From positions 1 to 64,000 of the forward strand of contig JBBRSP010000031.1 of the NCBI GenBank assembly GCA_038245295.1: a DNA stretch of 64,000 bases, in the 5' to 3' direction. The translations under genes and the position numbers were made by a program. Positions 1 through 64,000 of this stretch are shown piece by piece (the first letter of the stretch is position 1; every line of letters starts with the position of its first letter). The notes under the pieces are model-generated. The model saw only the letters and a program-made list of their open reading frames with translations, had not been told where the DNA came from and did no database searches. Origin of the DNA: Candidatus Binatia bacterium. GTDB taxonomy: Bacteria; Desulfobacterota; Binatia; HRBIN30.

Positions 1-1
1 C

Positions 2-376
2 TTCAGCGTGGCGGGGACACCGGTCACCGTTGCGGCGGGTGTGGCGCCCTTGGGCACGTGCGCAACGCCGGTGACGGTATCGGCGGGCTCCGTGGTGATC
101 ACGGAAACGGTACCGGCAGGCACGACGCTGACGGGAGTCACTACAATGCCCAGTGGGTTGCTGGTCGGCAGTAATCTTGCCGCGGGCACAGTCACGGTGA
201 CAGTCACGGCCGGCGCGCAGACCATGGTCACGTTCATCAACTCGGCCGCCGTCACTCAGGTTCACGAGTCGGCTCCGGCGCTGAACGGATTCGGTCTTTT
301 GGCGATGGCCCTCCTCCTCGGTGCAATTGGAAGGGTCGCCGTGTCGCGCTCCAGCGCGGTGAAGAGTGCGGACTAG
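2..376 (+). CDS. C-terminal part of a surface protein with an IPTL-CTERM-like sorting tail (5' end outside window)
   Basis: The frame is open from the window edge. A Thr/Val/Gly-rich beta segment ends in APALNGFGLLAMALLLGAIGRVAVSR (short motif, hydrophobic helix, basic residues), resembling IPTL-CTERM. Confidence 0.6.
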   Translation, partial: FSVAGTPVTVAAGVAPLGTCATPVTVSAGSVVITETVPAGTTLTGVTTMPSGLLVGSNLAAGTVTVTVTAGAQTMVTFINSAAVTQVHESAPALNGFGLLAMALLLGAIGRVAVSRSSAVKSAD

Positions 377-486
377 CCGTAGTAGCTTCATCGAGAAGGC
401 TCCTTGCAGTCGCAACCACGGCTCCAAGTTACTTCAGGCTCCTCCCGCTCCGTGCCTCCGTGGTGAGTAGTGAGGCGGAATTACAG

Positions 487-1320
487 CTACCGTAGCGGAT
501 GCTGCTCGAAGAACTTCCAGATGCGTTCCGCCGCTTGGGGTGGCCAGCGGTGGTCACCGTCGTTCTCGCAATAGACGACATCGGCGCCGCTACGGCAGCC
601 GCTGTAGCGGCGGCATCCGTCCGACTCCGTCGGTTCGCCGCAACCGTCGAGCTTGGCCCATTGGTCACGGGTCGCTCGCGCGGCGTCGATCGGAACCACC
701 GAATCGTTGCTGCCGTGGTGGATGATCACCGGCACCGGGCGGCTTGGGGAGCAGTTGGTTGCTATGCGGCCGCCGCCGACCGGCGCAATCGCGGCGATGC
801 GATCGGCCATCTCGCAGGCGAGCAGGTTGCTGAAGAAGCCGCCGTTGGAGAATCCGGTCGAGTAAACCCGCGACGGCTCGATGCAGTACTCGCTCTCGAT
901 TTGCTGCAGCATGGCTTTGACGAAGGCGACATCGCGATTGTCAGCGGTGAAGAACTCCCAACCAGAGCCGTCGCGTCCGAGTAGATGCACCGGCAAGCCG
1001 TCCGGGTAAACTGTGATGAACCCCGCGCTGGCGGCGATCGGAGTAAATCCGGAATTCTGTTCGAGTCCGACGGCGCTGTGCCCGAAGCCGTGAAAGAAGA
1101 AGACGAGTGGCGCCGGATGTTTGGGGCTGACGCTGTCCGGGACATCGAGGAGATAGCGACGCGTCGTGCCGGCCACCTCGACGCTACGCTCGAGGCGGGA
1201 GCCGGCTTCGACCTTCTCAAGCGCGCAGCCACCACTCGGCGCGGCGTGAGCGCTCAGTGGAGCTAGGAGGAGTGTGAGACTCAGGACCGTTCGTGGAAGG
1301 CTCATCATCACGACACTCAT
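487..1320 (-). CDS. Secreted alpha/beta-hydrolase, PHB depolymerase/LpqC-like esterase
   Basis: Signal peptide, FFFHG, VYPDG, GFSNGG nucleophile elbow, HGSND and GDHRWP catalytic Asp/His motifs. Confidence 0.85.
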   Translation of the reverse strand: MSVVMMSLPRTVLSLTLLLAPLSAHAAPSGGCALEKVEAGSRLERSVEVAGTTRRYLLDVPDSVSPKHPAPLVFFFHGFGHSAVGLEQNSGFTPIAASAGFITVYPDGLPVHLLGRDGSGWEFFTADNRDVAFVKAMLQQIESEYCIEPSRVYSTGFSNGGFFSNLLACEMADRIAAIAPVGGGRIATNCSPSRPVPVIIHHGSNDSVVPIDAARATRDQWAKLDGCGEPTESDGCRRYSGCRSGADVVYCENDGDHRWPPQAAERIWKFFEQHPLR

Positions 1321-1391
1321 ACCGTTTGGCGGGTCCCGATTCGACCGTCAGTAACTCCGGTTGACGCTAACGCTTGCCAACGGCGTGGGGA

Positions 1392-1474
1392 TCTCACGCA
1401 GAGTCGCAAAAGCGCCGAGCGTACCACGCATCCGCGGTTGTTGTGCTCTCTGCGGCTTTGCGTCTTTGCGAGAG
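1392..1474. repeat. Imperfect inverted repeat (CGCAAAG/CTTTGCG-type REP-like element)
   Basis: TCTCACGCAGAGTCGCAAA ... TTTGCGTCTTTGCGAGAGA in an intergenic gap. A similar 9-nt-period element lies at ~416-466 (ACCACGG ... CTCCGTGCCTCCGTGGT). Confidence 0.6.
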
Positions 1475-1494
1475 ACGATCGACGATTGCTCCGT

Positions 1495-3981
1495 TCAGCT
1501 GCCCGCCATGGCGCGTTGGAACTCGTGACACGTGTCGCGGAACGCCGGGTCGCAGTAGTACGTGCCGAGGAACAGGAACATCTCATCCTCTGTCGTCAGT
1601 CCGCCGACCACCGGGCAGGCGTCGCAGCGGCCATCGTTGGCGCCGCTGCTGGTGTCGCAGGAGCGGTCACGTGCCAGTTGGCCGATGCCGCGGCAGGCGC
1701 TGCCCACGAGCCCGTCGGTGCAGGCGACGGCGACGGCGCAAGGTCCGCCGACCGGGATACCGTTCGGGGCCTTGGGCGACGTCGACTTGCGCTTCACCTC
1801 GGCCGGATTGCCTTTGCCGTTGTCGTACTCGGCGCAGTAGCGGTAGGTGCGTGTCGCTGCATCCGCGTTGCCGAGGAGGAGCGGCGGGTCGAACTTGAGG
1901 TGTACCGGATCGTTGTACTGTGTGCTGGTGTAGAGCAGCTCACCTCTCGGATCGTAGATCTGGAACAGCTTGCCGTGGCGATGCATGTGCGAGCTGATCT
2001 CGAACAGGGTGGCGCCCTGGTCGAAGGTGAATTGATAACAATAGCGCCGGCGTTCGTATGGCGGCACGTTCATGATGAAGATCTTGTTGTCCGGATCGAG
2101 AATGCCGCCCTGGATCGGATAGAGCTGCTCCTGCGGCTGGGCGAATTCGAAATTCACCCAGGCTTCCACCTTGCCGGGCTTCTGGTTGAGGTTGAAGGCG
2201 TGCGAGTTCCACACGATGATGCCCTTCAGCGGTAGTTCTTCGTAAACGCCCGGCGCGAAGTAGTTGTTCGCCAGCGGCTCCTGTGAGCCGCCGAAGGCCG
2301 GCGCTTTGCCCGGCAACTGCAGGTCGTCTGGACCGAATCCGAAGCATGCGGCTGCAACCTTGGCAGCGCTACCGCAGACGCCCTCGCTGCCACAGAAGCT
2401 TAGATTCTTCGGGTCGCAGCTCTCGCCGTCGTGCGGCCCGCCTTTGCAGGTCCAGGCGCCCCAGGACGGGTCGTTGGTGTCGGCGCTCCCCAGGTAGATG
2501 TGAATGATCAGATGATGGCTCAGTGGATCCTGGGTCTCGATGCGACTCTTGAAACGGAACGTGCCGTAAGTGCTGCGCGCTTCCGGCGGCACCTGATCGG
2601 TGAAGTCGTAGTACGAGGCCTGGCACACTTCGGTCTCACTGGTTGGCTTGAGCGGCAGCTTCGGCATGCGGAGCTGCACGCCTTCGCCGGGTGCTGGCGG
2701 TGCTGGCGGGCGAATCTGGATCGGGTCGGGCGGCGGTGCGCAGGCATCGAGCAGGTCGGCGACGCCGCGCACGACGCCGGTTTCGGGGGCGCCGGAGTAG
2801 ATCCACAGACGCACCGCCTCGAGTTCGTTCTGTGTCAGTGGCGGCAGTCCGCCGCTGGGCATCGGGCTGCCTTCGAGGTCGGGAATGTTGCCGAGCGTCG
2901 CGGCGGCAAGCTTGCGGAACAGTTGGCTGTTGTCCTTGTCACCCGGCTCGACACGCTTGTGCACGCTGCCGAGCGACGGCACGTCGACCAGCGCGGCGTA
3001 CGATGCGCCGCGGCGCAGATCGAGACCGCCGACCTGGGCGCTGCCATGGCAGGCGTTGTTCGTGCAGCCCTTGCTCTCGAACACCGCCGCTTGAATCAGC
3101 TGGAAGGTGCTGGGGAAAAAGTTGCACGAGCTCTTGGTGCAGTTGTTGTGGCAGGCGTCGTCGTCGATCGAGTTGCCGTCGTCACACTCTTCGCCAGCTT
3201 CCTTGGCGCCGTTGCCGCAGCTCGGTGGCGGGCAGGTGACAGCGCCTTGCACGTAACCGGCGGCGGTGAGGCAGTTGGCGCGTTTCTCGATCAGGTCGAG
3301 GTAGGTGCCAACGGTCTTGCCGAAGTAGGTGGCGAAGTCGCTGCCGCAGGTGGCTTCGAGCTGCTGGGTCAGGAGCGCGCGCAACTCGGCGAGCCGCGCA
3401 TCGACGCGCGCCATGCGGCCCCGCTTGGCTTCGGGGCCGAGGCTCGACTTGGCAATCACATCGAGGGCACGCTGGCGTAGTTGGCTGGCTCGGCGCAGCA
3501 GCAGCCGCGCCTTGCGAGTGCCTTCGCGCGTGCAGGGGGGAACGCTGGCGGGTGTGCCGATACTTGCGGAACTACCACCGGCACCAAACATCACAGACAG
3601 TGTGGCGTCGGATTCGGATTCGCAGGAGTTTGCGACGTCGCGTTGCGCTTCATCGACGCCGAGGAAGCCGAGGATCTGCACCGCCGTGGCGTCGCATGCC
3701 GTGGCGATCATCGTGCGCGCTTTTTGTTTGGCCGCGTCGATGGCGGCATCACGCGCTGTGAGATCGCAGGCGCTGCCGGCATTCTCGGTATCGAGGCAGT
3801 GTTCCTGTGCCGCCAGGACCCGTTCGAGACAGGTGCGGCCGCCGAGGCCGATGACCTGCTGGCAACGCGCCGCCGCGCCCCCGAAGTGGCCGTAGAAGTC
3901 CAAGCTCGGCGGTGGCCCATGGCCCCAGGCGGCAAACGGGATGGCGGTCGCAATGGCGATCGTCACGAGAATACGGCGCAT
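1495..3981 (-). CDS. Secreted multidomain protein: Cys-rich N-terminal domain, DUF4215-like repeat, c-type cytochrome domain, copper type II (PHM/DBH-like) monooxygenase domains
   Basis: ATG at 3981 follows a GGAGGGAG RBS and starts a signal peptide. Motifs: CGNGxxExGEECDDGN; CTNNACH with later MP and WIxxGA; SHH, NSHAFN, SHMHRHG and TEDEM. Confidence 0.75.
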   Translation of the reverse strand: MRRILVTIAIATAIPFAAWGHGPPPSLDFYGHFGGAAARCQQVIGLGGRTCLERVLAAQEHCLDTENAGSACDLTARDAAIDAAKQKARTMIATACDATAVQILGFLGVDEAQRDVANSCESESDATLSVMFGAGGSSASIGTPASVPPCTREGTRKARLLLRRASQLRQRALDVIAKSSLGPEAKRGRMARVDARLAELRALLTQQLEATCGSDFATYFGKTVGTYLDLIEKRANCLTAAGYVQGAVTCPPPSCGNGAKEAGEECDDGNSIDDDACHNNCTKSSCNFFPSTFQLIQAAVFESKGCTNNACHGSAQVGGLDLRRGASYAALVDVPSLGSVHKRVEPGDKDNSQLFRKLAAATLGNIPDLEGSPMPSGGLPPLTQNELEAVRLWIYSGAPETGVVRGVADLLDACAPPPDPIQIRPPAPPAPGEGVQLRMPKLPLKPTSETEVCQASYYDFTDQVPPEARSTYGTFRFKSRIETQDPLSHHLIIHIYLGSADTNDPSWGAWTCKGGPHDGESCDPKNLSFCGSEGVCGSAAKVAAACFGFGPDDLQLPGKAPAFGGSQEPLANNYFAPGVYEELPLKGIIVWNSHAFNLNQKPGKVEAWVNFEFAQPQEQLYPIQGGILDPDNKIFIMNVPPYERRRYCYQFTFDQGATLFEISSHMHRHGKLFQIYDPRGELLYTSTQYNDPVHLKFDPPLLLGNADAATRTYRYCAEYDNGKGNPAEVKRKSTSPKAPNGIPVGGPCAVAVACTDGLVGSACRGIGQLARDRSCDTSSGANDGRCDACPVVGGLTTEDEMFLFLGTYYCDPAFRDTCHEFQRAMAGS

Positions 3982-4086
3982 TAGAACTCCCTCCACGGCG
4001 TCGCACTCATACTTGCCCGAGGCGGGGCGGGCAAGAACGAGGGGCCCAATGGGCGGTTCGTCGGGTCGTTTGGTTCTTGGCGCCGC

Positions 4087-4165
4087 CGCAAGCTGAAGCT
4101 TGCGCCTACCGGTACGCATGAGGGCGAGATGGTAGGCGCCGGCTTTAGCCAGGCTTTAGCCTGCG
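4087..4165. repeat. GTAG-type REP pair
   Basis: CGCAAGCTGAAGCTTGCGCCTACC followed by GGTAGGCGCC-GGCTTTAGCC-AGGCTTTAGCCTGCG. Relatives at ~7181-7206, ~39184-39206 and ~56742-56825. Confidence 0.75.
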
Positions 4166-4177
4166 GTGGACGTGCCC

Positions 4178-7105
4178 CTACGGCAACCGCATCGGCTTGT
4201 ATTGGAAATTGCGGAACAGCTCCGCCTGATCGCCGTTGTGGCCGGCGACAATGCCGATCCCCGGCTTGCGATGGCGAATGAAGGCGCTCTCGCCGGGGGC
4301 GATGATGTTGCTGCCGACCAGCGGCTGCGTCAGCGAGACGATCTGCATGTAGGTGCTGCGGTTATGGGTGGCCACCTTTCCGAAGTTGGTGGGGCGTGTG
4401 CCGGCCGTAAACATGGTGCTGGTGAGGCTGCCGTGGCAATCGAAGTCGTGGTTCAGCCGCTCGCGCCAACCCCATTGCGTCACATCATTCGTATTGAATC
4501 CCAGAACGTCGACACCTGGTCCGTCGCAAGTCCCGTAGGAAAGCTTTGGCAGCGCGCCATTCCCGGCCAGTAAAGCGATCGCATCATTCAGGCTGGCGAT
4601 GATCATCTCATCACGATGGCCACCGAAGTAGTCGCCGTGGAAGCGTTGCGGTGCGCCGCTTGCCGAGCCGTCGAGCGCATGGACCACCATGCCGTAGGTC
4701 GTCTCGCCAACCCATTCCGTATTGTTGATCGTGCGATCGGCGAAGTTGATGGTGCCAATGTAGGGGGAGTTGGGCTGCATGCCGCCGCCGAAGAGGTTCT
4801 GGCGGAAGGAATACCACCACTGGAACAGGATCGACATGCCGGGTTGAGCGAGGAACGGGCTGTACGCGGGATCGTAGTGGCCGTCTTCGAGGTGAATCGA
4901 ATCCTGATCGACGAGGTATTGGTTCCATCCATCGAGGGTGGCGACCGCTTCCGCGAGCAACGGGTGCTGCGTCGAGTCGGTGAGCGGCGAGTTGGCGGCG
5001 ACCAGGCGATCATAGGCGGCGCTGATCAACGGCACGAAGTAGCTGGCGCTCGGGGCGACGGTGTCCTCGCTGTTGTCGACGGTGCCGATGTCCTTGGCGA
5101 TCAAGCGAATGTCCTCGGCATTGTGATTGTGGCCGCTGTCGAGCAGGAAGCCGATGCGTTCGGACCGATAGATCGGTCCCCAGTGTTCATCATGGGTGTT
5201 ACCTTCGAGCACACACTCCTCGGCCGCCGGCTTGGTGTTCCAGTTGACGACGTAGCCTTGCGGCGGGTTGATCGAATAGATGGATTTGCTGAACGGCGTG
5301 TACATCGAGCCGTCCGGATTCGGCTGCCATTCCTGGCTGCCGGTGCCATCGGATGGGAAGCGATCGTCGAACCCAATCGGATAGTTCACACGACTGCCGG
5401 CGCTCCAATAGCCGATGTTGCCGCGCTGGTCGGCGTAGAAGAAATTGTGCAACGAGATGACCTTGGCGACGGCGGCGTCGAACTCGGCCACCGTCTTGGC
5501 GGTGCTGAAACGCGCGAAGCCTTCGAGGGTCGACAACTCGTTCTTCCACGAGGACGCCTTGTAGGTGAAAGCGTGCGGGTGTTGCGGATCGGTGAAGTCC
5601 CAGGCGGTTACCGGCCCGTGGAAGTGCTGCGGGTCGCAATCGTTGACGCGGAACACATTGAGCAACAGCGGGGCGCGGCGCGGTGTGCCGTAGGCCGGCG
5701 TCTGTGTCGGCACTTCGCCGGCGAAGTGGATGACCTCGGTGCGACGATCCATGGCGTGGTACTCGCCGTTCAGCAGGAAGTAGTAGTTGGCGTCGGCTGC
5801 TTGCGGATCCGCCGGGGCGCGCGTCGGGTCGAGTGTCTCCAGGTAGATCGTCGAGTTGTCCATCTCGCCGGAGGTTGTTGTGAAGGCGGTGCTGTCGGTG
5901 ATGCCGATCAGGACGAACGGTGCGCCGGGGATCTTCATGCCGCCGAAGGCCAGGTCCGGGGTGCGGCCGTAGACCTCGTTGTTGATGTTGGGGACGTCGA
6001 AGCCCTCCTGCGGGCCACCCCACAACAATGGCTTGCCGCTGCTGGTGCGTGTGCCGCTGACCACCCAACCGTTGCTGCCGTGCAGCGATGGCGCGCCGAA
6101 GTCGTGGCGCCGCTGCTCGGCGCGTTGCTCGCGCGCTTCGATCTGGTCGAGGGCCTGGCGGATCGATTCCTGCGTCAGACTGTCGACTGCTGATGGCTGG
6201 GTCGAGCGCGGCGCCCGGGCGGTTACCGGCAAGCTAAGGGGGCAAGCCGGCGGGGCGGGCCAGGTTTCGGTGCCGCTGTCGGTGATGACGGGGCCGACCG
6301 GGTCTTGCGGCAGCGACACCGGCGCCTTCGTATCCCTGACCCAGCGCACATCGTCGAAGATATCGCGGGCCGTCGCCGCCGGCGTTGGATCGCCGTTCTT
6401 GGTGACGAGCTGCGTAAGGTAACTCAGCAGCGCCGCGTGGCGCAGTTGCCGGCCGCCGCCGCCGCCGAACTGCGACACCAGCAAGCCGGCAATGGCCACC
6501 GAGTCGGCGACTTTCCACGGGCCGGGTTTGAAGGCGGTCTCGCCGCGCGCTTCGACGAGGCTGTAGTCGGTGCCGCCCGGCAAGCCGGCCGGAGTCATGA
6601 GCTTGACGAGCTCGCCGATACCGAAGAACTCGTGCGGCACCAGCTTGTGGCGGCCGCGGTAGATGCGGTCGACGTAGTAGTTGATGCCGTCGGCATAGGC
6701 GTGGAGGGCGAGCTGCAGATCGCAGGGCAGGGTGGTGAAGAAGTAGGCGCGTTCCTCCTCGGTGTAGAGATTGGTGCGCGAGTCGATGTCGCCACTGATC
6801 TGGCCCTTGCCGAACACCTCGGCGAGATGGCCGCTTGCCGAACGGCGGAAGAACTCGAGCTGAACGAGGCGATCGCGGGCGTCCTCGATGCCGATCTGGA
6901 AGTAGAGATCGTACGAGCTCTGGGCTGTGATGTGGGCGACGCCGTATCGGTCGTGCCGGACGCTGGGCTTGCCATGCTGAGTCGGCGGCGCCGGGCAGGG
7001 TAGCGGCAGGTTGGTCAGATTGGCGGTGCAAATGTCGGCCGCGGCGGAGGCGTGCTGGGCCAGCGTGAATAAGAGCGCGAGGCAGAACAGCGTGAGATGT
7101 TTCAT
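4178..7105 (-). CDS. Penicillin acylase family protein (Ntn hydrolase), secreted
   Basis: Signal peptide, DRYGVAHI, DRLVQLEFFRR, GSNGWVVSGTRTSSGKPLL (beta-chain N-terminal Ser), NFFYADQRGNIGY, INPPQGYVVNWN. Confidence 0.9.
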   Translation of the reverse strand: MKHLTLFCLALLFTLAQHASAAADICTANLTNLPLPCPAPPTQHGKPSVRHDRYGVAHITAQSSYDLYFQIGIEDARDRLVQLEFFRRSASGHLAEVFGKGQISGDIDSRTNLYTEEERAYFFTTLPCDLQLALHAYADGINYYVDRIYRGRHKLVPHEFFGIGELVKLMTPAGLPGGTDYSLVEARGETAFKPGPWKVADSVAIAGLLVSQFGGGGGRQLRHAALLSYLTQLVTKNGDPTPAATARDIFDDVRWVRDTKAPVSLPQDPVGPVITDSGTETWPAPPACPLSLPVTARAPRSTQPSAVDSLTQESIRQALDQIEAREQRAEQRRHDFGAPSLHGSNGWVVSGTRTSSGKPLLWGGPQEGFDVPNINNEVYGRTPDLAFGGMKIPGAPFVLIGITDSTAFTTTSGEMDNSTIYLETLDPTRAPADPQAADANYYFLLNGEYHAMDRRTEVIHFAGEVPTQTPAYGTPRRAPLLLNVFRVNDCDPQHFHGPVTAWDFTDPQHPHAFTYKASSWKNELSTLEGFARFSTAKTVAEFDAAVAKVISLHNFFYADQRGNIGYWSAGSRVNYPIGFDDRFPSDGTGSQEWQPNPDGSMYTPFSKSIYSINPPQGYVVNWNTKPAAEECVLEGNTHDEHWGPIYRSERIGFLLDSGHNHNAEDIRLIAKDIGTVDNSEDTVAPSASYFVPLISAAYDRLVAANSPLTDSTQHPLLAEAVATLDGWNQYLVDQDSIHLEDGHYDPAYSPFLAQPGMSILFQWWYSFRQNLFGGGMQPNSPYIGTINFADRTINNTEWVGETTYGMVVHALDGSASGAPQRFHGDYFGGHRDEMIIASLNDAIALLAGNGALPKLSYGTCDGPGVDVLGFNTNDVTQWGWRERLNHDFDCHGSLTSTMFTAGTRPTNFGKVATHNRSTYMQIVSLTQPLVGSNIIAPGESAFIRHRKPGIGIVAGHNGDQAELFRNFQYKPMRLP

Positions 7106-7219
7106 TTGTCTTGTCGCATCTGCCGATATGGGCGGATTGTCAAGCGATGGAGTTCGAAGAGCTACTCAGCGAAGCCAGCTCAGGCTTTAGCCGGCTTTAG
7201 CCTGCGCTGATGGCGGTGC

Positions 7220-8581
7220 TCAGCCGCCGACGTAGCGGTTGACGATGTCCGCCGTCAGCGCATTCTGCGTGATCACCTCGCGATACATCTCGGCACTTTT
7301 GCGCGGCGTGCGCAGCAGCTTGGGATCCTCATGGTCCATGGCGATGAGACCAAATTTTTTGGCGAATCCCTCGCGCCATTCGAAATTGTCGATGAGAGTC
7401 CAATGCATGTAGCCGCGCACGTCGGCGCCGTCGCGAATGGCGTCGTGCATCGCCGCCCAGTGGCTTACCAGGTAGCGGCGTCGCGCGTCGTCGCCGGAAT
7501 CGCAGCAGCCATTTTCGGTGACGTAGATCGGCTTGCCGAAGAGTCGCTGGGCGCGCAGTAGGACTTCGTAGAAACCGCGCGGGTAGACCTGCCAGCCCAT
7601 CTCGGTCATCTCGATCCCTGGCGGTCCGTTGGTGTTGCCAGGCTTGACGTTGGAGAAAGACCCCGGGCCGAGCTGGGCACTCAAGCGTGTGTAGTAGTTG
7701 ACGCCGATCCAATCGAAGGAATTGCGCAGGCCGGGCACGGCCTGGCCGTAGCCGAATGGCGGCTGGACGCGTCCGCGCAGCACGCTGTGATCCCAGGCGC
7801 CGAAGCTGCCCTGTTGCATGAACCAGGCGACCGGCCATTCGAGCTGACGCCAGGCGCCCGACTCATGGAACGGTTCGACATGCTGATACGCGGCGGCGAA
7901 GCCCACCATGGTTGGGCCGCCGCCGGGCGCCGTTGGCACGAGCTCATGAACGATGTGGTAGGCGCGCGTGTGGGCGTGCAACAAGCGTTCGAAGGCGCGT
8001 GCCGCCTCGAGCGGGTTGCGATGGCAGGGTGGGTGATAGCCGGCGATATAACCGGCCAGGATGGGGACCATCGGTTCGTTGAGGGTGACCCACAGGTCGA
8101 CGAATTCGCCAACCGCCGGGACGATGCGGCGCAGGAACATCTCCCATCGGATCAGCGCGTCGCGACTGAGCCAACTGCCGGCAGCGGCGAACCACTGCGG
8201 CACGACCCAGTGGTTCAAGGTGAGGCAGACACGGATGCGACGGCGTTGCAGATCCTGGAGAATGGTGCGGTAGCGTTCGATCGCCGCGCTGTCGAAGCGA
8301 CCGGGTTCGGGTTCAACGCGCGACCACTCGATGCCGAGTCGGAAGACGTTGTGGCGGTAGGATTTCATCAGGACGTGGTCGTCGTCGAAGCGCTCCCAAT
8401 AGTCGCAGGCGCGGCCGCTTTGTGAGCCGTCGTTGACCAGACCTTCCTGCTCCCAGGTCCACCAGTTGCTGTGGCGATTATTGCCTTCGATCTGATGTCC
8501 GGCGGTTGCCGTGCCCCACAGAAAACCGGACGGAAAGTTCAGCGGCTGGGTAAGTGCCGACGGGTTGCTGAGTTGACGCAT
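7220..8581 (-). CDS. Glycoside hydrolase family 1 (beta-glucosidase-like)
   Basis: FLWGTATAGHQIEG, TLNEP (acid/base), VTENG (nucleophile), DNFEW. Confidence 0.93.
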   Translation of the reverse strand: MRQLSNPSALTQPLNFPSGFLWGTATAGHQIEGNNRHSNWWTWEQEGLVNDGSQSGRACDYWERFDDDHVLMKSYRHNVFRLGIEWSRVEPEPGRFDSAAIERYRTILQDLQRRRIRVCLTLNHWVVPQWFAAAGSWLSRDALIRWEMFLRRIVPAVGEFVDLWVTLNEPMVPILAGYIAGYHPPCHRNPLEAARAFERLLHAHTRAYHIVHELVPTAPGGGPTMVGFAAAYQHVEPFHESGAWRQLEWPVAWFMQQGSFGAWDHSVLRGRVQPPFGYGQAVPGLRNSFDWIGVNYYTRLSAQLGPGSFSNVKPGNTNGPPGIEMTEMGWQVYPRGFYEVLLRAQRLFGKPIYVTENGCCDSGDDARRRYLVSHWAAMHDAIRDGADVRGYMHWTLIDNFEWREGFAKKFGLIAMDHEDPKLLRTPRKSAEMYREVITQNALTADIVNRYVGG

Positions 8582-8751
8582 GGCGGGCGTCTATACCAAA
8601 GCCGATCGGGCTGGGTCGACGGGTGGCGCCGTCGGGGTAGTGTCTCAGTTTGACCTGTTGGTGGCTGGCGGGTGGTGGATCCCAAATTAAGACACTAGCC
8701 GCGACGGGCTGGTCGTGGACTAGCCGAGGCACCCTTGTTAGCTAGCCCGGC

Positions 8752-9636
8752 GTGATTTCGCCGGAGTTGCGCCAGCGGTTGCATTGGGTCCATGTCGCGA
8801 ACGTGGCAGACATCGACCTGCGCCGGTTCCCGGACGTCTTGATTGTCGGGCCGCAGCGCACCGGCACGACGTGGTTGCATGCTCACCTGCGGTTTCATCC
8901 CCAGGTCCAGCTCTCCGAGCCCAAAGAGATCTTCTTCTTCAGCCGATTGAAGCCGCTCGGCCAGCCGAAGTTCGAATCGAACGAGCTTGCCTGGTACCTC
9001 AAGTTCTTCGACGAGCCATTATGGCTGCAGGCCGCCAAGCTCGGCCGCAGTCTCTTGCACTATCGCGAGTTTTACCGACCGACGGTGCGCGGTGAAGCAA
9101 CGGCCAGTTATGCCGCCCTCGACGACGAGATCATCGCCGAGATCGTCGCGCTCAGGCCCAACATCAAGATCATTACGATGATCCGCGAGCCCATCGACCG
9201 CGCCTGGTCGCACGCCAAGAAGGATCTCGTGCGTAACAGCAAGCGTCATTTCGACGATGTGAGCGAACAAGAGTTCCAGCAGTTCTTCGCCGACCCGTAT
9301 CAGCGGCAGTGTGCTCACTACGTTGAGAACTGCGAGCGCTGGGCCAAACACCTGCAGCCCGGCAACTTGTTTGTCGGTCTTTTTGATGATGTGGCGGCGC
9401 GGCCGGAACAATTGCTGCTCGAGGTCATGCGTTTCCTCGGCGTGCGCAGCGACGCGCGCTACATCCCGGACGACGTCCGCCAGGCCGTCAACCCGACGGC
9501 TGGATCGAAGATCCCGGCCGTGCACCACGGGTTTTTGGAGCAACTCTTCGCCTCTGACCTGCAGGCGCTTTCGCGACGTTGGGGGCTGCGCTGGCCGTTG
9601 GCAGGACGGCGCCCGCCCGCCTGCCGTCTCGAGTAG
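8752..9636 (+). CDS. Sulfotransferase family protein
   Basis: IVGPQRTGTT (5'-PSB loop), PKEIFFF, GEATASY, IREPIDRAWS (3'-PB). Confidence 0.88.
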   Translation: MISPELRQRLHWVHVANVADIDLRRFPDVLIVGPQRTGTTWLHAHLRFHPQVQLSEPKEIFFFSRLKPLGQPKFESNELAWYLKFFDEPLWLQAAKLGRSLLHYREFYRPTVRGEATASYAALDDEIIAEIVALRPNIKIITMIREPIDRAWSHAKKDLVRNSKRHFDDVSEQEFQQFFADPYQRQCAHYVENCERWAKHLQPGNLFVGLFDDVAARPEQLLLEVMRFLGVRSDARYIPDDVRQAVNPTAGSKIPAVHHGFLEQLFASDLQALSRRWGLRWPLAGRRPPACRLE

Positions 9637-9673
9637 AGGCCCTCGATCGGGTTGGATGCCCTCGACTTGAGAC

Positions 9674-9996
9674 GAGTACGATCGATTGTCTCTGATTCAT
9701 CGTTTGAAACTGCGCAAACACCTCCGCCATAGCGGCGAAAGCCGGCAGCACCCAGTATTGTTGGTCTTCCACTCGAGGAGATCCCGGCTTTCGAGACTGT
9801 CGTAAAACCAAAGTGGAGCAACGTCATCCCGGTGAAAACCGGGATCTCCCCCTGCTGGAAGCCTCGAAAGCTGGCGAGATACCGGCTTTCGCCGGCATGA
9901 CGGATAGGGCTGCTCGTTTCAGATTTGGTTCCCGAGTAAATCGACACACTCTTTCGCCGGGATGACGTTGCTCCATTTCAGTTTATCGACAGTCTC
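9674..9996. mobile_element. Nested ~160-bp MITEs: older outer copy 9674-9996 interrupted by an inner copy 9793-9951
   Basis: Inner copy runs GAGACTGTCG ... TCGACACACTC with TTTC duplicated on both sides. Removing it restores ATCCCGGC-TTTC-GCCGGGAT and a 160-bp outer copy ending CGACAGTCTC. Confidence 0.8.
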
Positions 9997-10276
9997 CACT
10001 GGTGGGCCGCAGGCCTCGATAGATAGCTCTGGCATAACCATTCGCGAACGTGCTAAGGCGAGCCCCAACGCGAGAGGGCGGCTACCCACTTGCAGGGCAT
10101 TTAGACGTAGTTTGGTTTCGGCGGTTTCGGTCTTGGCACGGCCAAGGCTGCCGGAAAATGTGCATCCGAGCGGTGCGGGCGCAGGTTTGTCTCCCATGAC
10201 AAAGCGGCGGCGCATCCTTCGGCTGTAGTAGATGCCGTGTATCGGTGGGGCCCTTCGTAGAAAACGAGGGACCGAC

Positions 10277-18163
<7,887 letters not shown>

Positions 18164-18194
18164 TCGTGTAGACGTCGTTTTCATCTCTTCACCC

Positions 18195-18231
18195 GGCCGG
18201 AGCGGTTCTCGAACCACTCCGGCCTTTTTTT
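18195..18231 (+). terminator. Rho-independent terminator
   Basis: GGCCGGAGCGGTT-CTCG-AACCACTCCGGCC hairpin plus T7, about 30 bp after the giant gene's stop. Confidence 0.85.
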
Positions 18232-18280
18232 GGCGCGCGGCCTTGGTGGTCGACGTTGAAATCGTGCTATTCGCCGCCGC

Positions 18281-19936
18281 ATGCGACTGCGGCGACGGGC
18301 TGAGGTGATTCTTGCGTTGGCGTTGTTTTGTTTGGCTGGCTGCGGCGAGGACGACAGCGCAGGCGCGGCGGGCAGCACCGCGCTGCCGCCGGCGGACCCG
18401 TCCTTCCAGATCGCCCGCGAAGCTTGCACGTTCTCGGGCGGGGCCAAGGTCGAAGAGACGCTCGGTCTCACGGCGGCGCAACGCGTTGGCATCCCCATCA
18501 AGCACGTTGTCGTCCTGATGAAAGAGAATCGCTCCTTCGACCACGTCCTCGGAAAACTGCACGAGCAAGGTCAACCCGGCACCGAGCCGATCCCGGCTGA
18601 ATTTCAAAATCCGACCTCCTCGGCGAAGAACAAATTCGTCGCTCCATTTCACGCGCCGACGACGTGTTGGAGTCAGGATCCCGGGCATCAGTGGGCGTCG
18701 ATGTTCCTTAACGTGAATGACGGACTCATGGATGGCTTCATTACGAACGCCAAGCTGAGCACGACCAGCGATGGCAACTTCGTCATGAGTTACTACGAAC
18801 AAACGGATCTGCCTTTCTATTACTGGCTGGCCTCGACCTTCGCACTCAATGACCGGCACTTCCCGTCGGTGCGCAGCGGGACCTTCCCCAACCGCGACTA
18901 CTTGATGCTGGGCACCTCCGACGGTGTGACCTCCACCGGCGATGGCTATCCGAAGCCAGAGACACCGACGATCTTCGATGCGTTGGACAAAGCCGGTGTG
19001 ACGTGGGGCGTTTACAGTGACGGAGGCCTGCTCTCCGAAAGCCTCAATTGGGACTACCGCCACAAAAACACCGGCCACCTCGCTGACTTTCTCGCGGCTC
19101 TCGATGGCGCGACGTTGCCGCAGGTCACCTTTGTCGATGGCATCGACAGCGTCGAGGACGAGCATCCGACGGGTGACATGCAATATGGCGAGGCGTGGAC
19201 GCGCAACATCTACGAGCACGCTCGCGCCAGTCGTTATTGGAGCAACATGGCGCTCATCTGGACCTACGACGAGAGCGGCGGCTTCTTCGATCATGTTCCG
19301 CCGCCTGAGAATCTTTGCGTGGCGCGTCCGCAGGACGCGGCCTTCCATCAGGCCGGTGTGCGCGTGCCCCTGGTGGTGATTTCACCATGGGCGCGGCCAC
19401 ACTACGTCTCGCATATGGTCGAGGATCACACGGCGATCACGCGGTTCATCGAGACCCTGTTCAATCTGCCGGCCCTGACGGCGCGCGATGCGAACAGCAG
19501 CGCGCTGCTCGAGATGTTCGACTTCGGTGCGCCGTCTCTGGAATCACCGCCGCCGGCGCCAGCGGTCGGTCGCGATGGTTGCGGTGATCTGACGTTGTCA
19601 CTCGACAAGACAGTCTACGAGACCGGCGAGGCGATCGAAGTTCGTTTTGCCAACGCCCCAGCCCTGAATCCGCGCGACCGGATCGCCATCTTCGCCGATC
19701 CGGCGAGTGGGGCTCCGCCGCCGAGCCGCGACACGATCCTGGATTGGGTCTATGTCGGCGGCACGCAGATGCAGACGACGACGCCGATTGCCGGCACTGT
19801 CCGCCTCGACGCGAGCACGATCGTGGTCGGTCAGAGTTGGCCGCTCGCTGCGGGGCGTTATGTCGCCGAGTATCTCCCCAACAGCACGTATGCATCGATC
19901 GAAGCGGTGGCGTTCGAGGTCGTGGAGAATCCTTAG
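18281..19936 (+). CDS. Phospholipase C / phosphoesterase family lipoprotein
   Basis: LAGC lipobox, IKHVVVLMKENRSFDH, TFPNR, DEHP, TYDESGGFFDHVPPP, GVRVP, DHT, plus an extra C-terminal beta domain. Confidence 0.9.
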   Translation: MRLRRRAEVILALALFCLAGCGEDDSAGAAGSTALPPADPSFQIAREACTFSGGAKVEETLGLTAAQRVGIPIKHVVVLMKENRSFDHVLGKLHEQGQPGTEPIPAEFQNPTSSAKNKFVAPFHAPTTCWSQDPGHQWASMFLNVNDGLMDGFITNAKLSTTSDGNFVMSYYEQTDLPFYYWLASTFALNDRHFPSVRSGTFPNRDYLMLGTSDGVTSTGDGYPKPETPTIFDALDKAGVTWGVYSDGGLLSESLNWDYRHKNTGHLADFLAALDGATLPQVTFVDGIDSVEDEHPTGDMQYGEAWTRNIYEHARASRYWSNMALIWTYDESGGFFDHVPPPENLCVARPQDAAFHQAGVRVPLVVISPWARPHYVSHMVEDHTAITRFIETLFNLPALTARDANSSALLEMFDFGAPSLESPPPAPAVGRDGCGDLTLSLDKTVYETGEAIEVRFANAPALNPRDRIAIFADPASGAPPPSRDTILDWVYVGGTQMQTTTPIAGTVRLDASTIVVGQSWPLAAGRYVAEYLPNSTYASIEAVAFEVVENP

Positions 19937-20306
19937 AAACGCGGACGACAGGCGGCCTCGCGGTCGATCCCCTCGCTGGCGTCCGACATGGCATCCGCCA
20001 TCCAACCCGGTTCCGGATTCCCCATAGGCGAAAATTTCCGGATCCGAGCCAACGCCTGACGCACCAGGAAGCCCCAGGACGCGCTCTCGCCGACCGGGAT
20101 GGCTCTACCTACGCACACAAACTCAACGCTTTTTGGGAGTTTGCAGAGCGACCCCTTGAAATTCCTGGGGAATCTCACCGCCGGCGACCGATTCCATCCG
20201 TAACCTTGGCGGCGCCTGCAAAAGCCCGGGTTTTAGTGCCGCCGTCTGATAGTCGGTGGCGGGATAGGATGGCCCCGGCCGTTTGCCTGGCTCGCCGACG
20301 TCGGAA

Positions 20307-21377
20307 TTAATCCAGGAGTGCGACAGTCTTTACCTGCACCCACACGTCTTTCCCCAGGGCTACATCGAGTCCTGCCGCTGCCCGCTTTGTCAGCCGGGCG
20401 ACCAGGAGGGCATCGCCGACCCGCACCCGCACAAGGGTCAGTGCGGGATGTTCGTCGGCTGCGATGGCATCGACCCGTCCGCGCAGCACATTCTGGATGC
20501 TGGTGTCGCCGAGAGGCTCACGGGCGAGGCTGACGTCGCGCGCCAGAACGCGGACCCGAATTTTGCGACCGATGGGAAAGCCATGATCCTGAGTCCACAA
20601 GCTCCCGCCGGGAAAGTCCACCCTCGCCAGGTGCCAAGGTTCGTCGATCATCCCCACTGTTGCATCCACCACGGCGCCGACATCTTCGCCAAGGCGGATA
20701 GGGAGGTCGAGCCGTGCCAGCGTTTGGGCCAAGGGCCCGTTGGCCATCACCCGACCGCCTTCCATGGCGACGATGTCATCCGCCAAGCGGGCCACTTCGT
20801 CCGGCGAATGAGTGACGTAGAGAACTGGAATTTTCAGTTCGTCGTGTAGTCGTTCCAGGTACGGCAGGATTTCCTGTTTGCGTTTGAGGTCAAGCGCGGC
20901 CAGGGGTTCGTCCATCAGCAGGAGGCTCGGGTTGACGGCGAGCGCGCGCGCAATGCTCACACGCTGGCGCTCGCCCCCGGATAGAAGATCCGGTTTTCGA
21001 TTCAGCAGAGGTCGGATGCCCAGAAGCTCGATGGTCTGATCGAGGCTTACCTGTTGTGTGCCCGTGCTCCGTTTCATGCCGTAGCGTAGGTTGCCGAGTA
21101 CGGTCAGATGAGGGAATAGGCTCGCTTCCTGGAAGACATAACCCAAGGGGCGTTTGTGGGTCGGGAGCCAGCGGTCGGCACTCTGCCACACCTCGTCATT
21201 CACAGTAAGCAGGCCCTGCGGCGCGCGTTCCAGGCCGGCGATGCATCGTAGCAACGTCGTCTTACCCGAGCCGGATGGCCCGAAAATCGCGGTCACGCCG
21301 CGACCGGGCAGAGTCAGATCCACGTCGAGGGTGAACCCGTCCCAGTCGAGACGGAACCTTGCCTCGATGCCGGCCAT
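20307..21377 (-). CDS. modC: Molybdate ABC transporter ATP-binding protein
   Basis: GPSGSGKT, LSGGERQR, LLMDEP, C-terminal TOBE/Mop region; downstream of modA and modB. Confidence 0.95.
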   Translation of the reverse strand: MAGIEARFRLDWDGFTLDVDLTLPGRGVTAIFGPSGSGKTTLLRCIAGLERAPQGLLTVNDEVWQSADRWLPTHKRPLGYVFQEASLFPHLTVLGNLRYGMKRSTGTQQVSLDQTIELLGIRPLLNRKPDLLSGGERQRVSIARALAVNPSLLLMDEPLAALDLKRKQEILPYLERLHDELKIPVLYVTHSPDEVARLADDIVAMEGGRVMANGPLAQTLARLDLPIRLGEDVGAVVDATVGMIDEPWHLARVDFPGGSLWTQDHGFPIGRKIRVRVLARDVSLAREPLGDTSIQNVLRGRVDAIAADEHPALTLVRVRVGDALLVARLTKRAAAGLDVALGKDVWVQVKTVALLD

Positions 21378-21378
21378 C

Positions 21379-22059
21379 TCAAGCTCCCTTTTTGGGACCG
21401 CTCCGCCAAGTGTAGAGCGCGAGCAACACGCAGAAAGAAAACGCGAGCATCACGGCCGCCAACTCGTGAGCCTGCGTATACTCGAGAGCCTGGACGTGGT
21501 CGTAAATCTGCACCGAAGCGACGCGGGTTACGCCCGGTAGGTTGCCGCCGATCATCAACACTACTCCGAACTCGCCGACGGTGTGGGCGAATGTCAGCGT
21601 GCTCGCGGCCAAGAATCCAGGCAACGCCAGCGGCACAGCCACGGTGAAGAAGGCGTCCAGCGGTGAGGCACGCAACGCGGCGGCCACTTCCAACGGCCGG
21701 TCGCCGACTGCCTCGAAGGCGGTTTGCAAGGGCTGCACCATGAAGGGTAGCGAATAGAAAACTGAGGCCACTACCAAGCCCCAGAACGTGAAGGGCAACG
21801 ACGCGATACCCAGCAGCTGGGTGAGATGTCCGACCGGACCGTTTGGTCCCATCGCCAACAGCAAATAGAATCCGAGCACCGAAGGCGGCAACACCAGAGG
21901 CAAGCCCACGACGGCAGCAACTGGCCCCTTCCACCACGTTCGGGTGCGCGCCAGCCACCAGGCGATCGGCGTCCCGATCAGCAAAAGGATGATGGTGACG
22001 ACGCTCGCCAGCCGGACGGTCAGCCAGATGGCTTGAAGATCACCACTGCTCAGAGGCAT
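21379..22059 (-). CDS. modB: Molybdate ABC transporter permease
   Basis: [15 protein letters not shown] and [20 protein letters not shown]. Start placed at ATG 22059, not the longer ORF start. Confidence 0.95.
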
Positions 22060-22064
22060 GGGAT

Positions 22065-22916
22065 TCAATCGGAATCTCCCTGCTTGTCGGCCGATTCGCT
22101 CGGCAGGACGAAGCCGTACTTTGTCATCACCGTACGCGCGGACTTGCCGCTCATGTGCTCGGCAAAACGCTTGGCGAGCGCATTGTCGGTCGCTCGTTTG
22201 GTGATGATGTAGCCTTGTTCGAGTGGCTCGTGCAGGTTGTCGGGAATCAGCCAGTAGCCGCCCTTGCCAGCCAGTTCCGGATTTAGCGCTAGCGCCAGTG
22301 CGATGATACCGACCTGCGCATTGCCGGTCTGCACGAGCTGGGCAGTCTGGGCGATGTTCTCCCCGTACACCAGTTTGGATTCGACCTTCTCCCACAAGCC
22401 GGAGGCGCGCAGCGCTTCTTCGGCCCGTTTGCCGTATGGCGCGTGTTTGGGGTTGGCAATGGCTATGTGCGTGATCTTCGGATCAGTGAGGCTGGCCAGC
22501 GTCATCCTGGTCGCGTCGGCGATAGCGCTCCACAAAACAATGCGCCCTAGCGCATACGGCCTCACCTCTGTTGAGGCGAATCCGTTCTTGGCCAGTTCGC
22601 GGGGGAAGGCGATGTCGGCAGAGAAAAAGAGGTCGTAGGGCGCGCCTTCCTGAATTTGCGCGTTGAAATTGCCGGAGGACCCGTAGATGACGTCAACCTC
22701 GGCGCCCGGATTGGCGTCCTTGAAGGAGGTCACGATCTGATCCATGGCAAACTTGAGATCGGCGGCCGCTGCAATGGAAAGCTTCTCGGCGCCCTTTTCG
22801 AGAAGGATGTTGCCGAGATCCCTCGCGGCAACATGTCGCGGCTGCGTGAAGAGCAACATCATCGTTGCGGCGGCCGACAAGAACCGTCTGGGCTCGGCAA
22901 GTCGCCTAGCGTTCAT
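22065..22916 (-). CDS. modA: Molybdate ABC transporter substrate-binding protein
   Basis: [46 protein letters not shown] 22916 follows a GGAGGG RBS. Confidence 0.93.
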
Positions 22917-22967
22917 CGTGGCCCTCCATTTGCACTTGAGTGACGACATGGGTGAACCACACGTCAC

Positions 22968-23110
22968 CTATCCATCCAGGTGGAATTGCTCACCAGTCAT
23001 GCTGGCGCCATACCCGGGCAACTCATCGACCAGGCGCCGAAAGGGCTGCGACTGCAGGATGCGGATCAATGTCTGGATGCGTGAGTCATACTGTCGATCC
23101 GTGCGGTAGC
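22968..23110 (-). pseudogene. C-terminal remnant of a molybdate-type PBP-superfamily/HTH regulator
   Basis: The minus frame reads ...YRTDRQYDSRIQTLIRILQSQPFRRLVDELPGYGASMTGEQFHLDG*, matching the typical C-terminus of these proteins. There is an in-frame stop at ~23140 and no credible start. Confidence 0.6.
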
Positions 23111-23297
23111 TGGCAAATGCCTGACATGATCGTATCAGTCAAGGAGCTGAGGCTACTTGGGCAGACAGCGCCCGAGTTTGCTCGCAGCGCACCCGGCACG
23201 CGACCGCCCTGATCCGTCGCGAACCGTCGTCGGAGGCTCGCGAACGGTTCGGATTGTGCTTTCGCCGGACGGCCATCGGTCCTATAGTTCCGACGCC

Positions 23298-23987
23298 ATG
23301 CAGCTCAGAGACGCATTTGGCCATTTGCGCCCCATCCGTTGGGGAATGATCAATCTCGGCGGGTATCTCACCGCCTTGCAGCTGCGCGTCTTCAATCATT
23401 TGCGCGTCGAGGGGGTCGAGAATCTCAAGAACCTACCGGCGCGCGGTGTGCTCCTGGTGTCGAATCACATGACGCAGTTCATGGATCCGATCCTCGTCTG
23501 TCACACGGTGAGTTATCTGCGGCGCCCATATCTCGTCTGGCCGCGCACCAATCTGTACATCGTGGCGGCCCTCGAGACGATGAAGAACAGCTGGCTGCCT
23601 CGCCTCATGGCGTACAATGGCACCATCCTCATCAAGCGCACGTGGAAAGAGAGCGACAAGCTGATCGAGCGCAAGGTCGACCCCGAAGACATCGAGAAGA
23701 TCAATGCGGGATTGAACGACGGCTGGGTGCTCACCTTCCCGCAAGGAACCACCGCACCCGGCGCGCCGGGCCGTATCGGCTCCGCCCACATCATCAAACA
23801 ATTCCGTCCCGTCGTTGTGCCGGTGCGCCTCGAGGGGTTGCGCGACGCGTTCGACAAGACCGGGCTCAAGCTGCGCAAGACCGGCATCGATCTGTGCGTT
23901 CGCTACGGCCGCCCTCTCGAGATCGACTACGACCTGCCGCCGGCCGCCATTCTTGGAATGGTGATGGCCGGCATTGGCGAGGAATGA
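23298..23987 (+). CDS. Lysophospholipid / 1-acyl-sn-glycerol-3-phosphate acyltransferase family protein
   Basis: VSNHMTQFMD, FPQGT, VVVPVRLEG. Confidence 0.88.
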   Translation: MQLRDAFGHLRPIRWGMINLGGYLTALQLRVFNHLRVEGVENLKNLPARGVLLVSNHMTQFMDPILVCHTVSYLRRPYLVWPRTNLYIVAALETMKNSWLPRLMAYNGTILIKRTWKESDKLIERKVDPEDIEKINAGLNDGWVLTFPQGTTAPGAPGRIGSAHIIKQFRPVVVPVRLEGLRDAFDKTGLKLRKTGIDLCVRYGRPLEIDYDLPPAAILGMVMAGIGEE

Positions 23988-24152
23988 CAACGGCACCCGG
24001 CCGGTCCCACATGAGCCGGGCAAGGGCAAGAGTTTGGATCGACGGCCGATCCTTGACCTCGCCTACCTTGCCGTTGCCCTTGCCCTCCCAAGTTGGAATC
24101 CCAGCCTCTCCAGCCGATTGATCCGCAGCGGCGATTGACCTAGACGCCGCTC

Positions 24153-24596
24153 ATGCGATTGGCTCCGAACAAACTGCCGCCCACTCGAACGCTTGATCCG
24201 ATACACCTGGTCGCCGGGCTCGGTGCGATGCTGTTGATGACCGGCTGTACTTCCATCCAGAAACCCACCAGCGGTTGGTTCGGCAGCGCCACGCCCACTC
24301 CTGCGCCGGCACCCGTCTCGGCGGGCCCGACGGCAGCCACACAGGTCTACTACGCCGCCAGCGCGGGGCTCGAGGTGTTCAGCAAACCTGCGTCCTCGTC
24401 GAAGGTCGTCGGCAGGCTCTACCCGTATCAGCGGGTGACCCGCTCCAAGATCGAGAACGGTTACGCCTATGTCGAGGCCGACGAGACGGCCGTGAAGGGC
24501 TGGGTCGACAACGCGAAGTTGCTTTGGCGCATCCCCGCACCAACGGCAAATACACCGCCCGCTGCAACCCCGGCGCCGGCTACCAATCAACACTGA
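24153..24596 (+). CDS. Putative lipoprotein with a bacterial SH3-like domain
   Basis: LMTGC lipobox, Pro/Ala linker, then LEVFSKPASSSKVVGRL...NGYAYVE...GWV. Confidence 0.7.
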   Translation: MRLAPNKLPPTRTLDPIHLVAGLGAMLLMTGCTSIQKPTSGWFGSATPTPAPAPVSAGPTAATQVYYAASAGLEVFSKPASSSKVVGRLYPYQRVTRSKIENGYAYVEADETAVKGWVDNAKLLWRIPAPTANTPPAATPAPATNQH

Positions 24597-24706
24597 TCAG
24601 CGCGGTGCTTTGTCCGCCACCCCAGGAGGGAACTGGGTACTGCGGCAGGTCAACACTCCCTCTCCCAGCCCAAACGGAGTTGCGACACCTGGGAGAGGGT
24701 CGGGGT

Positions 24707-24969
24707 CAATGTCGTCAAGTTAGCGAGGGTGAGGGCCAATGCGAAGCCTCGTCATCCCGGCGGAGGAGACTGTCGTAAAACCAAAGTGGAGCGACGTCAT
24801 CCCGGTGAAAACCGGGATCTCCCCCTGCCGGAAGCCGCGAAAGCTGGCGAGATACCGGCTTTCGCCGGTATGACGGGGGTGTTTGCGCTGCTTCAAACGA
24901 TGAATCAGAGAAAGTCGACAGACTCGGAGGCCGAGACGACGCACTTTTCTCGCTAACTTGACGACATTG
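24707..24969. mobile_element. ~99-bp MITE with perfect 21-bp TIRs (IS4-like ends) containing a nested 160-bp MITE at 24766-24925
   Basis: CAATGTCGTCAAGTTAGCGAG ... CTCGCTAACTTGACGACATTG, flanked by GGGTCGGGGT/GGGCCGGGGT (9/10 match). The inner element is flanked by GGAG/GGAG. Confidence 0.85.
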
Positions 24970-25524
24970 GGGCCGGGGTGAGGGTTCACAATCCGGATGC
25001 CATCGGCAGGCCCTTGCGGTCGAACTGTGTGCCGCGATACCCAAACATGGCGCTGCCGAAATTCGATATCGAGGCCATGGGTGGGCTGGTCATCCCGGCG
25101 CACCGCCACACGCGGAGAAGTCGCAGGGGCAATCCATTCGCGACGCGCAGATTTCCCCTGACGAGTATTATCCGGACGGCTAGAAGCCCGATCTGTTGGA
25201 GTGTTGGCCGACGGACAACCCTGTCATCCCGGCGGACAAGGTGCGGCCGGGGCTCTTCTTGCACCCAATGCGTGATACCAACGCGGCGCAAGAGCAGAAA
25301 ACGGATCACTGATGTCGACCATCGCTGAAGGGCAAGACGTGACCAACGCTTTGAAACCACAAGGAGGCCAGGGAGGTTAAATGTTTCACCGCGATCGCCA
25401 TGGGGCTGGGGATGATGATGGCGACCACTGCCATCTTCGCACAGAAGGCACCCAAGGGTCTTCGTCTACCCGGCGAAGGGCAGAGCAAAGATCAGAAGAG
25501 CGACCGATGGGAGGGTGAGTTCGG

Positions 25525-26517
25525 ATGATGCTGAAACGAGTCCTCGCACTACTGTGCGTCGCCGCCCTGCCGTGGTTCGCCGCGGCGGTACAGGCGGAAA
25601 TTCATGCCGATGAGGTCCTCACCGATGTGGGTCTGTCGGCGGAGGCAAGACAACAGGTGCTGAGCGGCGAGTTCTTCACCGGCGAGCTGCCGACGATTTC
25701 CGACCGTGATCTGTCGGTGGCGAGTGTGTTCCTGGTCAAGACTTCGCCTGAAAAGCTCAGCCAACAGCTCGTCGCCGGCAATCTAATCCGCAACGACCCG
25801 CAGGTGCAATCGTTCGGCGAGTTCACCGGCAGCGGTCACCTGTCTGATCTCGCGCGCTTGCATCTGACCGACAACGCCGCAAAGGCTTTCGCGAGTGCGC
25901 AGGGCGGCTCGGCGTTGAATCTCTCGACGACCGAGATCAGCGTCTTTCACGCGTTGTCGCCAGCAGCGCCGCAGGCCGTCCAGCAGCAGCTGCACAAGGT
26001 CCTATTGAGCCGATTCCAGGCATACCAGGCCTCCGGGCTGGCGGCGTTGACCCCGTACGATCGCGGCGGCGGCAGCAGCACCGACGTCGCTGGTGACTTG
26101 CATCAAGCCACCGAGACGGTGCGCACGTTCAAGAAGTATGTGCCGCACTTTCAGCAAGCGCTGGCCAACTATCCACAAGACGGCCATCCCGGGATCAAGC
26201 ACAAGTTCTACTGGCTGGCCTACAACATCGATGGGACCATGACCTACGTCCTGACACATTCGATGGTGGCGACCGATGGTGCCGCGCGTATCGCGGTACA
26301 GCGCCAGTACTACGTCAGCACCGGATACAACGTCGAGCAGGCGGTGGTCGGCCTCCTGCCGGTCGTGGAGGGAACGGTGGTGGTGTACAGCAACCATACG
26401 TTCACCGACCAGGTCGCCGGGTTTGGTGGCTCGGCGAAACGCAACATCGGTCGCCGCGTGATGACCGGCAAGCTCAAGCAAATCTTCGAGACGGCCAGGC
26501 AGAACGCGGCGGAATAG
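25525..26517 (+). CDS. Hypothetical secreted protein
   Basis: 330-aa ORF with a clear signal peptide (…AAAVQA) and normal codon usage; no family recognised. Confidence 0.7.
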   Translation: MMLKRVLALLCVAALPWFAAAVQAEIHADEVLTDVGLSAEARQQVLSGEFFTGELPTISDRDLSVASVFLVKTSPEKLSQQLVAGNLIRNDPQVQSFGEFTGSGHLSDLARLHLTDNAAKAFASAQGGSALNLSTTEISVFHALSPAAPQAVQQQLHKVLLSRFQAYQASGLAALTPYDRGGGSSTDVAGDLHQATETVRTFKKYVPHFQQALANYPQDGHPGIKHKFYWLAYNIDGTMTYVLTHSMVATDGAARIAVQRQYYVSTGYNVEQAVVGLLPVVEGTVVVYSNHTFTDQVAGFGGSAKRNIGRRVMTGKLKQIFETARQNAAE

Positions 26518-26628
26518 TTCCCCGCCCGGGTCCACTTGGCAGGAAGGTGCGCGGGACGGCGTCGGAGGGGGCGCCGTCTCCTCGCTTGGCAAACCAATCG
26601 AGCAAATGAGGGCGAAAGGAATGGAGTA

Positions 26629-28908
26629 GTGAGATTACGGCGGGCAGTACGAATTGGTGGAGGGGTGGTTCTTGGGTTGGCGGTGCTCTTGCCCACGACG
26701 GGGCTGCTCCAGACCCCAGCGCTCGCCGCTCCCACCCCGCCCGTCGAGTTTATCGGCCGCCAGGCCTGTGCCCCGTGCCACAAGCCGGAGATCGAGGGTT
26801 ATGCCGGATCGCATCACGATCTGGCCATGCAGGTTGCCGACGCCAAGACTGTGCTGGGCAACTTCGACGGCGCCACCTTCGAGTACAACGGCCTCACGTC
26901 GACATTCACGAAGAAAAAAGACGGCTACTACGTTCGCACCGATGGCGCCGACGGCAAGCTGCACGACTTCCGCATCGCCTACACCTTCGGCATCGCACCA
27001 CTGCAGCAATACCTGATTCAGTTCCCCGATGGCCGGCTTCAGGCGCTCAGCATCTGCTGGGACACGCGGCCTAAGGATGCCGGCGGGCAACACTGGTTTC
27101 ATCTCTACCCGAACGACAAGGTCGACTACCGTGACGTTCTGCACTGGACCGGTCCGGCGCAGAACTGGAACTTCATGTGCGCCGAGTGCCACTCGACCAA
27201 CGTGCGCAAGAACTTCGATGCGACCAAGAACCGGTTCTCCACGAGTTGGTCGGAGCTCGACGTATCGTGTGAGGCCTGCCACGGGCCAGGTGCCAAACAC
27301 ATTGCTTGGGCGAAGCAGGCGAAGACGGATGGCAGTGCCGCAGACCCGATGCATGGTCTGCCGGTCAAGCTCAGTGTTGGCAGCGGCGTGTGGCAGTTCG
27401 ACGCCGAGCACCCGATCGCGCAGCTGTCCGATGCGCGCGATACGCGAGCCCAGATCGAGACCTGCGGTCGCTGTCACGCCCGGCGCTCGCAGATCAGCGA
27501 AGCCTACCGCTACGGCGAGCCGTTGGCTCAAACCCACGTCGTTTCCTTGCTGGATGAGGGCCTGTATCACGCCGACGGTCAGATTCTCGAAGAGGTGTAC
27601 GAGTACGGTTCGTTCCTGCAGAGCCGCATGTATGCGCGCGGGGTGACCTGCGGCGATTGTCACGATCCACACAGCGGCAAGTTGAAGGCCGAGGGCAATA
27701 CGTTGTGCGCGACCTGCCACCGCGCCGAGACGTACGACGTCGAGGCGCACCATCACCACCCGGCCGGCAGCACGGGCACAAGCTGCATCGGGTGCCATAT
27801 GTTGCAGCGCAACTACATGGTGGTGCATACGCGTCACGATCACAGCTTCCGCGTGCCGCGCCCCGATCTCGCCGCGTCTCTCGGTACGCCCGATACGTGC
27901 ACGTCCTGCCATCAAGGGCGCACGCCTGGCTGGGCCGCCGAGGCAATCGTGAAGTGGTACGGACCGACACGTGAACGTAGGCCATTCTATGCGCCGGCGT
28001 TGGCGGCGGGCCGACGGCAACAAGCCGGTGCCGAGACGTTGCTGACGGAGGTCGTCACGGATAATGCCATGCCAGCGCTCGTGCGCGCGACAGCCGTCGG
28101 ACTTCTAGGCCGCGGCGGCGACGGTGTTGCCGAGCGGATCCTTGGGAATCTCGGCGATGCGGATCCACTTGTGCGGCGTGCCGCGGTGGAGGCTTCGGCC
28201 AGTTGGTCACCGCAGCGACGCGTCCAGGCGGTGACGCCATTGTTGGCCGATCCGATTCGCACAGTACGCCTTGCCGCGGTCGACGCCCTGGCTGATGTGG
28301 CGGCCGCGGCACCGTTCAAGGACGAACAGCGCAAAGCGTTCAGCGCCGCGGTTGCCGAGTATCGCGACGTGCAGGCGTTGAATGCCGATCGCGCCGATTC
28401 ATGGCTCAACCTCGGGGCACTCGATGTGCGCCTTGGTAATCCGACGGCTGCCGAAGCGGCCTATCAGCGGGCCATCCGGGTGCAGCCGGATTTCATGCCG
28501 TCGTATGTGAACCTCGCCGATCTGTACCGTGGCCTTCAACGCGATGCGGATGGCGAACATACGCTGCGCCAGGCGCTGGCGCGGCAAGCGAATTCGGCCG
28601 ATGTTCACCACTCGCTCGGCTTGCTGCTCATCCGCCAGAAGCACAATGCCGAAGCCCTCGCGGAACTGGGCCGAGCGGCTGAGCTGGCGCCCGATGTGTC
28701 GAACTACGCGTATGTCTACGCGGTGGCGCTCGACGGCATGGGCCAACCGGCGCAAGCATTGCGCGTCCTCGAGCAAACCCATCAGCGCTTTACCGGCGAT
28801 CGCAACGTGCTGTCGGCCCTGATGCAATTTGCCGCCAAGGCGGGTGACAACGAGGGCGCGGCGCGTTGGGGGCAAGAGTTGCAGAATCTCGACGGCGGTC
28901 AGCCGTAG
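26629..28908 (+). CDS. Multiheme (8 CxxCH) c-type cytochrome with HEAT and TPR repeats
   Basis: CAPCH, CAECH, CEACH, CGRCH, CGDCH, CATCH, CIGCH and CTSCH, then DPLVRRAAV (HEAT) and TPR-like helices. GTG start after GGAG. Confidence 0.9.
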   Translation: MRLRRAVRIGGGVVLGLAVLLPTTGLLQTPALAAPTPPVEFIGRQACAPCHKPEIEGYAGSHHDLAMQVADAKTVLGNFDGATFEYNGLTSTFTKKKDGYYVRTDGADGKLHDFRIAYTFGIAPLQQYLIQFPDGRLQALSICWDTRPKDAGGQHWFHLYPNDKVDYRDVLHWTGPAQNWNFMCAECHSTNVRKNFDATKNRFSTSWSELDVSCEACHGPGAKHIAWAKQAKTDGSAADPMHGLPVKLSVGSGVWQFDAEHPIAQLSDARDTRAQIETCGRCHARRSQISEAYRYGEPLAQTHVVSLLDEGLYHADGQILEEVYEYGSFLQSRMYARGVTCGDCHDPHSGKLKAEGNTLCATCHRAETYDVEAHHHHPAGSTGTSCIGCHMLQRNYMVVHTRHDHSFRVPRPDLAASLGTPDTCTSCHQGRTPGWAAEAIVKWYGPTRERRPFYAPALAAGRRQQAGAETLLTEVVTDNAMPALVRATAVGLLGRGGDGVAERILGNLGDADPLVRRAAVEASASWSPQRRVQAVTPLLADPIRTVRLAAVDALADVAAAAPFKDEQRKAFSAAVAEYRDVQALNADRADSWLNLGALDVRLGNPTAAEAAYQRAIRVQPDFMPSYVNLADLYRGLQRDADGEHTLRQALARQANSADVHHSLGLLLIRQKHNAEALAELGRAAELAPDVSNYAYVYAVALDGMGQPAQALRVLEQTHQRFTGDRNVLSALMQFAAKAGDNEGAARWGQELQNLDGGQP

Positions 28909-29082
28909 GTAGATCGACTCGGACGGAGGGCGGAATGGTCGGCGTCGCTCCGCCTCAGGCGCCTTTAAGTGTTTGATCGTTATACACAGGCAGGAGCAGG
29001 CTTCAGCCCGCGGAGTGCTCCAACAGTGATGGAATCCAAGCCTGACGCGAGGATTCGCTGCCAACGCTGGGTGTTGTTACAC

Positions 29083-29112
29083 AAAGAGCCCGGGAAGGTC
29101 CCGGGCTCTTTT
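29083..29112. terminator. Bidirectional intrinsic terminator
   Basis: AAAGAGCCCGGG-AAGGT-CCCGGGCTCTTTT between convergent genes. Confidence 0.85.
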
Positions 29113-29150
29113 GTGTGAACTGGATGCGTTGAAGGGTACTGCCGAGCGGG

Positions 29151-32100
29151 TTACGGACAACCATCGATCGCGGCGATCACGGCACGGATGATCTCCTCCG
29201 TTGTGATCGAGCCATCACCGTTCACATCACCCGCCAGACAAGCGCTGATAGGCTTCTCTTCGAGGGCGATGTTTACCATCAGGATAACCTCGTCGACGGT
29301 TACTTGACCGTTCATGCCACAGTCGCCGGGGCAGACCGGAAGTACCGTCGGCGTCGCGGTCGGGGTGGCTTCCGGCGTCGGTGTTTCCGTGGCGGTGGCG
29401 GTGGCGGTGGCCGGTGGTGTCGGAGTTTCCGTTGGCGTCACGGTGGCCGTCGGGCTTGCCTGTGTCGGTGTTTCGGTGGCGGTCTGAGTCGGGGCCTCGG
29501 TTGGCGTTTCCGTCGGTAGCTCGGTTGCTGTTGCGACGGGGACTGGTGTTTCGGTTGGCTCCGCGGTCACCGTATGCGTCGCCTCGGCGACCGGCGTCAC
29601 GGTCGGCGTTAGTTCCACCACCGGTGTTTCAGTTGGGACCGCCGTCTCCGTCGGCACCGGCGTTGCAGTGCTGGTTGGCTCCGCCGTTGGCGTCTCGGTT
29701 GGCGCGGCGGTTTCGGTCGCGGTCGGTGCGGTCGTTGGTGTGTCGGTCGCCGTCCCGGTCGCCGTGTTCTGCGGCGTCGGAGTGGCGGTCGTCGTGGCGG
29801 TTGCGACGGCGGTTGGTGTCTCCGTAACGGTGGCCGTGATTGTCGGTTCAGGCGTGGCCGTATCCGTTGCGGTTGCCGTCGGTAACGGTAGCGGCGTGTC
29901 GGTTGGTGTCAGTGTCGGCTGTGGCGTCGACGTGTCGGTCGGAATCGGCGTCGCCGTCGGGGTGTCCGTCGGGGTTTCGGTCGGCGTATCCGTCGGCGTA
30001 GCGGTATGCGTCGGGGTAGCCGTTCGTGTCGGTGTCTGCGTCGGTGTGGCGGTTTCTGTCGGTGTCGGCGACGGGCGCTGGACCGCTCCATTGGCGACCA
30101 GACGCAACGTCCTCACCGAATCTCCCGTGTTCGCGAGGTTGCCAAAGGTGGCGACTAGTTCCAGGCCGGAGAGATCCGGCGGGTTCTGAGCCAGCTCTGA
30201 ACAGGCGATCAAGGGTAGTCCCATCTCGGCGAATGGTCCGATGTTGGTGCCGTTCTGGAAGTTGGCGTTGATCACTTCGGCATTGGCGCCGCCGGTGGTG
30301 AAGTCGACGGTTTGCGGCACGCCGCGCTGCGTCGGTGTGTCATTGATCGTGCAGAAATTAGCCGCACAGGCCGACGCGCTGTGGCCGGTTGCGATGGCCG
30401 CGAGCAGGCGTGCGGAGCCTTGCGGGCCGGTGCCGCTTGTCGTCACGGCTGACGGCACCGGTGTCCGCAGGGTGCAATCCGGCGGATTGGCGCAGCCTCC
30501 TGCATCAACGAGCGTATCGACGTCGATGTTGGTCAGGCCATCGGTGCCGCAGCCGAAGGTCCCGGCAGCGGAGAGTGTCGGGCCGAAGACATCAGCGCAT
30601 GGCTTGCTGTCCGGGCAACTGGCGCTGCCGGCGAACTCGTCGTTGCATTGTTGTGAGGGCGAGCCGTCCTGGTTGTAGAGGGTTCCACCACAGGTCTTGA
30701 GATTGACGGCGCGCACGCAGCTGCAGCCATCGGCGAGATCGACCGGGTTGAACTGGGCCTGGAAGGCGCGAATAACAAACGGGCGGCTGCCGTCGGCGCT
30801 AGGTTTGCCGACGACCAGAACTTGCGAGCCATGCAGGGCCGCGGCGCTGGCGCCACCCTGCTCGTGCGACGCCAGATGGCTGTCCGGCACGAGGTTCATC
30901 GTTACTTCCGTTTCGAGGGTGCAGTTGGCGGCGCAACCATCGCCACCGACGGGTTTGCAATGGATGCAGCGGCTGCCGGGGCATTCGCTGTTGTCGGCAC
31001 ACTCGTAACCGGCTTTTGGCCCGGCTTCGCAGGCGCCGTTGCCGATGCAGAGTGAGTCGGTGGTGCAGAGATCGCCGGCGTTGAGGCCGCCGACGCAGAT
31101 GCCGCCGTCATCACATTCTTCGCCTGGGTCGAGCACAGCGTTGCGGCAGAGCAGGGGGCCGAGTGGTGTCGGCGTATTGGTTGCCGTCGCCGTGTTGGTC
31201 TGCGTGCGCGTCGGCGTGCCGGTGCGCGTGTCGGTAGCTGTGGCCGTCGCGGTCGCCGTGGCGGCGGAGGTTTCAGTCGGTGTCGAACTCTTCGTCGGTG
31301 TCGCCGAGGTGGTGAACGTCGCAGTTTGTGTGGCGCTGGGGCTCGGTGAAGCGGTCTGCGTCACCGACGCCGTGGCGCTCGGCGTGCTGGTATGTGTCGC
31401 CGTCTCGGTCGCCGTCGGAGTGGCTGTGTCGGTTGGTGTCGTCGACGCAGTCGCGGTCCGTGTCTCGGTTGAAGTGTGAGTCGGCGTCGCCGTATCCACC
31501 GGCGTCGCCGTCGGGGTGTTTGTCGGCGTCGTCGTGGCTGTGCTGGTGGCGGTATCTGTCGCAATCGGTGTGGCGCTCGGTGTGGCCGTTTCCGTCGCCG
31601 TCGGTGTCGGCGTGTGTGTTGGCGTTTCCGTATGTGTCGGTGTTTGCGTCGGCGTGTCGGTGACCGTGGCCGTCAGTGTTGGCGTATTGGTTGGCGTGTA
31701 CGTCAAAGTCGGGCTCGACGTCGGGGTGTCGGTTACCGTCGCTGTCGGCGTTGCCGTAGTTGTCGAGCTAGGCGTGAAGGTATTCGTCGCGGTATTGGTC
31801 GCGGTGCGACTTGGCGTCTGCGTTGCGGTCGACGACGGGGTCGCGGTCCCGGTTTGAGTCGGTGTGCCGATGCTCGGCGGGAAGTCGATACGTCCAATGC
31901 GGTTGGTGAAGGATTCAGTGATCCAGAAGTTCCCATCCGTCCCCGTGGCTAATCCGTAGAATCGCGGATTCGGAAATCCGGCCTTCGGTGCCACGGCGAT
32001 GGTGAACTCTGAGATGGTGTTGGGCGCGTTGACGAGGATGCGGCTCAAATGGTTGCCGCTGCCCTGCGTGTACCACAGGTTGCCGTCCGGCCCGCTGATG

Positions 32101-32906
32101 ATGATGGTCGGGTTCGTCGAGAACGTTGGCATGGTGAATTCGGTGATCGTCCCGCTTGGCGTGATGCGACCGACCTTGCCGCTCTCGAGGAACCACAGAT
32201 TGCCGTCCGTTCCTTTGGTGATGCCGGTCGGCGCGCTGCTCAAGGTTGGGATCGTAAACTCGGTGATAACCCCGGCGGTGGTCATACGCCCGATGCGGTT
32301 TCCCATCTGTTCAGTGAACCACAGGTTGCCGTCCGGGCCGGTGACGATCGAGTTCGGTTTGCTGTTGGCCGTCGGCAGGGAGACCTCGGTGATCGTATTG
32401 GGCGCGTTGACAAGGATACGCCCGATCTTGTTGCCGCCAGCCTCGGTGAACCACATGTTCCCCTCGGGACCGGCGGTGATGCCGTTGGGGAAGCTGGAAC
32501 CGGTGGGAATCGAAAATTCCGTGACTGTTCCAGATGTTGTGATGCGGCCGATCTTGCCGACCGATTGCTCGGTGAACCACAGGTTGCCGTCCGGCCCAGC
32601 GGCGATGCCGGTTGGCGTGCTACCGGCGCTCATCACCGGGTAGTTGGTGATGCTACCGGCGGTGGTGATGACACCAATGGCGTTGCCGGTGCTCTGCGCG
32701 TACCATAGATTGCCGTCCGGACCGCTGACGATTTCGCGCGGTTCGAAGGCCCCCGCGAGGGGGTACTCGGTCGCGGGTACCTGCGCGTGAGCCCGTTGAA
32801 CCCCGATCAGCGCAACGAACGAGAGCGCGATTGTGAAGAGTAGACACTGCCGATTCAGGCGAATCGGACGATGAAGACACGGATATCGGTGAGGGGAGAC
32901 GCCCAT
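29151..32906 (-). CDS. Secreted protein: Vgb-like beta-propeller, Thr/Pro linkers, Cys-rich central domain, C-terminal dockerin-like module
   Basis: About 7 G(P/T)DGN(L/M/F)W repeats, [15 protein letters not shown], and terminal [15 protein letters not shown]...[13 protein letters not shown]...GCP. The start is uncertain (32906 or 32933); the ORF extension to 33371 overlaps the MFS gene. Confidence 0.82.
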
Positions 32907-32977
32907 AGAAGAGTTGACTACTACGCCCCACATCCGGGGGTCAATATGGCAAAACGCTGTAAGTCTTAAGGATTGTT

Positions 32978-34126
32978 TCAGTGTTTCTGATTGACGAGGC
33001 GCTCGAGGCGTAGGGCGGCGGGTAGGGCGAGGGCGACGATGAGGGCCTCGACGCCGAACAGGCCGCGTGTGCCAATCCGATCGACCAGGGCGCCGGCCAT
33101 GATCAGGCCCGCCGAAGCGCCGATGCCCCAACTGATTGCTCCATAGATGGCCTGGCCGCTGGTGCTGCGTTCCGCCGGGACGAGTTGCGGCAGCAGGCGC
33201 ATCGTGGCCAGGTGAAAGGCGGCAAACGAGAAGGCGTGCCCAAGTTGCAGTAGGACGACAACTGACTCCTGGGTAGCGACGGCCGTTGCGGCCCAGCGTA
33301 CTGTCGTGATCAGCAAGGAAACGGTGATCAGGCGCGCCGGGGAGACGCGTTCGAGGATCTGCCGTCCCCAATAGAGCAAGCCGACCTCAACAATGACCGC
33401 TAGAGCCCAGGTGATTCCAGGGATGGCGTCAGAGAATCCCAGACGGCTGACGTGGAGAGCAAAGAAGCCACCCCAAGCGCCCGAGCTGACTTGCAGCAGG
33501 AGAGAGGCGGTGATGAGGGCGCGCACCGGCGGTGTCAGGAGCTTCCATGGCGCGCTGAAGCGCGTCGACATGGGTGCCTGGCCGCGCGGCAATCCGTAGA
33601 TCGGCACGAGGAGGACCAGGGCCGGGATCAACAAAAGAATCGGCACCACCTTGGCCGAGCCGAGGTGAATCAGTGGCGCGCTCACGAGCGCCGCCGCGAT
33701 GAAGCCAATCGATCCCCACATACGCAAGCGACCATAGTTGCCGCCCAGTTGGTCGAGGTGATCGAGGACGGTTGCGTCCAGCATCGGCATGATCGTGCCT
33801 TGCATTAGTCCGAGCAACCCCAGGTCGAGCAGCAGCGGCCAGAATCCGGTCAGGAACAGTAACGGGAAAAAGAAGAGGCTGCCGGCTGCCGTCGCGACCA
33901 TCATCACCGGGTGGCGAATCCGCCAGCGATCGGCAACGCTAGCCCAAGCAAGAGCCCCGACCCACCGCAGAGCCGGTTGGCAGCCAATCAGTAGGCCAAT
34001 CTCCCAGCCGCTCAAGCCGAGGTCGGACAGGAAGCGCGGGAAATACGGCGCCCACACCCCCGGGCCGAAGAGGATGACGGCATAGGCGACGATGACCGCC
34101 AAACGTGGGCGTCGATTTGATTCCAT
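32978..34126 (-). CDS. MFS transporter (HcaT/MFS_1-like)
   Basis: About 12 hydrophobic segments and [12 protein letters not shown]. Confidence 0.88.
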
Positions 34127-34227
34127 TCAACCTTTGCCTAAGCCAGTGCCCGTGCCTTGGTGTTGTTGGCTCTAAATAGGCAAAGGCACCGGCATAGGCA
34201 TAGGCTTGGAAGGGGAGAATCCGACAG

Positions 34228-34653
34228 ATGACGAAACTGACTACAGGCTGCACGGCCGAGAAGACGTTCCTCGTCACCCACGAAATTACCGCCGCGGCAC
34301 TGATGGCGCGTGACATGCCGGGCGAAGCACCGCTGCCGGCCGTGTGGTCGACGCCCGACATGATCGCCAAGATGGAAGTCGTGTGCGCTGCCCTGGTGGC
34401 GCCGCTGCTCGAGGACGGGCAGATGAGCGTTGGAGCGCGCAACGAGATCAGCCATCTGGCCCCGACCCCCGAAGGGGAAACGGTGCGAGTCCGGGTGCAA
34501 CTCGACACCATCGACGGCCGCAAGCTGACTTTCACCGTCGCCGCGTTCGACACGAAAACCAAGGTCGGTGAGGGGACGCATGTTCGCTTCGTCGTCAATC
34601 GCGAAGGTTTCGAGAAGCGGCTCCGAGAGCGCCGGCCGGATGGCGGATCGTAA
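34228..34653 (+). CDS. Hot-dog fold thioesterase (FlK-like)
   Basis: VWSTPDMIAKME, SVG...HLAPTP, VGEGTHVRFVV. Confidence 0.85.
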   Translation: MTKLTTGCTAEKTFLVTHEITAAALMARDMPGEAPLPAVWSTPDMIAKMEVVCAALVAPLLEDGQMSVGARNEISHLAPTPEGETVRVRVQLDTIDGRKLTFTVAAFDTKTKVGEGTHVRFVVNREGFEKRLRERRPDGGS

Positions 34654-34804
34654 GTCGGAGCGCGCCACTACCGTGGCGCCCAGTGGTGGCCATCACCTGT
34701 GGGATCGATCTTTGGGCGTCATGGAGTGGCCCGCGCTCCGGTTTAGAGGATACCTATTGGCATCCCGCTGAGGCGGTGGTACGAGGTTCGCTCAATTTTC
34801 GCCA

Positions 34805-37800
34805 ATGCATACTGTACGCTTTCATCCCCTGGTCGCGGATTGGTTCAAGGCACGCTTCGGCGAGCCGACGCCGGCGCAGGTGCAGGGTTGGAAGCACATC
34901 TCGACCGGCCGCGACACGCTGATCGCCGCGCCAACCGGTTCCGGCAAAACGCTGGCGGCGTTCTTGTGGGCGGTCAATCTGCTCATCGAACGCGCCGCGA
35001 CGGGGACCCTCGAGGATCGTACCTCGGTGGTTTACGTCTCGCCGCTCAAAGCTCTCGCCAACGATATCCAGAAGAATCTGCGCCAGCCGCTGGCGGAGTT
35101 GCAGGACTTGGCCTTCCAGCGTGGCATCCTCATGCCGGAGATTCGAGCCGCCGTGCGCACCGGCGATACGCCGACCAGCGAGCGCCAGGCGATGTTGAAA
35201 CACGCGCCGCACATTTTGATCACCACGCCCGAGTCGTTCTTCATTCTCCTCACCGCCGACAAGAGCCGGCGTATGTTGGCGCGCGCCGAGACGATCATCG
35301 TCGACGAAATTCACGCGGTGGCTGCCGACAAGCGTGGCGCGCATCTGTCGTTATCCCTCGAACGTTTGGATGCCCTCGCGACGACGCGCCTGCAGCGCAT
35401 CGGCTTGAGTGCAACGCAGAAACCCATCGAGGAGATTGCCCGCTTGTTGGTCGGCACCGATCGGCTGATTCTCGGCGGCTTGCCGGATTGCGCCATCGTC
35501 GACACCGGCCACCAACGCAAGCTCGATCTGCGTATCGAGATTGCGGATCACGAGCTCGGCCCAATCGCGCCGCTCGAATTGTGGGGCGACATTTACGAAC
35601 GCATCGTCGAGCTCAGTCGAGAGCACCGTACGACGATCGTTTTTGTCGGGACGCGCCGCCTCGTCGAGCGTGTGTCGCATCAGCTGAGTGAGCGCCTCGG
35701 TGCCGACAAGGTCGCGGCGCACCATGGCAGCATGTCGCGACAGACGCGGTTGCATGCCGAGGAGGGCTTGAAGAGCGGCGCCATTCCGGTGGTTGTCGCG
35801 ACCGCCTCCCTCGAGCTCGGCATTGATGTGGGCCACGTCGATCTCGTCTGTCACATCGGTGCGCCGCGAGCGATTGCGACGTTCTTGCAGCGCGTCGGGC
35901 GCTCTGGTCACTGGCTCGGCGGTATTCCCAAGGGCATCTTGTTTCCGCTGACGCGTGACGATCTCATGCAGGCGGGAGCACTGATCCGCGCGATTCGTGC
36001 CGGCGAGCTTGACCGCATCACGCTGCCGGAGCATCCGCTCGACATCGTGGCGCAGCAGATCGTCGCCATCGCCGCCTGCGAGACGATCGACGAAGCGGAC
36101 CTGTGGCAGTTGGTGCAGCGCGCCTATCCGTTCCGCAACCTGACGCGTAAGGACTTTGAAGATGTTCTGGTCATGTTGTCCGATGGCGTTTCGACGCGTC
36201 GCGGCCGGCGCTCGGCGCATCTGCACCGGGATGCCGTCAACCATACGGTCAAGGGGCGGCGCGGCGCGCGGCTGGCGGCGATCACCAGTGGCGGCGCGAT
36301 TCCTGATACCGCTGATTTCGACGTTGTCGCCGAGCCTGATGGTATCTTCGTCGGCAAGGTGAACGAGGACTTCGCCATCGAAAGTATGGCCGGCGACATC
36401 TTCCTGCTCGGCAATCACTCGTGGCGAATCCGTCGTGTCGAGTCGGGCAAGGTGCGTGTCATCGATGCCGAAGGGGCGCCGCCGACGATTCCCTTCTGGT
36501 TGGGGGAATCACCGGGCCGCACCATCGAGCTGTCTGCCGCCGTCGCCGAATTGCGTCAGGCGGTAGCGGAGCGGCGCAACAATCTTGCCGAAGCCGTTCA
36601 GTGGTTGAAGGATGAATGCTCGATGGATGATTCGGCGGCGGCGCAGATTGTTGCGTATGTTGCCGACACGTTTGCCATGCTCGGCGCCGTGCCGACGCAG
36701 GATACGGTGATCGCCGAGCGCTTCTTCGATGAAGGTGGCGGCATGCAGTTGGTGATCCACGCGCCCTTCGGGGCGCGCATCAATCGCGCCTGGGGCCTGG
36801 CGTTGCGTAAACGCTTTTGCCGCAGTTTCGATTTCGAGTTGCAGGCGGCGGCCACCGATGACGGTATGGTGCTGTCGCTTGGCGAGCAGCATAGTTTCCC
36901 ACTCGAGTCGGTGTTCGCCATGGTGCGTCTCGCCAGTGTCGAGGAGGATCTCGTGCAGGCGGCGCTGCAGGCGCCGATGTTCGGCACGCGCTGGCGTTGG
37001 AATGCGACCCGCGCCCTGGCGCTGCTGCGCTTCGGCGGCGGCAAGAAGGTCCCACTGCAGTTGCAACGCATGCGTTCCGAAGACTTGTTGGCCGCCGTTT
37101 TCCCGATGCAGCTGGCCTGTGGCGACAATCACGCCGGCGGTAACATCGAGCCGCCCGATCATCCGTTGGTAAACGAAACGGTGATCAATTGTCTGCAGGA
37201 AGCGATGGACCTGCGCGGCTTGCGCGGCATTCTCGAGCGTTTGGACAGCGGGCAGATCCGCACCGTATCGGTCGACACCCCGGCACCGTCGCCGATGTCG
37301 CACGAAATCCTCAACGCCAACCCGTATGCCTTCTTGGATGATGCACCGCTCGAGGAGCGGCGTGCCCGCGCCGTGTCGCTGCGCCGCGTCGATCCCGACA
37401 TCGCCTCCGGCATTGGCTCCCTCGATGATGCCGCGCTGGCGACGGTGCGTGAGCAGGCGTGGCCGGATGTGCGCGATGCGGACGAATTACACGACGTCTT
37501 ACTGAGCCTCGGCCTGTTGCCGCTCGCTGAGTTGCCCCCAGCTTGGGAAACCTTCCGCCAACAGCTGCTTACCGCACGCCGTGCAGCGACGGCGCAATGG
37601 AACGAACGCCACGCTTTAGTGGCCAGCGAACGCGTCGAAGCGCTCAAGCTTGCCGTGCCGTCGGTCACGTTCGATCCGCAGCCGCCGGCGCTCGTGGCCG
37701 TCGAGATGGACGACGAGACGGCGTTTCGCACCATCGTCCAAGGCTGGATGGACGTAGTCGGCCCGACAACGGTGCCGGCGCTCGCCGAACGCCTCGGCCT

Positions 37801-39166
37801 CCCGGCAACCAAGATCGAAGCAGCCCTGGCCCGCCTCGAGGGCGACGGCATTGTCCTACGCGGCCAATTCACCAACAAAACCCCCAACGCCCTACGCCCG
37901 CCGCCCGACCCTCAGGGCCTCACGGGCGACCCGCACCCCGCACCCCGCACCCCGCGCGACGCCGCGGCGAAGCCCTCGGAAGAGTGGTGCGAGCGGCGCT
38001 TGTTGGCGCGTGTGCATCGACTGACCTTGCAACGTCTGCGTAAAGAGATCGAAGCCGTGCAGCCGGCCGACTTCCTGCGTTTCCTGATGCAATGGCAGCA
38101 CGTGCACCCGGGTACACAGTTGCATGGGCGTGATGGGTTGCTGCAGGTGGTGACGCAACTGCAGGGCCTCGAGTTGCCGGCGCCGGCTTGGGAGCGCGAT
38201 GTCCTGCGGGCGCGTGTTCACCAGTACAAGGAGTTCGATCTCGATCAGCTTTGTCTGTCCGGTGAAGTCGCCTGGGCGCGGCTGCGGCTGAATCTGCCGG
38301 AGGAGTTGGAAGAGGGTGCCGAACCGACACGGCGCCGCGTCATCCCAACACGTTCGGCGCCGATTGGCTTGTCGCGTCGTGAGAATCTCGGGCTGCTGCT
38401 CGAGCCGTTGGCCGCCGACACGAATCTGGACGGCGATTTGTCCGGCGCAGCGCAGCGCATCTACGAGCACCTGCAGAAACACGGCGCCAGTTTTCTTTCC
38501 GACCTGGCGCGCACCCTGCGATTGGTCGGCGCGCAAGCCGAAGACGCGATGTGGGAATTGGTCACGCGCGGCCTCGTGACGGGTGATGGCTTCGCCGGTT
38601 TGCGGGCACTGCTGTCGCCCGAGGCCAAACCGCCGCCGGCGAGTTTTCCTCTACGCCCGTTGCGCGCCGCCCCGACTCGTCGTGCATTACCGAACGGACG
38701 CTGGGCTTTGCTGCGCAGCCAACCGGCGACCGAAACGGACGAAAGCGAAGCTGTCGAATTTTTCGCGCGTCAGATGCTGCGTCGCTGGGGTGTCGTGTTG
38801 CGCGAGCTGCTGGCGCGCGAAGGGCGCGCTCCGGCCTGGCGCCTTCTGCTGACGGTTCTGCGTCGCCTCGAGGCACGCGGCGAAATCCGCGGTGGTCGCT
38901 TCGTCGCCGGGTTTGTCGGCGAACAGTTCGCCCTGCCCGAAGCAGTCGAAGCTCTGCGTGCGGCGCGGCGACAGCAACCCGACACGCAGCCGCTTCTGGT
39001 GCACGCCTCGGATCCCCTCAACCTGGTCGGTATCCTCACACCAGGTCCGCGCGTCGCCACCAACTCCGGCCAGGTGATCGCTTTCGAGAACGGCGTGCCG
39101 ATCGACCATGGCGACCTCGGCGCCGTCCTCACACGCCTGCGCAATCGCAACCTGGCGCGCGCATAA
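34805..39166 (+). CDS. lhr: Lhr-family ATP-dependent helicase with long C-terminal winged-helix extension
   Basis: APTGSGKT, SPLKAL, RTGDT, TTPES, DEIH, LSAT, HHGS, SLELGID, QRVGRSGH, and C-terminal GEIRGGRFVAGFVGEQFA. Confidence 0.92.
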   Translation: MHTVRFHPLVADWFKARFGEPTPAQVQGWKHISTGRDTLIAAPTGSGKTLAAFLWAVNLLIERAATGTLEDRTSVVYVSPLKALANDIQKNLRQPLAELQDLAFQRGILMPEIRAAVRTGDTPTSERQAMLKHAPHILITTPESFFILLTADKSRRMLARAETIIVDEIHAVAADKRGAHLSLSLERLDALATTRLQRIGLSATQKPIEEIARLLVGTDRLILGGLPDCAIVDTGHQRKLDLRIEIADHELGPIAPLELWGDIYERIVELSREHRTTIVFVGTRRLVERVSHQLSERLGADKVAAHHGSMSRQTRLHAEEGLKSGAIPVVVATASLELGIDVGHVDLVCHIGAPRAIATFLQRVGRSGHWLGGIPKGILFPLTRDDLMQAGALIRAIRAGELDRITLPEHPLDIVAQQIVAIAACETIDEADLWQLVQRAYPFRNLTRKDFEDVLVMLSDGVSTRRGRRSAHLHRDAVNHTVKGRRGARLAAITSGGAIPDTADFDVVAEPDGIFVGKVNEDFAIESMAGDIFLLGNHSWRIRRVESGKVRVIDAEGAPPTIPFWLGESPGRTIELSAAVAELRQAVAERRNNLAEAVQWLKDECSMDDSAAAQIVAYVADTFAMLGAVPTQDTVIAERFFDEGGGMQLVIHAPFGARINRAWGLALRKRFCRSFDFELQAAATDDGMVLSLGEQHSFPLESVFAMVRLASVEEDLVQAALQAPMFGTRWRWNATRALALLRFGGGKKVPLQLQRMRSEDLLAAVFPMQLACGDNHAGGNIEPPDHPLVNETVINCLQEAMDLRGLRGILERLDSGQIRTVSVDTPAPSPMSHEILNANPYAFLDDAPLEERRARAVSLRRVDPDIASGIGSLDDAALATVREQAWPDVRDADELHDVLLSLGLLPLAELPPAWETFRQQLLTARRAATAQWNERHALVASERVEALKLAVPSVTFDPQPPALVAVEMDDETAFRTIVQGWMDVVGPTTVPALAERLGLPATKIEAALARLEGDGIVLRGQFTNKTPNALRPPPDPQGLTGDPHPAPRTPRDAAAKPSEEWCERRLLARVHRLTLQRLRKEIEAVQPADFLRFLMQWQHVHPGTQLHGRDGLLQVVTQLQGLELPAPAWERDVLRARVHQYKEFDLDQLCLSGEVAWARLRLNLPEELEEGAEPTRRRVIPTRSAPIGLSRRENLGLLLEPLAADTNLDGDLSGAAQRIYEHLQKHGASFLSDLARTLRLVGAQAEDAMWELVTRGLVTGDGFAGLRALLSPEAKPPPASFPLRPLRAAPTRRALPNGRWALLRSQPATETDESEAVEFFARQMLRRWGVVLRELLAREGRAPAWRLLLTVLRRLEARGEIRGGRFVAGFVGEQFALPEAVEALRAARRQQPDTQPLLVHASDPLNLVGILTPGPRVATNSGQVIAFENGVPIDHGDLGAVLTRLRNRNLARA

Positions 39167-39258
39167 GTCGCGGAGGCGCTTTCGGTAGGCGCAGGCCTCA
39201 GCCTGCGGTGTGTTCCGATGCGCTCTGGTGTGCAGAGCTGTCCTGAATCGGCAAGAGG

Positions 39259-39567
39259 CTAGGTCTCGCTGATCGGCTGCTGCAGATCGCGGACTCTGAT
39301 CAGCTTCTTGTCGCGGACTTCATACTCGCCGGCGACGATCACGTCGCGAAAGTCGATGCGCAGCAGGTCGACGTAGTAGGCCAGCAGGCGGAGTTCGCCG
39401 CGGCTGCCGACGAGAGCACAACGCAGGCAGCGTGCGTCAGACGGCTTGCCGTCATGCATGACGGCGCATTCCAAGAAACCGAACGCGTCGTCCCACTCGG
39501 TTGGCGCGAAGTGGGCACGCGTGTAGGCGATGACGTCGGCGGGGATCTCCATTACGTGGCCATCCAT
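39259..39567 (-). CDS. Small hypothetical protein
   Basis: About 100-aa ORF with protein-like composition (RCLRCALVGSRG...IDFRDVIVAGEYE); start uncertain. Confidence 0.6.
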   Translation of the reverse strand: MDGHVMEIPADVIAYTRAHFAPTEWDDAFGFLECAVMHDGKPSDARCLRCALVGSRGELRLLAYYVDLLRIDFRDVIVAGEYEVRDKKLIRVRDLQQPISET

Positions 39568-39759
39568 GACGCGCCAATGTGCGGGTCCCGGTGATCGCGT
39601 CGTGCAAACGGTGCGTGATCGATCAACGCCATGGTGAGGCAACTCTGCGTCGGTCGACTGCCGATTGCAAGGTTGCCGATTCCACGAGGTTGGTGGAGCG
39701 GATCATGGCGACCGTCTCGACCATGTCCAGGCTCCGCATGGTGTGGTAGGCGTCGACCC

Positions 39760-40752
39760 ATGAGCGCACCGATCGAACCGATGATCCAACTACGTGGCTG
39801 CGATGTGCGACTGCCGCTGCTTGGGCTGGGCACCTGGGCCTGGGGTGACAAATCGACGTGGGGCATGAACGACTACGATCGCAGCTACAACATCGAAACC
39901 ATCCGCGGCGCCTTCCAGCGCTCGCTCGACCTCGGCGTCACACTGCTCGATACGGCCGAGGCTTATGGCGATGGCGAAAGCGAGCGCATCATCAGCCAAC
40001 TGATGCGCGAGGATCCTGAACGTGCCGCGCGCGCCGTGATTGCGACGAAGTTCATCCCGTTTCCGTGGCGTATCCCGATGGCGAAGGCTTTGCGCACGTC
40101 GCTCGAGGCGTCGCTCGAACGCCTCAAGATGCCGGCGGTGCATCTGTATCAAATCCACGGGCCGATCAGTCTGCGTTCGCCACAGACGATGGCCGATGCG
40201 CTCGCGGCGGCGGTGAAGGACGGCCTGATCAAAGCGGTGGGCGTCTCGAACTACTCGGAGAAGGAAACACGCGCCATTCATGCGGCGCTGGCCAAGCACG
40301 GTATTCCACTGGCGACCAATCAGGTGGAGTTCTCGTTGCTGCGACGCATGCCTGAATCGCTGGGTCTGCTGGCAGCCTGCCGTGAGCTCGGTGTCACGAT
40401 CCTGGCCTATTCGCCGATCGGACAGGGACGTCTGACCGGCAAGTACAGCGCCAGCAACCCGCCGCCCGGCCGTCGCAATTTCTCGGCCTTCCCGATGCAA
40501 GAGATCGATCCGATCGTCGCCGATCTACGCCGTATCGGCGACCAACACGGCAAGACACCGAGCCAGGTCGCCCTCAACTGGATCATTTGCAAAGGTTGCA
40601 TCCCGATCCCCGGCGCCAAGAACGCCAAACAAGCCGAGGACAATGCCGGCGCCCTCGGTTGGCGGCTCAACGACGAAGAGGTGACGCGGCTCGATGCCCT
40701 TGCCAAGAGTGGCCAGCGCACGTTGATGCATCGGGTGTGGCAACACGGCTGA
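39760..40752 (+). CDS. Aldo/keto reductase
   Basis: LGLGTWAWGD, DTAEAYG, IATK, LYQIH, AVGVSNY, NQVEFSL, LAYSP, PIPGAK. Confidence 0.93.
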   Translation: MSAPIEPMIQLRGCDVRLPLLGLGTWAWGDKSTWGMNDYDRSYNIETIRGAFQRSLDLGVTLLDTAEAYGDGESERIISQLMREDPERAARAVIATKFIPFPWRIPMAKALRTSLEASLERLKMPAVHLYQIHGPISLRSPQTMADALAAAVKDGLIKAVGVSNYSEKETRAIHAALAKHGIPLATNQVEFSLLRRMPESLGLLAACRELGVTILAYSPIGQGRLTGKYSASNPPPGRRNFSAFPMQEIDPIVADLRRIGDQHGKTPSQVALNWIICKGCIPIPGAKNAKQAEDNAGALGWRLNDEEVTRLDALAKSGQRTLMHRVWQHG

Positions 40753-40799
40753 GAATTGTTGGGCGCGCGCCACAACGTGGCACCCACGCCGGAGCCTGC

Positions 40800-41588
40800 A
40801 TGATCGCCCGACTCCATCATGTCGTCGCCCTGGTGGTCATCGGGCTGCCGCTCCTACCCATGCTCGCTCTCGGAGCGGAGTTGTCGCTGAAGTACGACGT
40901 CTACTACGGGCCACTGCGTGTCGTCGCAATCGAGTCCCGCTCACAACAGGCTGACGGGCGCTTCAAGATGTCGACGCACATGCAGACGGTGGGAATGATT
41001 GGGTCGCTCTTCCCGTGGACGCTGCAGGCTGAGGCCCGCGGTTTGATGGCCGATGGGGACGTGCGATCCGAGAGCCGCGTTGTCGATTCCGTCTATCGTG
41101 GCAAGCGCCAGCATTTCGAGGTGCGCTACTCTACCGATGGTGCCGTCGATGTGGGTTTCGATCCGGCCCCGGACACGCGCGAAAGAGAACTCGTGCCGGT
41201 GGAACTTCGACGCGACACGCTGGACCCAGACGCGGCACTGATTCATATGTTGGGCGTCCTTGTCACAGGCGGCACTTGCTCAGGCACGTTGCGGATCTTC
41301 GATGGTCGGCTGCGCTACGACCTGCAACTTGCCGAGGCCGGCAAGGCGCAAGTCGCGACCGCAGACGGGTCGATCTACAGCGGTCCGACGCGCCTGTGCG
41401 ACGCCGTGGTCGAGCCGATTGCCGGTTTTCCCCTGGCGGAACGTGTGAAAGGCGATGAGCGGGCTCGGCTGCGCTACTACCTGGCACCGGTTCTCGGCGG
41501 AGCAACACTCATTCCGGCGCGTGTCGATCTCTCCGGCCCACGCGGTACGCTGAAAGCCTACCTCGTCGACGCGCAGCGCGGAGGTTGA
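40800..41588 (+). CDS. DUF3108-like secreted protein
   Basis: Signal peptide, YDVYYG, TLDP..., IFDGRLRYDL. Confidence 0.7.
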   Translation: MIARLHHVVALVVIGLPLLPMLALGAELSLKYDVYYGPLRVVAIESRSQQADGRFKMSTHMQTVGMIGSLFPWTLQAEARGLMADGDVRSESRVVDSVYRGKRQHFEVRYSTDGAVDVGFDPAPDTRERELVPVELRRDTLDPDAALIHMLGVLVTGGTCSGTLRIFDGRLRYDLQLAEAGKAQVATADGSIYSGPTRLCDAVVEPIAGFPLAERVKGDERARLRYYLAPVLGGATLIPARVDLSGPRGTLKAYLVDAQRGG

Positions 41589-41645
41589 GGAGGTCGTTGT
41601 GCTCCGCCTGGCGAGCCCGGCGCACCGATGCCATAACGAGGCCCT

Positions 41646-42962
41646 ATGCCGAATGCTCCCGCGGTGCCACCGCGCATCCTGCTCGCCTACGGCGCGCCGA
41701 TCCTCGGCCTCGGCTTCCTGATGTTCTTCGTGCAGTTCTATTTCCTCAAGTTCGCCACCGATGTGTTGCTGCTGCCGCCCGCCACCGTCGGTGTGGTGTT
41801 TGCTGTCGCCAAGGTCTGGGATGCCATCAGCAACCCGCTCGTCGGCAGCTGGAGTGATCGGACACGCTCACGCCTGGGTCGGCGGCGGCCCTTCCTGTTC
41901 GGCTCGTTGCCGCTTTTGGTCCTCGGTTTCGTGATGTTGTGGCGTCCGCCGGAGGCGCTGAGCCCCGGACTTCTCGTCGCCTGGATGGTGGTGGGGTTGT
42001 TCCTGTTCTACGTCGCCCTGGCTCTCTACACGATTCCGCACGTCGCGCTTGGGGCAGAGATGAGCTCCGATAGCCATCAGCGCACTCGCCTGTTCGGGGC
42101 GCGCCAGATCTTCTTCACGATTGGCATGTTGTGTTCATTCGCGGCGATTCAGTCGGCGATGAATGCCGCCTCGCCGCGTGTCGCCGCCGCGGCAATTGCG
42201 ATCCCCAGTGCGCTGATCGCGGTGCTGCTGCTGTCGATTACGCCGCTGGCACTGCGCGAGCCGGCGCGAGCCTGCCACGGCGGCCAAAGTATGATGGCGG
42301 GGTTTCGCGATGTCCTAGGTTCGCGCGCCGCGCGTATTCTGTTGTTCGTCTGGTTTGTCGAGAACACGGGTGTCGGCGCCGTCGGTACGCTGGCGCCCTA
42401 CGTGGCACAGTATGTTCTGCGTCGTCCCGATGTCGTTGGGATACTGCCGGCGGCGTATGTCGTGTCCGGCATCCTGACAATTCCCCTCTGGATTGGTTTG
42501 TCGCGCCGCATCGGCGCGCGCGACACCTGGCTTGCCGCCATGATTCTGGCGGCGATCGCGTTTGGCGGCATGTTGTTCGTCGGCGCCAACGACATCGTGC
42601 TGACCATTGCGCTCCTGGCGCTCGCCGGCTGCTCCATGGGTTGCGGTAGCGTTTTATCGTCCACCCTGATGGCCGAGATCATCGACATCGACGAGCGGCA
42701 GACCGGCGAGCGTAAGGAAGGCGCTTATTCGTCGGCGATGATGTTCGTGCTGCGTATCGGCATCTCGCTGGCGACAGCGGCGAGTGGCTTCGTCCTCGCC
42801 AGCGCCGGCTTTGTGCCGAATGGCGAACAGTCGGCCGCCAGCCTGATGGGTATCCGCATTCTCTTCGCCGGAATGCCGTGCGTCGGGTTCCTAGTCGGAG
42901 CGTTTTTGTTCCGGCGTTTTCCGTTGGGGAAACGCGTCGCCGCGACGGTCGCGGTCGGATGA
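41646..42962 (+). CDS. MFS transporter, GPH (MelB-like) family
   Basis: WDAISNPLVGSWSDRTRSRLGRRRPF, IPHVALGAEMS, TGERKEGAY. Confidence 0.9.
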   Translation: MPNAPAVPPRILLAYGAPILGLGFLMFFVQFYFLKFATDVLLLPPATVGVVFAVAKVWDAISNPLVGSWSDRTRSRLGRRRPFLFGSLPLLVLGFVMLWRPPEALSPGLLVAWMVVGLFLFYVALALYTIPHVALGAEMSSDSHQRTRLFGARQIFFTIGMLCSFAAIQSAMNAASPRVAAAAIAIPSALIAVLLLSITPLALREPARACHGGQSMMAGFRDVLGSRAARILLFVWFVENTGVGAVGTLAPYVAQYVLRRPDVVGILPAAYVVSGILTIPLWIGLSRRIGARDTWLAAMILAAIAFGGMLFVGANDIVLTIALLALAGCSMGCGSVLSSTLMAEIIDIDERQTGERKEGAYSSAMMFVLRIGISLATAASGFVLASAGFVPNGEQSAASLMGIRILFAGMPCVGFLVGAFLFRRFPLGKRVAATVAVG

Positions 42963-42998
42963 TGGCTTCGGCTCCGATCTCAGGGCGACGCGCTCCGT

Positions 42999-45900
42999 TC
43001 AGGCCGCCTGCGCCGCCGTGTCGAGCGCCTTCTCCAGACGCTCGACGTCCTCCGGCGAGAGATTGAAGTACTTCGCCTCGGGATGATGCAGCACCAGCGC
43101 TGACACCGAACCTTCGGGTTCCATCATGAAACCCTCGGTGAGCGCGACGCCGATGTGTTTGGTCACTTCCAGCAAGCGGAAGAGTTGCTCCTGGTCTTCG
43201 AGACGGGGACACGCCGGGTACCCGAACGAAACGCGCACGCTGCGATACTTTGCCTTGAACAGGTCCTGCTTGGTCGTGCCGATCGGATCGGCGAAGCCCC
43301 ACATCTCGCGAATCTTTTGATGTAGCAACTCGGCGAACGCCTCGGCGCCTTCGAGGGCGAGGATCTGGAGAATGTGTGAGCGGAGATAGTCGCCTTTTTC
43401 CTTCCACTCGTCGGCCAGGGCGCGTACGCCTGGTCCGACCGTGGTGGTGAAGAGGGCGACATAATCCGGCTCGGCGGCGCTGACCGGCGCCACATAGTCC
43501 GCCAGACACAAATGCGGCGCCTGCGCCTGGCGCCCGAACAAGAAACGCTCCTGGATAGTCTTGCCGTCGCTCGAGTAGATCAACAGCGCGTCGCCGTCGC
43601 TGCGCGCCGGGAAGAATCGGTACACGGCGCGTGCCTTGATGTCGTCGCGCTGCAACATCACTGCTTCGACGGCGTCGACTTGCTGGCGCAGCTCCTTGGC
43701 CTTGGCGTCACCGACTGCCAGCGCCTCGTCGAACTTGCCCTTGAAGCCCAGGTGCCTTGTGTACAGCATCGACGGATTGATGAAGGGGAAGATGGCGTCG
43801 AGATCGTACGACTCGATGACATGCGGCTTGAGATCGGGCGGCCGTGGGATGCTCTTTGCCGGCTTGATGTCGGACCGTGGCACCCCGACGGCTTGATCTA
43901 CGGCCTCGTAACGCTTCGGCCCCGCCGCGGCGAGTTTCTCCGTCTCGGCGATATGCCTCATCGCCATGGCGTCGCGCTTGTCGGCGTCCATGAGCTGGTT
44001 GGCGAGGTCGAGCCCGGTCATCGCGTCCTGCGCATACGCCACCAGGCCTTCGTACTCCGGCGCGATCTTGAGGCGGGTGAAGCGATTTGACAGCGCGGCC
44101 CCGCCGACCAGGATGGGGCAGCTGATGCCCGCCGTCTTCAGATCCTGCGCCGTCACCACCATCATCTGCGCCGACTTGACCAGCAGGCCGGACAGCCCGA
44201 TGGCGTCGGGCTTATGCTCTTTGTAGGCTTTGATCAGATCGGCGGGTGGAATCTTGATGCCGAGATTGATGATCTTGAAGCCGTTGTTGCTGAGGATGAT
44301 GTCGACCAGATTCTTGCCGATGTCGTGGACGTCACCCTTCACGGTGGCGAGCACGATCGTGCCCTTGGTCGACGTCTCGGTCTTCTCCATGTGCGGTTCG
44401 AGATGCCCGACCGCCGCTTTCATCGCTTCGGCCGACTGCAACACTTCGGCAACGATCATTTCGTTCTTGCCGAACAGACGGCCGACTTCGTCCATGCCGA
44501 CCATCAACGGACCGTTGACGATTTCCAATGGCCGCCGCGTTTGCAGTGCCTCGTCGAGGTCGATGTACAGCCCGTCCTTCGAGCCTTCGACGATGTATCT
44601 TGCCAGACGTTCGTCGAGTGGGATGTCCTTGTTGCGCTCGACCTTGGCGCGCGGTGTCTTACTGCGGAAATGATTGGAGAATGAGGCGATCGGATCATCG
44701 CCGCGCCACCAGATGAGATCTTCGGCGAGACGCCGCTCTTCTTCGGGAATTGACGGATAGCGCTCGAGTTTCTCGGAGTTCACCAGCGCCATGTCGAGGC
44801 CCGCCTGTACGCAGTGGTACAGGAAGACCGAGTTCAGCACCTCACGCCCGGCCGGCGGTAGACCGAACGAAACGTTGGAGATGCCGAGGACCGTCTTGCA
44901 GTTCGGCAGTGCTTCCTTGATCAGGCGAATCCCTTCGATCGTCTCGACGCCGGCACCGATGTAGTTCTTGTCGCCGGTGCCAACCGGGAACACGAGCGCA
45001 TCGAAGAAGAGATCTTCTTCGGGAATGCCGTACTTCGTCGTCAACAGGTCGCGTGAGCGCAGGGCGATCTCGAGCTTGCGCTCGCGCGTGATCGCTTGAG
45101 CCTGCTGCTTGTCTTCATCGATACAGCCGACAACCAACGCGGCACCGAAGTCGCGCGCCATCGGACAAACCCGTTCGAAGCGATCCTCGCCATCTTCGAG
45201 GTTGACGGAGTTGATGATCGACTTGCCCTGCGTCAGCTTGAGCGACTCCTCGATGACATGGGCGTCGGTGGAGTCGATCATGACCGGGACTTTGATTTTC
45301 TTGACCTGGACCTCGAGGAACGAGGTGACGTCTTCGAGCTCGTTGCGGTCGGGATCCTGCAAGCAGACGTCGATGACGTGGGCACCCTTGCGCACCTGCG
45401 CGCGGCCCACCTCGGCGGCTTGATCGATCTCGCCGGCGGCAATCAGGTCCTTGAACTTGCGGCTGCCCAGAACGTTGGTGCGTTCGCCGACAATCACCGG
45501 CCGGGTATCCTGATCGATGACCAGGGCCTCGACGCCCGAGACAATCGATCGCCGCACGTTGACGGCCTGGCGCGGCTTGTAGCGGCGCGCCTCTTCGGCA
45601 ATCAGCCGAATGTGTTCGTTGGTGGTGCCGCAGCAACCGCCGACGATGTTGATCCAACCGTTGGCGCAGAAGCGACCGATCTTCTCGGCCAGCATCGGCG
45701 GCAGCTCGTTGTAATTGCCGTCTTCGTCCGGCAGGCCGGCGTTGGGGAAGATCGAAATCGGAAAGCGCGAGATTTCGGCGAGCGTGCGGATATGGTCGGT
45801 CATGAAGTCCGGCCCGGTGGCGCAGTTCATGCCGATGGCGAACAAATCGCGATGCGCCACGGAGACGTAGAGCGACTCGATTGACTGGCCGGCCAGCATG

Positions 45901-46514
45901 GTGCCCATGACCTCGATCGATACAGAAAGTACGACGGGTACCGAGCGCCCGAGCTTGGTGAATGCGTCGTTTATGCCGAAGAGTGTCGCCTTGACGTTGA
46001 GAGTGTCCTGTTGGGTTTCGACGAAGAGGATGTCGCTGCCGCCTTCCACGAGACCGCGCGTCTGTTCTTCGAACGCCGAGCGTACCGCGTCGAAGGTGAT
46101 GCCGCCGGTGACCGAGATGGACTTCGTTCCCGGGCCCATCGAGCCGGCGACGAAACGTATCCGCCCCGGTTCGGTGAACTCATCGGCAACCTTGCGCGCC
46201 AGCCGCGCCGCCTCGTGATTGAGCTCGTATGCCTTCTCCGGAATGCCAAACTCGGCGAGCACGATGCGTGTGCCGCCAAAAGTGTCGGTTTCCACCAGGT
46301 CGGCGCCGGCTTCGAAGTAGCCGCGGTGCACGCTCTCGATCACATCGGGGCGCGTGAAGACGAGGTTCTCGCCGCAATTCTCGAACTGCGGGCCGCCGTA
46401 ATCGTCGATCGACAGCTCGTGGGCGTGGATCGCGGTGCCCATGGCGCCGTCGAGGATGAGAATACGTTCACTCAAGGCGCGGCGTAGCGCGCGGTTTCGC
46501 TCGTCGGGTGACAT
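42999..46514 (-). CDS. metH: Cobalamin-dependent methionine synthase
   Basis: LDGAMGT, GMNCATG, GGCCGT, GERTN, GDVHDIGKN, SGLL, FGYPACP. Confidence 0.97.
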   Translation of the reverse strand: MSPDERNRALRRALSERILILDGAMGTAIHAHELSIDDYGGPQFENCGENLVFTRPDVIESVHRGYFEAGADLVETDTFGGTRIVLAEFGIPEKAYELNHEAARLARKVADEFTEPGRIRFVAGSMGPGTKSISVTGGITFDAVRSAFEEQTRGLVEGGSDILFVETQQDTLNVKATLFGINDAFTKLGRSVPVVLSVSIEVMGTMLAGQSIESLYVSVAHRDLFAIGMNCATGPDFMTDHIRTLAEISRFPISIFPNAGLPDEDGNYNELPPMLAEKIGRFCANGWINIVGGCCGTTNEHIRLIAEEARRYKPRQAVNVRRSIVSGVEALVIDQDTRPVIVGERTNVLGSRKFKDLIAAGEIDQAAEVGRAQVRKGAHVIDVCLQDPDRNELEDVTSFLEVQVKKIKVPVMIDSTDAHVIEESLKLTQGKSIINSVNLEDGEDRFERVCPMARDFGAALVVGCIDEDKQQAQAITRERKLEIALRSRDLLTTKYGIPEEDLFFDALVFPVGTGDKNYIGAGVETIEGIRLIKEALPNCKTVLGISNVSFGLPPAGREVLNSVFLYHCVQAGLDMALVNSEKLERYPSIPEEERRLAEDLIWWRGDDPIASFSNHFRSKTPRAKVERNKDIPLDERLARYIVEGSKDGLYIDLDEALQTRRPLEIVNGPLMVGMDEVGRLFGKNEMIVAEVLQSAEAMKAAVGHLEPHMEKTETSTKGTIVLATVKGDVHDIGKNLVDIILSNNGFKIINLGIKIPPADLIKAYKEHKPDAIGLSGLLVKSAQMMVVTAQDLKTAGISCPILVGGAALSNRFTRLKIAPEYEGLVAYAQDAMTGLDLANQLMDADKRDAMAMRHIAETEKLAAAGPKRYEAVDQAVGVPRSDIKPAKSIPRPPDLKPHVIESYDLDAIFPFINPSMLYTRHLGFKGKFDEALAVGDAKAKELRQQVDAVEAVMLQRDDIKARAVYRFFPARSDGDALLIYSSDGKTIQERFLFGRQAQAPHLCLADYVAPVSAAEPDYVALFTTTVGPGVRALADEWKEKGDYLRSHILQILALEGAEAFAELLHQKIREMWGFADPIGTTKQDLFKAKYRSVRVSFGYPACPRLEDQEQLFRLLEVTKHIGVALTEGFMMEPEGSVSALVLHHPEAKYFNLSPEDVERLEKALDTAAQAA

Positions 46515-46634
46515 TGGACCTGCGTGTCTAGCGCAGGCGGCGCCTCAATTCCAAGCCGTTCCACGCTTGTGGCTGCAGTGCATGTATGGATCGCAGGTAT
46601 CGCCGTAGCTCTGTGCTCCGAGTAGCCCGAAGGC

Positions 46635-47072
46635 ATGAACAGAATCGTCGCCGGATTACACCGGCAGTGGGGAGTTGCACGTGTATTGTTGTTCGTCCTC
46701 GTTCACTCTTCAGCCATCACTCTTCACCCTTCCGCCGCGCTCGCCGAGCCGGCGGAGCCGCGCCCCCTCGAACATCAACTGGACGGGCTGAGCGAGCGGG
46801 TGCATCAACTCGCGGCGGTTGTGCGCGACCAATGCGCCGGTGTGCCGATGCAAGATGAACGCATCGACGATGTTTGGGAGCAGCTGGTCGATTTGCGCAA
46901 CGAGACGGAGAATCACCGGCGCAAGGTCAGCCAGCTACTGCGCGCGGTAGCCGCCTTGGCCACGGCCATCGGGACACTCGGTGGTGTTCTCTGGTATCGT
47001 CAGCGTCGGACGGACGGTCGGGTTCGGGTCATCCGGTTGGCCGAAAACCATCGAAGAACGATCGAGCTGTGA
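46635..47072 (+). CDS. Hypothetical protein with N-terminal and C-terminal hydrophobic segments and a coiled coil
   Basis: 145-aa ORF filling the gap between metH and the MaoC-like gene. Confidence 0.5.
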   Translation: MNRIVAGLHRQWGVARVLLFVLVHSSAITLHPSAALAEPAEPRPLEHQLDGLSERVHQLAAVVRDQCAGVPMQDERIDDVWEQLVDLRNETENHRRKVSQLLRAVAALATAIGTLGGVLWYRQRRTDGRVRVIRLAENHRRTIEL

Positions 47073-47111
47073 CCAAGGCTCGTATAGGTCCCATGGGACC
47101 CATACGACGTA

Positions 47112-47984
47112 TCAGCGCAAAGCGCTGGCCGTGCCGACGACGGTCTTCACACCATCGGCCTTCTCGCACCAAACATCACAGGTAACGCGTGTCCTGGGCC
47201 CTTCGCCGACTTCCTCGCGGATCTTGCCGCGCACCTTCAGTTGATCGTTGGGCCACACGACGTTGACCAGGCTGACATTCAGCTTGCCTCCACAGAACCA
47301 ACCGGGTCCGAAGTTGCGGGTCATGATCTCCGAGACGAAGCACACCGACATCATTCCCTGCACGACGACGTCGGGAAATCCGAGTGCGCGCGCCATCTCC
47401 TGATCGGTGTGGTAATTCTTGTGTGGTCCGGAGAAGGCCTGGCACATCGCCAGGGTGATGGCTTTGTGTGCCGGCTCGAGCTCAGCGCCATCACCCTCGC
47501 CGATGGCAAACTGGCGATCCGCTTGTTTTTCGCGATTCTTGTCGACGACGTAGCCACTACCGCCGTCCTCGGCGAGGAAGCTCTGATGTGTCCGGCTGCG
47601 CTGCAGCCAGCGGCCGCTCGTGTCGGTGAAGAGGACTTCGTTGATGACGTACTCGCGACTACGTTTGCGGTAACGTTCGACGATTGTCGAGTGGCTGCGC
47701 ACGGTGTCGCCGACGAGCATCGGCTGGAAGATCTCCCATTCTTGTTTGGCGTGCAGGTTGCCGATGATGTTGGGCAGGTACCAGCTGAGATCGCGATACA
47801 CTTCCGAGTGGAACAGCAGTGCCGGGGCAACGGCGCCTCCCAGCGGCGAGGTGCCGGTATACCAGTTGTTGCGATCCTCCGTGCCGTCGCCGTAGGTCGC
47901 GATCAGATCGGGGGTAATCGTGTAGTCGCGACCACCCATGTCGCGGCCGACGTAGACTCCGTGCTCTTCGTGGAACGTTGCCAT
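47112..47984 (-). CDS. Double hot-dog MaoC-family dehydratase
   Basis: GNLHAKQEWE, NYHTD...ALGFPDVVVQGMM, VVWPND. Confidence 0.85.
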   Translation of the reverse strand: MATFHEEHGVYVGRDMGGRDYTITPDLIATYGDGTEDRNNWYTGTSPLGGAVAPALLFHSEVYRDLSWYLPNIIGNLHAKQEWEIFQPMLVGDTVRSHSTIVERYRKRSREYVINEVLFTDTSGRWLQRSRTHQSFLAEDGGSGYVVDKNREKQADRQFAIGEGDGAELEPAHKAITLAMCQAFSGPHKNYHTDQEMARALGFPDVVVQGMMSVCFVSEIMTRNFGPGWFCGGKLNVSLVNVVWPNDQLKVRGKIREEVGEGPRTRVTCDVWCEKADGVKTVVGTASALR

Positions 47985-48128
47985 GCGTTGCACCTTAGGC
48001 GGCGGCCGGAGTGAAGGTCAATCAAGGTGCTCGCCAAAAGCACAGTCGTCTCTGGTCTTTCTGCCTTCGCCGTCGCCTGCGTTCAGACAAGGCTTGAGCC
48101 CTCGCGCGAAAGCTGCAACCTTCGGCGA

Positions 48129-49019
48129 ATGTCATCACCGTCACAATCAACCGCCGAGTTGCTGGGGTTCGCCTCCGACGCACGCGTGTTGCTCGTCAAC
48201 GCGGATGACTTCGGTATGTGTCACGCCGAGAATGCCGCCACGGTGGAGGGTCTCGACACCGGAGCCTACGATTCGGCCACGGTGATGGTGCCGTGTCCCT
48301 GGTTCAAGGACACGGCGGGGTATGCGCGCCGCAACCCGAAGGCCGACATCGGCGTGCACATCACCCACACCAGCGAATGGGAGATCTACAAGTGGGGACC
48401 CGTCAGCGGCCCCGGCGAGGTCCCGAGGCTGGTGCTTGGCGACGGCTTCTTCCCCCGTGATGTCGAAACCCTGTACCGGCTGGTCGGCGATTCAGGCATC
48501 GATGAAATGGAACGTGAAACGCGTGCCCAGATCGAACGAGCGCTCGACACGGGGATCGATGTTACCCATCTCGACTCCCATATGGGCACGGTTCAACTCG
48601 ATCCCCGCTACCACGAACTGTATGTGCGCATCGCGGCTGACTACAAATTGCCGATCCGCCGTATGGCGCGCGGTTCACTGATCGACATGGGTATGGAGCG
48701 AGTCGTGCAATTGGCGGACAAGCTGGGTGTCTTGTCGCCGGATAAGCTTTGGGTTGGCGGTCCATCGTCGCCGGCGGAGACGGAAGCCTACTGGAGCGAC
48801 TTCCTGCGGCATCTTTCCCCGGGCGTGACGGAGATCTTCATCCATGCGGGGATCGATACGCCGGAAGGCCACGCCATCACCCCGGCGTGGCGGCAACGCG
48901 TGTCCGACCACCAGTTCTTTCTCGCCGACTCAACGCGCCGTTTGCTTGACGACCTCAACATTCAGCGGGTTGGCTACCGCGCCTTGCGTGATCGCCAGCG
49001 TGAACTGACGCCATGTTGA
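48129..49019 (+). CDS. ChbG/YdjC-family carbohydrate deacetylase
   Basis: VNADDFG, IGVHIT, THLDSHM, TEIFIH. Confidence 0.88.
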   Translation: MSSPSQSTAELLGFASDARVLLVNADDFGMCHAENAATVEGLDTGAYDSATVMVPCPWFKDTAGYARRNPKADIGVHITHTSEWEIYKWGPVSGPGEVPRLVLGDGFFPRDVETLYRLVGDSGIDEMERETRAQIERALDTGIDVTHLDSHMGTVQLDPRYHELYVRIAADYKLPIRRMARGSLIDMGMERVVQLADKLGVLSPDKLWVGGPSSPAETEAYWSDFLRHLSPGVTEIFIHAGIDTPEGHAITPAWRQRVSDHQFFLADSTRRLLDDLNIQRVGYRALRDRQRELTPC

Positions 49020-49549
49020 TCTTTCTGATTGCGATCCCACTGGTCCTGGTGGCGATCGCGATCGTGCTCTACCTCAGCACGATTCTGTATGGCGCCATCA
49101 CCGGCCCGTTCGAAGGAGTCTTTGAGCGCCGGCGTTTTGCGCGCTACGAGGCACGCGCTAGTCAATGTGATGAGTTGATCAAACACGGCGAGCAGCAACG
49201 TGCCTTGGAGCTGCTGCACGCAGCGTTCTACCCCTACACGGTGCGCCATCGCGAGCTGGCAAGTCGCGTCGTCAATCACCATACGGCGTTGCTGAGCCGC
49301 GCCATCGCTCTGACGGCGGAAGCGCAAGGCGGCACGGTGCGTCTGCTTTCGTTGGCCAAGGTCGATCGGCTGTTGTCGGAGCGTAGCGCCCTGCAACGTC
49401 GGTACTTCTCGGCGAGCCCCGGGAAGGGCAAGGACAGTCGCCACGAAGTCAACGTGGCGCTGCGGATGAACGGTCGTGATCTCAGCGCCGCGTTGCACCA
49501 GTTGGTTACGGAGGTTGCGGCCATGCAGCGGCCGCCGACACTGCATTGA
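49013..49549 (+). CDS. Hypothetical membrane-anchored protein
   Basis: N-terminal transmembrane helix; overlaps the upstream gene's stop, consistent with an operon. Confidence 0.65.
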   Translation: MLIFLIAIPLVLVAIAIVLYLSTILYGAITGPFEGVFERRRFARYEARASQCDELIKHGEQQRALELLHAAFYPYTVRHRELASRVVNHHTALLSRAIALTAEAQGGTVRLLSLAKVDRLLSERSALQRRYFSASPGKGKDSRHEVNVALRMNGRDLSAALHQLVTEVAAMQRPPTLH

Positions 49550-49616
49550 AGGCCACGGGTCTCGACGCTCCCGATAGCGCTTGGTAGTTAGCGCGCTTCC
49601 GTCGAGGAGGTTCATC

Positions 49617-50726
49617 GTGGCAATGCGCAAGACGCGACTAGGCAAACATCCGAAGATCGATCCGAAACCCATCGGTCGTGGCATCTCTGTTACCGATCTG
49701 GTTGATCGCACGTTCCTGGCTTACAACGCGGCGCGTTTGCGCGAGGCCTGTCAGTTGTTCGTGCGGCGCATGTTGGAAGAGAATGTGACGATTGGTGTCA
49801 GTCTCACGGGCGCTCTGACTCCTGCCGGACTTGGTATCGCGGCGTTGATCCCGCTGATCGAGCATGGGTTCATCGATTGGATGACGAGCACCGGTGCCAA
49901 CCTATACCATGACACCCACTTCGGCATCGGCCTGGATATGCACGTGGGGTCACCCTTCGCCGATGACGTCGACCTGCGCGACAAGGGCATCGTGCGTATC
50001 TACGACATCTTTTTCGACTACGAAGTCCTGCTCGAAACCGATTCGTTCTTCCGCAAGGTGATCACCGCCCCGGAGTTCCAGAAGCCGATGAGCACGGCGG
50101 AGTTCCATTTCCTTTGTGGCAAGTACGTTCGCCAGCGCGAACGTCTGCTTGGGCTGAAGCGCCGCTCGGTGCTGTCGACGGCGCACGAGTTCGGTCTGCC
50201 CATCTATACGTCGTCGCCCGGCGACAGCTCGATCGGCATGAATGTCGCCGCCATGGCGCTGCAAGGCAATCAGTTGATGTTCGATGTGTCGCGCGACGTC
50301 AACGAGACTGCCGCCCTCGTGCTCGGTGCGAAGGAGAAGGCCGGCAAGAGCGCCATTATGATCATCGGCGGCGGTTCGCCGAAGAACTTCATGCTGCAAA
50401 CCGAGCCGCAGATTCAGGAAGTCCTGGGCATCAGCGAGAGCGGCCACGATTACTTCCTGCAGATCACCGACGCGCGGCCGGATACCGGCGGCCTCTCCGG
50501 AGCGACGCCGGCCGAAGCGGTGAGCTGGGGTAAGGTTGACCCGGATGCGTTACCCAGCACGGTGGTCTGTTACCTCGATTCAACCGTCGCGCTGCCTATC
50601 CTGACGGCGTATGCCATTGCCAATCACAAGAAACGTAAGCCGAAGCGGCTGTACGATCGGCGCGAGGCGCTCATGGCGACTCTCGAGAAGCGTTACCAAC
50701 AGGTCCGCAAGCGTGGGCTGCGTTGA
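49617..50726 (+). CDS. Deoxyhypusine synthase-like protein (bacterial SpeY-type, homospermidine biosynthesis)
   Basis: [36 protein letters not shown] start after GAGGAGG. Confidence 0.9.
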
Positions 50727-51514
50727 TGTACGAACACGAGCTCGAAGTAGCGGTTGCGGCGGCGCGTAGCGCCGGTGCGGCCGTGAAGTCTTGGTACGAC
50801 GGCACGGTCACCGTACAGAAAAAGGAAAACAACAGCCCGCTAACCGAAGCCGACGTTGAATCAAACCGCATCATCCAAGCGGCCATCATGGATGCATTTC
50901 CTGACGACGGTTGGCTCTCCGAGGAGACGCGCGATACCGATGAACGTCTGGGCAAGCAGCGCGCCTGGATCGTCGACCCGCTCGACGGCACGCGCGAGTT
51001 CGTCAAACGCATCCCAGAGTTCGTCGTCTGCATCGGCCTGGCCGATCGTGGCGAGGCGGTGGTTGGTGTCGAGTACAATCCGGTGAGCGAGGAGTTCTTC
51101 GCGGGTGCCAAGGGGCTGGGGCTGACACTGAATGGTGCGGCGGTCCATACGACGGAGCTGGCCGATCTCAAACAGGCGCGAGTGCTGGCCAGTCGGTCGG
51201 AGGACAAACGCGGCGAGTGGGACGAATTTTGCGACGATATGCGTGTCGAGCTCACCGGCAGCGTGGCGTACAAGCTCGGGCTGATTGCGGCCGGGCGGGC
51301 CGATGCGACGTTCAGTCTCACGCCCAAGAACGAATGGGACGTCTGCGCGGGTGCCGCGCTAATCTTGGCCGGCGGCGGTCGCATGACCGATCGTTACGCC
51401 AAGCCGCTGCGGTTCAATCAGAGTGACACCAAGCTCCCCGGGCTGATCGCCTGCGCGGCGTCGCTGTTCGATCCGATCGTCGCGCTTCTGCGGCAGCGCG
51501 GGAGGATGGAGTAG
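50726..51514 (+). CDS. Inositol monophosphatase / CysQ-family phosphatase
   Basis: PLTEAD, LSEE, WIVDPLDGTREF, EWDVCAG. TGATG coupling to the upstream gene. Confidence 0.9.
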   Translation: MYEHELEVAVAAARSAGAAVKSWYDGTVTVQKKENNSPLTEADVESNRIIQAAIMDAFPDDGWLSEETRDTDERLGKQRAWIVDPLDGTREFVKRIPEFVVCIGLADRGEAVVGVEYNPVSEEFFAGAKGLGLTLNGAAVHTTELADLKQARVLASRSEDKRGEWDEFCDDMRVELTGSVAYKLGLIAAGRADATFSLTPKNEWDVCAGAALILAGGGRMTDRYAKPLRFNQSDTKLPGLIACAASLFDPIVALLRQRGRME

Positions 51515-51580
51515 GAGGGCGCCGCGGGGCGGCGCGCTCCGATTGTGCGCATTCCGGAACACGCCACTCCGTGGCGCCCT
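51511..51580. repeat. REP-like inverted doublet between convergent genes
   Basis: GTAGGAGGGCGCCGCGGGGCGGCGCGCTCC ... GGAACACGCCACTCCGTGGCGCCCT. Single relatives at ~34657-34681 and ~40761-40785. Confidence 0.6.
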
Positions 51581-51594
51581 TCAGCGGTTAATCC

Positions 51595-52749
51595 TCAAGC
51601 CGAGTACTTCGTCTCCACATCACCCTTACGCAGCCGCTGCGCGATGACGATCTGTTGCACTTCGCTCGAGCCGTCGTAGACGCGCGCCACACGCACGTCG
51701 CGCCACAGACGATCGATCATGTACTCGCCACGAATGTAGCCGTTGCCGCCGAAGATCTGCATCGCGTCGTCGACGGTCTGCCAGGCGTTTTCCGCCGCCA
51801 CCAACTTCGCGGTGGACGATTCGCGAATCGCCTGCTCGCCGCGATCGAGCAGCCAGGCGCTGCGATAGACCAGCAGGCGTGCGGCATCGATGCGTGCCGC
51901 CATTTGCGCCAGCTTGAACGCGATTGATTGATGCTCGGCAAGCGGCTTGCCGAAGGTGTGGCGCTCCTCGGCGTATTGCAGGGCCAACTCGAGGGCTTTC
52001 TGTCCGGCGCCAACACAGCGCGCCGCCAGGGTCGTGCGTCCTTCGGCGAGTGTGCGCTTGGCGTAGTCGAAGCCTTTGCCTTCCTCGCCGACCAGGGCGT
52101 TCGCCGGAATCTTGCAGTCTTCGAGGACGATCTCGGAAATCTGTGAGCCTTGATGCCCGGTGGTGTCGAAGATCGAGCCGATGCTCAGGCCGGGCGACTC
52201 GCGGTCGACGATGAACGCCGTGATGCCTTTGTCGCCGCGCGCGAACAGCATGTACTGATGCGCAAGCGGTGCATTGGTGATGAACATCGTGCGGCCGTTC
52301 AGAACGTAGTGGTCACCCTTGCGCTCGGCGCGGGTGGTCATGGCTCCGGCGTCGGAGCCGGCCCCCGGCTCGGTCAAGGCGAAGGAGCCCAGCCACTCGC
52401 CGGTCGCCATTTTCGGCAGGTAGTGATCCTTCTGCGCCGGCGAACCGAATTTGCAGATGCCGACGCAACCAATGCCGGTGTGGACGCTGATAAAGCTCGC
52501 CAGGCCCCAGGGGCCACGGCCCAGTTGCTCGTGCACGAGCGCCTTCTGAAACACCGACAGCCCGAGGCCGCCGTACTCAGCCGGGATGCTGAGACCAAAC
52601 AGCCCAAGCTCGCCGGCACCGTCGATCAACGCTTGCGGCAGCTTGTCGTTCTTGTCGATCTCCTGCCAGCACGTGTTGGCTTGCTCTTCGACAAAGTCGC
52701 GCACCGACCGCGCGAGCATCGCGTCATCTGCCGAGATTGTGAAATCCAT
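51595..52749 (-). CDS. Acyl-CoA dehydrogenase
   Basis: FALTEPGAGSD, ERHTFGKPL, QIFGGNGY, YDGSSEVQ. Confidence 0.93.
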   Translation of the reverse strand: MDFTISADDAMLARSVRDFVEEQANTCWQEIDKNDKLPQALIDGAGELGLFGLSIPAEYGGLGLSVFQKALVHEQLGRGPWGLASFISVHTGIGCVGICKFGSPAQKDHYLPKMATGEWLGSFALTEPGAGSDAGAMTTRAERKGDHYVLNGRTMFITNAPLAHQYMLFARGDKGITAFIVDRESPGLSIGSIFDTTGHQGSQISEIVLEDCKIPANALVGEEGKGFDYAKRTLAEGRTTLAARCVGAGQKALELALQYAEERHTFGKPLAEHQSIAFKLAQMAARIDAARLLVYRSAWLLDRGEQAIRESSTAKLVAAENAWQTVDDAMQIFGGNGYIRGEYMIDRLWRDVRVARVYDGSSEVQQIVIAQRLRKGDVETKYSA

Positions 52750-52780
52750 GATTGCTTCTCCATCCGTCATTCCGGCGAAA

Positions 52781-52939
52781 GAGACTGTCGAGTTTCTCTG
52801 CTCGCACGCTTAAAGCATACAAACAACGCCGTCATTCCGGCGAAAGCCGGAATATCCCCAGCACTTCTAAGATTCCGGCCGATGAGATCCCGGCTTTCGC
52901 CGGGATGACGTTGTGGCATCCGAGTTTATCGACAGTCTC
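52781..52939. mobile_element. 159-bp MITE with perfect 10-bp TIRs inserted in a hairpin loop
   Basis: GAGACTGTCG ... CGACAGTCTC flanked by GAAA/GAAG. The empty site is CATTCCGGC-GAAR-GCCGGAATG. Confidence 0.85.
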
Positions 52940-53005
52940 GAAGGCCGGAATGCAGTGCAGTAGGCGAGTGAGGGTAGTCTCATCGCCTTCGTTTCGACCA
53001 AGGCT

Positions 53006-53479
53006 TCAAGTCTGCGGCGTCAGGCGCAGGAGAATCGTCTTCCCCGACTCATTGCGTGACCGACTCGGCCGGAAGAACCCGGCCCAGGCGATCCAGTATT
53101 TCTTGTTGTAGATCTCCCCGAGCCGGTCGGCTTTTGCGCCGTCCTTGATGATCTCCGCCTTCATGGTGACGAACGGACCATCCTCGCCCTTGGTCGACAA
53201 GAACACCGGGCTGCCGCGTTTGATGCGTTTGGCTTTCCAGCTTGTCGGCGACGTGGTGAACCAGATCGCATTGTCCATCAAGCCGAACCATACCGGCACC
53301 ACCTTGCTGTGGGAGCCGTCTTTGCGCTGGGTGCCGACGTAAATATAGGAGCCGTCGCGCAGCGCGGCCATTGTTGGTTGATCGAGTCCTGGCACAGTTT
53401 CCTCCGCACTGGCTGTGCGCGGCACGGCGCTTCCCAGCGACGCACACAGCAGAAATACACCGGCGAGACCGATTTTCAT
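53006..53479 (-). CDS. Pyridoxamine-5'-phosphate-oxidase-like split-barrel protein with apparent signal peptide
   Basis: TQRKDGSHSKVVPVWF, SWKAKRIKR, YNKKY; N-terminus MKIGLAGVFLLCASLG…ASA. Confidence 0.75.
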   Translation of the reverse strand: MKIGLAGVFLLCASLGSAVPRTASAEETVPGLDQPTMAALRDGSYIYVGTQRKDGSHSKVVPVWFGLMDNAIWFTTSPTSWKAKRIKRGSPVFLSTKGEDGPFVTMKAEIIKDGAKADRLGEIYNKKYWIAWAGFFRPSRSRNESGKTILLRLTPQT

Positions 53480-53531
53480 GCTGGAGTTCCTTCCGGCGCG
53501 CCGACTAGCCCGAATCGCTGAACGTGACAAC

Positions 53532-54275
53532 CTACCACTTGGCGCCGCGGGTGATTTGGATCGGTTGGCGCGCGTCGCGTTTGCGTCGCAGCAACACATA
53601 GAGCGCCCCAACGCCACCATCACACGGCCGCGCCGAGGTGAAGGCCAGCACCAGGCGGGCGCGTTGGCCGCGCGCCAACCAGGTGGTCGTCCAGTTCTTC
53701 AGCACCGGCACCTGATCCTTAGAATTCATGCCGCGCCCGTGGATGATCAACACACAGCGCTTGCCGGCCTGGAAGGAGCGCGTCAGGAACGCATCGAGGT
53801 CGACCTTGGCCTGATCGATCGTCAGCCGGTGCAGGTCGATGTAGGCTTGATACGAGAATTCACCGTTGCGCAGACGACGCAGCAGACGACGGTCGAGACC
53901 GACCACGAAGCCCTCGATTGACTCATCGCTCTGCGAGACATCGAAGTCGGCGTTGCCGCTGACCAGGTCGGAGAGCTCCGCCAGTGCTTCAGCCTCCGGA
54001 TCACTGAGCTCGCGTGGTGGTGACGCCGGCGGTGGCGCGGCAACACGCTGGCGTTCGGCCGCCTCGAGGCGCCGCGCGCCATCCATGGCGCGCAAGAACA
54101 GCTCGTGGTCATCGGGGATTTCCGCCGTAGGCGGCGGTGGCGGGGCAGGGGGAGGCACCGGCTTGGCGGCGGGCACCGCGACCCGCTTCAGCTCTTTGAA
54201 GGGCCGATTGATGAAATCGACTGGCGCCGATGAGGCGCCACCCGGCGGCGCGCCGCGCTTCTTCTTGTGTTTCAT
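53532..54275 (-). CDS. Smr/MutS2-domain protein
   Basis: IDLHRLT, VLIIHGRG, GGVGALYVLLR. Confidence 0.9.
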   Translation of the reverse strand: MKHKKKRGAPPGGASSAPVDFINRPFKELKRVAVPAAKPVPPPAPPPPPTAEIPDDHELFLRAMDGARRLEAAERQRVAAPPPASPPRELSDPEAEALAELSDLVSGNADFDVSQSDESIEGFVVGLDRRLLRRLRNGEFSYQAYIDLHRLTIDQAKVDLDAFLTRSFQAGKRCVLIIHGRGMNSKDQVPVLKNWTTTWLARGQRARLVLAFTSARPCDGGVGALYVLLRRKRDARQPIQITRGAKW

Positions 54276-54319
54276 GCGTCGTACGAGTCCTATGGGTCCT
54301 ATACGACCCATGAGTCAAA

Positions 54320-55480
54320 CTAGCTGCGACTGCGCGGCAACCCCAGTACCCGCTCAGCGATCACATTGCGTTGCACTTCCGAAGTTCCGGCGAAGATCGT
54401 GCACGACCGATAGTAGAGATACGAGCGTGCCCAACGGCCATTGTCGACGGAATGTGAATCGCCGCGCCACAACTGGGCACGCGGCCCCAAGAGGTCCATT
54501 GCCGTGTCGTGCAAGCGCTGGCTCATCTCGCTCCAAAAGAGTTTTACCAACGAGCTCTCGGGCCCGGGTTTGCCGTGGCGCAGGACACTCGTCAGCACGC
54601 GCCAGTTGTGCAGCTTGAACAGCTCGAGCTCGATCAACGACTGAGCGATGCGTTGCCGCAGCAACGGATCATCCGCCGAGTCGCGCGCCAGCTGCAACAG
54701 CTCGTCCATCAGGATGCGATGAATGACGAGCTGCCTTGGGCTGGTGCCGCGTTCGTGACTCAGCGTCGTCTGCGCGATGTCCCAGCCCTGGTTCAGCTCG
54801 CCGACTAGATGTTCGGCTGGAATACGCACGTTCTCAAGGAAGACTTCGTTGAACTCTTCGGTGCCGGTCATCTGGCGCAGCGGTCGGATGGATACGCCGG
54901 GGCTGCGCATGTCGACGATGAAGAAGCTGATGCCCTTGGCCTTCGGGGCGGCGAAGTCGGTGCGCGCCAACAAGATGCCCCAGCGCGCGAACTGGGCATA
55001 ACTCGTCCACACCTTCTGGCCGTTAATGACGAAGTCGTCGCCGTCGCGTTCCGCGCCACAGCGCAAGGCGGTGAGATCGGAGCCGGCGTTCGGCTCGGAG
55101 AACAACTGGCACCAGATTTCTTCGGCCGACAGGATCTTCGGCAGAAAGCGCTGCTTGATGGTTTCAGTAGCGTGGCGGATGAGGGTTGGACCGACCAGAT
55201 TGATGCCGATGCGCCCGATCAGCTCGGGGGCACGGGCACGCGCGAACTCTTCCTGGAGGATGTAGTTCTCAATGATCGAGGCGCCGCGGCCGCCATACTC
55301 GCGCGGCCAATGCACGCCGACCCAGCCACCGCTCGAGAGATGGCTCTGCCACTTGATCAACCAGGCAACTTCGTCGCCGAGATCGTCGGACTCCGGTGCC
55401 GGTTCCGGACGGTTCAGCATCAGCCAGGCGCGCAATTCGGCGCGGAAGGCTTCTTCGGATTCAGAGAAGGATAGGTCCAT
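54320..55480 (-). CDS. Acyl-CoA dehydrogenase (FadE17/FadE26-like subgroup)
   Basis: WPREYGG, WCQLFSEPNAGSDL, GQKVWTS, FNEVF, TIFAGTSEVQRN. Confidence 0.93.
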   Translation of the reverse strand: MDLSFSESEEAFRAELRAWLMLNRPEPAPESDDLGDEVAWLIKWQSHLSSGGWVGVHWPREYGGRGASIIENYILQEEFARARAPELIGRIGINLVGPTLIRHATETIKQRFLPKILSAEEIWCQLFSEPNAGSDLTALRCGAERDGDDFVINGQKVWTSYAQFARWGILLARTDFAAPKAKGISFFIVDMRSPGVSIRPLRQMTGTEEFNEVFLENVRIPAEHLVGELNQGWDIAQTTLSHERGTSPRQLVIHRILMDELLQLARDSADDPLLRQRIAQSLIELELFKLHNWRVLTSVLRHGKPGPESSLVKLFWSEMSQRLHDTAMDLLGPRAQLWRGDSHSVDNGRWARSYLYYRSCTIFAGTSEVQRNVIAERVLGLPRSRS

Positions 55481-55504
55481 CTTCAATCACGGATTCGATT
55501 GCCG

Positions 55505-56695
55505 CTAGATGGCTCCAGCAACGCGCCATGCGCGGATCTCCTCATCGGTTGCGTTGGCCACCCCGCGTAGGATCTCCTCGGTATCGGCGCCCAGCGCCGA
55601 TGCGGCGCGGTAGGCCGGCGGCGTGGCGTCGACTCTGATCGGGCAGCCGACTTCGCGCAGTACACCGAATTGCGGGTGCGGAACGTCAATCACCATCTGT
55701 CGCGCCGCGACGTGTGGATCAGCCAGGGCTTCCTCCACGGTGTAGACGGGGGCGCAGGGTACTTCGCCCTGGAAGAGATCCAGCCACTCGCGCGTCGTGC
55801 GTTGGCGTAAGTCCTTCTCGACAATGGCGAGGAACTCGGCGCGATGCGCGAAGCGATCGGCGAAGGTGCGGAAGCGGGGTTCGTCGAGTAGATCTGTGCG
55901 ACCCATCAACTCCGCCATGCGACGCCAGAACTTTTCCTTCATGCACATGATGACGAGATAACCGTCTTTGGTCGGGAAGTTCTGTGACGGCACCAACGTC
56001 TGATGCGCCGAGTTTGGCAAACGCTCGAGGTGGTGACCGTAGTTCAGATTCCACGCCGCGAGGTAGTTGAGCATCGACAGCGAAGTATCAAGCAGGCTGA
56101 CGTCGAGATCACAGCCGGTACCCCTCTGGCGCGCCTGGAGGACCCCGCTCAGCACCGCGACGGCTGACATCAAGCCGCCGGAAAAGTCGGCGATCGACAC
56201 GCCGCAGCGTGTCGGCGGGCTGTCCGGTTCGCCGCTCAGGCTCATGAACCCGGCGAGGCCTTGTACGAGGAAATCATAACCGGGGTCGGTGGCGCGTGGG
56301 CCGGTCTTGCCGAAACCCGACAAGATGCAACAGACAATGCGTGGGTTGACCGACTTGAGACTGTCGTAGTCGAGCCCGAGCTTGGCCGGCAGATCGCCGC
56401 GTGAGTTGGCGTAGACGACGTCGCTGGCGCGCACGAGGCGGTGGAAGACCTCGCGTCCCTCGCTGGTGCGTAGGTTGAGGGTCAGTGACTTGGCGTTGCG
56501 ATTCATCGACTGGAAGTACGGGCTGTCGCCGTCGATCGCATACGGCGGCACCGTGCGCGCCTCGTCGCCGCCGATCGTTGGGTCTTCGACTTTGATGACC
56601 TCGGCACCGAGATCACCCAGTGTCATCATCGCATAGGGACCGGCGCCGAGTTGGGTGAAAGCCAGGATGCGGATTCCTTCGAGAGGCAGCGGCAT
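55505..56695 (-). CDS. Class III CoA-transferase (CaiB/BaiF family)
   Basis: GPYA...LGDLGAEVIKVE, NRNAKSLTLNL, SGFG, PGYD, AD motif. Confidence 0.93.
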   Translation of the reverse strand: MPLPLEGIRILAFTQLGAGPYAMMTLGDLGAEVIKVEDPTIGGDEARTVPPYAIDGDSPYFQSMNRNAKSLTLNLRTSEGREVFHRLVRASDVVYANSRGDLPAKLGLDYDSLKSVNPRIVCCILSGFGKTGPRATDPGYDFLVQGLAGFMSLSGEPDSPPTRCGVSIADFSGGLMSAVAVLSGVLQARQRGTGCDLDVSLLDTSLSMLNYLAAWNLNYGHHLERLPNSAHQTLVPSQNFPTKDGYLVIMCMKEKFWRRMAELMGRTDLLDEPRFRTFADRFAHRAEFLAIVEKDLRQRTTREWLDLFQGEVPCAPVYTVEEALADPHVAARQMVIDVPHPQFGVLREVGCPIRVDATPPAYRAASALGADTEEILRGVANATDEEIRAWRVAGAI

Positions 56696-56815
56696 GTCCG
56701 CGTTGGTTTACTAGACAGCCGCGGGTCGCGCCACTCTTGGCCGCAAGCTGAAGCTTGCGCCTACCCGAACGCCGCCCCTTAGACTGGCATCGTCCACGAC
56801 GGAAGCCGCAGGCTT

Positions 56816-57688
56816 TTAGCCTGCGGAGCGCGGCACACGCTTGGCAAGCTCGCCGAAGCCCAGGCATGCGCACAAGGCTTCGAAGCGCGGCCGATCGACG
56901 CCTTGCCAGCGCAGCTCGTCGAGTGACTGGTGCGGCAACGTCGCATCGGTACGCAGCGTGGTGAGCAACTTGTAGAGCGTCGCGTCGGTGCGCTGTGCCG
57001 CCAGGGCTGCTGCGAGACGTTCGGCACCGCGGACTTTGACGGGCCAAGCCCGCGGGTCATCCGGGATCGTCTCGAGAGAGCCGCAGGCGTTGAGGACCGT
57101 GGCGGCGCTCTTCATGCCCCAGCCCGGGATTCCGGGTACGCCATCGGCGGTGTCACCGACCAGCGCCAACAGGTCAGGAATCAGTTTCGGCGGCACGCCG
57201 AATTTCTCGCGCACGCCGATATCGTCGTAGATTTTCTCGCGCCGCCGATCGACAGTTACGATGTGGCTGCCGTCGACGCATTGGCACAGGTCCTTATCGG
57301 GCGACAGAATCTGCACCTGCTCAACCTCGCCGCCCCAGCGCGCCGCGCCGGTGGCGAGGCCGTCGTCGGCCTCGAACTCCACCATCGGCCACACCGCGAT
57401 GCCGAGAGCCGCGAAGGCCTCCTCGGCAAGGGGGAATTGCGAGAACAGATCCATGTCGATGCCTTCACCGGTTTTGTACCCGGCGAACAGCTGATTGCGG
57501 AACGATTCGATGACGTGATCGGTGGCGGCGGCGACGTGTGTGAGCCGAGGGTTGCGCAGCAGCGCCGCCATGGAGCCAATCAATCCCCGCACGGCGCCGA
57601 CTTCCTGGCCATCGCGAGTGCGCTCGCTCGGCATGGCGAAGAAGGCGCGGAACAGCTCGTAGGTGCCGTCGATCAGGTGGAGCAACAT
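56816..57688 (-). CDS. Stand-alone 5'-3' exonuclease / flap endonuclease
   Basis: LIDGTYELFRAFF, FRNQLFAGYK, EADD, SPDKD, LVGDTADGVPGIPGWG. Confidence 0.92.
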   Translation of the reverse strand: MLLHLIDGTYELFRAFFAMPSERTRDGQEVGAVRGLIGSMAALLRNPRLTHVAAATDHVIESFRNQLFAGYKTGEGIDMDLFSQFPLAEEAFAALGIAVWPMVEFEADDGLATGAARWGGEVEQVQILSPDKDLCQCVDGSHIVTVDRRREKIYDDIGVREKFGVPPKLIPDLLALVGDTADGVPGIPGWGMKSAATVLNACGSLETIPDDPRAWPVKVRGAERLAAALAAQRTDATLYKLLTTLRTDATLPHQSLDELRWQGVDRPRFEALCACLGFGELAKRVPRSAG

Positions 57689-57897
57689 GCGGCATCCCTG
57701 AGCACACAATGCCCAAGCGCGCTACTCGGCCCCCCTCGACGCAGGGCCGGCACAGGAGGACACCAAAGTAGTCATGCCGTCGGCTTGTCCGAAATGGTGT
57801 TCCAACCGATACCGAACGATATCACCCTCATCATCCAACCAGTTAGCAAAGCGCTGATCGGGTGTGGGGGCTGAACGGGAAAGTGGAGGGTCTGGTC

Positions 57898-58281
57898 ATG
57901 TCCTTGAGTGCTGGCAGCAACCAACGAGTTGGCCGCGATGTCGAGGCAGCCGCCCTGCGGGATCTGCTCGATCAACCGCGGCGTGCGACGGTGACATTCG
58001 TGGATGGTAACGCTGTGGAGGCAATCCCCGTGCGCGCTCGTTGCCAAGGCGACAGCTACGCATTCGGCACCACGGTCGATGATCTCGCGGCGCGCGAGAT
58101 CGTCCTGCTGCTCGATGATGGACGGTACTGGTGGGAGTTGCGCGGTATTTCGGTGCGTGGCCTGGCCAGGCGTATGGATGCCGTGGGTCTGCGCGAGGGC
58201 GACGTGGAGCAGCTCACCTGGTATGCAGTCGAACCAACGCGGGTGCTGGCGTGGGACTATGGCAGCATGCGTCAGGTCTGA
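57898..58281 (+). CDS. Hypothetical protein, likely divergent PPOX-like split barrel
   Basis: VLLLDDGRYWWELRGISVRG and EPTRVLAWDYG resemble the C-terminal half of PPOX-class proteins. Confidence 0.6.
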   Translation: MSLSAGSNQRVGRDVEAAALRDLLDQPRRATVTFVDGNAVEAIPVRARCQGDSYAFGTTVDDLAAREIVLLLDDGRYWWELRGISVRGLARRMDAVGLREGDVEQLTWYAVEPTRVLAWDYGSMRQV

Positions 58282-58287
58282 ACGCCG

Positions 58288-58746
58288 ATGCCTACGCTCA
58301 ACGATGCCGCGGTCCGCACCTCCTTGAAGCGATCGATGATCGTCGAAGTCGCGACGCGATCGGCGAAAGGCCATCCGTTTGTGACGCCATTGTGGTTCGT
58401 TGTCGACCGTGGCGTCGTTTACATCACCACGGGCCCTGAGTCGCGGGCGGGCCGGAACGTCGCGCAAAACCCGGAGGTGACGCTGCTATTTGACGGCCGC
58501 GGCAACGCTTCCTCTTACCAGATCATACGCCTGCACGGCTCGGCGACTTGCCACCGGGTGCTGCCGTCCTGGCGCGTGATCCTGCGCGTCGCTCTGAAGT
58601 ACTATGCCGCGCCCCACGCTATTGCGGTGGAGCTGCGCAACCTGCGGCTCTGGCCCCTGCGCCGTCTCTACTACGCGCAAAACGGCGGCGCGTCTGGGCA
58701 TCTCCAGGTCGTACCGACGTCGGTGGAATTTCTGCCTAGGCCGTAG
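58288..58746 (+). CDS. Pyridoxamine-5'-phosphate oxidase family protein
   Basis: ATRSAKGHPFVTPLWF and RNVAQNPEVTL. Confidence 0.8.
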   Translation: MPTLNDAAVRTSLKRSMIVEVATRSAKGHPFVTPLWFVVDRGVVYITTGPESRAGRNVAQNPEVTLLFDGRGNASSYQIIRLHGSATCHRVLPSWRVILRVALKYYAAPHAIAVELRNLRLWPLRRLYYAQNGGASGHLQVVPTSVEFLPRP

Positions 58747-58772
58747 GACGGGCGCCGGTCATCGACGCCGGT

Positions 58773-59219
58773 TTAGCGCCGCCCTTGGCGCAGCCAATCG
58801 ACCACCTCGGCATACGGCCGTGCGCCGCGATCGCAGCGTAGAATTTCGGCGAGCGCCGCGTCGACGGTGAGACCTTCATGGCAGACGATGTGCGCCAGGG
58901 AGACGCTGGGGGCGCGGTTCACCCCCTCGCTGCAATGGACGTATACCGTCCGCCGCTCGTTGATGAGCTCATCCAGACGCTCGAGTGCCTCCGGCAGCCG
59001 CGCGATGATGGCGTGCGGATCGTGATCGTGGATGGGTACGTTGACGAAACGAATGCCCGGCTCACACGCGGCGCGCATGCGTTCGACGGCGGCGGTAAGC
59101 AAATCGACGCCCGGCTCCTGCAGCGACAGGATCGCTGAGATCTGCGCTCGCCGGAGGTGTTGCAGGTCGGGCGGGTGAACCGATGCTCCGAAGTACAGAT
59201 GCGGGCGCAGCCGCCTCAC
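58773..59219 (-). CDS. Dual-specificity (PTP-like) phosphatase
   Basis: VYVHCSEGVNRAPS (HCxxGxxR) with an upstream PIHD acid loop; GTGA overlap with the oxidoreductase stop. Confidence 0.85.
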   Translation of the reverse strand: MRRLRPHLYFGASVHPPDLQHLRRAQISAILSLQEPGVDLLTAAVERMRAACEPGIRFVNVPIHDHDPHAIIARLPEALERLDELINERRTVYVHCSEGVNRAPSVSLAHIVCHEGLTVDAALAEILRCDRGARPYAEVVDWLRQGRR

Positions 59220-61450
59220 GCCGCCTCGACGGTTACCGGGATGTTGTTGAGCACGGCGTTGCCGGACAACGGATCTATCTCGGCTTCGTCCGTCAGCAGG
59301 TTCGAGTTGACGCCGGGCTGCTTGGCCGCCGTGTTCAGCCGCATGTCGGACTCGCTGTGGCCCCAGCCATGTGGCAGCGAGACGACACCCGGGCGAATCG
59401 TGTCGGTGATCTCCACGTCAACAGTTACGCTGCCGGCCCGCGAACGGACATGCGCCGCGGCGCCATCCTTCAGGCCTAACCGTACCGCATCGTGCGGATG
59501 AATCATGAGCGTACAGCGCGGCCGACCGCCGGCCAGGATCGGCACGTTGTGCAACCACGAGTTGTTCGAACGCAGATGGCGCCGGCCGATCAGCACGAGG
59601 CCGCCGTCCTGTGGTCGCCGCAAAGCCGCGCGCATGCGCTCGACATCGGTAATGCACATGGCCGGGGCCAGCTCGATTTTGCCGCTGGGCGTGCGCAAGA
59701 CCTCGGGCACGCGCGGCTTGAGTGGACCGAGGTCAATGCCGTGTGGATGCGACTCAACCTTCGTCAGGCTCACTCCTGTTGGATTCGCTCCGAAACCGTC
59801 GCCGTAGGGACCCGAGCGCAGCGCCAGATCGATCAGGCGCTCCGGCCCAACCCGTGGCTCCAGCGCCTTCATGATCTCGCCGACGTCGCGACCGTGGATT
59901 GGCGAATTGGGATCGCCGACGGCGCGTTGCACTTGTGTCGTGGCCACGAACTCGTCGAGTCCGGCCACATCGGCGCCGGCACCTTGGCCACTGACGATCG
60001 CTGTCAAGCGCAGCAACGTCTGCCACTCGGCCGGTTGATCACTCGGCGGTGCAAACACCGGCGGTGAGAAGCGTACCGCGTTGCGAAACGCGAATAACGG
60101 GAAGGTGGCGTCGAAGTGCGGTGTTTCGAGCGGTGAGCGTCCCGGCAAGATGACATCGGCGTGGCGCGATGTTTCGTTCAGATAGATGTCGAGGCTGAGC
60201 ATGAAGTCGAGTTGCTCGAAGGCGGCTGCCAGTCGTCCGCCGTTTGGTGTGCTCAGGAGCGGGTTGCCGGCGATGGCGATCAGGGCGCGCACCTGATCTT
60301 TGCCTGGTGTCTCGATCTCTTCCGCCAGGCACGCCACGGGCAACTCACCCATGACTTCCGGCGCCTGGCGCACGCGGCTGCGCCGCCGACCGGTGATGAC
60401 GCCGCGGCCAATGCCCGGCTGTCCGTGCGTGTTGGCGCTGAAAGCCGGCGGCATCGGGAACATCGCGCCGCCCGGACGATCGAAGTTGCCGGTCAGGATG
60501 TTACAGGCGTCGACGAGCCAACTCGCGACCGTGCCAAACTCCTGCGTACATGTGCCGATGCGGCCGTAGACCGCGGCGTGGTCGGCTTTAGCCAGGCATC
60601 GCGCGACATCGGTGATCGTCGCGGCGTCGATACCGCACATTTCGGCAACGGCGGCCGGTGTGAAGTCAGCACTCGCGGCGCGTAGGTCGTCGACGCCGTT
60701 GACGTGGTGGGCGAGGTCGCCCAGTCGCACCAGGCTCTCGCTGAAGAGAACGCTGATGATGGCCATGAGGAACTGGGCGTCGGCGCCGGGGCGAATCGCA
60801 AGGTGCTGATCGGCCGCCGCCGCGGTGCGGGTACGACGCGGATCGACAACGACACACTGTCCGCCGCGCTGGCGCAGGTCACGCAGCTTCCCCGGGAAGT
60901 CGGGCACCGTCCACAGGCTACCGTTCGAATCGAACGGATTGGCCCCGAGGACAAGCAGGAAGTCGCAGCGTTCGATGTCAGGTACGGCAACGGTCGTGAA
61001 CGTGCCGAACATCAGGCCGCCGGCGAGTTGTTTGGGAATCTGGTCGACCGTGCTGGCGGAGTAAATGTTCGTCGTGCGCAGCGTGCGCAGCAGCGCCTGG
61101 CCGTAGAGGGTGAGTGCCACGTTGTGGACGTTCGGATTGCCGAGATAAACGGCCACGGCGTTGTTGCCGTGTTCTTGTATGATCGGCAGCAGGCGCCGCT
61201 CAATTTCGGCGAAGGCGTCGTCCCAAGTCGTTTCGACCAGCACCCCGTCGCGCCGCACCAGCGGCTTGCGCAAGCGATCCGGATCCTCATGCAGTTGGGG
61301 CAGCGCCGCGCCCTTTGGGCAGAGGAATCCATGGCTGAAGACGTCGTCATCGTCGCCGCGCACGGAGGTGACCTTGTGATCTTCGACTTCCAGCGTGAGC
61401 CCGCAGGTCGCCTCGCAGAGCGAACAGATTCTGTAGTGTGTTTGCGGCAT
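59216..61450 (-). CDS. Molybdopterin-dependent oxidoreductase (DMSO reductase superfamily, uncharacterised clade)
   Basis: CSLCEATCG...CPKG Fe-S motif, GANP, VVVDPRRT, LIGRR...NNSW, HPHDA, LPHGWG. Confidence 0.92.
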   Translation of the reverse strand: MPQTHYRICSLCEATCGLTLEVEDHKVTSVRGDDDDVFSHGFLCPKGAALPQLHEDPDRLRKPLVRRDGVLVETTWDDAFAEIERRLLPIIQEHGNNAVAVYLGNPNVHNVALTLYGQALLRTLRTTNIYSASTVDQIPKQLAGGLMFGTFTTVAVPDIERCDFLLVLGANPFDSNGSLWTVPDFPGKLRDLRQRGGQCVVVDPRRTRTAAAADQHLAIRPGADAQFLMAIISVLFSESLVRLGDLAHHVNGVDDLRAASADFTPAAVAEMCGIDAATITDVARCLAKADHAAVYGRIGTCTQEFGTVASWLVDACNILTGNFDRPGGAMFPMPPAFSANTHGQPGIGRGVITGRRRSRVRQAPEVMGELPVACLAEEIETPGKDQVRALIAIAGNPLLSTPNGGRLAAAFEQLDFMLSLDIYLNETSRHADVILPGRSPLETPHFDATFPLFAFRNAVRFSPPVFAPPSDQPAEWQTLLRLTAIVSGQGAGADVAGLDEFVATTQVQRAVGDPNSPIHGRDVGEIMKALEPRVGPERLIDLALRSGPYGDGFGANPTGVSLTKVESHPHGIDLGPLKPRVPEVLRTPSGKIELAPAMCITDVERMRAALRRPQDGGLVLIGRRHLRSNNSWLHNVPILAGGRPRCTLMIHPHDAVRLGLKDGAAAHVRSRAGSVTVDVEITDTIRPGVVSLPHGWGHSESDMRLNTAAKQPGVNSNLLTDEAEIDPLSGNAVLNNIPVTVEAA

Positions 61451-61453
61451 GAC

Positions 61454-62275
61454 CTACTCCTTCTTGGCGCCGGCGAGCAGCGGATTGTGGGCGTGGTTGC
61501 GAGCGATGAGGTTGACCGTCTGCTGTGGGAACAGGCGGTAGAGGAACCAGGCAATGCGCGCAAACGGTGTGTACGGGATGATGGCCCGATTACGCGTCAC
61601 CCCGCGCAGCACGGCGACGGCCAGGCTGTCCACATTTCCCAGCGGCAACATGTTCATCGCGATATCGCGGTCGACGTTGATCAACGGTGAATTCTCGAGC
61701 AGCGGCGTATTGATGAAGCCCGGGCAGACGACGCTGACGTTGACGCCGTAGCGTCGCGCCTCGCCGCGCAGCGAGGTCGACAAGCCGACGACAGCGTGTT
61801 TCGTCATGCCGTAGATGGCCATGCCCGGCACCGGTAACAGGCCGGCCGCGGACGCCGTGTTGATGATGTGTCCGGAGCTTTGGCGGATCATCACCGGGTA
61901 AGCGGCGTTGACGCCGTGGATGACGCCGCGGACGTTGACGTCGAGCAGGCGGTTCCAGTCGGCGAGTGTCATCACCCTTACCTCGCCGCCGATGGCGATA
62001 CCGGCGTTGTTGAACAGGTAGTCGAGATGCCCACGCGTTGCGGCGATCTCTTGCACGACGCGCTCGAAGGCCACCGGGTCGGTCACGTCGAGTGTCACCG
62101 CCGTCGCTTGACCGCCGGCAGCGACGATAGCCGCGGCTGCCGCGGCGGCACCCTCGGTGTTGCGATCGGCAAGCACGACAAACGCGCCCTGTCGGCTCAA
62201 ATGCTCACCGAAAGCTTTGCCGATCCCGGAAGCCCCACCGGTGATCAGGGCAACCTTGTTTTGGAAGACACTCAT
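61454..62275 (-). CDS. Short-chain dehydrogenase/reductase
   Basis: TGGASGIG, NNAG, YGMTK, CPG. Confidence 0.93.
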   Translation of the reverse strand: MSVFQNKVALITGGASGIGKAFGEHLSRQGAFVVLADRNTEGAAAAAAAIVAAGGQATAVTLDVTDPVAFERVVQEIAATRGHLDYLFNNAGIAIGGEVRVMTLADWNRLLDVNVRGVIHGVNAAYPVMIRQSSGHIINTASAAGLLPVPGMAIYGMTKHAVVGLSTSLRGEARRYGVNVSVVCPGFINTPLLENSPLINVDRDIAMNMLPLGNVDSLAVAVLRGVTRNRAIIPYTPFARIAWFLYRLFPQQTVNLIARNHAHNPLLAGAKKE

Positions 62276-62412
62276 AGGGGGAGCGATGCCATGGGCGCGC
62301 TGGAAGAACAACTGTGGGCTCGCGCCGTTCTCAGAACGGAGTCGGGCTGCCCCCAGCCCGCGACCTGTTGATCGCCCTGAGCGGCGTGGGGGCACGCCGA
62401 CTCCGTCCCAAC

Positions 62413-63621
62413 CTAGCGCCGCCAGCCCGGCCCGCCGGCTTTCGCTGCGTTGCGCGAGATCGGTAGTTTGAGCAGGCGGCATTCGATGGCGCCGTTGTAG
62501 AGAACTGTACGCCGCACCGGCTTGAGGCCGATGCTGCGTGCCAGTTCCGGGTTGCCGGCGAGGATGTACGCTTCCCAGCCGAGGAAGCGGCGTCGCAGGA
62601 TGTCACCGAGCTCAGCATAGACACGGCGGAGTTTGTCGACCTCGCCGAGGCGCTCGCCGTATGGCGGGTTCGTGACGAGGATCCCCTGCGGTTCGAGGGG
62701 CACGCCGAAGTCGATAGGCTCGCATTGTGCCAGTTGACGCTTCTCGACGTGCACCCAGCCGCGCGCGCCGATGCGTTCGATATTGTCGATCGCCGCGGCC
62801 ACGGCGGCGGGCAAGGCATCGTAGCCACGCAGGACCGGTAGCTTCTTACGATCGCTCAGCACCTGCGCGTCAGCCTCGTCGAGCAGGGTCTGCCAGAGCT
62901 TGGCGTCGTGTCCGAGCCACTGCGAGAAACCAAAGTGGGTACGCATTCGCCCCGGCGCCGTGCGCGTGGCGATCAGCGCCGCCTCGGTGAGGAAGGTGCC
63001 GGAGCCGCACATCGGATCGAGAAGGGGGATGCGGTTGGCGGCGTGCGTCGGCCAATCGAGCAGCAGCAGGATTCCGGCGGCGAGAGTTTCCTTGAGCGGC
63101 GCCGTCATGCCTTTCAGGCGGTAACCACGCCGGTGCAAGCTATCGCCGGAAAGGTCGAGGCTGATGCTGGCGCGGCTGCCGTCGAAGTAGAGATGCGCGC
63201 GCACGTCCGGTTGCTGCGGATTCACCGACGGACGGCTACCGAGCTCGTCGCGGAACTGGTCGACGATGGCGTCTTTGACCCGCAGCGCCGCAAAGTGCGA
63301 GTGGGCAAAAGAGGGATTTGTGGTGGCGCAATCGACGGCCAGCGTCCCGTTTGGCGCCAGGTGTTCGCGCCAGCGGATCTCGCGCACGCCGGCGTAGAGG
63401 TCCTCGGGTTTCAGTACTTTGAATTCGGCGAGAGGAAGAAAAATGCGGCTGGCGACACGCGACCACAAGCAGGCACGGTAGGCCGCGACGAGAGGGCCAC
63501 GAAAGCGCACGCCGGCTCGCGCCGCTTCGACACCCTCCAGGCCAATCGTCGTCAGCTCCTGCGCCAGGACCTCTTCCAGCCCTTTGGCGGCAGTGGCAAA
63601 AAATTCATATTCGGCAGCCAT
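62413..63621 (-). CDS. rlmL: THUMP-domain 23S rRNA methyltransferase (RlmL-type, without the RlmK half)
   Basis: WSRVASR, SLHRRGYR, APLKETLAA, DPMCGSGT, TNPPYGER, NGAIECRL. Confidence 0.88.
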   Translation of the reverse strand: MAAEYEFFATAAKGLEEVLAQELTTIGLEGVEAARAGVRFRGPLVAAYRACLWSRVASRIFLPLAEFKVLKPEDLYAGVREIRWREHLAPNGTLAVDCATTNPSFAHSHFAALRVKDAIVDQFRDELGSRPSVNPQQPDVRAHLYFDGSRASISLDLSGDSLHRRGYRLKGMTAPLKETLAAGILLLLDWPTHAANRIPLLDPMCGSGTFLTEAALIATRTAPGRMRTHFGFSQWLGHDAKLWQTLLDEADAQVLSDRKKLPVLRGYDALPAAVAAAIDNIERIGARGWVHVEKRQLAQCEPIDFGVPLEPQGILVTNPPYGERLGEVDKLRRVYAELGDILRRRFLGWEAYILAGNPELARSIGLKPVRRTVLYNGAIECRLLKLPISRNAAKAGGPGWRR

Positions 63622-63707
63622 GTGCCTGCCTGACTCAGGAGCATCAGCTGGTCAACCCCGACGATACCTCTGGAACCGCGGAGTCGTCGGTGGCAAGAGG
63701 CAGGACC

Positions 63708-64000
63708 ATGACCCTCACTCCCGAAGAGATGCGCCGCGCCATCAAACACTTGAAGCGGGCTGACAAGTGCCTGGCCCCCGTCATCAAGCGCAGCCAATCA
63801 TGTGACATCAAGCGTAGAGGTAACGTGTACCAAGCCTTGTTCCGCTCGGTGCTCTATCAGCAGCTGGCCGGTAATGCGGCGGCCGCCATTGAGCGCCGTG
63901 TGCATGGGTTGTTCGGCGGCAAGTCGCCCGCGGCCGCGGATTTCGCTGCCATCCAGGACAATGCGTTGCGCGGCGCCGGCTTGTCACGGCAGAAGTCGCG
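63708..64000 (+). CDS. DNA-3-methyladenine glycosylase (AlkA/HhH-GPD family), 3' end outside window
   Basis: Not in the ORF track. My translation reads MTLTPEEMRRAIKHLKRAD...YQALFRSVLYQQLAGNAAAAIERR...LRGAGLSRQKS. Confidence 0.88.
   Translation, partial: MTLTPEEMRRAIKHLKRADKCLAPVIKRSQSCDIKRRGNVYQALFRSVLYQQLAGNAAAAIERRVHGLFGGKSPAAADFAAIQDNALRGAGLSRQKS

Follow-up and report, generated by a model that had tools for sequence, protein, structure and literature searches.

The window analysed here, a stretch of 64,000 nucleotides from a Candidatus Binatia genome, raises the question of how a repeat of about 160 bp comes to lie in the loops of DNA hairpins, with one copy inside another and no gene of its own to move it. 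The bin under study comprises 6.6 Mb in 129 contigs, the window being contig C31. Four copies of the element had been proposed in it, at 9793-9951, 24766-24925, 52781-52939 and 9674-9996, each with two hairpins. All four are present and alignable over their full length, and both hairpins occur in every one.

Copy A (9793-9951, plus strand, 159 bp) belongs to the majority subfamily, in which the loop of the first hairpin is closed by a T-A pair. Its AAA end at 9793 corresponds to the right end, and its ATTT end at 9951 to the left end, of the insertion sequence (IS) described below. It carries one hairpin at 9822-9845 on the plus strand (CGTC tag, stem ATCCCGGT, loop GAAA; the T-A variant, rarely targeted) and a second, inverted with respect to the first, at 9879-9902 on the minus strand. 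The copy lies between TTTC at 9789-9792 and TTTC at 9952-9955, a 4-bp duplication whose left member forms the loop of the first hairpin carried by copy D, the outer element (9674-9996, minus strand). Copy D, which has a C-G closed first hairpin and is split by copy A, measures 160 bp once the inner copy and one TTTC are taken out. Its end at 9674 is degenerate, does not fit the terminal consensus of the original prediction and has neither a duplication nor a REP target.

Copy B (24766-24925, plus strand, 160 bp) is of the T-A subfamily and is flanked by GGAG duplicates at 24762-24765 and 24926-24929. The hairpin described around it exists; what had escaped notice is that it is the dimer, collapsed into one hairpin, of a second MITE family (24707-24969, plus strand, ends CAATGTCGTCAAGTTAG). 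This host has a 10-bp duplication of its own at 24697-24706 and 24970-24979, identical at 9 of 10 positions, and its uninterrupted form elsewhere is 167 bp long with a full CGTC dimer. Copy C (52781-52939, minus strand, 159 bp) is a member of the C-G subfamily with divergent arms, flanked inside a CGTC hairpin by GAAA at 52777-52780 and GAAG at 52940-52943. Thus, of the 4-bp duplications claimed for three clean copies, those of TTTC and GGAG are exact and the third matches at three of four positions only. All window copies are intergenic: A and D follow a gene for a sulfotransferase, B follows one for an SH3-domain protein, and C lies directly upstream of an acyl-CoA dehydrogenase gene. The window also contains two very large ORFs, at 10232-18163 (plus strand, 2643 aa) and 29151-33371 (minus strand, 1406 aa), both rich in 12-bp Thr-Pro repeats; the former has five domain repeats of 555-609 bp, and the latter repeats of ~126 bp.

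Genome-wide, 327 recognisable ends were detected in 140 clusters, 52 of which contain at least three ends, and the family amounts to about 150 copies. The ends are of two types, GAGACTGTCG(T/AT)AAA and GAGACTGTCGATTT. Matches to the AAA-end pattern are not due to chance, as 89 were obtained in the genome and none with the reversed control. Prokaryotic MITEs are recognised by a length below 500 bp, terminal inverted repeats, the lack of a transposase gene, target duplication and dispersed multicopy occurrence. The element agrees on every point, being dispersed in many copies, flanked by duplications and 159-160 bp long, with a 10-bp core inverted repeat and IS-like ends of 15-18 bp. Its length leaves no room for a transposase gene, in keeping with the non-autonomous nature predicted for it.

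Exact 4-bp duplications flank 36 of the 83 complete, uninterrupted copies, and a match of at least three in four bases was seen in 55; the mean in 5000 permutations of the flanks was 12.1 and the maximum 24. None of the exact duplications reaches 5 bp. At least six of eight stem pairs surround the duplicated 4-mer in 28 of the 36 exact cases, as against 125 of 20000 random sites. Across the genome, exact duplication is thus more frequent than the permutation maximum, and the duplicated bases are mostly the loop of a CGTC-1 REP hairpin; 28 of the 83 complete copies lack even a three-in-four match, and these count against it. Copies are identical at a median of 82% of positions overall; to its nearest neighbour a copy is 94% identical at the median and 98.8% at best. 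Their sequences combine a small number of arm and spacer types in mosaic fashion. Diverged to this extent, they give no sign of present activity. The same ends wrap two other cargos in the genome, of 192-217 bp and 130-131 bp, which land in the same REP loops (C6:1573-1764, C5:75788-75979, C45:22959-23175, C8:66831-66961 and C3:394341-394470).

The hairpins themselves belong to a described class, a point missing from the original prediction, as is the fact that other MITE families carry them too. CGTC-1 REPs are defined by a CGTC tag, an 8-bp stem beginning with AT and a 4-base loop (PMC3733652), and both the carried hairpins and most of the targets match this definition. The carried pair is inverted with the tags outward, and the loops are GAAA in 75 of 82 cases and TTTC in 80 of 82. 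Of 251 intact carried sites, 224 have a CTC tail instead of the usual CCA; CCA tails are found in free REPs and in REPs of the second family.

A catalogue of REPs read from the tag arm holds 548 sites, of which 180 are interrupted: 61 are hairpins of the family itself, 33 and 23 belong to two other MITE families and 63 lie elsewhere, with the provisos that composites copied as units are not independent entries and that the last class takes in remnants. The self-nesting noticed in the window is confirmed. Full nests in which both host halves are retained number 20, and nests occur in the first hairpin of the element itself and in hairpins of the two other MITE families. Loops that hold the element in some copies of these two families are seen empty in three uninterrupted copies of a 154-bp family and one copy of the 167-bp family, a comparison between paralogues, the 40 nearest relatives returned including no genome of the same genus. 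The composite of the copy B type is also found on other contigs, and a mutated end is common to two composites of 329 bp, suggesting that the element likely also hitchhikes.

A full-length IS with the same ends was to be looked for, and one was found, in relatives of the same order and not in the assembly. The 1727-bp IS at L189, in a same-order genome, has the left end GAGACTGTCGATTTTCTC and the right end GAGACTGTCGATAAA, which are both asymmetric ends of the MITE; these ends also match seven further full ISs. Its single ORF encodes a 531-aa protein with Pfam matches to DUF772 (24.1 bits, cut-off 23.1) and DDE_Tnp_1_6 (70.5 bits, cut-off 25.1). With NCBIfam transpos_IS1182 (NF033551) it scores 244.9 bits (E 1.8e-72), below the cut-off of 270, and probably represents a divergent IS1182 subgroup. 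Residues D178, D318 and E454 are invariant in nine of nine aligned proteins and probably constitute the DDE triad. The suggested IS1182/IS5 affinity is thereby narrowed to IS1182, the IS5 alternative not being needed.

Of 301 genomes of the class, 8 encode close relatives of the L189 protein, and each of the 8 belongs to the order. Scoring of 8000 candidates places 130 proteins in the wider clade at E<=1e-30, and most of these lie on contigs of 1.7-2.3 kb. Full-length IS copies number eight (1727-1742 bp, ~1.73 kb), four with an exact 4-bp duplication, two with a three-in-four match and two with none; a hairpin can be folded at three of the four sites with an exact duplication. The duplication at L271 and L277 consists of two stem bases and part of a 3-base loop, indicating that loop duplication is not the general rule. 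Two further IS copies (L274, L273) adjoin CGTC REP arms at the loop. Some IS1182 members are said in a review to duplicate a loop.

Searches of the assembly with DUF772, DDE_Tnp_1_6, NF033551 and the cognate protein returned no cognate transposase at E<=1e-40, and tblastn gave only weak matches (E of at least 0.003) from another IS1182 subgroup that lacks these ends. The window was predicted to hold no transposase, and none is present on its contig among the matches listed. Bins often omit IS-sized contigs, which may account for the absence of the donor. On viral contigs the end pattern was matched 100 times, and the sole repeated pair, of 1958 bp, has no transposase-like ORF. The end search of plasmids gave just REP-dimer fragments or chance matches, and tblastn of plasmids gave distant IS1182-annotated proteins, at no more than 30% identity among the 25 matches listed.

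A sister IS1182 clade (L223, L225; ends GAGACTGTCGAAAAA and GAGCCTGTCGAAAAA) was considered as donor and rejected on account of its symmetric ends, its 3-bp duplication and its 22% identity to the cognate protein. Members of this clade (L223, L225, L232, L233) are ~1.8 kb long, with near-symmetric ends and AAC as the preferred 3-bp target, and have short derivatives of their own in other genomes of the phylum (L211, L212, L217).

The reading that best fits these data, at a rough probability of 85%, is that of a gene-less family with IS1182 ends and REP cargo that is moved in trans and duplicates the loop at which it inserts. To the observed ends, cargo, loop duplications, nests and autonomous relatives it adds a mechanism. 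Each of about 150 elements of 160 bp has the left end of an IS1182-type insertion sequence on one side, its right end on the other, and two CGTC-1 REP hairpins in inverted orientation between them; the DDE transposase of this IS type would likely mobilise the elements in trans. This enzyme would recognise hairpins, by their structure rather than their sequence, and a cut across the 4-base loop would leave the loop duplicated.

Many copies have been rearranged since insertion. Outer REP arms flank complete copies on both sides in 25 cases and inner arms on both sides in one, a ratio to be set against the roughly equal numbers of outer/outer and inner/inner flanks that inter-copy recombination across the genome should yield. 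Outer arms on both sides together with inverted loops were found in 11 of the 83 complete copies, a configuration that resembles replacement of the dimer interior. Ends stacked at distances of 45 or 66 bp recur frequently, and the outermost duplication is often retained. Such stacked ends and mismatched flanks could stem from recombination, after insertion, between direct repeats within nests of the same orientation, or equally from adjacent deletion between two loops.

Short-read assembly of a repeat-rich metagenome bin might also have generated the nests, stacked ends and hybrid flanks. This is very unlikely. The nests keep matching inner and outer duplications, rare 4-mers included, their inner and outer copies belong to different subfamilies, and similar duplicated elements occur in many independent assemblies. 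Also, at 9200-10400, single-copy contigs of run X1 enter the outer copy from both sides with zero differences. What speaks for an artefact is that the bin consists of 129 contigs, that independent contigs, assembled from the runs that are its likely source, end within the element and none spans it, and that collapsed tandem segments of 95-120 bp would mimic stacked ends, so that assembly collapse keeps some weight for the rearranged copies. No clean joint skipping the element was seen in four runs at 9200-10400 and two runs at another stretch of 10.5 kb, which is no evidence since contigs drop rare variants.

Another possibility, judged unlikely, is that the mobile unit is the REP dimer, REPIN-like and moved by a RAYT or GIY-YIG enzyme, the IS-like ends being only its favourite landing shell. 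The genome has five matches to Y1 (IS200-type) transposases (G000:C58, C2:248626, C42, C90 and C27), and the same dimer with a homologous spacer occurs in the 154-bp elements, which have different ends and 8-bp duplications. On the other hand, the duplication lies outside the IS ends and not around the dimer, facing ends less than 140 bp apart included no cargo-free shell, and full ISs with these ends yield the same 4-bp duplication. Movement of the dimer is thus largely refuted as the means of spread, and might explain the first entry of the cargo.

The other MITE families of the genome were characterised alongside. The second has ends CAATGTCRTYAAGTTAG, which are presumably IS4-like, duplications of ~10 bp, CCCTCACCCCGACCC-type repeats as sites and a CGTC dimer as cargo; its members are the element at 24707-24969 in the window, a 167-bp copy at G000:C11:196102 and 9 more end pairs, and the copy at C28:2648 carries a different cargo. 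The third, of 154 bp, has ends GGTAGTGGGTCC, an 8-bp duplication, and a dimer and spacer homologous to the cargo of the 160-bp element, an identical cargo type in two wrappers. Copies of it were found at G000:C5:63980, C7:26074 and C13:33671, with 8 more interrupted, and its ends wrap other palindromes in G192 (L390, L394). No transposase was found beside the ends of either family in 52 order genomes; IS4-like and IS1/IS1595-like are the labels assumed here for the IS families behind the second and the third, respectively. A fourth family (134 bp, ends GAGGCTGTCTCAAAA) accounts for 79 ends in G000 (for example C10:9532 and C12:40574, and many contig ends) and consists of near-identical copies that break the assembly and are likely young. 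Its cargo is a CTTCGACAGGCTCAG dimer, and its 4-bp duplications lie in the loop of GTAG-type hairpins; in some copies the two loop copies are inverted. CGTC dimers occur within yet another inverted repeat, GGCTTTGCACAA ... TTGTGCAAAGCC, at L022 and L023 (G015) and L024 (G025).

The element was proposed to create new targets with every insertion, and this applies to part of its hairpins. First hairpins closed by C-G are interrupted in 41 of 82 cases, those closed by T-A in 2 of 78 (Fisher p 7e-13, the sites not being independent), and the second carried hairpin in 12 of 145. The T-A pair takes the place of C-G in 50 of the 83 complete copies by a compensatory change of both stem sides, and hairpins with T-A are 1.2 kcal/mol lower in folding stability. 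When all REP sites were classed by stem positions 3 and 8, interruptions were counted in 112 of 196 ATCCCGGC sites, 33 of 72 ATTCCGGC, 18 of 155 ATACCGGC and 5 of 93 ATCCCGGT. Hosts of full nests have a C-G pair in 13 cases (12 excluding one with an arm of another family), C-A in one and T-A in none.

The scarcity of insertions in T-A hairpins probably reflects a real target effect, the T-A hairpin being likely a poorer target and partly also younger; the altered hairpin of the commonest subfamily may amount to self-avoidance. Mere succession, in which T-A copies arrived last and had too little time to be targeted, is a serious possibility that we would place somewhat below even odds. In its favour, 12 of 13 full nests in C-G first hairpins contain a T-A inner copy (one could not be assigned), the main T-A group has diverged 4.2% from its own consensus (n=30) as against 5.1% for the main C-G group (n=21), and composites with stacked ends may be copied as units, which would inflate the C-G counts. 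Yet the second hairpin is interrupted no less beside a T-A-type arm (6 of 55) than beside another arm (6 of 90), and one T-A group is more diverged, at 6.9% (n=14). C-G copies lie inside hosts with a T-A-type arm in 3 cases, indicating that the subfamilies overlapped in time, and none of at least 50 T-A copies is fully nested in a T-A hairpin.

The same ends are widespread outside this genome. The left-end pattern occurs in 23 of 52 order genomes and was absent from the controls. An exact 4-bp duplication flanks 54 of 81 short elements with these ends, drawn from other genomes and from metagenomes and representing only part of the listed matches. These elements use several kinds of hairpin as sites and enclose unrelated palindromic cargos, and the CGTC dimer was the cargo in 3 of the first 37 examined, indicating that carrying its own target is the exception.

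Clustering by interior of the elements with a duplication of at least three in four bases gave 23 families, with modal lengths of 131 bp in three and 160-161 bp in four, and also of 90, 110, 140, 173, 181 and 203 bp. Between 100 and 200 bp the lengths are in phase with 10.4 bp in a post hoc analysis (R 0.61, n 14, jitter p 0.0045; free period p 0.018), and loose clustering, likewise post hoc, gave p 0.015 (n 9); under strict clustering, periodicity over 100-260 bp was not significant (p 0.12). The lengths hint weakly at steps of ~10 bp, with clusters near 131 and 161 bp. In a study of IS50, transposition reportedly depends helically on the distance between the ends.

A joint reading of these patterns would make the IS1182-clade ends a general carrier of small palindromic repeats that spreads CGTC REPs, with helical length steps and an evolved self-immunity; as a whole it is doubtful. 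In it, lengths of 131, 141, 161, 172 and 181 bp would be steps of one helical turn, since the transposase must loop short DNA, and the compensatory loop-closing pair would keep the hairpin and conceal the element's own target from the enzyme.

Several of these features have precedents. IS1272, of the IS1182 family, targets hairpins (PMC4923244). Together with TnSha1 of staphylococci, it shares with the present system an IS1182-family DDE enzyme, hairpin targets of varied sequence and tandem copies of one end (PMC4923244, PMC5678879). It differs in that it deletes or replaces the hairpin and makes no duplication, whereas insertion here duplicates 4 bp and in most copies preserves the two hairpin halves, and in that the 160-bp element contains no gene and brings along its own type of target. 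Hairpin replacement of the IS1272 type was accordingly rejected for the present element, duplication being the rule. MITEPye1 of Paracoccus yeei likewise has IS1182-like ends, 4-bp direct repeats and intergenic positions, and differs in having 1-3 copies per chromosome and in that the available text mentions no REP cargo, loop targeting or nesting (PMC11578231).

In Coxiella burnetii, QMITE2 is a 150-190-bp MITE whose REP is used as an insertion target by IS1111 (PMC5896051); there the invader is an unrelated IS, the REP is of GTAG type and the repeats are of 7-11 bp, whereas host and invader here are one family. ISRm22 and other REP-targeting ISs also insert at the REP symmetry axis, and in a third of the copies the direct repeats are hybrids, for which recombination or adjacent deletion is held responsible. 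ISRm22 itself is an autonomous IS4-family element with 6-bp repeats and no REP cargo (PMC1525189). CGTC-1 REPs as described share with those found here the tag, the 8-bp stem starting with AT, the 4-base loop and the inverted dimers; in H. neapolitanus all CGTC-1 dimers are wrapped in a 41-bp palindrome, and the paper reports CGTC repeats to be without a dedicated transposase (PMC3733652). The present repeats differ in their CTC rather than CCA tail and in a wrapper tied to a named transposase clade. A 2024 review of MITEs mentions neither IS1182 nor nesting in the part available (PMC10969869). Hairpin targeting by IS1182 elements, insertion at the REP axis, MITEs with IS1182 ends and a REP-carrying MITE as an IS target are already published. 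In a literature with few subscription journals, no report was found of an IS1182 MITE that targets itself, of a self-avoiding allele or of phased lengths.

Without self-avoidance and length phasing, both of which are suggestive, the system would be another rich case of known behaviour. It connects a large, mostly unnamed IS1182 subgroup from uncultured bacteria with a precise target rule and with gene-less carriers. It also suggests a candidate, testable way in which CGTC REPs, left without a transposase in the paper that defined them, could spread. A transposase directed to hairpin loops would possibly be useful as an insertion tool. Should the T-A effect and the stepwise lengths be borne out, these elements would constitute a natural record of a transposon avoiding its own copies and of the limits that DNA looping sets on MITE size.
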